Shown piece by piece: positions 1-32,000 of a stretch of DNA of 32,000 bases. The stretch comes from Candidatus Thorarchaeota archaeon (GTDB lineage Archaea; Asgardarchaeota; Heimdallarchaeia; Hodarchaeales; Hodarchaeaceae). The stretch covers positions 200,193 to 232,192 of the forward strand of contig JBHLRO010000004.1 in NCBI GenBank assembly GCA_048882505.1. The letters run 5' to 3'. Under the pieces are notes generated by a model. The model searched no databases and had not been told where the DNA came from. It saw nothing but the letters and a program-made list of their open reading frames with translations. Positions within the stretch are counted from its first letter, which is position 1; every line of letters begins with the position of its first letter. A program made the position numbers and the translations under genes.

Positions 1-1381
1 TGTTCTCTAACGTATCTGCCCAGAGGAACGGGGTCTGTGGAATGAGTCCGATGTGACTTCTATACGCCCTTAAATCGAATTTTCGGATATCAGTCCTATC
101 GATAGTGATTTCTCCCTCCTGATACTCGTAAAATCTTGCCAAAAGTTTGGCTAGGCTTGATTTTCCAGCCCCCGTGTGACCCACTATAGCAAGCGATTCC
201 CCAGGCCGAATCGTTAGGGAGAATTTATCAAGAACCTTTGTTCTGAGGGTCGATAGTGATCCAATATCTATTTCACGATCCAAAACTTCTCCTCCTTCAA
301 GATACGAAAATCCTAGGTCACTGAATCGAATTTCCCCCGACAATTTTTTTGGCCTAATGTTGTCGATTTGCGAAACCCGTGGAGGAGTGTCAATCAACGC
401 GAAGATCCTTTCTGATGCCGCAAGTCCAGCTTGAAAGTTCGGCCAGAAACTTGCAATTGAGAAAAGAGGGAAGAAAAACAAGGAGAGGCTATTAATGAAC
501 AGGTAGAAATCCCCGGCACTCAACCATCCACTAAGTGTACCCTCGCCCCCCATCCAAACTATAACCGCTATCGCAACTCCTTGAACAAACGATAACGTAG
601 GAAAGAGGAAATTGAAAACGTAAGCCCTTCGTAGATTGGCTCGGTAGGATTGATCATTAATGGCCAGAAATTTTTCATGAAGTTTTCGTTCTTGTCGGAA
701 TGTTTTTGCGATCTGAATTCCGGCCACGGTTTCCTGTACAAACGCATTAACTGTGGCAAGGGCCCTCTGACCTTCAAGGGTTCTCCTTCGCGCCACCTTG
801 CGAAATGACAACGCGACAATGAAGACAAATGGTACCATTCCGATCACAGCAAGAGATAAAGGAAACGAGATGGTAACCATTGCCACCATGACAATCACTA
901 CTACTAAAACCGAAGATAGTACCTGCATGGAGATGCTAGCAGTCTGTCCAAAATCATTGCTATCCGTATTTATACGCGAGACAATCTTTCCTGTTGGGTA
1001 CTTATCAAAAAATGATAGATCATGATTCAAAACAGCTCGATTTACATCCTGTCGCAATGTCAAAACTACATCCCCGATAACTTGTGCTGAATAACGTTGA
1101 CGAAAATAATTGAAAACCCAACCCAAGGCATTTAAAATGAAGGTGACAATAATTAGAATCACCAAATAATCAACGTTTCGGGACGAATCAAGTTGGTTTA
1201 TTGCTTCTCTTGTGACCAACGGGACGGCCGCATTTGCTAGGGATGTACACGTTAAGAAAAAGATCACGATGACCATCATAGCCTTATACGGAGAAAAATA
1301 GTTCAGAATTCGTTTGACCAGATCTCGATCCCTGTATTTCCTGTCATATTCTTCAGATCCCAAACCGAGAGAGAATCCCAT
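1..1381 (-). CDS. ABC exporter subunit (TMD+NBD, type IV), 3'-partial; second half of a heterodimer
   Basis: Not in the ORF track because it runs off the window edge. Manual translation from ATG at 1381 gives MGFSLGLGSEEYDRKYRDRDLVKRILNYFSPY..., hydrophobic helices, DLSFFDKYPTGKIVSRINTD, Walker A GHTGAGKS and Q-loop IPQTPFL, open to base 1. It starts 3 nt after the stop of the upstream ABC gene. Confidence 0.93.
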   Translation of the reverse strand, partial: MGFSLGLGSEEYDRKYRDRDLVKRILNYFSPYKAMMVIVIFFLTCTSLANAAVPLVTREAINQLDSSRNVDYLVILIIVTFILNALGWVFNYFRQRYSAQVIGDVVLTLRQDVNRAVLNHDLSFFDKYPTGKIVSRINTDSNDFGQTASISMQVLSSVLVVVIVMVAMVTISFPLSLAVIGMVPFVFIVALSFRKVARRRTLEGQRALATVNAFVQETVAGIQIAKTFRQERKLHEKFLAINDQSYRANLRRAYVFNFLFPTLSFVQGVAIAVIVWMGGEGTLSGWLSAGDFYLFINSLSLFFFPLFSIASFWPNFQAGLAASERIFALIDTPPRVSQIDNIRPKKLSGEIRFSDLGFSYLEGGEVLDREIDIGSLSTLRTKVLDKFSLTIRPGESLAIVGHTGAGKSSLAKLLARFYEYQEGEITIDRTDIRKFDLRAYRSHIGLIPQTPFLWADTLEN

Positions 1382-1384
1382 AAT

Positions 1385-3271
1385 TTAACCAGCCACCTGT
1401 TGTCGGGTTACCTTTAGTATTTGATCTTCCTTGAGATCAAACCGTTTCACAAATATATTTCTATACTCTTCACTTGTGTGAATTAACTCCTCATGGGATC
1501 CAATGGCAATCACTCGTCCACGTTTCATGACCAGAATTGAGTCTGCCCATCGAATTTGAGACAGTCTATGTGTGATAAGGAACGTAGTTCGTCCCTTAAG
1601 GATGTTGGTTATAGCATGTTGTATCCTGTCTTCTGTTTCTGAGTCGATGGCACTCGTACTGTCATCTAATACCAGGATTTTGGGATCAGCTAAGAACGCA
1701 CGAGCGATTGCGACTCTTTGCCGTTCTCCTCCACTCAGTTGAACTCCTCTTTCCCCGACCTCTGTATCATAACCTTCTGGCAGTTGTGAAATAAAATCAT
1801 GGGCCTGGGCTTCCTGAGCTACGGTCATAACGTCTTCCAGAGAGCTAGTCCTCCCAAACGAAATATTTTCGTGAACAGATGACGAGAAGAGAAAAACATC
1901 TTGTTCAATATAAGAAATCTGGGATCTTAATGATTCCAAATTATAAGCCTTGATGTCGACTCCATCGATTTTAATAGAGCCGTTCTTAACGTCATATAAC
2001 CTACTAATCAATTTCGTTAGAGTTGTTTTTCCTGAACCAGTAGTACCTACAATTGCGATGGTTTGTCCTGGCTTTATTGAGAAATTAATACTCTTAAGAA
2101 CAAGCTGGGACGAACCTGGGTAAGAGAAATCAACATTTTCAAAACTGACCTCACCTTTGATATCTTTTTGTAGGCCTGACGGGTTTTCATCGATATCGGA
2201 TTCCTTGTTCATTACTTCGATTAGGCGTTCAGATCCAGAAATGGCCAGCCTAACTAAAGCAAATACCCAGATGCTGATGAAAGTAGGAAATCTAAGACTC
2301 CAAAGTAACCCCATGTACGCTATTATCTGCCCGACTTCAAATCCGCCCTGAAAATTCAGGATGAGGGCGTGGGCAAGCCCAAATGTGATTGCAATCGCAA
2401 CCAGTAGTAATGGAACGTAACGAGCCATTATGAGGCCTTGTTTTACTGAGGCATCACGATATTTCTTTGCATTATCGTAGTATTTCTTGATTTCAAATTC
2501 TTCTGAGGAGCTTGCTTTTACAACTTCAATTCCGGATAACGTTTCATTCAGGATGGCGTTCATTCTTCCGAATTCCCCCCTCATCTGAGCTGTTACGGGA
2601 TTCAGTTCTCGTGAATAGCCTCTTAATGTGATTATGAAAAGAATAGTATAGATAAGCGGAACGATTAGAAGTTCAGTAGGATAAAATATGAATATGAATA
2701 ACAGGGGAATCACTAGGTTTAAACCCGATTGGAAAATCAAAGACAACGCAGGCGAGACAAGGAAGTTCAACATGCGTACGTCATTGGCAGTTCGAGCCAT
2801 GATATCACCAATCCTTTGTTGATCATGGAACGACTGACTTTTCCCAAGAAGATTCGTATAGAATTCCTCACGTGTTTCACGTTCCATACGTTGTGCCAGC
2901 GTTTCTCTTATCAGGCTAAAAACAAGATTCAAAAGGGGACTGCCAATACTGATAAGGCCTATGATAATAATGTTGGACCATAAACGGTCTGAATATCCAA
3001 GTCGAAACTCGTCAATAGCATTACCGATTATAACCATCAAACTCGAAGATAAAATTGCTGTAAACAGAGTACCAAGAAAAACGATGAGCACTATCAGCTT
3101 ATTACTTCCATGAAGCAAATGAGATAATATCCAAGTACGGGTTCCTCTTTGTCGTGCGTGTGTAAAAGGGTCTCCGGTTGCAAGAGCAAATTCCATTTTC
3201 GGTGATGTACGAACTGTGTCCAAGATCAGCAGGTTCCAATTGGTTATGGATATAGATGTGTTAGTCATCAC
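1385..3271 (-). CDS. ABC exporter subunit (TMD+NBD), degenerate-site half of a heterodimer
   Basis: N-terminal TM helices, Walker A GTTGSGKT, signature LSGGERQR, Walker B VLDD (D in place of the catalytic E), H-loop ITHR. The true start may be the ATG at 3196 (MEFALATG). Confidence 0.93.
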   Translation of the reverse strand: MMTNTSISITNWNLLILDTVRTSPKMEFALATGDPFTHARQRGTRTWILSHLLHGSNKLIVLIVFLGTLFTAILSSSLMVIIGNAIDEFRLGYSDRLWSNIIIIGLISIGSPLLNLVFSLIRETLAQRMERETREEFYTNLLGKSQSFHDQQRIGDIMARTANDVRMLNFLVSPALSLIFQSGLNLVIPLLFIFIFYPTELLIVPLIYTILFIITLRGYSRELNPVTAQMRGEFGRMNAILNETLSGIEVVKASSSEEFEIKKYYDNAKKYRDASVKQGLIMARYVPLLLVAIAITFGLAHALILNFQGGFEVGQIIAYMGLLWSLRFPTFISIWVFALVRLAISGSERLIEVMNKESDIDENPSGLQKDIKGEVSFENVDFSYPGSSQLVLKSINFSIKPGQTIAIVGTTGSGKTTLTKLISRLYDVKNGSIKIDGVDIKAYNLESLRSQISYIEQDVFLFSSSVHENISFGRTSSLEDVMTVAQEAQAHDFISQLPEGYDTEVGERGVQLSGGERQRVAIARAFLADPKILVLDDSTSAIDSETEDRIQHAITNILKGRTTFLITHRLSQIRWADSILVMKRGRVIAIGSHEELIHTSEEYRNIFVKRFDLKEDQILKVTRQQVAG

Positions 3272-3410
3272 TCCAAATTTGATTTATCTATTTGCAGATC
3301 TGATATATGACATTCGGAAATGAGTTCATAAATAATTAATTCATTTCAAGGCCTACACGATTCTTAAATTGGCAAATTCTTCTCATATATGTATGGAGGA
3401 GTAAGTCCTT

Positions 3411-4274
3411 TTGACTAGTATAACTTCGGAATCATTAGATATAGGAAAAAGTTCCATTCTTCGCGTTACAAATTTAAAGAAATCTTATGGAGATATTATG
3501 GCTGTAGATGGACTATCATTCAGTGTGGAACAAGGAGAGATATATGGTTTATTAGGGCCTAATGGAGCGGGGAAAACCACCACCATTAAAGCAATTCTTG
3601 GCCTTCTAGACATCCAGGACGGAAACATCGAGTGTTTAGGATATGATCCGCTAGTTTCACCAGAGAAAGTGAAAGAGGTGTGCGGCTATGTTGCTGAAGA
3701 ACCCCTCTTATACGAAAGTCTCCTTGTTCGGGAGCTTTTCAATTTTATTGCTTCGGTTAGAAAATTAGATCCAGCTCGAGCGGGATACCTTGCGCAAGAA
3801 TACCTTGAATCCTTGGATGCATTGAAATATTATAACAAGGTGATAGGAACTTTGTCTCATGGCAACAAACAAAAGATTCAAATTATCGCTGCGCTCCTTC
3901 ATGAACCCTCACTACTGATTCTAGATGAACCGCTTTCAGGTTTGGACGCTCGCTCCGCGGCGGTGGTAAAAAATATTCTGCAGCTCCATATTCAAACTGG
4001 AGGTGCCATCCTTTTCACCACACACGTTTTGGAACAGGCACAAAACTTGTGTACTCGAATTGGAATCATAAACCACGGTAAACTAGTAGCTGAGGGAAAA
4101 TTCAGTGATCTCCAGCTCCAAGCTGAGTCTGTTGGTGCGGACTTGGAAGAAATATTCCTTAGGTTAACGGAGCAGGACAACACCGTGAACGCAATAATAT
4201 CCAACCTGCAGGAGAAGATATCACAGCTACAGCGATTTGATAATAATCAGGGTCAAACCACGAATGCGAAATAG
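3411..4274 (+). CDS. ABC transporter ATP-binding protein (ABC-2/CcmA-like)
   Basis: GPNGAGKTT, LSHGNKQK, LILDEPLSGLD, TTH; TTG start preceded by GGAGGAG. Confidence 0.93.
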   Translation: MTSITSESLDIGKSSILRVTNLKKSYGDIMAVDGLSFSVEQGEIYGLLGPNGAGKTTTIKAILGLLDIQDGNIECLGYDPLVSPEKVKEVCGYVAEEPLLYESLLVRELFNFIASVRKLDPARAGYLAQEYLESLDALKYYNKVIGTLSHGNKQKIQIIAALLHEPSLLILDEPLSGLDARSAAVVKNILQLHIQTGGAILFTTHVLEQAQNLCTRIGIINHGKLVAEGKFSDLQLQAESVGADLEEIFLRLTEQDNTVNAIISNLQEKISQLQRFDNNQGQTTNAK

Positions 4275-5976
4275 AGAATTATGGTACATTTCGGGCATAA
4301 TCCTTGATGAGACCTACTTCCAGGCCCAGTTGACTGCTGCTGGTGGCCAGCGAGCCCGAATTCTTGAAAGATTCGAAAAAGGCCAGGGATCCATGAAAAG
4401 AGTTGCTTTTCTGAACATGATTATTGTCTCATTTTTTCTACTTAGCCTGACAATAATTCCGATAAGCGCCCTAGGGACTGCTAGCCAGGTGATGGTTGAT
4501 TCGGAGAATATCTATAATGTTGCGTTTATACTTTCGTTTGGAGTGGCATCATATTACGTCTCCTCCTTCATCATTCTGCTTGTGTTCGGATTATTTCAGC
4601 TTATCGAATTAGTTCATGGAGAAAATTTTGCGTTAACCGCAACCCTACCCTTGACTCGATCAGATTTAAGTCGCTTGGGAATATTTGTATATATGCGTTT
4701 GTACTGGGGTCAGTTTATCGTCCTCCTCCTTGCCTTTCCTCTCGCTAGTCTTATGATTACAGGCAGTCAGCTTTTTCCCGTAATCTTATTAGCCAATTCG
4801 ATAAATGTCGTATTCATGTTTTATGGTTTGGTGCTAGTTGCTCATTTTGTGGGAGGTAGAATCTTTAAATCGGAAGTTACGTCCAAAATCCGTACGATTA
4901 CTCGAATTCTCTTTGTTTTGTTCTATATGTTGATTATTTTCAACATTTCTGGTCTTTTTGCAGCGATTCCGACGTTTCTTGTTGATTTATACGGGAGAGA
5001 ACTATTTTTTGATCCTGTACTTGGTGAACTCGTGAATTTAACACTTAGTTTGATTATATTCCCCTTTTCTGGGGGATTTCTTATAACAGTGACATTTTTC
5101 CTATCCATATTCTTCAATTATGGGATAGGTCTCGTTTTATCCACTGTTATCGGATTTTTAGGATTAGTTGCTGCGACTTCTCTTGTAACTCGAAAGGGCA
5201 ACCAGGTTCTTCAAAAACTGGGTCGTTTTGATAATTTACTGGGCTCCCATGGCGAACGTGAGGTCACTAGTATTCAAATAAAGTCCAGTCACCCAGTCGT
5301 GGGTTACATCCGAGTAAGTTTAGTACTTGCAACCCGTAATTATTCTGGTCTTTTTGCGCTTCTATCACCACTTGTGTTTGCTGTATTAATACTCGCAACT
5401 GGGTTTTCTTTTTCTGGTTTCTCTAGAACTTTGGATCCATTTTCTGTGATATTGATATATTCGGGCTTTCTACCCCTGATAATGAGAAACGGTATTTTTG
5501 CTACGGAAGAAAGTTTAGGAGGTCTTCTTTCATCCCTTCCAATTTCGCAACGAGAGATTTTTCGGGCGCGTCAGATTCTGCTATCTATGATATTGAACAC
5601 ATCAATCCCAGTAATCTGGGTTTTTCAGAGTTTGGCAGGGGGGTCCTTATTTCTTTCGAGTGGCTTTTCAGTTATCTTTGTCAATATTATCGCTACAACA
5701 GGATTTTTATTTTGTCATAGTCTGCTCTTTGGTAAAATGAATAAACAGTTCACGGTATTTACAGTTAGTACGAAGCATACAGTACTAAAAAATTTCCTTT
5801 TGGTGATTCTTACGAATGGAATTATTCTTCTTGGACTGTTATGGGCAGGGTTTGTTTCAACGATTTTAAAACGAACTATATCTGGGTTTTCGATGGCAGG
5901 TGCACTATTAGGGTATTTGAGTCTTCTTATTCTTTCTGAATTCATGATAAGGAGAATGTTCCCCTTACCGGATTAG
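4237..5976 (+). CDS. Polytopic membrane protein, probable permease partner of the upstream ABC ATPase
   Basis: Two blocks of several hydrophobic helices separated by a polar linker; overlaps the ATPase stop. A more likely start is the ATG at 4264 (MRNRELW). Confidence 0.8.
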   Translation: MIIIRVKPRMRNRELWYISGIILDETYFQAQLTAAGGQRARILERFEKGQGSMKRVAFLNMIIVSFFLLSLTIIPISALGTASQVMVDSENIYNVAFILSFGVASYYVSSFIILLVFGLFQLIELVHGENFALTATLPLTRSDLSRLGIFVYMRLYWGQFIVLLLAFPLASLMITGSQLFPVILLANSINVVFMFYGLVLVAHFVGGRIFKSEVTSKIRTITRILFVLFYMLIIFNISGLFAAIPTFLVDLYGRELFFDPVLGELVNLTLSLIIFPFSGGFLITVTFFLSIFFNYGIGLVLSTVIGFLGLVAATSLVTRKGNQVLQKLGRFDNLLGSHGEREVTSIQIKSSHPVVGYIRVSLVLATRNYSGLFALLSPLVFAVLILATGFSFSGFSRTLDPFSVILIYSGFLPLIMRNGIFATEESLGGLLSSLPISQREIFRARQILLSMILNTSIPVIWVFQSLAGGSLFLSSGFSVIFVNIIATTGFLFCHSLLFGKMNKQFTVFTVSTKHTVLKNFLLVILTNGIILLGLLWAGFVSTILKRTISGFSMAGALLGYLSLLILSEFMIRRMFPLPD

Positions 5977-6010
5977 TTCTGAACCTTTTAATCAGGTGAA
6001 AGTGTTGAAT

Positions 6011-6059
6011 TTATCCCTAGGAACTCCATAGTGGGGATAAGGAAAAAGGGGGTACCCCC
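6011..6059. terminator. Inverted repeats between convergent genes (possible bidirectional terminator)
   Basis: TTATCCC (6011-6017) pairs with GGGATAA (6034-6040); perfect 12-bp palindrome GGGGGTACCCCC at 6048-6059; both lie between the stops at 5976 (+) and 6093 (-). Confidence 0.35.
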
Positions 6060-6092
6060 CTGTAACGAGGCCTTTCAGGATGTCATTCAGAT

Positions 6093-6827
6093 TTAGATAT
6101 CATTCGCCTGTATTGTTCGGGGGTTATAGCGCGGTTTGATTATGATTTCGGCCGTGTTAACTGTATTTGACTCAGAAGCCAAAAAAAAACAAGCATTTGC
6201 CACGTCTTCAGCTTCCATAGCCCATTCTACCTCTTCTTTTACACTTCCTCCGAATCTTGTAACCACACTACCCGGACAAACCACGGATACCGCAATCTTG
6301 TGTTCTTTAAGATCCTCTCTAAGTGACCAAGTGAATCCAACAACTGCATGTTTACTAGCTGAGTATAGGGTTCCTGATTTAAAACCGTTCTTCCCAGCCA
6401 CGCTTGCAATATTGATAATCTGCCCTGATTCTTTTGAAATCATGTGAGGAACTACATATTTGGTCACTAGAAAAACTCCTTTGACATTAACATCAAAAAT
6501 CCAATTATAATCATCTAGCGTGAAATGGTCAGCTCGTTTGAATCTCCCGACGCCTGCATTATTCACTAGAATATCAATATCTCCGAATCGTTCCATGGTG
6601 GAACTTACCAAAGTTTTGACTTGCTTTTCGTCGGTTACATCTGTTTGGACGACAAATGCCTCGCCTGATCCATTTTGATCGATTTTGGCTTTTACTTGGT
6701 TTAGTAAAGTGACATCACGAGCAGCTAATACAACTTTCATCCCATTTGCCGCGTATTTCAATGCGATCGCCTTACCTATGCCTTTTGATGCGCCAGTAAT
6801 AATAGCGACTTTTCCTGTTGTGCTCAT
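6093..6827 (-). CDS. Short-chain dehydrogenase/reductase (classical SDR)
   Basis: TGASKGIG, NNAG, S...YSASK catalytic motif, VCPGSV. Confidence 0.95.
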   Translation of the reverse strand: MSTTGKVAIITGASKGIGKAIALKYAANGMKVVLAARDVTLLNQVKAKIDQNGSGEAFVVQTDVTDEKQVKTLVSSTMERFGDIDILVNNAGVGRFKRADHFTLDDYNWIFDVNVKGVFLVTKYVVPHMISKESGQIINIASVAGKNGFKSGTLYSASKHAVVGFTWSLREDLKEHKIAVSVVCPGSVVTRFGGSVKEEVEWAMEAEDVANACFFLASESNTVNTAEIIIKPRYNPRTIQANDI

Positions 6828-7076
6828 AAAACATCTCTTCTGGATATTTTCATATATCGCGGGCGGAATGAATTAGTTCAAAAAATTCGTTATGTGATAT
6901 GAGGGATAGCTTCGATTTTACCTCCATAAGTATGGAAAAAGTAGTTCTATGATAGTAATGATCCCTAGTAAAACTTCACTATTCAGGTACTTCGATCAAG
7001 ACCAGAGAATGTGTGGTGCGGAAGGGTATTTTAAGATAATGGAATAGAAGCCCTATCGGGATCTATTCCTCTTCTA

Positions 7077-7259
7077 ATGGATGGATGCGAAGAAATGGTT
7101 ATAACAATATGTGGTTCAGAGGTAGAGAGGGACGGCCTTGATTCGAACACAGTAACCTGGACATATGAAGGAAAAGAATACGTTTTTTGTGAGTCTGATT
7201 GCTTAAGGGAGTTTTTGGATGCGAAGGACAAAACAATGTGGCTGGAAGCACACAAATAG
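7077..7259 (+). CDS. YHS/TRASH-domain small metal-binding protein
   Basis: ICGSEV...YEGKEYVFCESDCLREF matches the YHS pattern (C...Y.GK.Y.FC...C..F). The start may be the ATG at 7095. Confidence 0.75.
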   Translation: MDGCEEMVITICGSEVERDGLDSNTVTWTYEGKEYVFCESDCLREFLDAKDKTMWLEAHK

Positions 7260-7288
7260 TATGTTCTGAAAAAATAAGGCATAACGAC

Positions 7289-7540
7289 CTAAGCCGTTGA
7301 ACCAAGACGTTTTCCATTACGAATGTATTGATAATTTGGGAGAGCGTTTTGAACAGATGTATTCCTACCGCAAGAGTTACAGTGGAAAAAAATGATTTGT
7401 TTTTCCTGATATCCTTGTATAGAAATGCCATGACGATTATCATCGCTCCATATAGAACCTTTCTTTAACTCCTGGCCACACCACCAGCAGCGTCCGCCGT
7501 GTTTGATGGCTAAATTTTCTATTTTTCCTAATTTTTGCAA
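7289..7540 (-). CDS. Small Zn-ribbon protein, hypothetical
   Basis: Two CxxC pairs (CWWCG; HCNSCG); TTG start; converges on the YHS gene. Confidence 0.6.
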   Translation of the reverse strand: MQKLGKIENLAIKHGGRCWWCGQELKKGSIWSDDNRHGISIQGYQEKQIIFFHCNSCGRNTSVQNALPNYQYIRNGKRLGSTA

Positions 7541-7780
7541 TTTAAATTCACCACATTAATACGATAGATCTGTGTATTTCGGAGAGAGCCACTACCTTAA
7601 TACTAGGCTTACAATCGATTGTAGAACCCCTGTTTCTAGAAAAATGTAATAATTCAGCTGCGTTGAATCCCTAGGTGTGGGCATCCATGTGCTATTAATC
7701 GGGAGAATGTGTTTTTTTCCCCAGATGGGGTTTCTGAGTAATTCATCTTTTTGAAACATTGTATAATAGGGCATACGGAA

Positions 7781-7823
7781 CAATCTAATGGGCATTAGGT
7801 TGCCATTATGCTTTGATAATGGC
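7781..7823 (-). terminator. Tandem hairpins downstream of the ICMT-family gene
   Basis: GCCATTAT-gctttg-ATAATGGC (7802-7823) and CAATCTAATG-gg-CATTAGGTTG (7781-7802, 9 of 10 pairs), 27 nt past the stop at 7850. Confidence 0.35.
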
Positions 7824-7849
7824 GGAATATTCATTCATAATAATTATTG

Positions 7850-8509
7850 TTAGTAAAGAAAAGGAACCAGTCTTGCGGTTCTCTTCTTGTATTCTAAAAA
7901 GTCATCCCCAAACTTTTCACTCAATAGATTTTCTTCAATGTCCATCCTCTTTCTGAATACAAGAAAAAATGCAATTGAAATTAATATCATCATAACTATA
8001 CTCCCCATGGCGAAGCTGTACCCAGAAAATATGAGTAAAAATCCAAAGTAGATAGGATGACGAATATATTTGTACATACCATCGGTTATCAACCTATGAT
8101 CATCTTCGATAACTATTTTGGTTCCCCCTAATCCCCCAAGTTGGATTCTACTTATTATTAAGATGATTCCGCCTGTAATCAACAAACTAACTCCGATAAG
8201 TATGTGGAAATTAAATAAATCGTATAAAATAGGCTCCAGTGGCGAAAATTTAGATTCTAAATGAGGCAACAATAAAATGAGAGGGAATGCTAAAAACGAA
8301 AAGATTACAATTGTGCGATTGAACTGATCTTTTTTGGTGGATAATGGTCGGATCACGATATCAATGCTGACAAACGCATCTATAAGGATGATTGGAACTA
8401 GAGTCGTCATCTCTAGAAAAACTTCTCTTTCAAGTGTGAGAAATCCCAGATTCATAAACACAATTAAGAATGGGAGACCTAGAAGTTTTTTCAATACGAT
8501 TCTCATCAT
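7850..8509 (-). CDS. Isoprenylcysteine carboxyl methyltransferase (ICMT/Ste14/PEMT) family membrane protein
   Basis: Several TM helices, LITDGMYKYIRHPIYFG, EENLLSEKFGDDFLEYKKRTARLVPFLY. Confidence 0.9.
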   Translation of the reverse strand: MMRIVLKKLLGLPFLIVFMNLGFLTLEREVFLEMTTLVPIILIDAFVSIDIVIRPLSTKKDQFNRTIVIFSFLAFPLILLLPHLESKFSPLEPILYDLFNFHILIGVSLLITGGIILIISRIQLGGLGGTKIVIEDDHRLITDGMYKYIRHPIYFGFLLIFSGYSFAMGSIVMMILISIAFFLVFRKRMDIEENLLSEKFGDDFLEYKKRTARLVPFLY

Positions 8510-10408
8510 TCAATCAGTCTTAAGGTTATTTTCTTTTAAAGGCGGAAAAAACAATTCTTCAGTAAAATATTTCTGAAAATTGGTGATCGTAGAAAGTTCC
8601 ATTCTTTGTACCTTTCTTGAAATTATCTCTGAAGCCTCTCGTGCTTCAAGAGAAAGTAAAAATGTTCTTCCTCCTCGTTCTGCTGTATTTCCATAAGCTT
8701 TGAATCTTGTTGGCGGAAGATTTGGTAGAAGCCCAATGATTCTGGCGTTCTCTATATTTAGTTTGGATCCAAATACACCAGCGATCGATACTGTGTCAAT
8801 ATCTGCTATATTTATATCTATCTCGTTTGTTAAAGCCCGAATTGCCGCAAGCGTGGCTGCTTTCGCCTTCTGAACCTCTACGATATCTTCCCGCGTAAGG
8901 GCGATGGTTTTGTGACCTAGACTATCTGCCGATCTTTGAGGTACAATGATTAGCTCCTTTTTTACCGTTCCTTCTCGTGAAAGAAGGCGCCCTCGTCGAT
9001 CAAGTTGACCATGAATTCGTAGTGAGGCAAGGATATCAATAATTCCTGATCCACAAATTCCTCTTGGAGGCGCAGAACCAATCGTAAGATAATGAAAAGA
9101 GTCATTTGTTATCCAAAAAGTCTCAATGGCCCCAGTGATTCCTCGCATCCCGCAGGAAATATGTTGTCCCTCGAAGGCCCCCCCAGCGGCAACAGATGCT
9201 GCGTAAATGGCCCCATTTCTTACTAAAATTATCTCTGAATTAGTACCAAAGTCGATTAACAAGTGAGTGCCCATGCGGCCAGGAAGATCAGAATATAATA
9301 TATCCACGACCGCATCCGAACCAATAAACCCTCCAATAAGGGGAGGCAATGATATGGTTGAAGTGGAGGGTAATCCCAGTATGTTTTCATCAACTATCTC
9401 ACCAATAGTGTAAGATACTCCTTGAATGATAACAGGGATATACGGGGCACGCGCCAATCCATCGATAGCCAAACGTAAGAATAAATGATGCATAACTGAA
9501 TTACCTACAACCACCAATTCGACGATGGAAGACATAACTTGCCTCCCTAAGTTGCTGTCTCGAAGCATGCTGCCGATCAGGTTGTGGATCTCATGAAATA
9601 CTGCTTCCTGTAATTCTCGTCTATTGGAGGATGAGCTAAGTGCATAAGATAGTCGTGACATGATATCGCGACCGTGCTCAATCTGGGGATTGAGAGCAGA
9701 ATTCGCACCAATAATACGACCTGATTCTAGATCGATTAACGTGGTCACGATTGACGTTGTTCCAATATCAACAACCACTCCAAGCAATCGATCATTGATA
9801 GCTCTGTCAAGAGGATTAATCCTCGTTATTGTTTGATTCTCCTTATCCAGGACGACCCGGATTTCTTTCTGTGCTTTCCGGGGTTGATCATAAAATGCAT
9901 CCAAAGCTGATTTTTTAATACCCAATCTCGTTAGTTTAGGAAATCGATTCAGAAGCGTTTGTTTTAAACGTGTGAAGTCATCTAAAGGTGTTTCGAGCGT
10001 GGCGGGCATCAATTTGATGGTTACCGTTTCGAAACGAGGATTGTGGGGATATAGAAGTCTAAAATTTTGATAAGAATCTTGAATCTTGAAGTCGCTTACC
10101 TGAAGCTCTTGAAAATCAATGGGAATCACTTTTAGATTCTTGATGGGAATGAACTGACACGCTAGACGAATATCCTCATCGACCATTGCACCAAGGAGCT
10201 GTTTTTCTGTCAAATTAGGGTTCATTACATTTGAATGATCTTTTGTGACGATCTTAACCCTACATCTTCCACATCTTCCAGTTCCACCGCACAATGAAAT
10301 AAATTTTTTCTTGCCTGTTCTTCCCTTTAGGAGATCTAATAATGTTAAAGATTCGCTTGAGGATTCAATGAAATCCTTATAACCTTCAATTTCGATCGTG
10401 ACGATTAT
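8510..10408 (-). CDS. RACo/ASKHA-domain (DUF4445) reductive activator of corrinoid proteins with N-terminal [2Fe-2S] ferredoxin
   Basis: CGGTGRCGRC...RLACQ cluster motif, VDIGTTSI, DFGTNSEI, AAGGAFEG, GICGSG, IAGVFGS, GNTAERG. The track starts at TTG 10294, immediately before the first Cys; the frame is open upstream and the ferredoxin N-terminus begins near 10408 (see findings). Confidence 0.9.
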   Translation of the reverse strand: MIVTIEIEGYKDFIESSSESLTLLDLLKGRTGKKKFISLCGGTGRCGRCRVKIVTKDHSNVMNPNLTEKQLLGAMVDEDIRLACQFIPIKNLKVIPIDFQELQVSDFKIQDSYQNFRLLYPHNPRFETVTIKLMPATLETPLDDFTRLKQTLLNRFPKLTRLGIKKSALDAFYDQPRKAQKEIRVVLDKENQTITRINPLDRAINDRLLGVVVDIGTTSIVTTLIDLESGRIIGANSALNPQIEHGRDIMSRLSYALSSSSNRRELQEAVFHEIHNLIGSMLRDSNLGRQVMSSIVELVVVGNSVMHHLFLRLAIDGLARAPYIPVIIQGVSYTIGEIVDENILGLPSTSTISLPPLIGGFIGSDAVVDILYSDLPGRMGTHLLIDFGTNSEIILVRNGAIYAASVAAGGAFEGQHISCGMRGITGAIETFWITNDSFHYLTIGSAPPRGICGSGIIDILASLRIHGQLDRRGRLLSREGTVKKELIIVPQRSADSLGHKTIALTREDIVEVQKAKAATLAAIRALTNEIDINIADIDTVSIAGVFGSKLNIENARIIGLLPNLPPTRFKAYGNTAERGGRTFLLSLEAREASEIISRKVQRMELSTITNFQKYFTEELFFPPLKENNLKTD

Positions 10409-10599
10409 AAAAACCTCTGGATAAAGCCAATCGTTTACTGGGTCTAAATTCGCTTGTGTACCACCGAATTTCCTATCTTGTCCTATTGAACTCGGTGGTT
10501 ATAAATGGTTCAAATAATCAGGAAGATAATATTCCAATCGTAAACTCCAGTCTGACAAATCATTAGAATGAATTCTTTAGATCAGTTTTAAAACAAGGC

Positions 10600-11634
10600 G
10601 TGAATCAAGCAAGGCGACTGGCAATCAAGAGCAGAATGGATAGGTTCCGTAAGAATCGGCCTCTATTAGTGGAATGGTTGAAATTGGAAGAAACTTCAGA
10701 GAAACGAATCCCCATAGCCATTGTCGGCCTCGAAAACGCGGGAAAGACAACTCTGACGAAACGACTCCAAACAGGACGTTTCGAACCAACCTATACAGTT
10801 ACTAGGGGATTAGATGTTGAAACAGCTGATATTCATGGTAAACTCTTTCAACTTTTTGACCTGGGAGGCCATCTTAAGTTTCGTGAGTTATTTTGGAAGA
10901 ACTACATCCAGTTATCTCAAGGTATAATATTCGTAATCGATGTGAACGATCAGACCAAACTTAACGAAGCCACAAATTGGTTATGGAAATGCCTTAAGTG
11001 GAATACCGGGGTTCCTCTACTTATCTTGGCAAATAAATCGGATTTACCCCATATCGAATTAGATGAACTCATAGACCTTATCGGGCTTGCAAATCTTCCT
11101 AAACAAAATCCAACCAGATCTTTTCGTCTTTTTGAAGTTTCTAACAAAAGCGGCAGGAATTTAACCGATGCCTTTGATTGGTTTTCTCAAAAGATCATTC
11201 AAGATGTTTCACAGAAGAAGATAAAACTGGTTGGAATATATCTTTATCTTCCCACGGGTATTCCAATTGCATCCCATCGATTTACGAGAAACAATATTGG
11301 TGAGCTAAGCGAGGATGTTGTTCCTGGATTCTTATACGCCCTAGATCAATTTGCAAGTGGGGTGATTGGTCCAAACGAAGGACTTAACTCTGTTACTACT
11401 GAAAGTGGCCGTATTCTCATGGCAAAGCGTGAAGGTGTTATGTGCGCCATAGTAACAGATAAGGAATCCGATCCAGTGACTTCCAGAGTGATCGCGGAAT
11501 CTTTTCTAACCTATATTGAGTCATCGTTTTCAAAAGATTTAGTTATGTTGAAGGAGGAGGGGAAGTCCCTATTCCCGAAAGATTTTATCGTAGACTTTCT
11601 CAAGCAAGAATTCGCTCAGAATCTTATTCAATGA
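10600..11634 (+). CDS. Arf/Sar1-like small GTPase fused to a C-terminal longin-like domain
   Basis: G1 GLENAGKTT, G2 TVTRG, G3 DLGGH, G4 NKSD, G5 VSNKSG. The C-terminal ~130 aa (LVGIYLYLPTGIPIASHRF...VVPGFLYALDQFASGV...) has the longin beta-beta-alpha-beta-beta-beta-alpha pattern. Confidence 0.88.
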   Translation: MNQARRLAIKSRMDRFRKNRPLLVEWLKLEETSEKRIPIAIVGLENAGKTTLTKRLQTGRFEPTYTVTRGLDVETADIHGKLFQLFDLGGHLKFRELFWKNYIQLSQGIIFVIDVNDQTKLNEATNWLWKCLKWNTGVPLLILANKSDLPHIELDELIDLIGLANLPKQNPTRSFRLFEVSNKSGRNLTDAFDWFSQKIIQDVSQKKIKLVGIYLYLPTGIPIASHRFTRNNIGELSEDVVPGFLYALDQFASGVIGPNEGLNSVTTESGRILMAKREGVMCAIVTDKESDPVTSRVIAESFLTYIESSFSKDLVMLKEEGKSLFPKDFIVDFLKQEFAQNLIQ

Positions 11635-11758
11635 TAATCATTCAAATTATTTGGTTTTAATTCAGTGGCAGTCCGATCTTGTAAATCGGTATTTGAAACA
11701 ATCCTTTGTGATTGAATTTCGCTCCATGTTCTTCTCAGAATAGGAAAGACAAAAGAAA

Positions 11759-12052
11759 ATGCCCAAAAAAGGTCAACTAGAGGAATGGTTTTCCCGTATC
11801 CTATATGGCAATGAGGACCAAGGACGGTACTCAATTGTTTTCAGGGATTTCAGTGATTTCATTGAACTTTCCTTTCATGAATTCCTAATAAGAAAGCGAG
11901 AAGATTCCATTCCGTTGCATCGTGTATCGCAAATCCGTAAAGACGGAATTCCAGTGTACACTAGGCCTGATTTTTGTTCATCGTGCGGTTACAGAAAACC
12001 TAGGCACAGTTCTACCTGTTCCTTTGCAGTTGTTGGCGTTAACAGTGAATAA
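11759..12052 (+). CDS. DUF504-family protein with C-terminal C2HC Zn-finger-like tail
   Basis: IPLHRVSQIRKDGIPVYTR resembles the DUF504 signature IP.HRI..I...G..V..R; tail CSSC-x6-H-x3-C. Confidence 0.7.
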   Translation: MPKKGQLEEWFSRILYGNEDQGRYSIVFRDFSDFIELSFHEFLIRKREDSIPLHRVSQIRKDGIPVYTRPDFCSSCGYRKPRHSSTCSFAVVGVNSE

Positions 12053-12078
12053 TATCAATTGCAAGAGAGATCGGAGTT

Positions 12079-12873
12079 TTATCTTAAAAACCCTGGAAAA
12101 GGTATCCTAAGATATTTGTAGCTATTTTTGAGAATTGAATGCTGAACTTTATCCTCGGGGCATTGTTTAAGGGAGGAAATGGTCGCAATTACCTCCGGGA
12201 TAAGCCCAGGATGTCCGATTTTACCTCTGTATTTGACATTTCCGTCAGATTCCGTCAGGATACGATCGAGATGGACAACTTTTGCAACATTTTGATGTTT
12301 TGGAGAATAATCTAAGGCAGGACCACAGGAGAAATAACAGTCAAGATCTGCTAGGCGATTTAGGATTGTGGTAGGCCCCGAGAACCAGTGAATGCAAAAA
12401 AAGTTTCCCGATAAACTACTGGTTTCAATATAATTTGCAACCTCGTTCTCCGCTCCTTTCACATGGAGCATCATCGGGAGCCGCCTACGTTCGGCCAATT
12501 TGAGAAAGTGATTGAATACTTCCTTTTGACTTGCATGCCGCTGTTGCTGGGATATAAAATGGTAATCTAGCCCGATTTCCCCTAGGATACGAATATTTGG
12601 ATTTTCTTTCAGGATGTCCTCACAAAATTCGAGTTCGTTGAGCTTCTTATGCGCTTTCCAAGGATGGATTCCCAGAGTCGGGATTATGTTATCAGGATAT
12701 TTCCTCGCAAGTTCTAGAGATCTTTTGGTATCTTTATAATCCTGACTTATGGAGACTATCAGTTGGATTCCCATAAGTCTGTATTTCTCCAATAGGGCAT
12801 CGATCCGTCGGTAAAAGTAATTCAAGGGAAGATGACAGTGGATATCGATGTATTTTTGGTTCTGCATAATCAT
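12079..12873 (-). CDS. tatD: TatD-family metal-dependent hydrolase/DNase
   Basis: DIHCH, GIHPW, GEIGLDY, LHVK, IHWFSG, TESDG. Confidence 0.92.
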   Translation of the reverse strand: MIMQNQKYIDIHCHLPLNYFYRRIDALLEKYRLMGIQLIVSISQDYKDTKRSLELARKYPDNIIPTLGIHPWKAHKKLNELEFCEDILKENPNIRILGEIGLDYHFISQQQRHASQKEVFNHFLKLAERRRLPMMLHVKGAENEVANYIETSSLSGNFFCIHWFSGPTTILNRLADLDCYFSCGPALDYSPKHQNVAKVVHLDRILTESDGNVKYRGKIGHPGLIPEVIATISSLKQCPEDKVQHSILKNSYKYLRIPFPGFLR

Positions 12874-13323
12874 ATGGCTCCTATTCCCGTAAAACGCCCT
12901 GAAATCGCGATTATGGTATTAAAGATTGCTCAGCTGCATGAAGTCCACCCAACATCAAACGAATATCTTTTTTGGTTAATGTCATTGAAAAGCTATGGGA
13001 TATGTCCTTAATGTTAAGAAAAAAAAGACTGGCATATAAAGTTGGAAGAGCCCTTGAGGAAACTACTCCCTTTTCCCAAGATGAAAACAGGACACGTTTA
13101 AAATTGGGATGAGATTTCCTTATACAGTGTCATGAACCGACATTTTAATCCATATTTCTGTTACCCTTTGGATTGCCAAGTTCCTCTTCATAGATCTGGA
13201 AAGATAAATCCGATTTCTCGGTGTTGATAAACTGTTTCCTTCCCAAGTGGGCAAAAATATTAACCTATAAGGTGGAACGTACCGCATCCTTCCAAAATCA
13301 GTCTGAACGACGCATAGTGGCAA

Positions 13324-13707
13324 TTGGAGGTGTCGTTTATAGCATTTATCTTGGTGTACACTCGTACAACCCAATTACGTAGAAAGTGGAGTCGATTTTA
13401 TACGCAATATCCTGAGCTTTTTGTTGAAAAGATCAGTGAGGGCGTATTTACAATGCGTAATTGTGGAAAAACCTTAGCTTTGATATTAACTGAGTGGAGA
13501 AAGGAAAGGGGTAACATTGAAATCTCTGTATTAGAACCTGTACGACTAGATGACTTGGAGAATGATTCAGACTTGACAAAAGTGGCATTCCATGTCGAAA
13601 AGGAAGGTCTCGATGTAATGGATAGCGCGATTGATGATCCAGAATTTTTCAATACACTTGACCAGCTAGAGAAGAAGCGATTCTCGGTTATGTTAAACCT
13701 GCGTTAA
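13324..13707 (+). CDS. Hypothetical protein, first gene of the SMC-like unit
   Basis: ORF ending 12 nt before the next gene, acidic C-terminal half. Start uncertain: TTG at 13324 or ATG at 13453 (84 aa). Confidence 0.65.
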   Translation: MEVSFIAFILVYTRTTQLRRKWSRFYTQYPELFVEKISEGVFTMRNCGKTLALILTEWRKERGNIEISVLEPVRLDDLENDSDLTKVAFHVEKEGLDVMDSAIDDPEFFNTLDQLEKKRFSVMLNLR

Positions 13708-13719
13708 AGAGGCACAAAC

Positions 13720-13908
13720 ATGCCAAAAGGAAAAGAAGAGATCAAAAGGTTGTCAGAGAAAAAGAAGAAGCTTCTTAGCCAAGTAGAGGAACAGCTAGTT
13801 CTTCATTTGAAAGAACTGGGTTCGCTGCCCGCAACTTCCTTAAAAAATTCTGATCCCCTCTTTAAAAAGCTTCAGTCCTATGCTTTGAAATGGCGCGATG
13901 AGAAATAA
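13720..13908 (+). CDS. Small basic helical protein, translationally coupled to the SMC-like gene
   Basis: 62 aa with ATG start; stop TAA (13906-13908) overlaps the SMC ATG (TAATG). Confidence 0.75.
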   Translation: MPKGKEEIKRLSEKKKKLLSQVEEQLVLHLKELGSLPATSLKNSDPLFKKLQSYALKWRDEK

Positions 13909-15737
13909 TGACACTAACTATTACATTACAAAATATTGGCGGCATTGACGAACTTACCCTTAATTTTAGACAAGGTAAGAATTTGATTACTGCACCCAAT
14001 GCTATTGGGAAATCATCATTTGTTCGTGGAATCGAACTTCTTAATATGCCTGGTAGTAAAATATCAAAGAGAAGATATTATTTCAATCTATTCACAAAAT
14101 CAAGTTCAGTCAAGCTAGATATGGAAGGTTATGGGAAAGCAGAGAGACACTTTAATATTGACGGTAAAAAAATCACGGTGGTAGGAGATACCTTCCATCC
14201 CGAGAACCAGAAAGTGAATCTATTTAGCTTGGCAACTCCAGATAACAAGCTTATAACTTCCATTACCACAGGAAGGAATTTAGAAGAACTCCTTACCCAA
14301 TACTCAGATGTAAAATACTATTCTTATCTCATATCAGTCATAAAGAATCGTCTTTCAAATCTAAAGAAAGATCTCCGAATTTATTTAGTTTATGAGTCAG
14401 ATGTTGAGAATCTAAGAAAAGAACGATCGAATCTAGAGCGAGAGCTTAGTAACGCGGAAAAAGATCGAAAATCTCTCCCCAAAATAAACCTTGAGGAAAT
14501 TAAATCCCTTAAGGATTCGGAGGCACGATTCCAAGAGCTTACAAAAGAGGTAGCCAACCTAAAAAATATGATCGAGGCGGCTCACGATATAATTAAACTC
14601 GACAAGGCGAGAATACGCGATCAACAAAAACTCTCGGATCGGATGGAGGAGGAAATCAAGAATTTTATGAATGATCATCCTCGGGTGGAGCAGGAAATAA
14701 GCCATCTGGTAACCCGTACCAAAGAAACACGGAAGTTCCTGCAAGAAGTCAAACAAGAGAAGCGAGAAACAGAGAAGGCAATTAAAGAGGTAAGGAATTG
14801 GATTTCTCTGAGTCGTTCAATGGATTTGTCTAAATGTATAATCTGTGGACGTCCTTATAGCGAAAAAAACGCCAAAAATCGAGAAGACAAATTACTGGTC
14901 GAAGATTCGCACCAATCCAAGCGAATGAGGGAATATGAATTTCAAATTGATGATTTAGAGCGTCGAAAAGAAGACCTTGAATTACAGGTTCACAGAATAA
15001 AAAATGACAATCAACTTAGGATAAACAAAGCTCAAAAAGAAATCCGTCGGCTTAACCGTGAGATGCAGGAAAAGGAGGAAGAGATAGATTCCAGTAAAAA
15101 AACGTTGGAAATAAAATCATCAGAATTGAAAATCCTAGAAAAATCGATCGACGACGATTTAAAAACTAAAATCGAATTGATTACTGACCTTGATGCAAAA
15201 ATCCAACGGATTTCGGGAAAAATTGAACAGGTAGAAAAGCAGATTGGTGAAAAATCCGATCGAATGGGCCAGGCGGATCTGGTTCAGGCCGAACATGAAT
15301 TCTACCAGGTATTTCAAGAACATCTTGAATCCAGGGAAAAGATTGTCAAAATGCTGGTTCTTGAAAACTTCAATGCTCAGATTAAATTTGTTTATTCACG
15401 ATTAAAATTCCAAGATTTCGAAGAAATCAAAATTGATAACGAATTTCGCCTTATTGTAAGGCGAAAACGAAGAGGCGCTACAATTGACCAGCCTATCGAA
15501 TCACTCAGCGATTCCGAGCGGATTACGATTGCTCTAATCTGCATGCTTGCAGGACGTGAGGAATACGTGAAGGATTATCCGATTTTCTGCTTGGACAAGG
15601 TTACGTTGGATTACGACCCAAGCCGATTTTCAATGATTCTCGATTACCTTGTTCAACGCGGGGTGCCCTATATTCTGGTTACAGCAGCAAAAAGCATTGA
15701 GGACAGCTCAGGCCAACTAGAAGTGGAATATTTGTAA
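13908..15737 (+). CDS. SMC-like protein of the archaeal Sph/ClsN (ASRP) type with central CxxC zinc hook
   Basis: NIGGID, Walker A APNAIGKSS, two antiparallel coiled-coil arms, CIIC at aa 310-313 of 609, signature LSDSE (aa 533-537), Walker B IFCLDK. Confidence 0.88.
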   Translation: MTLTITLQNIGGIDELTLNFRQGKNLITAPNAIGKSSFVRGIELLNMPGSKISKRRYYFNLFTKSSSVKLDMEGYGKAERHFNIDGKKITVVGDTFHPENQKVNLFSLATPDNKLITSITTGRNLEELLTQYSDVKYYSYLISVIKNRLSNLKKDLRIYLVYESDVENLRKERSNLERELSNAEKDRKSLPKINLEEIKSLKDSEARFQELTKEVANLKNMIEAAHDIIKLDKARIRDQQKLSDRMEEEIKNFMNDHPRVEQEISHLVTRTKETRKFLQEVKQEKRETEKAIKEVRNWISLSRSMDLSKCIICGRPYSEKNAKNREDKLLVEDSHQSKRMREYEFQIDDLERRKEDLELQVHRIKNDNQLRINKAQKEIRRLNREMQEKEEEIDSSKKTLEIKSSELKILEKSIDDDLKTKIELITDLDAKIQRISGKIEQVEKQIGEKSDRMGQADLVQAEHEFYQVFQEHLESREKIVKMLVLENFNAQIKFVYSRLKFQDFEEIKIDNEFRLIVRRKRRGATIDQPIESLSDSERITIALICMLAGREEYVKDYPIFCLDKVTLDYDPSRFSMILDYLVQRGVPYILVTAAKSIEDSSGQLEVEYL

Positions 15738-15767
15738 ACCAGGTCGATTTTTCTGTGATAAGAATCC

Positions 15768-16127
15768 TCAGTCTCTTATTGCAATCGCATCAATCATAAT
15801 AAGGGCATTTTTTGGCAAAGCAGCCACCTGAACCGTTACGCGGGCAGGGGGGTCACTGGGAAAGAATAATGCATATTCCTCATTTACTGAACCAAACAGG
15901 GAGATATCAGTTGGATAGAAGGTTGTTTTGACAATGTCGCTAAGATAGAAGCTTTGAGATTCGAGAACGGCTTCTATTTTTTTGATCGCTTGTCTATTTT
16001 GAGTTCGGATATCAGATTCTATATCGATTGCGATTTGTCCCGATACAAAAACCTGCTTGTTGCCTGTGGCAAGAATCCCAGGAGAGCAGGATCCCAAGGT
16101 AGTCCCGACCGAAATTACTTGTTTCAT
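15768..16127 (-). CDS. RidA/YjgF/UK114 family protein
   Basis: FVSGQI, IVKTTFY, NEEYALFF, PPARVTVQVAALPK. The ATG at 16127 (MKQVIS) gives a family-typical length; the track start at 16208 overlaps the upstream gene. Confidence 0.88.
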   Translation of the reverse strand: MKQVISVGTTLGSCSPGILATGNKQVFVSGQIAIDIESDIRTQNRQAIKKIEAVLESQSFYLSDIVKTTFYPTDISLFGSVNEEYALFFPSDPPARVTVQVAALPKNALIMIDAIAIRD

Positions 16128-16188
16128 ATAATCTATCACCCCTCTAGTGCTAGAATGGATAAATTTGGTGTTATTAACACTAGTTTCG

Positions 16189-16617
16189 TTAGCTATCAGG
16201 TAGGTCAAGCAGATTTAATCCAGTTTTAGGATCATGCGTCCGCGTTGGTGGCGGAAGAGCCTGTAAAATATTAACTTCACAGGTTACAGATACAATACAT
16301 CCTGGAAAGATATGACCGCCAATACTTGAACCATCCTTTTTCCCAAATACTCCATGAAGATGTATAATGGGTTGTTTCCCTTTTGCAATGTTACCGGAAA
16401 GCGCCAGAATTTCTAGATTCTCATCGAATGCCATCTCGAGATACTTCTGTCCATCAAAAAAACCAATATTGGCTTTTGAGACAGCTCCCATTCCATGAAT
16501 TATCCCTCCTTCTATCCTATAACGTTCACAGAATTCTTCGATCTTTTTGAAGATGTCATCTCCCCGGTATAAACGAAGGAGGTAGTTCTTCACGATATTT
16601 TGATGCTGATGTCTCAT
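16189..16617 (-). CDS. PPC/DUF296 domain protein
   Basis: LRLYRGDDI, GMGAV, EILALSGNI, IHLHGVFG, GGHI, TCEV. Confidence 0.9.
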   Translation of the reverse strand: MRHQHQNIVKNYLLRLYRGDDIFKKIEEFCERYRIEGGIIHGMGAVSKANIGFFDGQKYLEMAFDENLEILALSGNIAKGKQPIIHLHGVFGKKDGSSIGGHIFPGCIVSVTCEVNILQALPPPTRTHDPKTGLNLLDLPDS

Positions 16618-16690
16618 ATGAGCACCAGTAAATTCGAGGTTAATGGTTTTTTGCCCAAAGCCTGATGGGCCGTAAATTTGAGAACTTTCG

Positions 16691-17122
16691 TTGTCTCGTC
16701 ATTTTCACTCCTCTCTCTACATCTTTAACGGAATATTATTAACTAATAACATCCCGAAAATTCAATTGAGTGCTAAGACCTTGAATAATTCCAATCAGGA
16801 TGAGAACCTTCGTTTCTCACATAAAAGTTCGAATCCCGCGCTTGAAGAAGCACTTGAAATTCTCGATACATTGAAATACGATTTATCCCTTAGCGAAAGA
16901 ACCATTTCCGATACCAAAACTGGCATTTATTATTACTACGAGGAGAACCCCGAATCAAGGCTACATGCACGTACACTTGTGGGGATACTCAGTTATATGG
17001 TTTCTCAAAGAAATAACGAGCACTTGTCAATAACCACTATAGCAAAAGCTCTCGATGTAAACCCTAGCTGGTTATCACGGAACAAAAAACGAATACTATC
17101 GGTTCTACAGAGAATACGATAG
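16691..17122 (+). CDS. Single cyclin-fold (TFB/TFIIB-repeat-like) protein
   Basis: Helical pattern LDTLKYDLSLSERTI...ARTLVGILSYMVSQRNNEHLSITTIAKALDVNPSWLSRNKKRI resembles one TFB core repeat; no Zn ribbon and no second repeat. Start uncertain. Confidence 0.6.
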   Translation: MSRHFHSSLYIFNGILLTNNIPKIQLSAKTLNNSNQDENLRFSHKSSNPALEEALEILDTLKYDLSLSERTISDTKTGIYYYYEENPESRLHARTLVGILSYMVSQRNNEHLSITTIAKALDVNPSWLSRNKKRILSVLQRIR

Positions 17123-17206
17123 TTCCTCTTCTCATTCAGAGGAGCGATGGACAAAATTTAAATACGATCGTGTTGGGGGTGTTTACTGATCCTAAGGAAT
17201 CTGGTT

Positions 17207-18205
17207 TTGGCGGAAATGAAAATACACTGTGATGCGCGTTGCACGACCTGTATTGAACCTAGAGGTAGGAGCCGAAACATTGATGATGACAGCACAGCTC
17301 ATTATTGTGCAACCTGTCGGTCCGCATATTTTTGTGAAGTTGGAGTAGCTGAGCGGTTTTTAACGCCCGGATCTGAAGATTCTGAGTTATTCTGCGTAGA
17401 ATGCGGAAATGAACTGATCTCCAAACCTTTTGACGAGATAACATTGGAGAAAGCAAGATTTCTAATGGATAATAAACTTCTTAGTCGGAGCGGAAAATTT
17501 AGACCATCTTTACTTCCAAGAATCAAGATTAAATCTTCATTATCATTGCTTTATGATCTTAAATCTATCAGTGCTTTTCACCAGTCCCTTATTACCGAAT
17601 TAACACACTTATCAGGTCTTACGCCCCAGATTATAACCAATTTTGCACGAGATTTCGGAATTGGTGAAACACTTCTTTCAAACCTTAATGGCGACACGGA
17701 TTCAATCCTTGTCACTCTTGGAAGTGTATCGCCAAATTTTATCGAAATTCTACATGCAATCCTGGTCGGTCGCGATCCAACCATCGAAGGTGGTCTTGCC
17801 CTCCGGTTTTCTGTATACGCTGCGAACATTGCCAGCATTCTATTCATATCTCCCTCGGGAGCCTTGGTTCAATCGGGGCCTGCTGACATGTTGGCGTATG
17901 ATCCAAACGGTATGCGGATCTGGATATATTGTTTCCCAGGTGTTGCGGAGGTTTTAGACCTGGAGAAAATAATTCGGCCATTACTTAACCCTGATGACCA
18001 ATCCAAGTTCAATGGTGTTTCTGAAATCTACTTAGTATCACAAAAAGGATTTTCCTGGACTGCACTCCAGATACTTCAGAAATATCCAGGGATAGTGGTT
18101 TCAGATTTTGGTAAACAGAGATTAATTCCATTTACACTCTGGAAAGAAGTAGTAACCCCTGATTCCCGTCGTCCTGAAATAGCATTCGAGAAAATACGTT
18201 TATAG
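17207..18205 (+). CDS. Multi-Cys Zn-finger + (HhH)2-like + Mrr/restriction-endonuclease-like fold protein
   Basis: Cys at 8, 12, 15, 34, 37, 43, 63, 66; LTHLSGLTPQII...DFG...LVTLGSVSPNFIEIL; PADMLAY...IWIYCF; IYLVSQKGFSWTALQI. The ORF is secure; the domain calls are tentative. Confidence 0.6.
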   Translation: MAEMKIHCDARCTTCIEPRGRSRNIDDDSTAHYCATCRSAYFCEVGVAERFLTPGSEDSELFCVECGNELISKPFDEITLEKARFLMDNKLLSRSGKFRPSLLPRIKIKSSLSLLYDLKSISAFHQSLITELTHLSGLTPQIITNFARDFGIGETLLSNLNGDTDSILVTLGSVSPNFIEILHAILVGRDPTIEGGLALRFSVYAANIASILFISPSGALVQSGPADMLAYDPNGMRIWIYCFPGVAEVLDLEKIIRPLLNPDDQSKFNGVSEIYLVSQKGFSWTALQILQKYPGIVVSDFGKQRLIPFTLWKEVVTPDSRRPEIAFEKIRL

Positions 18206-18221
18206 ACGCACGACCTCCGAT

Positions 18222-18764
18222 GTGATAGGATTCTTGGTGTCAACTGAAGTTTTTTCTTCCTTTACAAAAGTGGTACTTTGGGGAAGCCGAAAAGTTGGAA
18301 AAACCTCGCTTTTGCGCCGTCTTCTAAACCTTCCTCCAAGTGAAAAATATCTTCCGACAATAGGGGTAAGAATCCACAATCTAGAGGCACATGTCAATGA
18401 AAACCATTACTACCTTCAATTTTGGGACGTTTCTGGGAATGAGATTTACCATGACCTAATATCATCACTAGTAAAGAATGCAGGATGCATGATCTTAGTA
18501 TTCGATCATCAGAACAAAGAATCCCAAGAGGAAGTAATGGGTTTATATGAGAAAGTAAGAGAATTGGCTAAGAGTGTCCCAGTCCTAATAGTTGGGAATA
18601 AAGCGGAGGAAACAAAAAAAGAGGTTCCAAAACGGATGGAAAATTGGGCTCGAGCTCGAAATCTACGTATTCTCCCTATGTCTGCTAAACATGGAATGGG
18701 CGCCTCTCTTTTATTGAATATAATTGTTAAAACCTGCGGAATTCCAGTAAACCAAAGCAACTAG
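18222..18764 (+). CDS. Rab/Ras-like small GTPase
   Basis: G1 GSRKVGKTS, G2 YLPTIG, G3 WDVSG, G4 NKAE, G5 SAK; no C-terminal CaaX/CC motif. Confidence 0.9.
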   Translation: MIGFLVSTEVFSSFTKVVLWGSRKVGKTSLLRRLLNLPPSEKYLPTIGVRIHNLEAHVNENHYYLQFWDVSGNEIYHDLISSLVKNAGCMILVFDHQNKESQEEVMGLYEKVRELAKSVPVLIVGNKAEETKKEVPKRMENWARARNLRILPMSAKHGMGASLLLNIIVKTCGIPVNQSN

Positions 18765-18776
18765 GTTGAGTTTTAA

Positions 18777-19196
18777 TTATTTCCACGAGGATTCATCAGT
18801 ATTTAGTTCCTCACATGAGGCCTGCACAATTTCGCATTCATGCCATCGGGTTCCGTTTTGGAACTCACAAATTTCCCCAGTCACCTGACAGCAGTGATCC
18901 TCCTTTAAATACAGACACAAGCTTGTCATGACAAGTCGAAGATTCATTTTTTCCGAAGGAAGTCCACGCAGATAGTTTTGGTGTAATTGATCTCGAATTT
19001 CCTGATAATTTTGAACCTGAAGTGTGGAAAGCATGCATCCCGTTTTAAAAGTAATTCCCCCAGCGATAAGACTGTTCTCGAACTCGAGGAAACTGAATAG
19101 CTGGCGCTGTAATGAATCTAAGATTTCATCGTCAACGTCGGGCATGCCCATCTGGTTGAGCATGTCTCGCAGATTTTTCCTGAAAATCTTCCACAC
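18777..19196 (-). CDS. Hypothetical protein with Cys-rich C-terminal module
   Basis: ATG preceded by GGAGG (reverse complement of cctcc-like CCTCC at 19201-19206 region, GGGAGG...TAGGTG); CLYLKEDHCCQVTGEIC...HEC. Confidence 0.65.
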   Translation of the reverse strand: MWKIFRKNLRDMLNQMGMPDVDDEILDSLQRQLFSFLEFENSLIAGGITFKTGCMLSTLQVQNYQEIRDQLHQNYLRGLPSEKMNLRLVMTSLCLYLKEDHCCQVTGEICEFQNGTRWHECEIVQASCEELNTDESSWK

Positions 19197-19404
19197 CTAC
19201 ATGGGAGGTATGCTAAGAGTAGTATTTAAGCTATTGTTTACACTTTCGCGAAGGAACACCAGATAGGGAAGGACTAAAAACATGTAGATTCCGATAAGTT
19301 TACGTTCCTGATAACCTGACCATTAATGAAGGATCATGATGTCAGGTATTTTACGTCCAATAAGATATTTCACTAGGCGTAAAAACGTGTAAAAGGTTCC
19401 AATA

Positions 19405-22314
19405 ATGCCTGAATATGACTACAACCCAGTGGTTTGGGTGTCACTGGCAACCGCATCGGGAATGTCCCTTATTAGTTTGGGGCAACCAGGCCTTCGTTCC
19501 GATCTGGACGAACAGGTATATACAGGTGGACTTACTGCGGTGCAAGCCATGATTGGAGGGGAGGTGGGGGGGGATACAGGAAGATTTGTAGGAGGAAGTC
19601 ATTACAATAAAACAGGCCGATTTTTGGTCAAGAGCGAGAATTTGGAGTTGGTTGGGCAATTTTTACTAATTTCTGAATCTCGTCAAACCGTGGCACCCGA
19701 ACTGGTTCAGTATTACGAAGAACTGGTTAGTCGGTTTGCGCGAGAAACGCTGAAGACAGAGGAATTCAAAAAGACCCAGGATTTTTATGTTACCCTGGGG
19801 GTAGATGAAATTCTGGAAACCTTCTTCAAGGTAATAAATGAAGCCCGCAAACAGGTCTCTATTCCAACGAGTGAAGAACCTTTTAAGAACGCAGTACAAG
19901 AGATGTTGAATAAATCAATTAATGATTATGAGTATAGTACAACCTTGGTAAGCATTTCAGAGCTTAAGGGAAATTATCCTGCTCTTAAAGACGAAATCAG
20001 AGCCAAGCAATCATCTTTAACTGAAGATTTCACGAATGACTTACTTGAGCTTCTCACTAGTGAGCGTCCACATGCTTTGGTACAGTATCCGAAAATCAGC
20101 ACTAAAAAAATACGTAAGGAACTCTCCAAGTATGTTCATGAAACAATTGAACAGCTAAACGTACAAGCAGGCTTGGAAGAGACTCTTCAAGAGTTTGAAA
20201 AAAATGAATTGCGGGATATCCTTGAAGAATTCAGTTTGCAAGAAGTTTCTAAGGCAAACTTAGCTGCACGATTGGAAGAGGAGGTTTTACAGAAGTTTTT
20301 ACGAGAATTTCCCCTTCTTTACCTTGCGGATCCAAGTATTGCGAATTTTGCCCAAGTCATTGAAGATCTGAACAACCGGATCAGTGAGGAGTTTGATCTG
20401 GGAGGTACCCTGACACGCATTGTAAACCTCCTATTTGACAACACTCGTGAAAAAGAACAGGAAATGGTGATCCCGTATATAAGGTATTTTAGTGAGCAGT
20501 TTACAACTGGTTTAACTACATCGGCGTGGAAATACATCCAATTTATCTTCAAATTAATCTCCATGGAGACAGGAGTTGAACTAGAAAATGTGCTACCCCT
20601 GATTAAAGACGAGATTCCAGAGTCTCATTATACCGAGGTCACTAAACAGGTTACACGTTACAAACTCAGTAAGGTAATCCCCATTTCCTTCACTGTCAAG
20701 AAAGCTAGCGATGTGCTCCCTTTTTATCGGAGCTTGTTCGCGGGTTTAGGTTTTGCAGTAAACACCCTGATAACTGAAACTGCCTTGGGACGAAACACTG
20801 CGGATAATTACATGGTTCGAACCCTAAAGAACTACGATAATTTCCTCTACGATCTGCTTAAACTGGGATTTTTGGTCTCTGCGTACACATCCTTGGAAGG
20901 GGAAAGATCAAAGTTTGACTTTACCTTGGCCTATCCCAATATAGGAAATTTCGATGGGAATTTTGACCTGACGAATTTGGATGTAGATACACTTGTTTCA
21001 GCTATTAGTAGGGCGAGTGTTGAGTATATAGATGAAGAAAAACAGCTCATTGAAGGACGCTTGGAAGAGCTACGAAAAGGATTCGACAAACGGGCAAAAG
21101 ACATTGAAAGGTTTTTGGGAAAATCACCCAAGGTTATTTCCAAGGGTTACTCTGGGACGGAAATAGGGGAAGTAAATGTTCTTTTTGACAAAAATAACCT
21201 GGTTGCACCACCAATTGAATCTATCTTTCAGGATATTAAGGACGATTACCGAAAAATCATCCAAAAAATGGAATCTTCGTTGGATAAAGTCGCTTCAGCG
21301 GCAAGCGAATTTTTGGCTGATAAGATTTCAGAGAAAAAGTTTCAAAATGAAGCATCAGATTTTGGATTTATAAATCAAGCACGTGACGGGGTTCAGAAGG
21401 TAATTCAAAAACAGTGGGGTAATATTGAAAGAAAGTATTCTTCTTTGGGTTCTTCTGTTGAGAAGCGTGTTCACGGATTAAGAAAAAGTCTGCAGAAAGC
21501 CTATTCTCAAGCAGGGCAGCCCGCAGCCTATCTTCGGTTTGATCAAAAGTCTTATTCCCGCGGCAATATGGATATCTTCAAATCTCACTCTTCGATTACA
21601 GCGAATATAGAATCTACTATCGAGAAACGCATGAAAAAGGAATCTATTATCACATTTGATAACTTGGGAGCATATGAATTTTTTGCCAATAGCCGTTCCC
21701 TTCCCCGGTCACTTCAGATCGCCTTGACCAATGCTCTAGTTAATAAAGAATCATTCCCCTTCCTAAAAGATGCTACTTCAAATCTTAACCTTGAGATCCA
21801 TAATGATATCTTCCAGTCCTACGCAGAAGTAATTGGCCAACGAACTAATGAAATCTTAACACAACTACTACAAGATGTCGGAGCGTCGATCAGAAAAGAA
21901 TATTTTAGTTCAGATCCAGTTATAACGTTTTTTGAAAGTGGAAACAAAATTTTGGTACCTGCAATCGATTTGGGAGTTGTCTCGGAACGAGCCATGAAAT
22001 CTCTTACTAATTTATTGGGTGAACGAATCGGAATTGAATCCCAACATGAGGAAGACCATAGTCTTCATCGTATTCTCGCCGCAATACCCACGTTCGGATG
22101 TAATTATTCGGATCTGGTTTGGGAAAGGCACCATCATGGAAAAGAGATTACTCTAAACAAAGTCATGCTGCTTGTAAATTGGCATTCTCTTTTAGAAGAA
22201 AATAAGTTTTACCTGAACATAATTCGTTATTCCGCCGCGATTTATTCTGATCGTGTAAAGAAAGGCGTTGAAAAAACTCTTATCCAGGTCGAAAGAAGCC
22301 TGACTTCCGGGTAA
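19405..22314 (+). CDS. Large (969 aa) hypothetical protein: N-terminal longin-like domain plus long helical body
   Basis: N-terminal WVSLATASGMSLISL...EQVYTGGLTAVQAMIGGEV... matches the longin start pattern; the rest is charged and helical with no clear TM segment. Confidence 0.75.
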   Translation: MPEYDYNPVVWVSLATASGMSLISLGQPGLRSDLDEQVYTGGLTAVQAMIGGEVGGDTGRFVGGSHYNKTGRFLVKSENLELVGQFLLISESRQTVAPELVQYYEELVSRFARETLKTEEFKKTQDFYVTLGVDEILETFFKVINEARKQVSIPTSEEPFKNAVQEMLNKSINDYEYSTTLVSISELKGNYPALKDEIRAKQSSLTEDFTNDLLELLTSERPHALVQYPKISTKKIRKELSKYVHETIEQLNVQAGLEETLQEFEKNELRDILEEFSLQEVSKANLAARLEEEVLQKFLREFPLLYLADPSIANFAQVIEDLNNRISEEFDLGGTLTRIVNLLFDNTREKEQEMVIPYIRYFSEQFTTGLTTSAWKYIQFIFKLISMETGVELENVLPLIKDEIPESHYTEVTKQVTRYKLSKVIPISFTVKKASDVLPFYRSLFAGLGFAVNTLITETALGRNTADNYMVRTLKNYDNFLYDLLKLGFLVSAYTSLEGERSKFDFTLAYPNIGNFDGNFDLTNLDVDTLVSAISRASVEYIDEEKQLIEGRLEELRKGFDKRAKDIERFLGKSPKVISKGYSGTEIGEVNVLFDKNNLVAPPIESIFQDIKDDYRKIIQKMESSLDKVASAASEFLADKISEKKFQNEASDFGFINQARDGVQKVIQKQWGNIERKYSSLGSSVEKRVHGLRKSLQKAYSQAGQPAAYLRFDQKSYSRGNMDIFKSHSSITANIESTIEKRMKKESIITFDNLGAYEFFANSRSLPRSLQIALTNALVNKESFPFLKDATSNLNLEIHNDIFQSYAEVIGQRTNEILTQLLQDVGASIRKEYFSSDPVITFFESGNKILVPAIDLGVVSERAMKSLTNLLGERIGIESQHEEDHSLHRILAAIPTFGCNYSDLVWERHHHGKEITLNKVMLLVNWHSLLEENKFYLNIIRYSAAIYSDRVKKGVEKTLIQVERSLTSG

Positions 22315-22360
22315 CTCATAGATTGCCGCTTTCCGGATTGGGTGGAGATTTAAATTATCT

Positions 22361-23020
22361 TTGGATGTGCATTTAACCATTAAAGCCAATATCAAGGTTT
22401 ATCCTCCTCAAGAAGACTCATGGTTTCTATTAGACGTATTAACCGAAGTTCTTACAAGCCCCGAATACGAAAAAAGAACTCAGGTGGTTCTATGTGAACT
22501 AGGTATTGGAACGGGTTATATTTCATTGAATCTAGCCCAGCGTTTCCCCAATACACGGACCATAGGGATTGATATCTCTTTTGAAGCGGCTCAGTTCGCA
22601 CATGAAAATCTGAATCGTTGTCTTCCCCGGACCCATTTTGAGATTATCTGTACCAATATCTTGGATCCATTTGTTTTTGAGAACTTCAGTCCAGATATCA
22701 TATTTTTCAATCCACCATACCTGTTGACCTCACTTACAGAATTTCAGAGGCAAGGTCCATTAATTCGGAGTTGGGCCGGCGGCCCAGGAGGGATCACTGT
22801 TATTCAACAGTTTCTCGCTGGTTTGTCTCAGTTTACCTTTGGACGGGCTTTCTTTCTTACCTCAAGTCTCAACGAAAACAGGGAGATCGAGGCCCAATTT
22901 GAGAATCAATTTCGATTAAATAGAATTGCCAGTCGGATAGCCGGAAATGAGGAACTGATTTGCTACGAGGTTACCATTAAGGATATACAACTCTCAGAGT
23001 TTATCGAGAAAGTCTACTAA
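22361..23020 (+). CDS. HemK2/N6AMT1-like (archaeal release-factor glutamine) methyltransferase
   Basis: VYPPQEDSWFL, ELGIGTG, GIDIS, NPPY, WAGG..G. Confidence 0.85.
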   Translation: MDVHLTIKANIKVYPPQEDSWFLLDVLTEVLTSPEYEKRTQVVLCELGIGTGYISLNLAQRFPNTRTIGIDISFEAAQFAHENLNRCLPRTHFEIICTNILDPFVFENFSPDIIFFNPPYLLTSLTEFQRQGPLIRSWAGGPGGITVIQQFLAGLSQFTFGRAFFLTSSLNENREIEAQFENQFRLNRIASRIAGNEELICYEVTIKDIQLSEFIEKVY

Positions 23021-23716
23021 CGTAGAGAGCGAGTCTGGTTGTTCTAGGTAAAGCATTAACCTGTCTGTCGATTTTGCAAGCTCAGTAAGAGGAAGGATTT
23101 TGCGTTCATCTTCTTCGCGGAATATATTGAGGACCATAACGGAAGGAATCTTCAGATCTTCAAGAGATCTATTTATGAGGCTCTTTGGGATTGGAATCGA
23201 AACCACGGGAGGCTTGCTTAATTGAAGATCCATTTGACGATATAATTCTCTTACAATTTGAAACAAATTGTCAACAATGATTATCTGCTCCGATTTCTGT
23301 CCTCCTAAATAATGTACAAACGGCGGAGCAAATTGAGCTAGGAGAATCACTTTTAATTCGGTATTTGCAATGAAAGACATAATATTTTGGATTATTACTG
23401 GATCTTCGTGTAAAATAATGACCTTTTCCGCATGTTGGAATCCGATGTTTTCATAAAGATTGCGCTTGCCATATTCATCCCTCCTTTCTTCAACCAGAAC
23501 GAGTACGTCCTGTTCACGGATTTCTTCTATCCAATCAAATTTCCGGTCCGCGATTAGAGCTACTTTTGACTGTGCACCAATTTCTATGAGTCTTTCCAAA
23601 AATGCTTCCGCAAAGATGTTACTACCAAATACAAAGATACTATTCTGCCTTTCTACGGCCTTCTCGGCGAATTTTCTGATTTGTCGCTTTTTAAATAGGA
23701 AGCTCATTGGATTCAC
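22994..23716 (-). CDS. Soluble RCK (TrkA-N + TrkA-C-like) protein
   Basis: Rossmann-like FVFGSNIFAEAFL, NLYENIGFQHAEKVIIL, C-terminal VVSIPIP...VLNIFR...DRL; clearly paralogous to the upstream gene. Confidence 0.7.
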   Translation of the reverse strand: MNPMSFLFKKRQIRKFAEKAVERQNSIFVFGSNIFAEAFLERLIEIGAQSKVALIADRKFDWIEEIREQDVLVLVEERRDEYGKRNLYENIGFQHAEKVIILHEDPVIIQNIMSFIANTELKVILLAQFAPPFVHYLGGQKSEQIIIVDNLFQIVRELYRQMDLQLSKPPVVSIPIPKSLINRSLEDLKIPSVMVLNIFREEDERKILPLTELAKSTDRLMLYLEQPDSLSTLVDFLDKL

Positions 23717-24961
23717 CTAAGAGTTCTCTTCTCCAGAAGTCGTAAACTTAAACTGTTCCGATCCTTCGTCTTGAAGTGGAGTGGTAGCATTTGTTTCGTT
23801 ATCTGGCAAATGATTCTGGATTTGGGTCTTGTCTTTGGCCTTCTTCTTTTTGGGCTGTTTTGATCCTGGTGGCAGTTCTGTGGCGACTCTATTCGCGAGC
23901 ATCATGTTGTAATTACCTAAAGGATCTGCGATATAATGGATTACGACCCTATCGCCCTGTTGAAGTCTTTCATGAGGAGGTAGGAGAGTGTTACCTCTAC
24001 GAATGAGTAAAGCTGTCAATTTAGGTATGTCTGCGGTAAAATTATCCCCCGTCGACCCTATATAAGTTCGAGGAATATCGATTTCAACAGTAGTAGGATA
24101 ATCAAAATCTAGGGACAAAGAAGTAACTAGAGCTTCGACAGTTACCTCCAAATCCTCCAAAATTGAAAGGTGGGGATCTTGAACAAGTTCGCTGAACACC
24201 CACGCCGGCGTATATTGAGAAAGGAGGATAATGTCCACATCAGGTCGAATTTTGCGGATATTTGTCAAAATATTTTGATTCAGTTCTATACTTTCTGTTA
24301 AAATCATTATACGACTTGCATTCAAAAATCCAATGATTTCGTATAGATTCTCTTTCTCAAATTCCTTGAAATCTTCCACTACGTATGTATCGATTCGACC
24401 CTTCAGAGTACGAACCCAGAGAAGATCCGCATCAGCAATTAATGAAACTTTTTCTTCATAGGCATACTGAAATACCATTTCAAACAAAAAGCGTTCTGCA
24501 GGTCTTGAAGTTCCGAAGACATACGTGACATCGCTTTTTGTATTGATTTTGTCAGTGTATTTCGAGATAGGTGACTTGATCATCAACCGGGCCACGATTG
24601 TTGTGAGGCCGATAATCCCAGATGCCCAGCCTAGGTTTGTTGGCTGTACAACGAAACGGCTCATGCTGTCTTGTAGCTTCCATGCTAAAAATGGATCACC
24701 TGGGATTAATCCCAATACGAAAGGCAAAACCAGGATTAGGAAAATGAGGAACAGTAAAACCCCAAGGCCAACCCAGATGTATAAAATCAGCAAATCTCGA
24801 AGAGGAATAAAATACTTGAATTCCCGAAGCGCAATTCGAACTAGGAATTTCGTATTGGCTCGCACGGTTGTAAGAATATATTTAAAAGCTCGTATATTGT
24901 CTGAGAGGGTTCTTTTTTTCACTACTTGAGTAGGCCGATCTTCCGTTACTGCCTGGGTCAA
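23717..24961 (-). CDS. Membrane-anchored RCK protein (MthK-like layout, no selectivity-filter motif)
   Basis: Two hydrophobic segments followed by YVFGTSRPAERFL...NLYEIIGFLNASRIMIL and TrkA-C-like VEIDIP...LLIRRG...LQQGDRVVI. Confidence 0.7.
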   Translation of the reverse strand: MTQAVTEDRPTQVVKKRTLSDNIRAFKYILTTVRANTKFLVRIALREFKYFIPLRDLLILYIWVGLGVLLFLIFLILVLPFVLGLIPGDPFLAWKLQDSMSRFVVQPTNLGWASGIIGLTTIVARLMIKSPISKYTDKINTKSDVTYVFGTSRPAERFLFEMVFQYAYEEKVSLIADADLLWVRTLKGRIDTYVVEDFKEFEKENLYEIIGFLNASRIMILTESIELNQNILTNIRKIRPDVDIILLSQYTPAWVFSELVQDPHLSILEDLEVTVEALVTSLSLDFDYPTTVEIDIPRTYIGSTGDNFTADIPKLTALLIRRGNTLLPPHERLQQGDRVVIHYIADPLGNYNMMLANRVATELPPGSKQPKKKKAKDKTQIQNHLPDNETNATTPLQDEGSEQFKFTTSGEENS

Positions 24962-25081
24962 TTATTGTCACCAGAATATAGTAAACAAATGAAAAGCTTG
25001 AAATTGAATTTCGAACGAGCGGAGGAGAAGGCTGTCAGGATTTCCTCCTTCGTAACCGCGACTTACACATTTCACTTAGGT

Positions 25082-25249
25082 CTATCTTGATGTCGGAGGG
25101 GAGGTGGTTCCCCATTCCAGTTCACGTCTTAACAAATCTCGGATTGCAGTCCGAATGGCTTCAGATCGAGAACTATAGACTCCATTCCGCACTAACTCAT
25201 CGAGTCCTTCCAAATATGTATTCGGTGCTTTAAAACTGATTAATTTCAT
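25082..25249 (-). CDS. Ribbon-helix-helix protein, CdrS/CopG-like (55 aa)
   Basis: Missed by the track. Manual translation: MKLISFKAPNTYLEGLDELVRNGVYSSRSEAIRTAIRDLLRRELEWGTTSPPTSR*; GAGG/GTGG purine tract upstream. Confidence 0.88.
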   Translation of the reverse strand: MKLISFKAPNTYLEGLDELVRNGVYSSRSEAIRTAIRDLLRRELEWGTTSPPTSR

Positions 25250-25391
25250 GATATCCACACTCGAGGAGAGATTGGCAGCTTCGATTTTACATTTAAAATG
25301 ATTTAGTTGTATTACTTTTCATGCAATCTGTAAGGGAATGAGAGAATGCAGTTTGAGTCCGACGCGTGGTGAATGCACGTATAAAGTTTCA

Positions 25392-25400
25392 TATATAAAA
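25392..25400 (-). promoter_or_regulatory. Candidate TATA box for the RHH gene
   Basis: TTTTATATA on the minus strand about 145 nt upstream of the ATG at 25249; the same bases also read TATATAAAA on the plus strand, so direction is ambiguous. Confidence 0.25.
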
Positions 25401-25657
25401 CCGTTCCTTTCAACTTTCGAGGTACAGATTTTTGCCTCTCAACCCTCCTAAAATTAGTTTAACCTTGAAAATGGGCTCTTTTCCGGATTTAAAATAGAAA
25501 CTAGACGATTTTGCACGGCCACAACGCATATTACTCATATGACGGTAAATTAGGAATATTTTTCAACTGATTCCTACACCATCCTGAAACATGATTTCGA
25601 ACTATAAAAAAAATCCTTAAAAAACCTAAGCTAAGTATAACATCGGTTAGGTGAAAT

Positions 25658-26062
25658 ATGTTGTCGAATTCTCTTGAGAAAATTGCTACCCAGACGACCA
25701 AAGTCAAACAGAACTTAACTCGGGCATCGGAAATTGCCAAAAAAATGCCAGATAAACTCAATAGGCTCTACCAAACCAATACAGACCTGAAAAAGGAAAA
25801 AGAAGAGTTAAGAAAGAAGAATGAAGAATTAAATCAGCAAGTTATAAAGCTGGAAGCGGACTTTTCCGCCCTGAAAACGGAATTCGACCACAAGCTAAAT
25901 ACAAGCGAAAACAAGATCGTTTCAGTTCAGCGTGAGCTCGAAATTACAAAAGATGACCTAAAATCTAAAATAGACCAAATTAACGCGAAGGAAGAGCGAA
26001 TCAAAATCCTCGAAACTCAGAATAAGGAGTTAATGGAAAATCTTCGTCGAAGATCGGAATAA
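25658..26062 (+). CDS. All-coiled-coil hypothetical protein
   Basis: Continuous heptad pattern over about 100 aa; SD-like AGGTGA directly upstream of the ATG. Confidence 0.8.
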   Translation: MLSNSLEKIATQTTKVKQNLTRASEIAKKMPDKLNRLYQTNTDLKKEKEELRKKNEELNQQVIKLEADFSALKTEFDHKLNTSENKIVSVQRELEITKDDLKSKIDQINAKEERIKILETQNKELMENLRRRSE

Positions 26063-26101
26063 CGATGGTCTTCATCCACTGACAAACTTGGAGCTGGATC
26101 A

Positions 26102-26842
26102 TTGCGAATTGCCTTCATATCTGACATTCACGGCAATGTGGAAGCGCTAAAAACAGTTTTACAGGATATTGATGATCATGGCGGAGCTGATCTATTTTGT
26201 TGTAATGGGGATCTAGTTGGATATTATGCCCACCCACGAGAGTCGATCAGCCTAGTACGAGAAACATGCGGAAAGAGAGTAATCGTAGGAAATCATGATG
26301 AGGTGGTGAGGGTTAATGGACAGGAGGAGTTTGAGAATGAAATTGAGTGGTTTAACCATATTGCCCGTAAGGCGTTGGTATGGACAAGAAACGAACTCCT
26401 GGATACTGAGCAGATGCAGTATTTAAGGGCACTTCCCATTCAAAAGGAGATAAATGCACAATCAAAGAAGATTTTACTGGTTCACGGAACACCTGAGGAA
26501 AAATGGGAATACTTCATCGTTTATCAGGGGCCTGGAGGACTGATGGCTGAGCAGAAAACCAGAATGCGAGGCTGGCTAAAAAAATGGGATATTGTTGTAT
26601 TAGGCCATACCCACATTGCGTTCTCGTACAAGTTTCGCGGACGATACGTAATAAATCCTGGATCCGTTGGTCAGCCTAGAGACGGAGATCCTAGAGCAAG
26701 CTATGCGATTGTGGATCTAACAGACACAAATATTAAAGCTCAACTTAAGCGAGTGGATTATTCGATTGAAAATACATGTAATTCATTGGCAAAAGTGGAT
26801 TTGGACGATTATCTTTGTCAAAGGCTCTATAACGGCAGATAA
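26102..26842 (+). CDS. Calcineurin-like metallophosphoesterase
   Basis: DIHGN, GDLVGY, GNHD, HG, GHTH, NPGSVGQPRDGDPRASY. Confidence 0.93.
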   Translation: MRIAFISDIHGNVEALKTVLQDIDDHGGADLFCCNGDLVGYYAHPRESISLVRETCGKRVIVGNHDEVVRVNGQEEFENEIEWFNHIARKALVWTRNELLDTEQMQYLRALPIQKEINAQSKKILLVHGTPEEKWEYFIVYQGPGGLMAEQKTRMRGWLKKWDIVVLGHTHIAFSYKFRGRYVINPGSVGQPRDGDPRASYAIVDLTDTNIKAQLKRVDYSIENTCNSLAKVDLDDYLCQRLYNGR

Positions 26843-27067
26843 TTTTGAATTGAGAGTGGAACAAGGAGATACCAGGGAAATTGGGGGATTATTTTCTAAA
26901 GAAAAGATTTAAAAATTTGAAAATTGTCCAGTTCATTGTAATAATCGAACTTTAATGCCACTTCTTACCTTTTCACCCTCTATTAATTAGAGAAGATTCT
27001 CGATAATTCTCTATATGTCATAAAAAAGGTATTAGAGGTAGCTCTTGTCAGTATATGGTGTGAAATT

Positions 27068-29074
27068 TTGTCTGGAGAGTATAGTGCGCGAAGTATTCAA
27101 GTGCTGGAAGGTTTAGAGGCAGTTCGGCGTCGTCCTTCGATGTATATTGGAAGTGTCAGCGAAACGGGATTGCACCACCTAGTGTGGGAAATTGTGGACA
27201 ATTCTGTGGACGAAGCCATGGCGGGCTATTGTACCCGTATTGTGGTCATTGTAGGACAGACTGAGGGAGGATTAGAGAGTGTCACTGTTCAGGACAACGG
27301 ACGGGGCATTCCCACTGATAATCATCCCGATTATGATATTTCGTCTCTCGAATTGGTCACTACTAGGCTGCATTCTGGAGGGAAATTCGGGGAAGAAGCT
27401 TACAAAGTTAGCGGGGGATTGCATGGTGTTGGTATAGCTGTAGTTAATGCCTTGTCGAGCTGGATGCAGGTTAAAGTAAAGAGAGACGGCAGGATTCTGA
27501 TGCAGGAATACGTGAAGGGTGAAACAATCTCTCATGGCCTGATTGAGGTTGAAGAAGACTGGGAAGAAGAAACAGGAACCAGAATTAGCTTTATTCCCGA
27601 CCCCGATATCTTTGAAACAACCCATTTTACCACCCAACAGATCAGGAGTAGATTAAGGGAACTCGCATTCTTGAATAAAGGACTTGAAATTTTATTAATT
27701 GACAATCGACGTTATCTCAGTGATTTAGAGGGAGCTAAACCAGCTGAACGAGATCATACGGATTCCGAACCAGAATCTAACTCTGAAAAGGCTCTTTCTG
27801 AATGGCGATATTACTACGAGGGGGGAATTAGAGCCTATGTCGAACAACTTGCGCCACAGAAGGTACATGAAGATATACCATACTTTGATGAAACTATTGA
27901 AACTACACAAGTCGAAGTTGCCTTGGCATATGATCGCTCCGAACGTGATCTCGTCTATACATTCACTAATAATATAAATACCAAACACGGCGGAACCCAC
28001 CTATCAGGGTTTAAAGCAGGATTGACCCGGGCGATTAATGCATATGTTCAGAAGAACGAGCAGTTGATAAGGAATACACGGCTTAAGAAGGAACTTAGAG
28101 ATAAAAGATCGATTTTTAGCGGAAATGACGTAAGGGAAGGTTTGGTTGCGGTCGTTTCTGTGAAAGTTATTAATCCTCAATTCGAAGGTCAAACCAAAAG
28201 TAAACTTGGAAATTCAGAAGTTAAAGGCGTGGTCGAACGTGGGACATATGAGAATATCCTACGATTCCTCGATGAACATCCGGTCGATGGACGGGAAATT
28301 ATTCAGAAATGTGAGGAAGCGGCCTCGATTCGTATGAAATATCGTCAGCTTCGTGAGGCAATCAAGAAGACTCAGGCGAAGGGAACCGGAAAGCTAATAG
28401 ATTGTTCGGAAACGGATCCTATTAGGCGCGAGCTTTTTCTCGTGGAGGGTGATTCTGCTGGAGGAAGTGCAATAGAGGGCCGCTTTAGTGAATTTCAGGC
28501 AATTCTACCGCTTCGAGGAAAGGTTATAAATGTCGAAAAGGCTCGATTGGAGAAGGCAATGAAAAACAAGGAGATTCTTGAAATCATAAGGGCTGTCGGC
28601 GCTGGTTACAAAGAGAATTTCCAGATTGAAAATGTACGGTACCATAAGATTGTCTTACTGATGGATGCTGATGTTGATGGGCATCATATTGTGTGTCTGC
28701 TGTTAACCTTCTTTTTTCGATATATGCCCGAGTTGATTGACGAAGGTTACCTTTATATTGCGCAGCCTCCGCTCTACAGAATCAAAAAGGGCAACCAAGA
28801 AACTTATGTCTTGTCTGATCAAGAAAAAGATGAAATCCAACAACAATGGGGAGGTAAGACTGAAGTTAGTCGGTTTAAAGGATTGGGAGAAATGAATCCT
28901 CTTCAATTACGAGAGACCGTTTTGGATCCTGCGAACAGGATTCTCCTCCAAGTCACACGAGATAATTTGATTGAAGCTGAACAGATGTTCGTAACACTTA
29001 TGGGACTTGAAGTTTCGCCCCGACGTAAATTTATAACAAGTCACGCCCTCGAAGTTGAGAGTTTGGATATATAG
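27068..29074 (+). CDS. gyrB: DNA gyrase subunit B
   Basis: LEGLEAVRRRPSMYIG, EIVDNSVDE, DNGRGIP, GGLHGVG, EGDSAGGSA, PLRGK, DADVDG, RFKGLGEM; no intein. Confidence 0.97.
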   Translation: MSGEYSARSIQVLEGLEAVRRRPSMYIGSVSETGLHHLVWEIVDNSVDEAMAGYCTRIVVIVGQTEGGLESVTVQDNGRGIPTDNHPDYDISSLELVTTRLHSGGKFGEEAYKVSGGLHGVGIAVVNALSSWMQVKVKRDGRILMQEYVKGETISHGLIEVEEDWEEETGTRISFIPDPDIFETTHFTTQQIRSRLRELAFLNKGLEILLIDNRRYLSDLEGAKPAERDHTDSEPESNSEKALSEWRYYYEGGIRAYVEQLAPQKVHEDIPYFDETIETTQVEVALAYDRSERDLVYTFTNNINTKHGGTHLSGFKAGLTRAINAYVQKNEQLIRNTRLKKELRDKRSIFSGNDVREGLVAVVSVKVINPQFEGQTKSKLGNSEVKGVVERGTYENILRFLDEHPVDGREIIQKCEEAASIRMKYRQLREAIKKTQAKGTGKLIDCSETDPIRRELFLVEGDSAGGSAIEGRFSEFQAILPLRGKVINVEKARLEKAMKNKEILEIIRAVGAGYKENFQIENVRYHKIVLLMDADVDGHHIVCLLLTFFFRYMPELIDEGYLYIAQPPLYRIKKGNQETYVLSDQEKDEIQQQWGGKTEVSRFKGLGEMNPLQLRETVLDPANRILLQVTRDNLIEAEQMFVTLMGLEVSPRRKFITSHALEVESLDI

Positions 29075-29095
29075 ACCGCCAGGAGTTAAGTTGAG

Positions 29096-31579
29096 ATGAG
29101 TTCCAATGTTAAAGTGGTCCCAATTGAACAAACAATGTCCAAGAGTTATCTTGAATATTCAATGTCAGTTATTACATCGCGTGCCTTGCCGCATGTTAGG
29201 GACGGATTAAAACCAGTTCATCGACGTATTCTATGGGCAGCGCATAATCTTGGATTAACCCATAATCGACCACCTCGAAAATGTGCTCGTATCTCGGGGG
29301 AAGTTCTTGGAAAATATCACCCTCATGGGGATGCAGCCGTTTACGATGCTCTAGTACGGATGGCTCAACCTTTTTCCCTTCGATATCCATTGATTCAGGG
29401 TCAGGGAAACTTTGGAAGCATGGATGGACAGCCCGCCGCAGCCCAACGTTACACAGAGGCCAGAATGGAGGGTATTACCGAGGAAATGCTCCTAGACATT
29501 GGTAAAGAGACAGTGGACTTTGTCGATAACTTTGATGGATTGGATAAGGAACCTGTTATCCTACCTACGCGGATTCCGAATTTATTGATAAACGGGGTCA
29601 TGGGAATAGCGGTAGGTATGGCAACAACCATGCCTCCTCATAATTTGGGCGAAGTAATCGACGGGGTACTCGCTACAATTAACAATCCAGATATTACTAT
29701 TGACCAACTTATGGAATATATTCCCGGACCAGATTATCCAACCGGAGGAGTGATTCATGGAACTTCAGGGATTAAAAGGGCGTACCATAAAGGGCAGGGA
29801 ACCATAATACTGAGAGCACGCTACCATACAGAGGAAAAAAAGGGAAAAACACGAATCATTATTACCGAAGTACCTTATCTTGTAAAACGGCAGGATACAA
29901 TAGATAACAGAGGTTTGGTTGATATAATTCTAAGAGAAAAAGAATTAGGAAAATTGGCCGATGTGGGGAGTGTCAGGAACGAATCTAGCATTATAAACGG
30001 CACCAAAATCGTCATAACTTTGAAAAGAAACGCTAATCTCGATATTGTCTTGAATCGACTTTTCAAATACACTCCAATGCAAACATCTTTCTCTATCCGT
30101 AATATGGTACTCGTAGATGAACTGGTAGGAGAAACAACAAGATATCGACCTAAACTTCTAAACTTGAAGGGGTTAATCACCGAATTCATCAACCACCGGT
30201 TCCAAATAGTCGAACGAAGAACGCAATACGATCTCCGCAAGGCACGAGAAAGAGCCCATATCCTAGAGGGACGTAAAATAGTAGTGGCGAACTTAGACGA
30301 AATAATCGCCCTGATCCGCGCCTCTGAATCTGGTGCACATGCCCAAGAATCATTGAAAGAGAAATTTTTGCTTTCTGAAATACAGTCCAAAGATATTTTG
30401 GGATTACCGCTTCGTAGCTTAACCCGTTTTGACCAAGAAAAGATATTGCGAGAGTATGATGAAACTTTAAGGCAGATAAAAGAATATGAGTCAATCCTTA
30501 AAGATAAAGATCGGATCTATGAAATCATCGTTGATGAACTGAAGGAGATCAAGAAAAAGCACGGCGATCCACGTCGAACGCTAATAAGATCGGAATCGCT
30601 GGACTGGTCTGAGAAAACCGAAGAGGATTTTATAACCAAAGAAGATATAGTAATAACGCTAACAAGCAAAGGTTATATCAAATCTATACCTGCAGAAACT
30701 TATAAAGCTCAGCATCGGGGTGGCAAGGGCATCAAGGCGATGGAAATCGCCAAGGATGATTATTTGAAAGAAATGATCGTATGTTCAACCCATGATACCC
30801 TCCTTTTTCTGACCGTGAAGGGCTTGGTTTACACGAAACGAGGTTTTCAGATTCCAATCTCTAAACAACGAGTAACCAAAGGAGTAAATATCGCTAATGT
30901 ATTAAAACTAGAACGTGATGATGAAATTAGAACAATAATCCCTGTTTCAGAATTCAATGACGGACACTACCTTATTACCGCAACCAAAATGGGAATTATC
31001 AAAAAAACTCCATTGAAGGATTATGAACGCATAAGGTCAACGGGAATTATTGCTCAACGTCTGCGAGATAGCGACGTCATTATAGGGGCCAAAGTAACAG
31101 ATGGATCGAGAGGTATAATTCTTGCAACATTGAAGGGCAAGGCGATCCGTTTTCCAGAGGACGAGATACGTGTTGTGAAGAGAAGTAGTATAGGGGTTCT
31201 TGGAATTCGCCTAAATCAAGGCGATTATGTGGTTGATTTGGCTTTGGTCCATCCTGGTAAGACCCTCTTGACTGTGACAGAAAATGGCTATGGCAAACGC
31301 TCGGAGTTTAAACATTATAGAATAACAAAAAGGAATGGCAAGGGGGTCATCAATATGAAAACAACAAAGAGAAATGGAGATGTAATAGCGGTACGTAGCG
31401 TTGCTGAAGATGATTATCTCTTGATGGTTGCGAACGATGGTAAATTAATCCAAATTGAAATCTCAAGTATCCGAGTTATTGGGAGAGCAACCGCAGGCGT
31501 CACCTTGATGCGAGTAAAACGTGAGGAAGGAGTAAAGATTTCCTCTATTGCTATTTTATCCTCAGAGACGAACGACTAG
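29096..31579 (+). CDS. gyrA: DNA gyrase subunit A
   Basis: RALPHVRDGLKPVHRR, YHPHGD, AAQRYTE (catalytic Tyr), GyrA-box QHRGGKG, C-terminal pinwheel repeats. Confidence 0.97.
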   Translation: MSSNVKVVPIEQTMSKSYLEYSMSVITSRALPHVRDGLKPVHRRILWAAHNLGLTHNRPPRKCARISGEVLGKYHPHGDAAVYDALVRMAQPFSLRYPLIQGQGNFGSMDGQPAAAQRYTEARMEGITEEMLLDIGKETVDFVDNFDGLDKEPVILPTRIPNLLINGVMGIAVGMATTMPPHNLGEVIDGVLATINNPDITIDQLMEYIPGPDYPTGGVIHGTSGIKRAYHKGQGTIILRARYHTEEKKGKTRIIITEVPYLVKRQDTIDNRGLVDIILREKELGKLADVGSVRNESSIINGTKIVITLKRNANLDIVLNRLFKYTPMQTSFSIRNMVLVDELVGETTRYRPKLLNLKGLITEFINHRFQIVERRTQYDLRKARERAHILEGRKIVVANLDEIIALIRASESGAHAQESLKEKFLLSEIQSKDILGLPLRSLTRFDQEKILREYDETLRQIKEYESILKDKDRIYEIIVDELKEIKKKHGDPRRTLIRSESLDWSEKTEEDFITKEDIVITLTSKGYIKSIPAETYKAQHRGGKGIKAMEIAKDDYLKEMIVCSTHDTLLFLTVKGLVYTKRGFQIPISKQRVTKGVNIANVLKLERDDEIRTIIPVSEFNDGHYLITATKMGIIKKTPLKDYERIRSTGIIAQRLRDSDVIIGAKVTDGSRGIILATLKGKAIRFPEDEIRVVKRSSIGVLGIRLNQGDYVVDLALVHPGKTLLTVTENGYGKRSEFKHYRITKRNGKGVINMKTTKRNGDVIAVRSVAEDDYLLMVANDGKLIQIEISSIRVIGRATAGVTLMRVKREEGVKISSIAILSSETND

Positions 31580-31595
31580 GTGGAATGTACACATC

Positions 31596-32000
31596 ATGAC
31601 TAAAGCCACGAAATCTACAAAAGCTCAACGTCCCAAGAGCGCCTCTAGCTCAAAGGCCGCACAGGAGAAAGTGGTAAAACGTTCCGCTGCAGACTTCTTT
31701 CAGGATAATAAAGCGATTGCTGGCTTCGATAACACAATGCGTGTTGTTTTTACTAGTATTCGGGAACTGGTCGAGAATGGGTTGGACGCCGCGGAACGCG
31801 TTGGGCATCTACCTGAGATCAGAGTGACAATCCAACGGCTCTCACGAGATGAAATTGCGAAGTTATTGAATGTAACTCAATTTGAATCTTCAGAAAAGAT
31901 CGATTTTCTACATTTAACTGTAAGAGACAACGGATCAGGAATCCAATCTGAATTCGTACCACCACTTTTCGGACGTGTTTTAACTGGTAGCAACTACGGT
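31596..32000 (+). CDS. top6B: DNA topoisomerase VI subunit B, 3'-partial
   Basis: Not in the track. Manual translation: MTKATKSTK...SAADFFQDNKAIAGFDN...RELVENGLDAAE...VRDNGSGI...FGRVLTGSNYG; starts 16 nt after the gyrA stop. Confidence 0.93.
   Translation, partial: MTKATKSTKAQRPKSASSSKAAQEKVVKRSAADFFQDNKAIAGFDNTMRVVFTSIRELVENGLDAAERVGHLPEIRVTIQRLSRDEIAKLLNVTQFESSEKIDFLHLTVRDNGSGIQSEFVPPLFGRVLTGSNYG

Follow-up and report, generated by a model that had tools for sequence, protein, structure and literature searches.

Organization of the locus

Three genes, called A, B, and ASRP here, lie in tandem and in one direction on the + strand between positions 13324 and 15737 of the 32,000-nucleotide stretch of DNA that was analyzed (the window), as read from the sequence and its list of open reading frames (Table 1). 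The host is an archaeon of the order Hodarchaeales, which agrees with the Asgard origin supposed in a preliminary description of this DNA. Hodarchaeales are often placed closest to eukaryotes. Inspection of the sequence confirmed the layout first described, i.e., a 12-nt gap between A and B and a TAATG between B and the 609-aa gene, in which the TAA of B and the ATG of the ASRP gene overlap by one base. The same overlap is kept among the loci of relatives and, at the level of sequence, suggests that B and ASRP are translationally coupled.

The neighboring genes encode TatD, an MJ1316-domain protein, RidA, a PCC-domain protein, and small GTPases, and the window as a whole is abundant in Arf- and Ras-like GTPase genes. 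Identification of these neighbors bears out the earlier statement that no mre11, nurA, herA, scpA, or scpB gene adjoins the trio. The Hodarchaeales neighbors (TatD, RidA, the PCC-domain protein, and GTPases) offer no functional hint. In many genomes, the Hodarchaeales locus is present as a single copy and is syntenic with housekeeping-type genes. Among public sequencing runs, the stretch or part of it occurs in six DNA runs from three studies, one of which may be the source sample, and no RNA run is listed. The evidence for the trio is wholly computational.

Table 1. Genes and sequence features of the A-B-ASRP locus (positions in the window)
Feature	Position	Strand	Description
Gene A	13324..13707	+	117-127 aa; 127 aa from TTG 13324
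A-B spacer	13708..13719	+	12 nt; GAGG (Shine-Dalgarno-like) 8 nt before the ATG of B; read from sequence
Gene B	13720..13908	+	62 aa, ATG
ASRP gene	13908..15737	+	609 aa, ATG; ABC-type head, antiparallel coiled coil, zinc hook
Walker A	13992..14018	+	A29-PNAIGKS-S37, intact
Zinc-hook CxxC	14835..14846	+	C310-I-I-C313, coiled-coil apex
Signature motif LSDSER	15504..15521	+	Residues 533-538; the family's version of LSGGQ/E
Walker B IFCLD-K	15582..15599	+	Residues 559-564; D563 followed by K564

Family assignment and architecture of the 609-aa protein

No branch of the SMC superfamily is less well understood than the ASRPs, and we know of no ASRP whose subunit composition or mechanism has been established. 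The 609-aa protein matches the NCBIfam profile NF045487 (ASRP, ClsN/Sph) with 337 bits against a cut-off of 300 (E = 2.1e-100), with residues 9 to 594 aligned on positions 1 to 591 of the 593 profile positions, and the match was also obtained in a profile search of its own genome. It is a full member of the ASRP family (ClsN/Sph), and its close homologues are already named ASRP by NCBI. The family was described by Yoshinaga, Nakayama, and Inagaki in 2022, with no consensus reported in the flanking genes, and takes in the chromosome-compartment factor ClsN (coalescin) of Sulfolobus and Sph1/2 of Halobacterium (PMC9389158). The N-terminal Walker A, mid-coil CxxC, LSxSER, and C-terminal Walker B motifs are common to the family and the window's protein; what sets the latter apart is the consistent presence of two small genes upstream and, in Hodarchaeales, a Lys in place of the consensus Glu. 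The large gene belongs to an already named family.

In the AlphaFold2 model of ASRP (pLDDT = 93.4), the helices of residues 135 to 305 and 319 to 499 form an antiparallel coiled coil, and Cys310 and Cys313 fall within the loop of residues 306 to 318 at its tip, where they would form a putative zinc site. The preliminary description had noted a CIIC hook at the midpoint of the protein, and the location of C310-I-I-C313 among the 609 residues, at the tip of the modeled coil, accords with it. These two cysteines are nearly invariant among 92 representatives of the ASRP family, and the Walker A, LSDSER, and CxxCG motifs are conserved in close homologues of the window's ASRP. The nearest solved folds are those of Rad50 (top match), MukB, Lamassu LmuB, and SMC heads. 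All of these structural relatives work with partner subunits that are bound at the head or neck.

The protein had been classed, from the motifs of its head, as the Sph/ClsN type rather than as Rad50 or condensin SMC, and both the NF045487 score above cut-off and the phylogenetic placement sustain this. In a quick maximum likelihood tree of 120 rows, which did not include named ClsN and canonical SMC sequences, the ASRP clade comprises 109 rows (SH-aLRT = 98) and contains the window's protein, apart from the Mre11-linked Asgard Rad50s, six of eight of which make up the outgroup side. The Rad50 equivalog models gave 12 to 33 bits against cut-offs of 700 to 1087; the best of them, NF041034 (32.9 bits against a cut-off of 1000), aligned with the coiled coil only. 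The scores of SMC profiles were likewise low (17 to 24 bits against cut-offs of 567 to 729). Canonical SMCs are about 1150 to 1200 aa long, with a hinge and ScpA/ScpB partners. The 609-aa protein contains no hinge domain, and SMC_hinge matches a single ORF of the genome, which encodes 1217 aa and lies on contig 7; a canonical hinge-bearing SMC and an ASRP are present together in this genome. An Mre11-like gene is located on another contig, and in Asgard Rad50 loci mre11 lies directly upstream. A search of viral contigs (IMG/VR) with two ASRP peptide patterns, the only ones used, found no relatives.

Substitution following the Walker B aspartate

Where the family consensus (LDE) has the catalytic Glu, the window's protein has Lys564, and this replacement is fixed in the Hodarchaeales clade. 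LDK was found in 32 of 33 close homologues, and the motif was not located in the remaining one. Among the 92 ASRP representatives, the residue following the Walker B Asp is Glu in 57, Ser in 18, Asp in 5, Ala in 4, and Lys in 3. The missing Glu is compatible with membership of the ASRP family because other accepted members (Sph type) are also without it. We infer from the sequence that ATP hydrolysis by the Hodarchaeales ASRP is impaired. The binding of Mg-ATP might likewise be disturbed by a Lys at this catalytic site, and binding without hydrolysis is accordingly put forward as one interpretation. This natural change from Glu to Lys provides a ready comparison between probably hydrolysis-impaired and active ASRPs.

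The small proteins A and B

Four start codons are candidates for A (TTG 13324, GTG 13330, TTG 13351, and GTG 13354). In a relative with 97% identity, a stop codon is found just upstream, and NCBI calls a protein of 117 aa there. The earlier estimate of 84 to 127 aa was right as to the presence of the ORF and too low at its lower end, since the residues before the internal ATG that gives the 84-aa form are conserved in relatives. The dN/dS of A (0.07 to 0.12) indicates purifying selection. The AlphaFold2 model of A (pLDDT = 89.8) has a predicted ferredoxin-like core (residues 8 to 70) with the order beta-alpha-beta-beta-alpha-beta. A helical tail comes next, and the C terminus bears a conserved strand motif of basic and hydrophobic residues (KRFSV-like). 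Fold searches gave generic ferredoxin-like matches only (best Z-score = 7.2; Foldseek E = 0.01 or above). Small domains with regulatory or metal-chaperone roles, including the UreE C-terminal domain and ACT/RAM-like domains, have a fold of the same kind.

The N-terminal tail of B is rich in Lys and Arg, and two helices are predicted after it (LVLHLKELGSLP ... DPLFKKLQSYALKWR). It is conserved throughout the Hodarchaeales relatives, and its dN/dS of 0.21 to 0.36 (unsaturated pairs) is again that of purifying selection. Outside Hodarchaeales, B-like proteins were recognized from their location, length, and helical pattern rather than from significant matches to the B profile, with one exception, a match with an E value of 5.6e-19 that fell to 0.0077 in a larger set. 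By these features, small helical ORFs abut ASRP at the position of B in all other inspected loci outside the RdfA-linked clade.

Neither A nor B has a match in Pfam (E values up to 1), NCBIfam, or PADLOC, a feature search of the ESM Atlas returned no usable match for either protein, and no paper describing A or B was found. The suggestion that one of them might be a mini-kleisin gained no support: no kleisin or KITE family match was obtained for A or B in Pfam and NCBIfam, the fold matches of A include no kleisin, and the fold of A is that of a ferredoxin, not of a winged helix. B is too small for a verdict and may still bind at the neck through its helices. DUF7855 (PF25253, cut-off of 27 bits) does not match the window's A or any of the other 16 rows in its alignment, and a Thermoplasmata homologue of A scores 19.3 bits (E = 0.0015), below that cut-off. 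The best structural neighbor of the A model in the ESM Atlas is a DUF7855 cluster (TM = 0.49/0.56). DUF7855 has no match anywhere in the window's own genome, and two annotated haloarchaeal plasmid loci contain RdfA and ASRP with no DUF7855 neighbor.

Linkage to ASRP genes and the wider archaeal cassette

Both A and B are present in all 13 genus-level relatives that have upstream sequence. The A family gave 23 matches in 20 of 301 Asgard genomes; 21 are directly upstream of an ASRP match on the same strand, and the other 2 are at contig ends, with ASRP beginning another contig. A word-index homology search with A retrieved three near-identical relatives only, and the distant relatives were identified by profile searches of individual loci. 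With the A profile, homologues were detected immediately upstream of ASRP genes in other Asgard families, in Nanoarchaeota, Thermoplasmata, and Nitrosotalea, and on a metagenomic contig. The small ORFs are therefore more than chance reading frames, given the purifying selection, their presence in 13 of 13 relatives, and the occurrence of the A family only beside ASRP. Co-occurrence of the small genes with the SMC-like gene in relatives, which the preliminary description had named as a point to be checked, extends to distant ones. At a single paralogue locus (G297:C64), a B-like ORF is present and A is not detectable.

The core of A, B, and ASRP is found as well in Nanoarchaeota, Thermoplasmata, Nitrosotalea, and Archaeoglobales, where it is generally accompanied by an AAA+ ATPase and additional genes; this contradicts the proposal of an Asgard-specific machine. 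The search for these related loci used a 22-sequence subset because the full 92-sequence ASRP alignment was too diverse. In the wider cassette, the order is a histone or helix-turn-helix (HTH) protein, a protein of ~280 aa, an AAA+ ATPase, A, B, and ASRP, and the extended cassettes start with either a histone-fold protein (PF00808, E = 1.5e-11) or the HTH protein. An ESM Atlas feature search with the cassette protein of ~270 to 280 aa gave nothing informative. The window's own genome contains no orthologue of the cassette AAA+ protein, the best match being 34% identity to Cdc48-like proteins of 730 to 780 aa. In the tree, the window's clade is on a long stem (0.7) and is nested in a 37-row clade (SH-aLRT = 100) that holds the AAA+-linked cassettes. 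Judging by gene content and this placement, the Hodarchaeales trio resembles a reduced version of this more extensive archaeal cassette. If most nonhaloarchaeal ASRPs carry A and B, often with an AAA+ protein, there are defined components that can be co-expressed, purified, and imaged, and the identity and role of ASRP complexes can be put to a direct test in a lineage that bears on how eukaryotic chromosome biology arose. With hhalign, no significant match was obtained between A and the 132-aa protein of the Archaeoglobales locus L044; by eye only, this protein and the 155-aa protein of locus L057 look mutually related.

Predicted complex of B with ASRP

Complex prediction covered one pair, B with ASRP, which scored 0.60 (0.61, 0.59, and 0.60 in separate runs) against 0.00 for the best control. 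In the calibration, which is only approximate for this pair because custom alignments were supplied, 58 of 80 solved complexes attained the mark, as did 2 of 110 mismatched pairs; 7 of the 80 solved complexes and both of the passing mismatches did so with a score of 0.60 or under. At least 87% of the contacts agree among the runs, and the pLDDT of the partner is at least 73; no interface was returned. The preliminary description had looked to a predicted binding of the small proteins at the SMC head: the pair passed its controls, which gives weak support to binding between B and ASRP. No natural fusion of B with ASRP was found among the longer homologues, whose N-terminal extensions are of low complexity and not B-like. 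B would bind ASRP physically, with a probability somewhat better than even.

Comparison with known systems

[quoted passage not shown] 2024, PMC10869688). Here as there, an ASRP-family protein is encoded beside a small partner gene, often with a stop/start overlap. On the other hand, RdfA (PF21811) is one protein of ~210 aa with Cys pairs at both ends, whereas A and B are two proteins without Cys motifs, and the ASRPs encoded beside RdfA fall into a clade of their own (SH-aLRT = 95), in which the Walker A is degenerate (N-[KR]-TS) and the Walker B reads LDS. The hhalign probabilities of A and B with one haloarchaeal-type RdfA sequence were <1%, neither protein has a Pfam match to it, and no RdfA above cut-off is found in the window's own genome. 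The analogy with rdfA drawn earlier consequently holds for position and does not extend to detectable similarity or to the clade.

Rad50-Mre11 (SbcCD) resembles the window's ASRP in being a zinc-hook coiled-coil ABC ATPase and differs in that no nuclease gene adjoins the gene here. Mre11 binds the head-proximal coiled coil of Rad50 through a small helix-loop-helix domain, and a comparable mode of binding is supposed for B. SMC-ScpAB, MukBEF, and Smc5/6 share with the window's ASRP the SMC-superfamily head and coiled coil; these kleisin-based complexes have a hinge where ASRP has a zinc hook, and the window's protein is half the length. LmuB of the Lamassu system (PDB 9hqu and 9hqx) is likewise an SMC-like protein of ~600 to 630 aa with small partner subunits, and LmuB models are the best, though modest, PADLOC matches, both for the window's protein (E = 2.7e-13, 48 bits) and for a Thermoplasmata protein (E = 1.3e-20). 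Neither an LmuA-type effector nor an LmuC homologue was detected in the trio or its neighbors, and the setting here, unlike that of Lamassu, is chromosomal and syntenic.

Proposed model and alternatives

We slightly favor a model in which A, B, and ASRP form one complex, reduced from the wider cassette, that serves as a slow or static DNA tether. By analogy with Rad50 and ClsN, two copies of ASRP would join at the tips of their coils via a zinc ion shared between the CxxC motifs, and the heads would join through bound ATP. B would be made in step with ASRP and probably bound to it, most plausibly at the head or head-proximal coiled coil, the site used by Mre11, kleisins, and LmuC on their SMC-like partners. 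A would be a second dedicated subunit that contacts B or the head. The trio would be vertically inherited and reduced from a cassette of a DNA-binding protein, the ~280-aa protein, AAA+, A, B, and ASRP. Because Lys replaces Glu but the Walker A, the signature, the D-loop Asp, and the hook remain, ATP should still be bound by the heads, which would engage but hydrolyze it poorly; for this reason, the Hodarchaeales version may act as a slow or static tether or clamp of DNA or chromatin, coalescin-like, and not as a motor.

That DNA is the substrate is a tentative element, to which we give rather less than an even chance. It is suggested by the histone-fold or HTH protein at the start of the extended cassettes and by the role of ClsN in chromosome compartments; counted against the model, A, B, and the ASRP head are without a demonstrated DNA-binding motif. 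For haloarchaeal Sph3, together with RdfA, the demonstrated effect is on cell shape rather than on chromosomes (PMC10869688). A wider proposal is possible though doubtful, namely, that A, B, AAA+, and the ~280-aa protein define an unrecognized non-kleisin SMC-like holocomplex that is widespread in Archaea and that works in Hodarchaeales in a reduced state, as a hydrolysis-impaired, chromatin-organizing zinc-hook tether plus two small subunits, beside the canonical SMC.

If ASRP, A, and B instead determined morphology, as Sph3 and RdfA do, they would act on cell shape or a cytoskeleton rather than on DNA. Sph3 is of the same family and has a small partner adjoining it, the pair is needed for rods and motility in Haloferax (PMC10869688), and the window is rich in genes for Arf- and Ras-like GTPases. 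Such a role is nevertheless unlikely, since neither A nor B is detectably similar to RdfA, the RdfA-linked ASRPs form their own clade, and the gene at the head of the wider cassette points to DNA; moreover, the way in which Sph3 acts on shape is itself unknown. A Lamassu- or Wadjet-like module for defense or for the maintenance of a mobile element, in which ASRP senses DNA that is foreign or aberrant, A and B are adaptors, and the trio is a domesticated or decaying remnant, would account for the LmuB matches in PADLOC, for the solved LmuB chain (631 aa) among the nearest folds, for the scattering of the extended cassette over unrelated archaeal phyla, and for the DDE transposase, HNH gene, or DndB-like gene near some cassette loci. 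The absence of an effector (nuclease, Cap4, TIR, and the like) from the trio and the core cassette, the single-copy, syntenic setting among housekeeping-type genes, and the purifying selection on the locus make this origin quite unlikely.

A and B might be co-transcribed regulators, assembly factors (chaperones of the hook or head), or unrelated passengers of the operon and not subunits, and the weak computational support for direct binding, with no interface returned, and the generic fold of A, which recurs in the UreE C-terminal domain and ACT/RAM-like domains, would fit this. We consider it decidedly unlikely because A is found exclusively beside ASRP genes over 301 Asgard genomes and several phyla, and the fixed order of A, B, and ASRP with the stop/start overlap exceeds what is usual for operon passengers. 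A Rad50-like ATPase of double-strand-break repair that has lost Mre11 is very improbable. The zinc hook, the Rad50-like head, the top structural match, and the weak Rad50 profile matches along the coiled coil all recall such an enzyme, but the equivalog scores lie far below their cut-offs, the Mre11-linked Asgard Rad50s stand outside the ASRP clade, no nuclease gene adjoins the locus while a separate Mre11-like gene is present elsewhere in the genome, and the catalytic Glu has been lost.

Gene organization of the trio

The three ORFs of the trio are co-directional (the table below), and the TAA of gene B shares one base with the ATG of the gene for the archaea-specific SMC-related protein (ASRP), forming TAATG. 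The preliminary description gave 84 aa as one option for A, which is too short, since relatives also conserve the 40 residues that precede the internal Met. Because of this conservation, and because a 97%-identical relative has a stop codon just upstream and an NCBI call of 117 aa, the length of A is placed at 117 to 127 aa. The neighboring genes encode a TatD-family protein (opposite strand), an MJ1316-domain protein, RidA, a PCC-domain protein, and Arf/Ras-like GTPases; as had been noted, no mre11, nurA, herA, or scpAB gene adjoins the trio. The Arf/Sar-type protein has about 140 residues beyond its GTPase domain without a Pfam match. At least one further Hodarchaeales genome (locus L003) has relatives of the MJ1316-domain and RACo-type genes close to its ASRP locus.

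Features of the trio, its surroundings, and a six-gene cassette
Feature	Position	Strand	Remarks
Trio	13324-15737	+	A, B, ASRP
Gene A	13324-13707	+	ORF, 127 aa from TTG start
A-B spacer	12 nt	+	GAGG 8 nt before the ATG of B
Gene B	13720-13908	+	ORF, 62 aa
ASRP gene	13908-15737	+	ORF, 609 aa
RACo-type protein (corrinoid activation family)	8510-10294	-	
344-aa protein with Arf/Sar-type GTPase domain	10600-11634	+	Pfam Arf, E 2.4e-32, residues 31-199
97-aa MJ1316-domain protein (RNA cyclic-group end recognition)	11759-12052	+	E 2.7e-6
Six-gene co-directional cassette	L089:1196-5330		Thermoplasmata MAG; also L087, L088, L085, L041, L086/L029

Linkage of A and B to ASRP

A and B are real genes tied to ASRP. 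The dN/dS of unsaturated pairs lies at 0.07-0.12 for A and at 0.21-0.36 for B, and it is higher in pairs dominated by the variable tail of B. Both genes are present in 13 of the 13 genus-level loci having upstream sequence; the flanking genes are syntenic there too, so this alone is weak evidence. An iterative profile search seeded with A recruited 110-135-aa proteins whose genes immediately precede ASRP. They come from two other genomes of Heimdallarchaeia, two of another Asgard family, and one further genome; from MAGs of Nanoarchaeota (one), Thermoplasmata (two), and Nitrosotalea (one); and from an unclassified archaeon and a metagenomic contig. Three genomes carry second ASRP paralogues that come with their own, more divergent copies of A. 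Among 301 Asgard genomes, the A-family profile gave 23 matches in 20 genomes. Of the 23, 21 are found a few hundred bases or less upstream of an ASRP match and share its strand, and the other 2 are at contig ends in genomes where the ASRP gene starts another contig; this search found no A-family match away from ASRP genes. A is also absent from three genus-level genomes that lack an ASRP match; such genomes are incomplete, and related ones do not count as independent samples. The synteny proposed earlier as a check is seen, with A-B beside ASRP in close relatives and A upstream of ASRP in distant ones. Two A matches cross one in-frame TAG (G199:C134:3226-3504 and G208:C63:79465-79827, with open frames of 104 and 129 aa), which could be explained by a sequencing error, by truncation or decay of the copy, or by the profile match running past the true stop.

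Every inspected ASRP locus outside the RdfA-linked clade has an ORF of 37-70 aa that overlaps the ASRP start or ends at it, and whose product combines a basic N-terminal tail with two amphipathic helices. Outside Hodarchaeales, these ORFs are putatively B-like by position and pattern, without a robust profile score. The B-position ORF is the only small partner at Bathyarchaeia ASRP loci. In those loci (L091-L103), the ASRP matches span only about 480-490 aa, the conserved ORF of about 55 aa has the pattern PYI.E.E..AL.IL...KE.LKE.LE.YA.RY, and neither an A-like gene nor an AAA+ gene was seen. In five other Hodarchaeales loci (L002, L003, L020, L022, and L023), B read from the first start codon would run over the last 130 nt or so of A, in another frame; the window's B starts 12 nt after A, and the B start and basic-tail length are uncertain in those five.

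Structure and phylogeny of ASRP

The large gene belongs to an already known family. The 609-aa protein matches the whole ASRP profile (NCBIfam NF045487) with 337 bits (curated cutoff, 300), and it scores 12-33 bits on the Rad50 and SMC equivalog models (cutoffs, 567-1087). Close homologues (61-89% identity) occur in Hodarchaeales/Heimdallarchaeia MAGs, and several of these homologues already carry the ASRP name at NCBI. In a quick maximum-likelihood tree of 120 sequences, ASRPs form a clade (SH-aLRT 98) separate from the Asgard Rad50s, which have mre11 directly upstream. The model scores and the tree together bear out the earlier assignment to the Sph/ClsN type rather than to Rad50 or condensin SMC. 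The family was defined by Yoshinaga et al. in 2022 and includes Sulfolobus ClsN/coalescin and Halobacterium Sph1/2 (PMC9389158). A separate Asgard group of 612-631-aa SMC-like proteins (L051, L052/L053, and L054, from G074, G070/G064, and G107) branches between Rad50 and ASRPs (SH-aLRT 97); its members score about 92-109 bits on the ASRP model, far under the cutoff of 300, and a small helical ORF of its own immediately precedes each. The window's own genome encodes one ASRP, a 1217-aa hinge-bearing SMC, and an Mre11-like gene elsewhere. No ScpA kleisin match (PF02616, E up to 0.001) was found in this genome (94.55% complete; SMC on contig 7), where ScpA may be too divergent or in the unassembled part.

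The AlphaFold2 model of ASRP (pLDDT 93.4) takes the shape of an ABC-type head (residues 1-130 and 500-609) and an antiparallel coiled coil (residues 135-305 and 319-499) with a single discontinuity at 189-198/412-415. Cys310 and Cys313 are placed in the apical loop of the coiled coil, in agreement with the CIIC hook previously proposed at the midpoint. There is no solved structure of any ASRP; the nearest solved folds are those of Rad50, MukB, Lamassu LmuB, Smc5/6, and SMC heads.

Intact motifs are Walker A (APNAIGKS), the signature LSDSER, and the Asp residues of Walker B and the D-loop. Lys follows the Walker B Asp, at a position where the family majority has Glu (57 of 92 representatives). 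LDK is found in 32 of 33 close homologues, in which Walker A, the signature motif, and the hook are also kept. Glu is also lost in the RdfA-linked haloarchaeal ASRPs (LDS), and other scattered members have Ala or Asp. The H-loop position, which is His in ABC ATPases, is Thr or Ala throughout the family, and the presumed Q-loop position, assigned from the alignment alone, is Asn. SMC and ABC proteins mutated at the Walker B Glu offer an analogy, from which we infer that Hodarchaeales ASRP heads would bind ATP and engage, with slow hydrolysis.

Wider cassette and proposed origin of the trio

Outside Hodarchaeales, A-B-ASRP usually follows a single-domain AAA+ ATPase of 235-250 aa (Pfam AAA, E 1e-22), itself downstream of a protein of about 270-290 aa without a family and, at the front, a small DNA-binding protein of the histone-fold (PF00808, E 1.5e-11) or HTH type. 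This six-gene cassette occurs in several unrelated archaeal phyla. One variant combines a 413-aa AAA+ and a 155-aa protein; a locus in Archaeoglobales carries a DndB-like gene instead. ASRPs of haloarchaea and Methanosarcina fall in a clade of their own (SH-aLRT 95) and have RdfA (Pfam PF21811) beside the gene instead. The window's clade has a long stem and is nested in a 37-sequence clade (SH-aLRT 100) that includes the AAA+-linked cassettes, and its own genome has no orthologue of the cassette AAA+. In the simplest reading, Hodarchaeales would have inherited the full cassette and then lost all genes upstream of A; the lineage would also have fixed the Glu-to-Lys change at Walker B.

Small proteins and their predicted binding

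The model of A (pLDDT 89.8) has a ferredoxin-like beta-alpha-beta-beta-alpha-beta core (residues 8-70) and four helices; its conserved C-terminal strand motif, basic and hydrophobic, has no structure in the monomer model. Fold searches with A returned generic ferredoxin-like matches only, such as the UreE C-terminal domain, Cas2, and ACT/RAM-like folds (best Z 7.2). The nearest ESM-Atlas cluster is archaeal DUF7855 (TM 0.49/0.56), and one A homologue scored 19 bits on the DUF7855 Pfam model, under the cutoff; this likeness is a lead, not membership. Neither A nor B matches Pfam, NCBIfam, or PADLOC, and an alignment comparison with one RdfA sequence found no similarity.

For full-length ASRP and B, each with its own alignment, the predicted complex scored 0.60 (0.61, 0.59, and 0.60 in three runs), and the best control scored 0.00. 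Contacts agree by at least 87% between runs, with a partner pLDDT of at least 73. Of 80 solved complexes, 58 reached the mark, as did 2 of 110 mismatched pairs; scores of up to 0.60 include just 7 of the 80 solved complexes and both mismatches that passed. The prediction used our own alignments, so that this calibration is rough, and it gives a score without an interface. For B-ASRP, the multimer prediction suggested earlier for the SMC-like protein and its small partners gives weak support, above the controls. Given this support and a strong prior from gene linkage, B somewhat likely binds ASRP.

Possible function and novelty

DNA or chromatin is favored as the substrate, because the full cassette has a histone/HTH gene, the head is of the SMC superfamily, and ClsN offers a precedent. 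A cell-shape role, for which Sph3-RdfA is the precedent, is a less likely alternative. A role in defense or mobile elements is another: the full cassette is scattered phyletically and ASRP resembles LmuB, which would suit such a role, but no effector was found, no viral carriage was seen with two ASRP peptide patterns in IMG/VR viral contigs, and the context in the Hodarchaeales lineage is stable and of a housekeeping type.

The searchable literature yielded no account of A, B, or the AAA+-linked cassette. The window adds the genome-wide count of the exclusivity of A, the reduced trio nested among full cassettes in a genome lacking the AAA+ orthologue, the lineage-wide Glu-to-Lys change, and a controlled though weak prediction of B-ASRP binding. 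The family paper saw no consensus flanking genes around ASRP genes (PMC9389158). It also weighed rare "bacterial" ASRPs, for which locus L086 matters: this contig (DATKTP010000242.1), labeled as a bacterial "Candidatus Deferrimicrobium" MAG, has AAA+, A, and B identical to those of L029 (G297:C242), whose genome belongs to the Asgard phylum set, and is probably a binning error.
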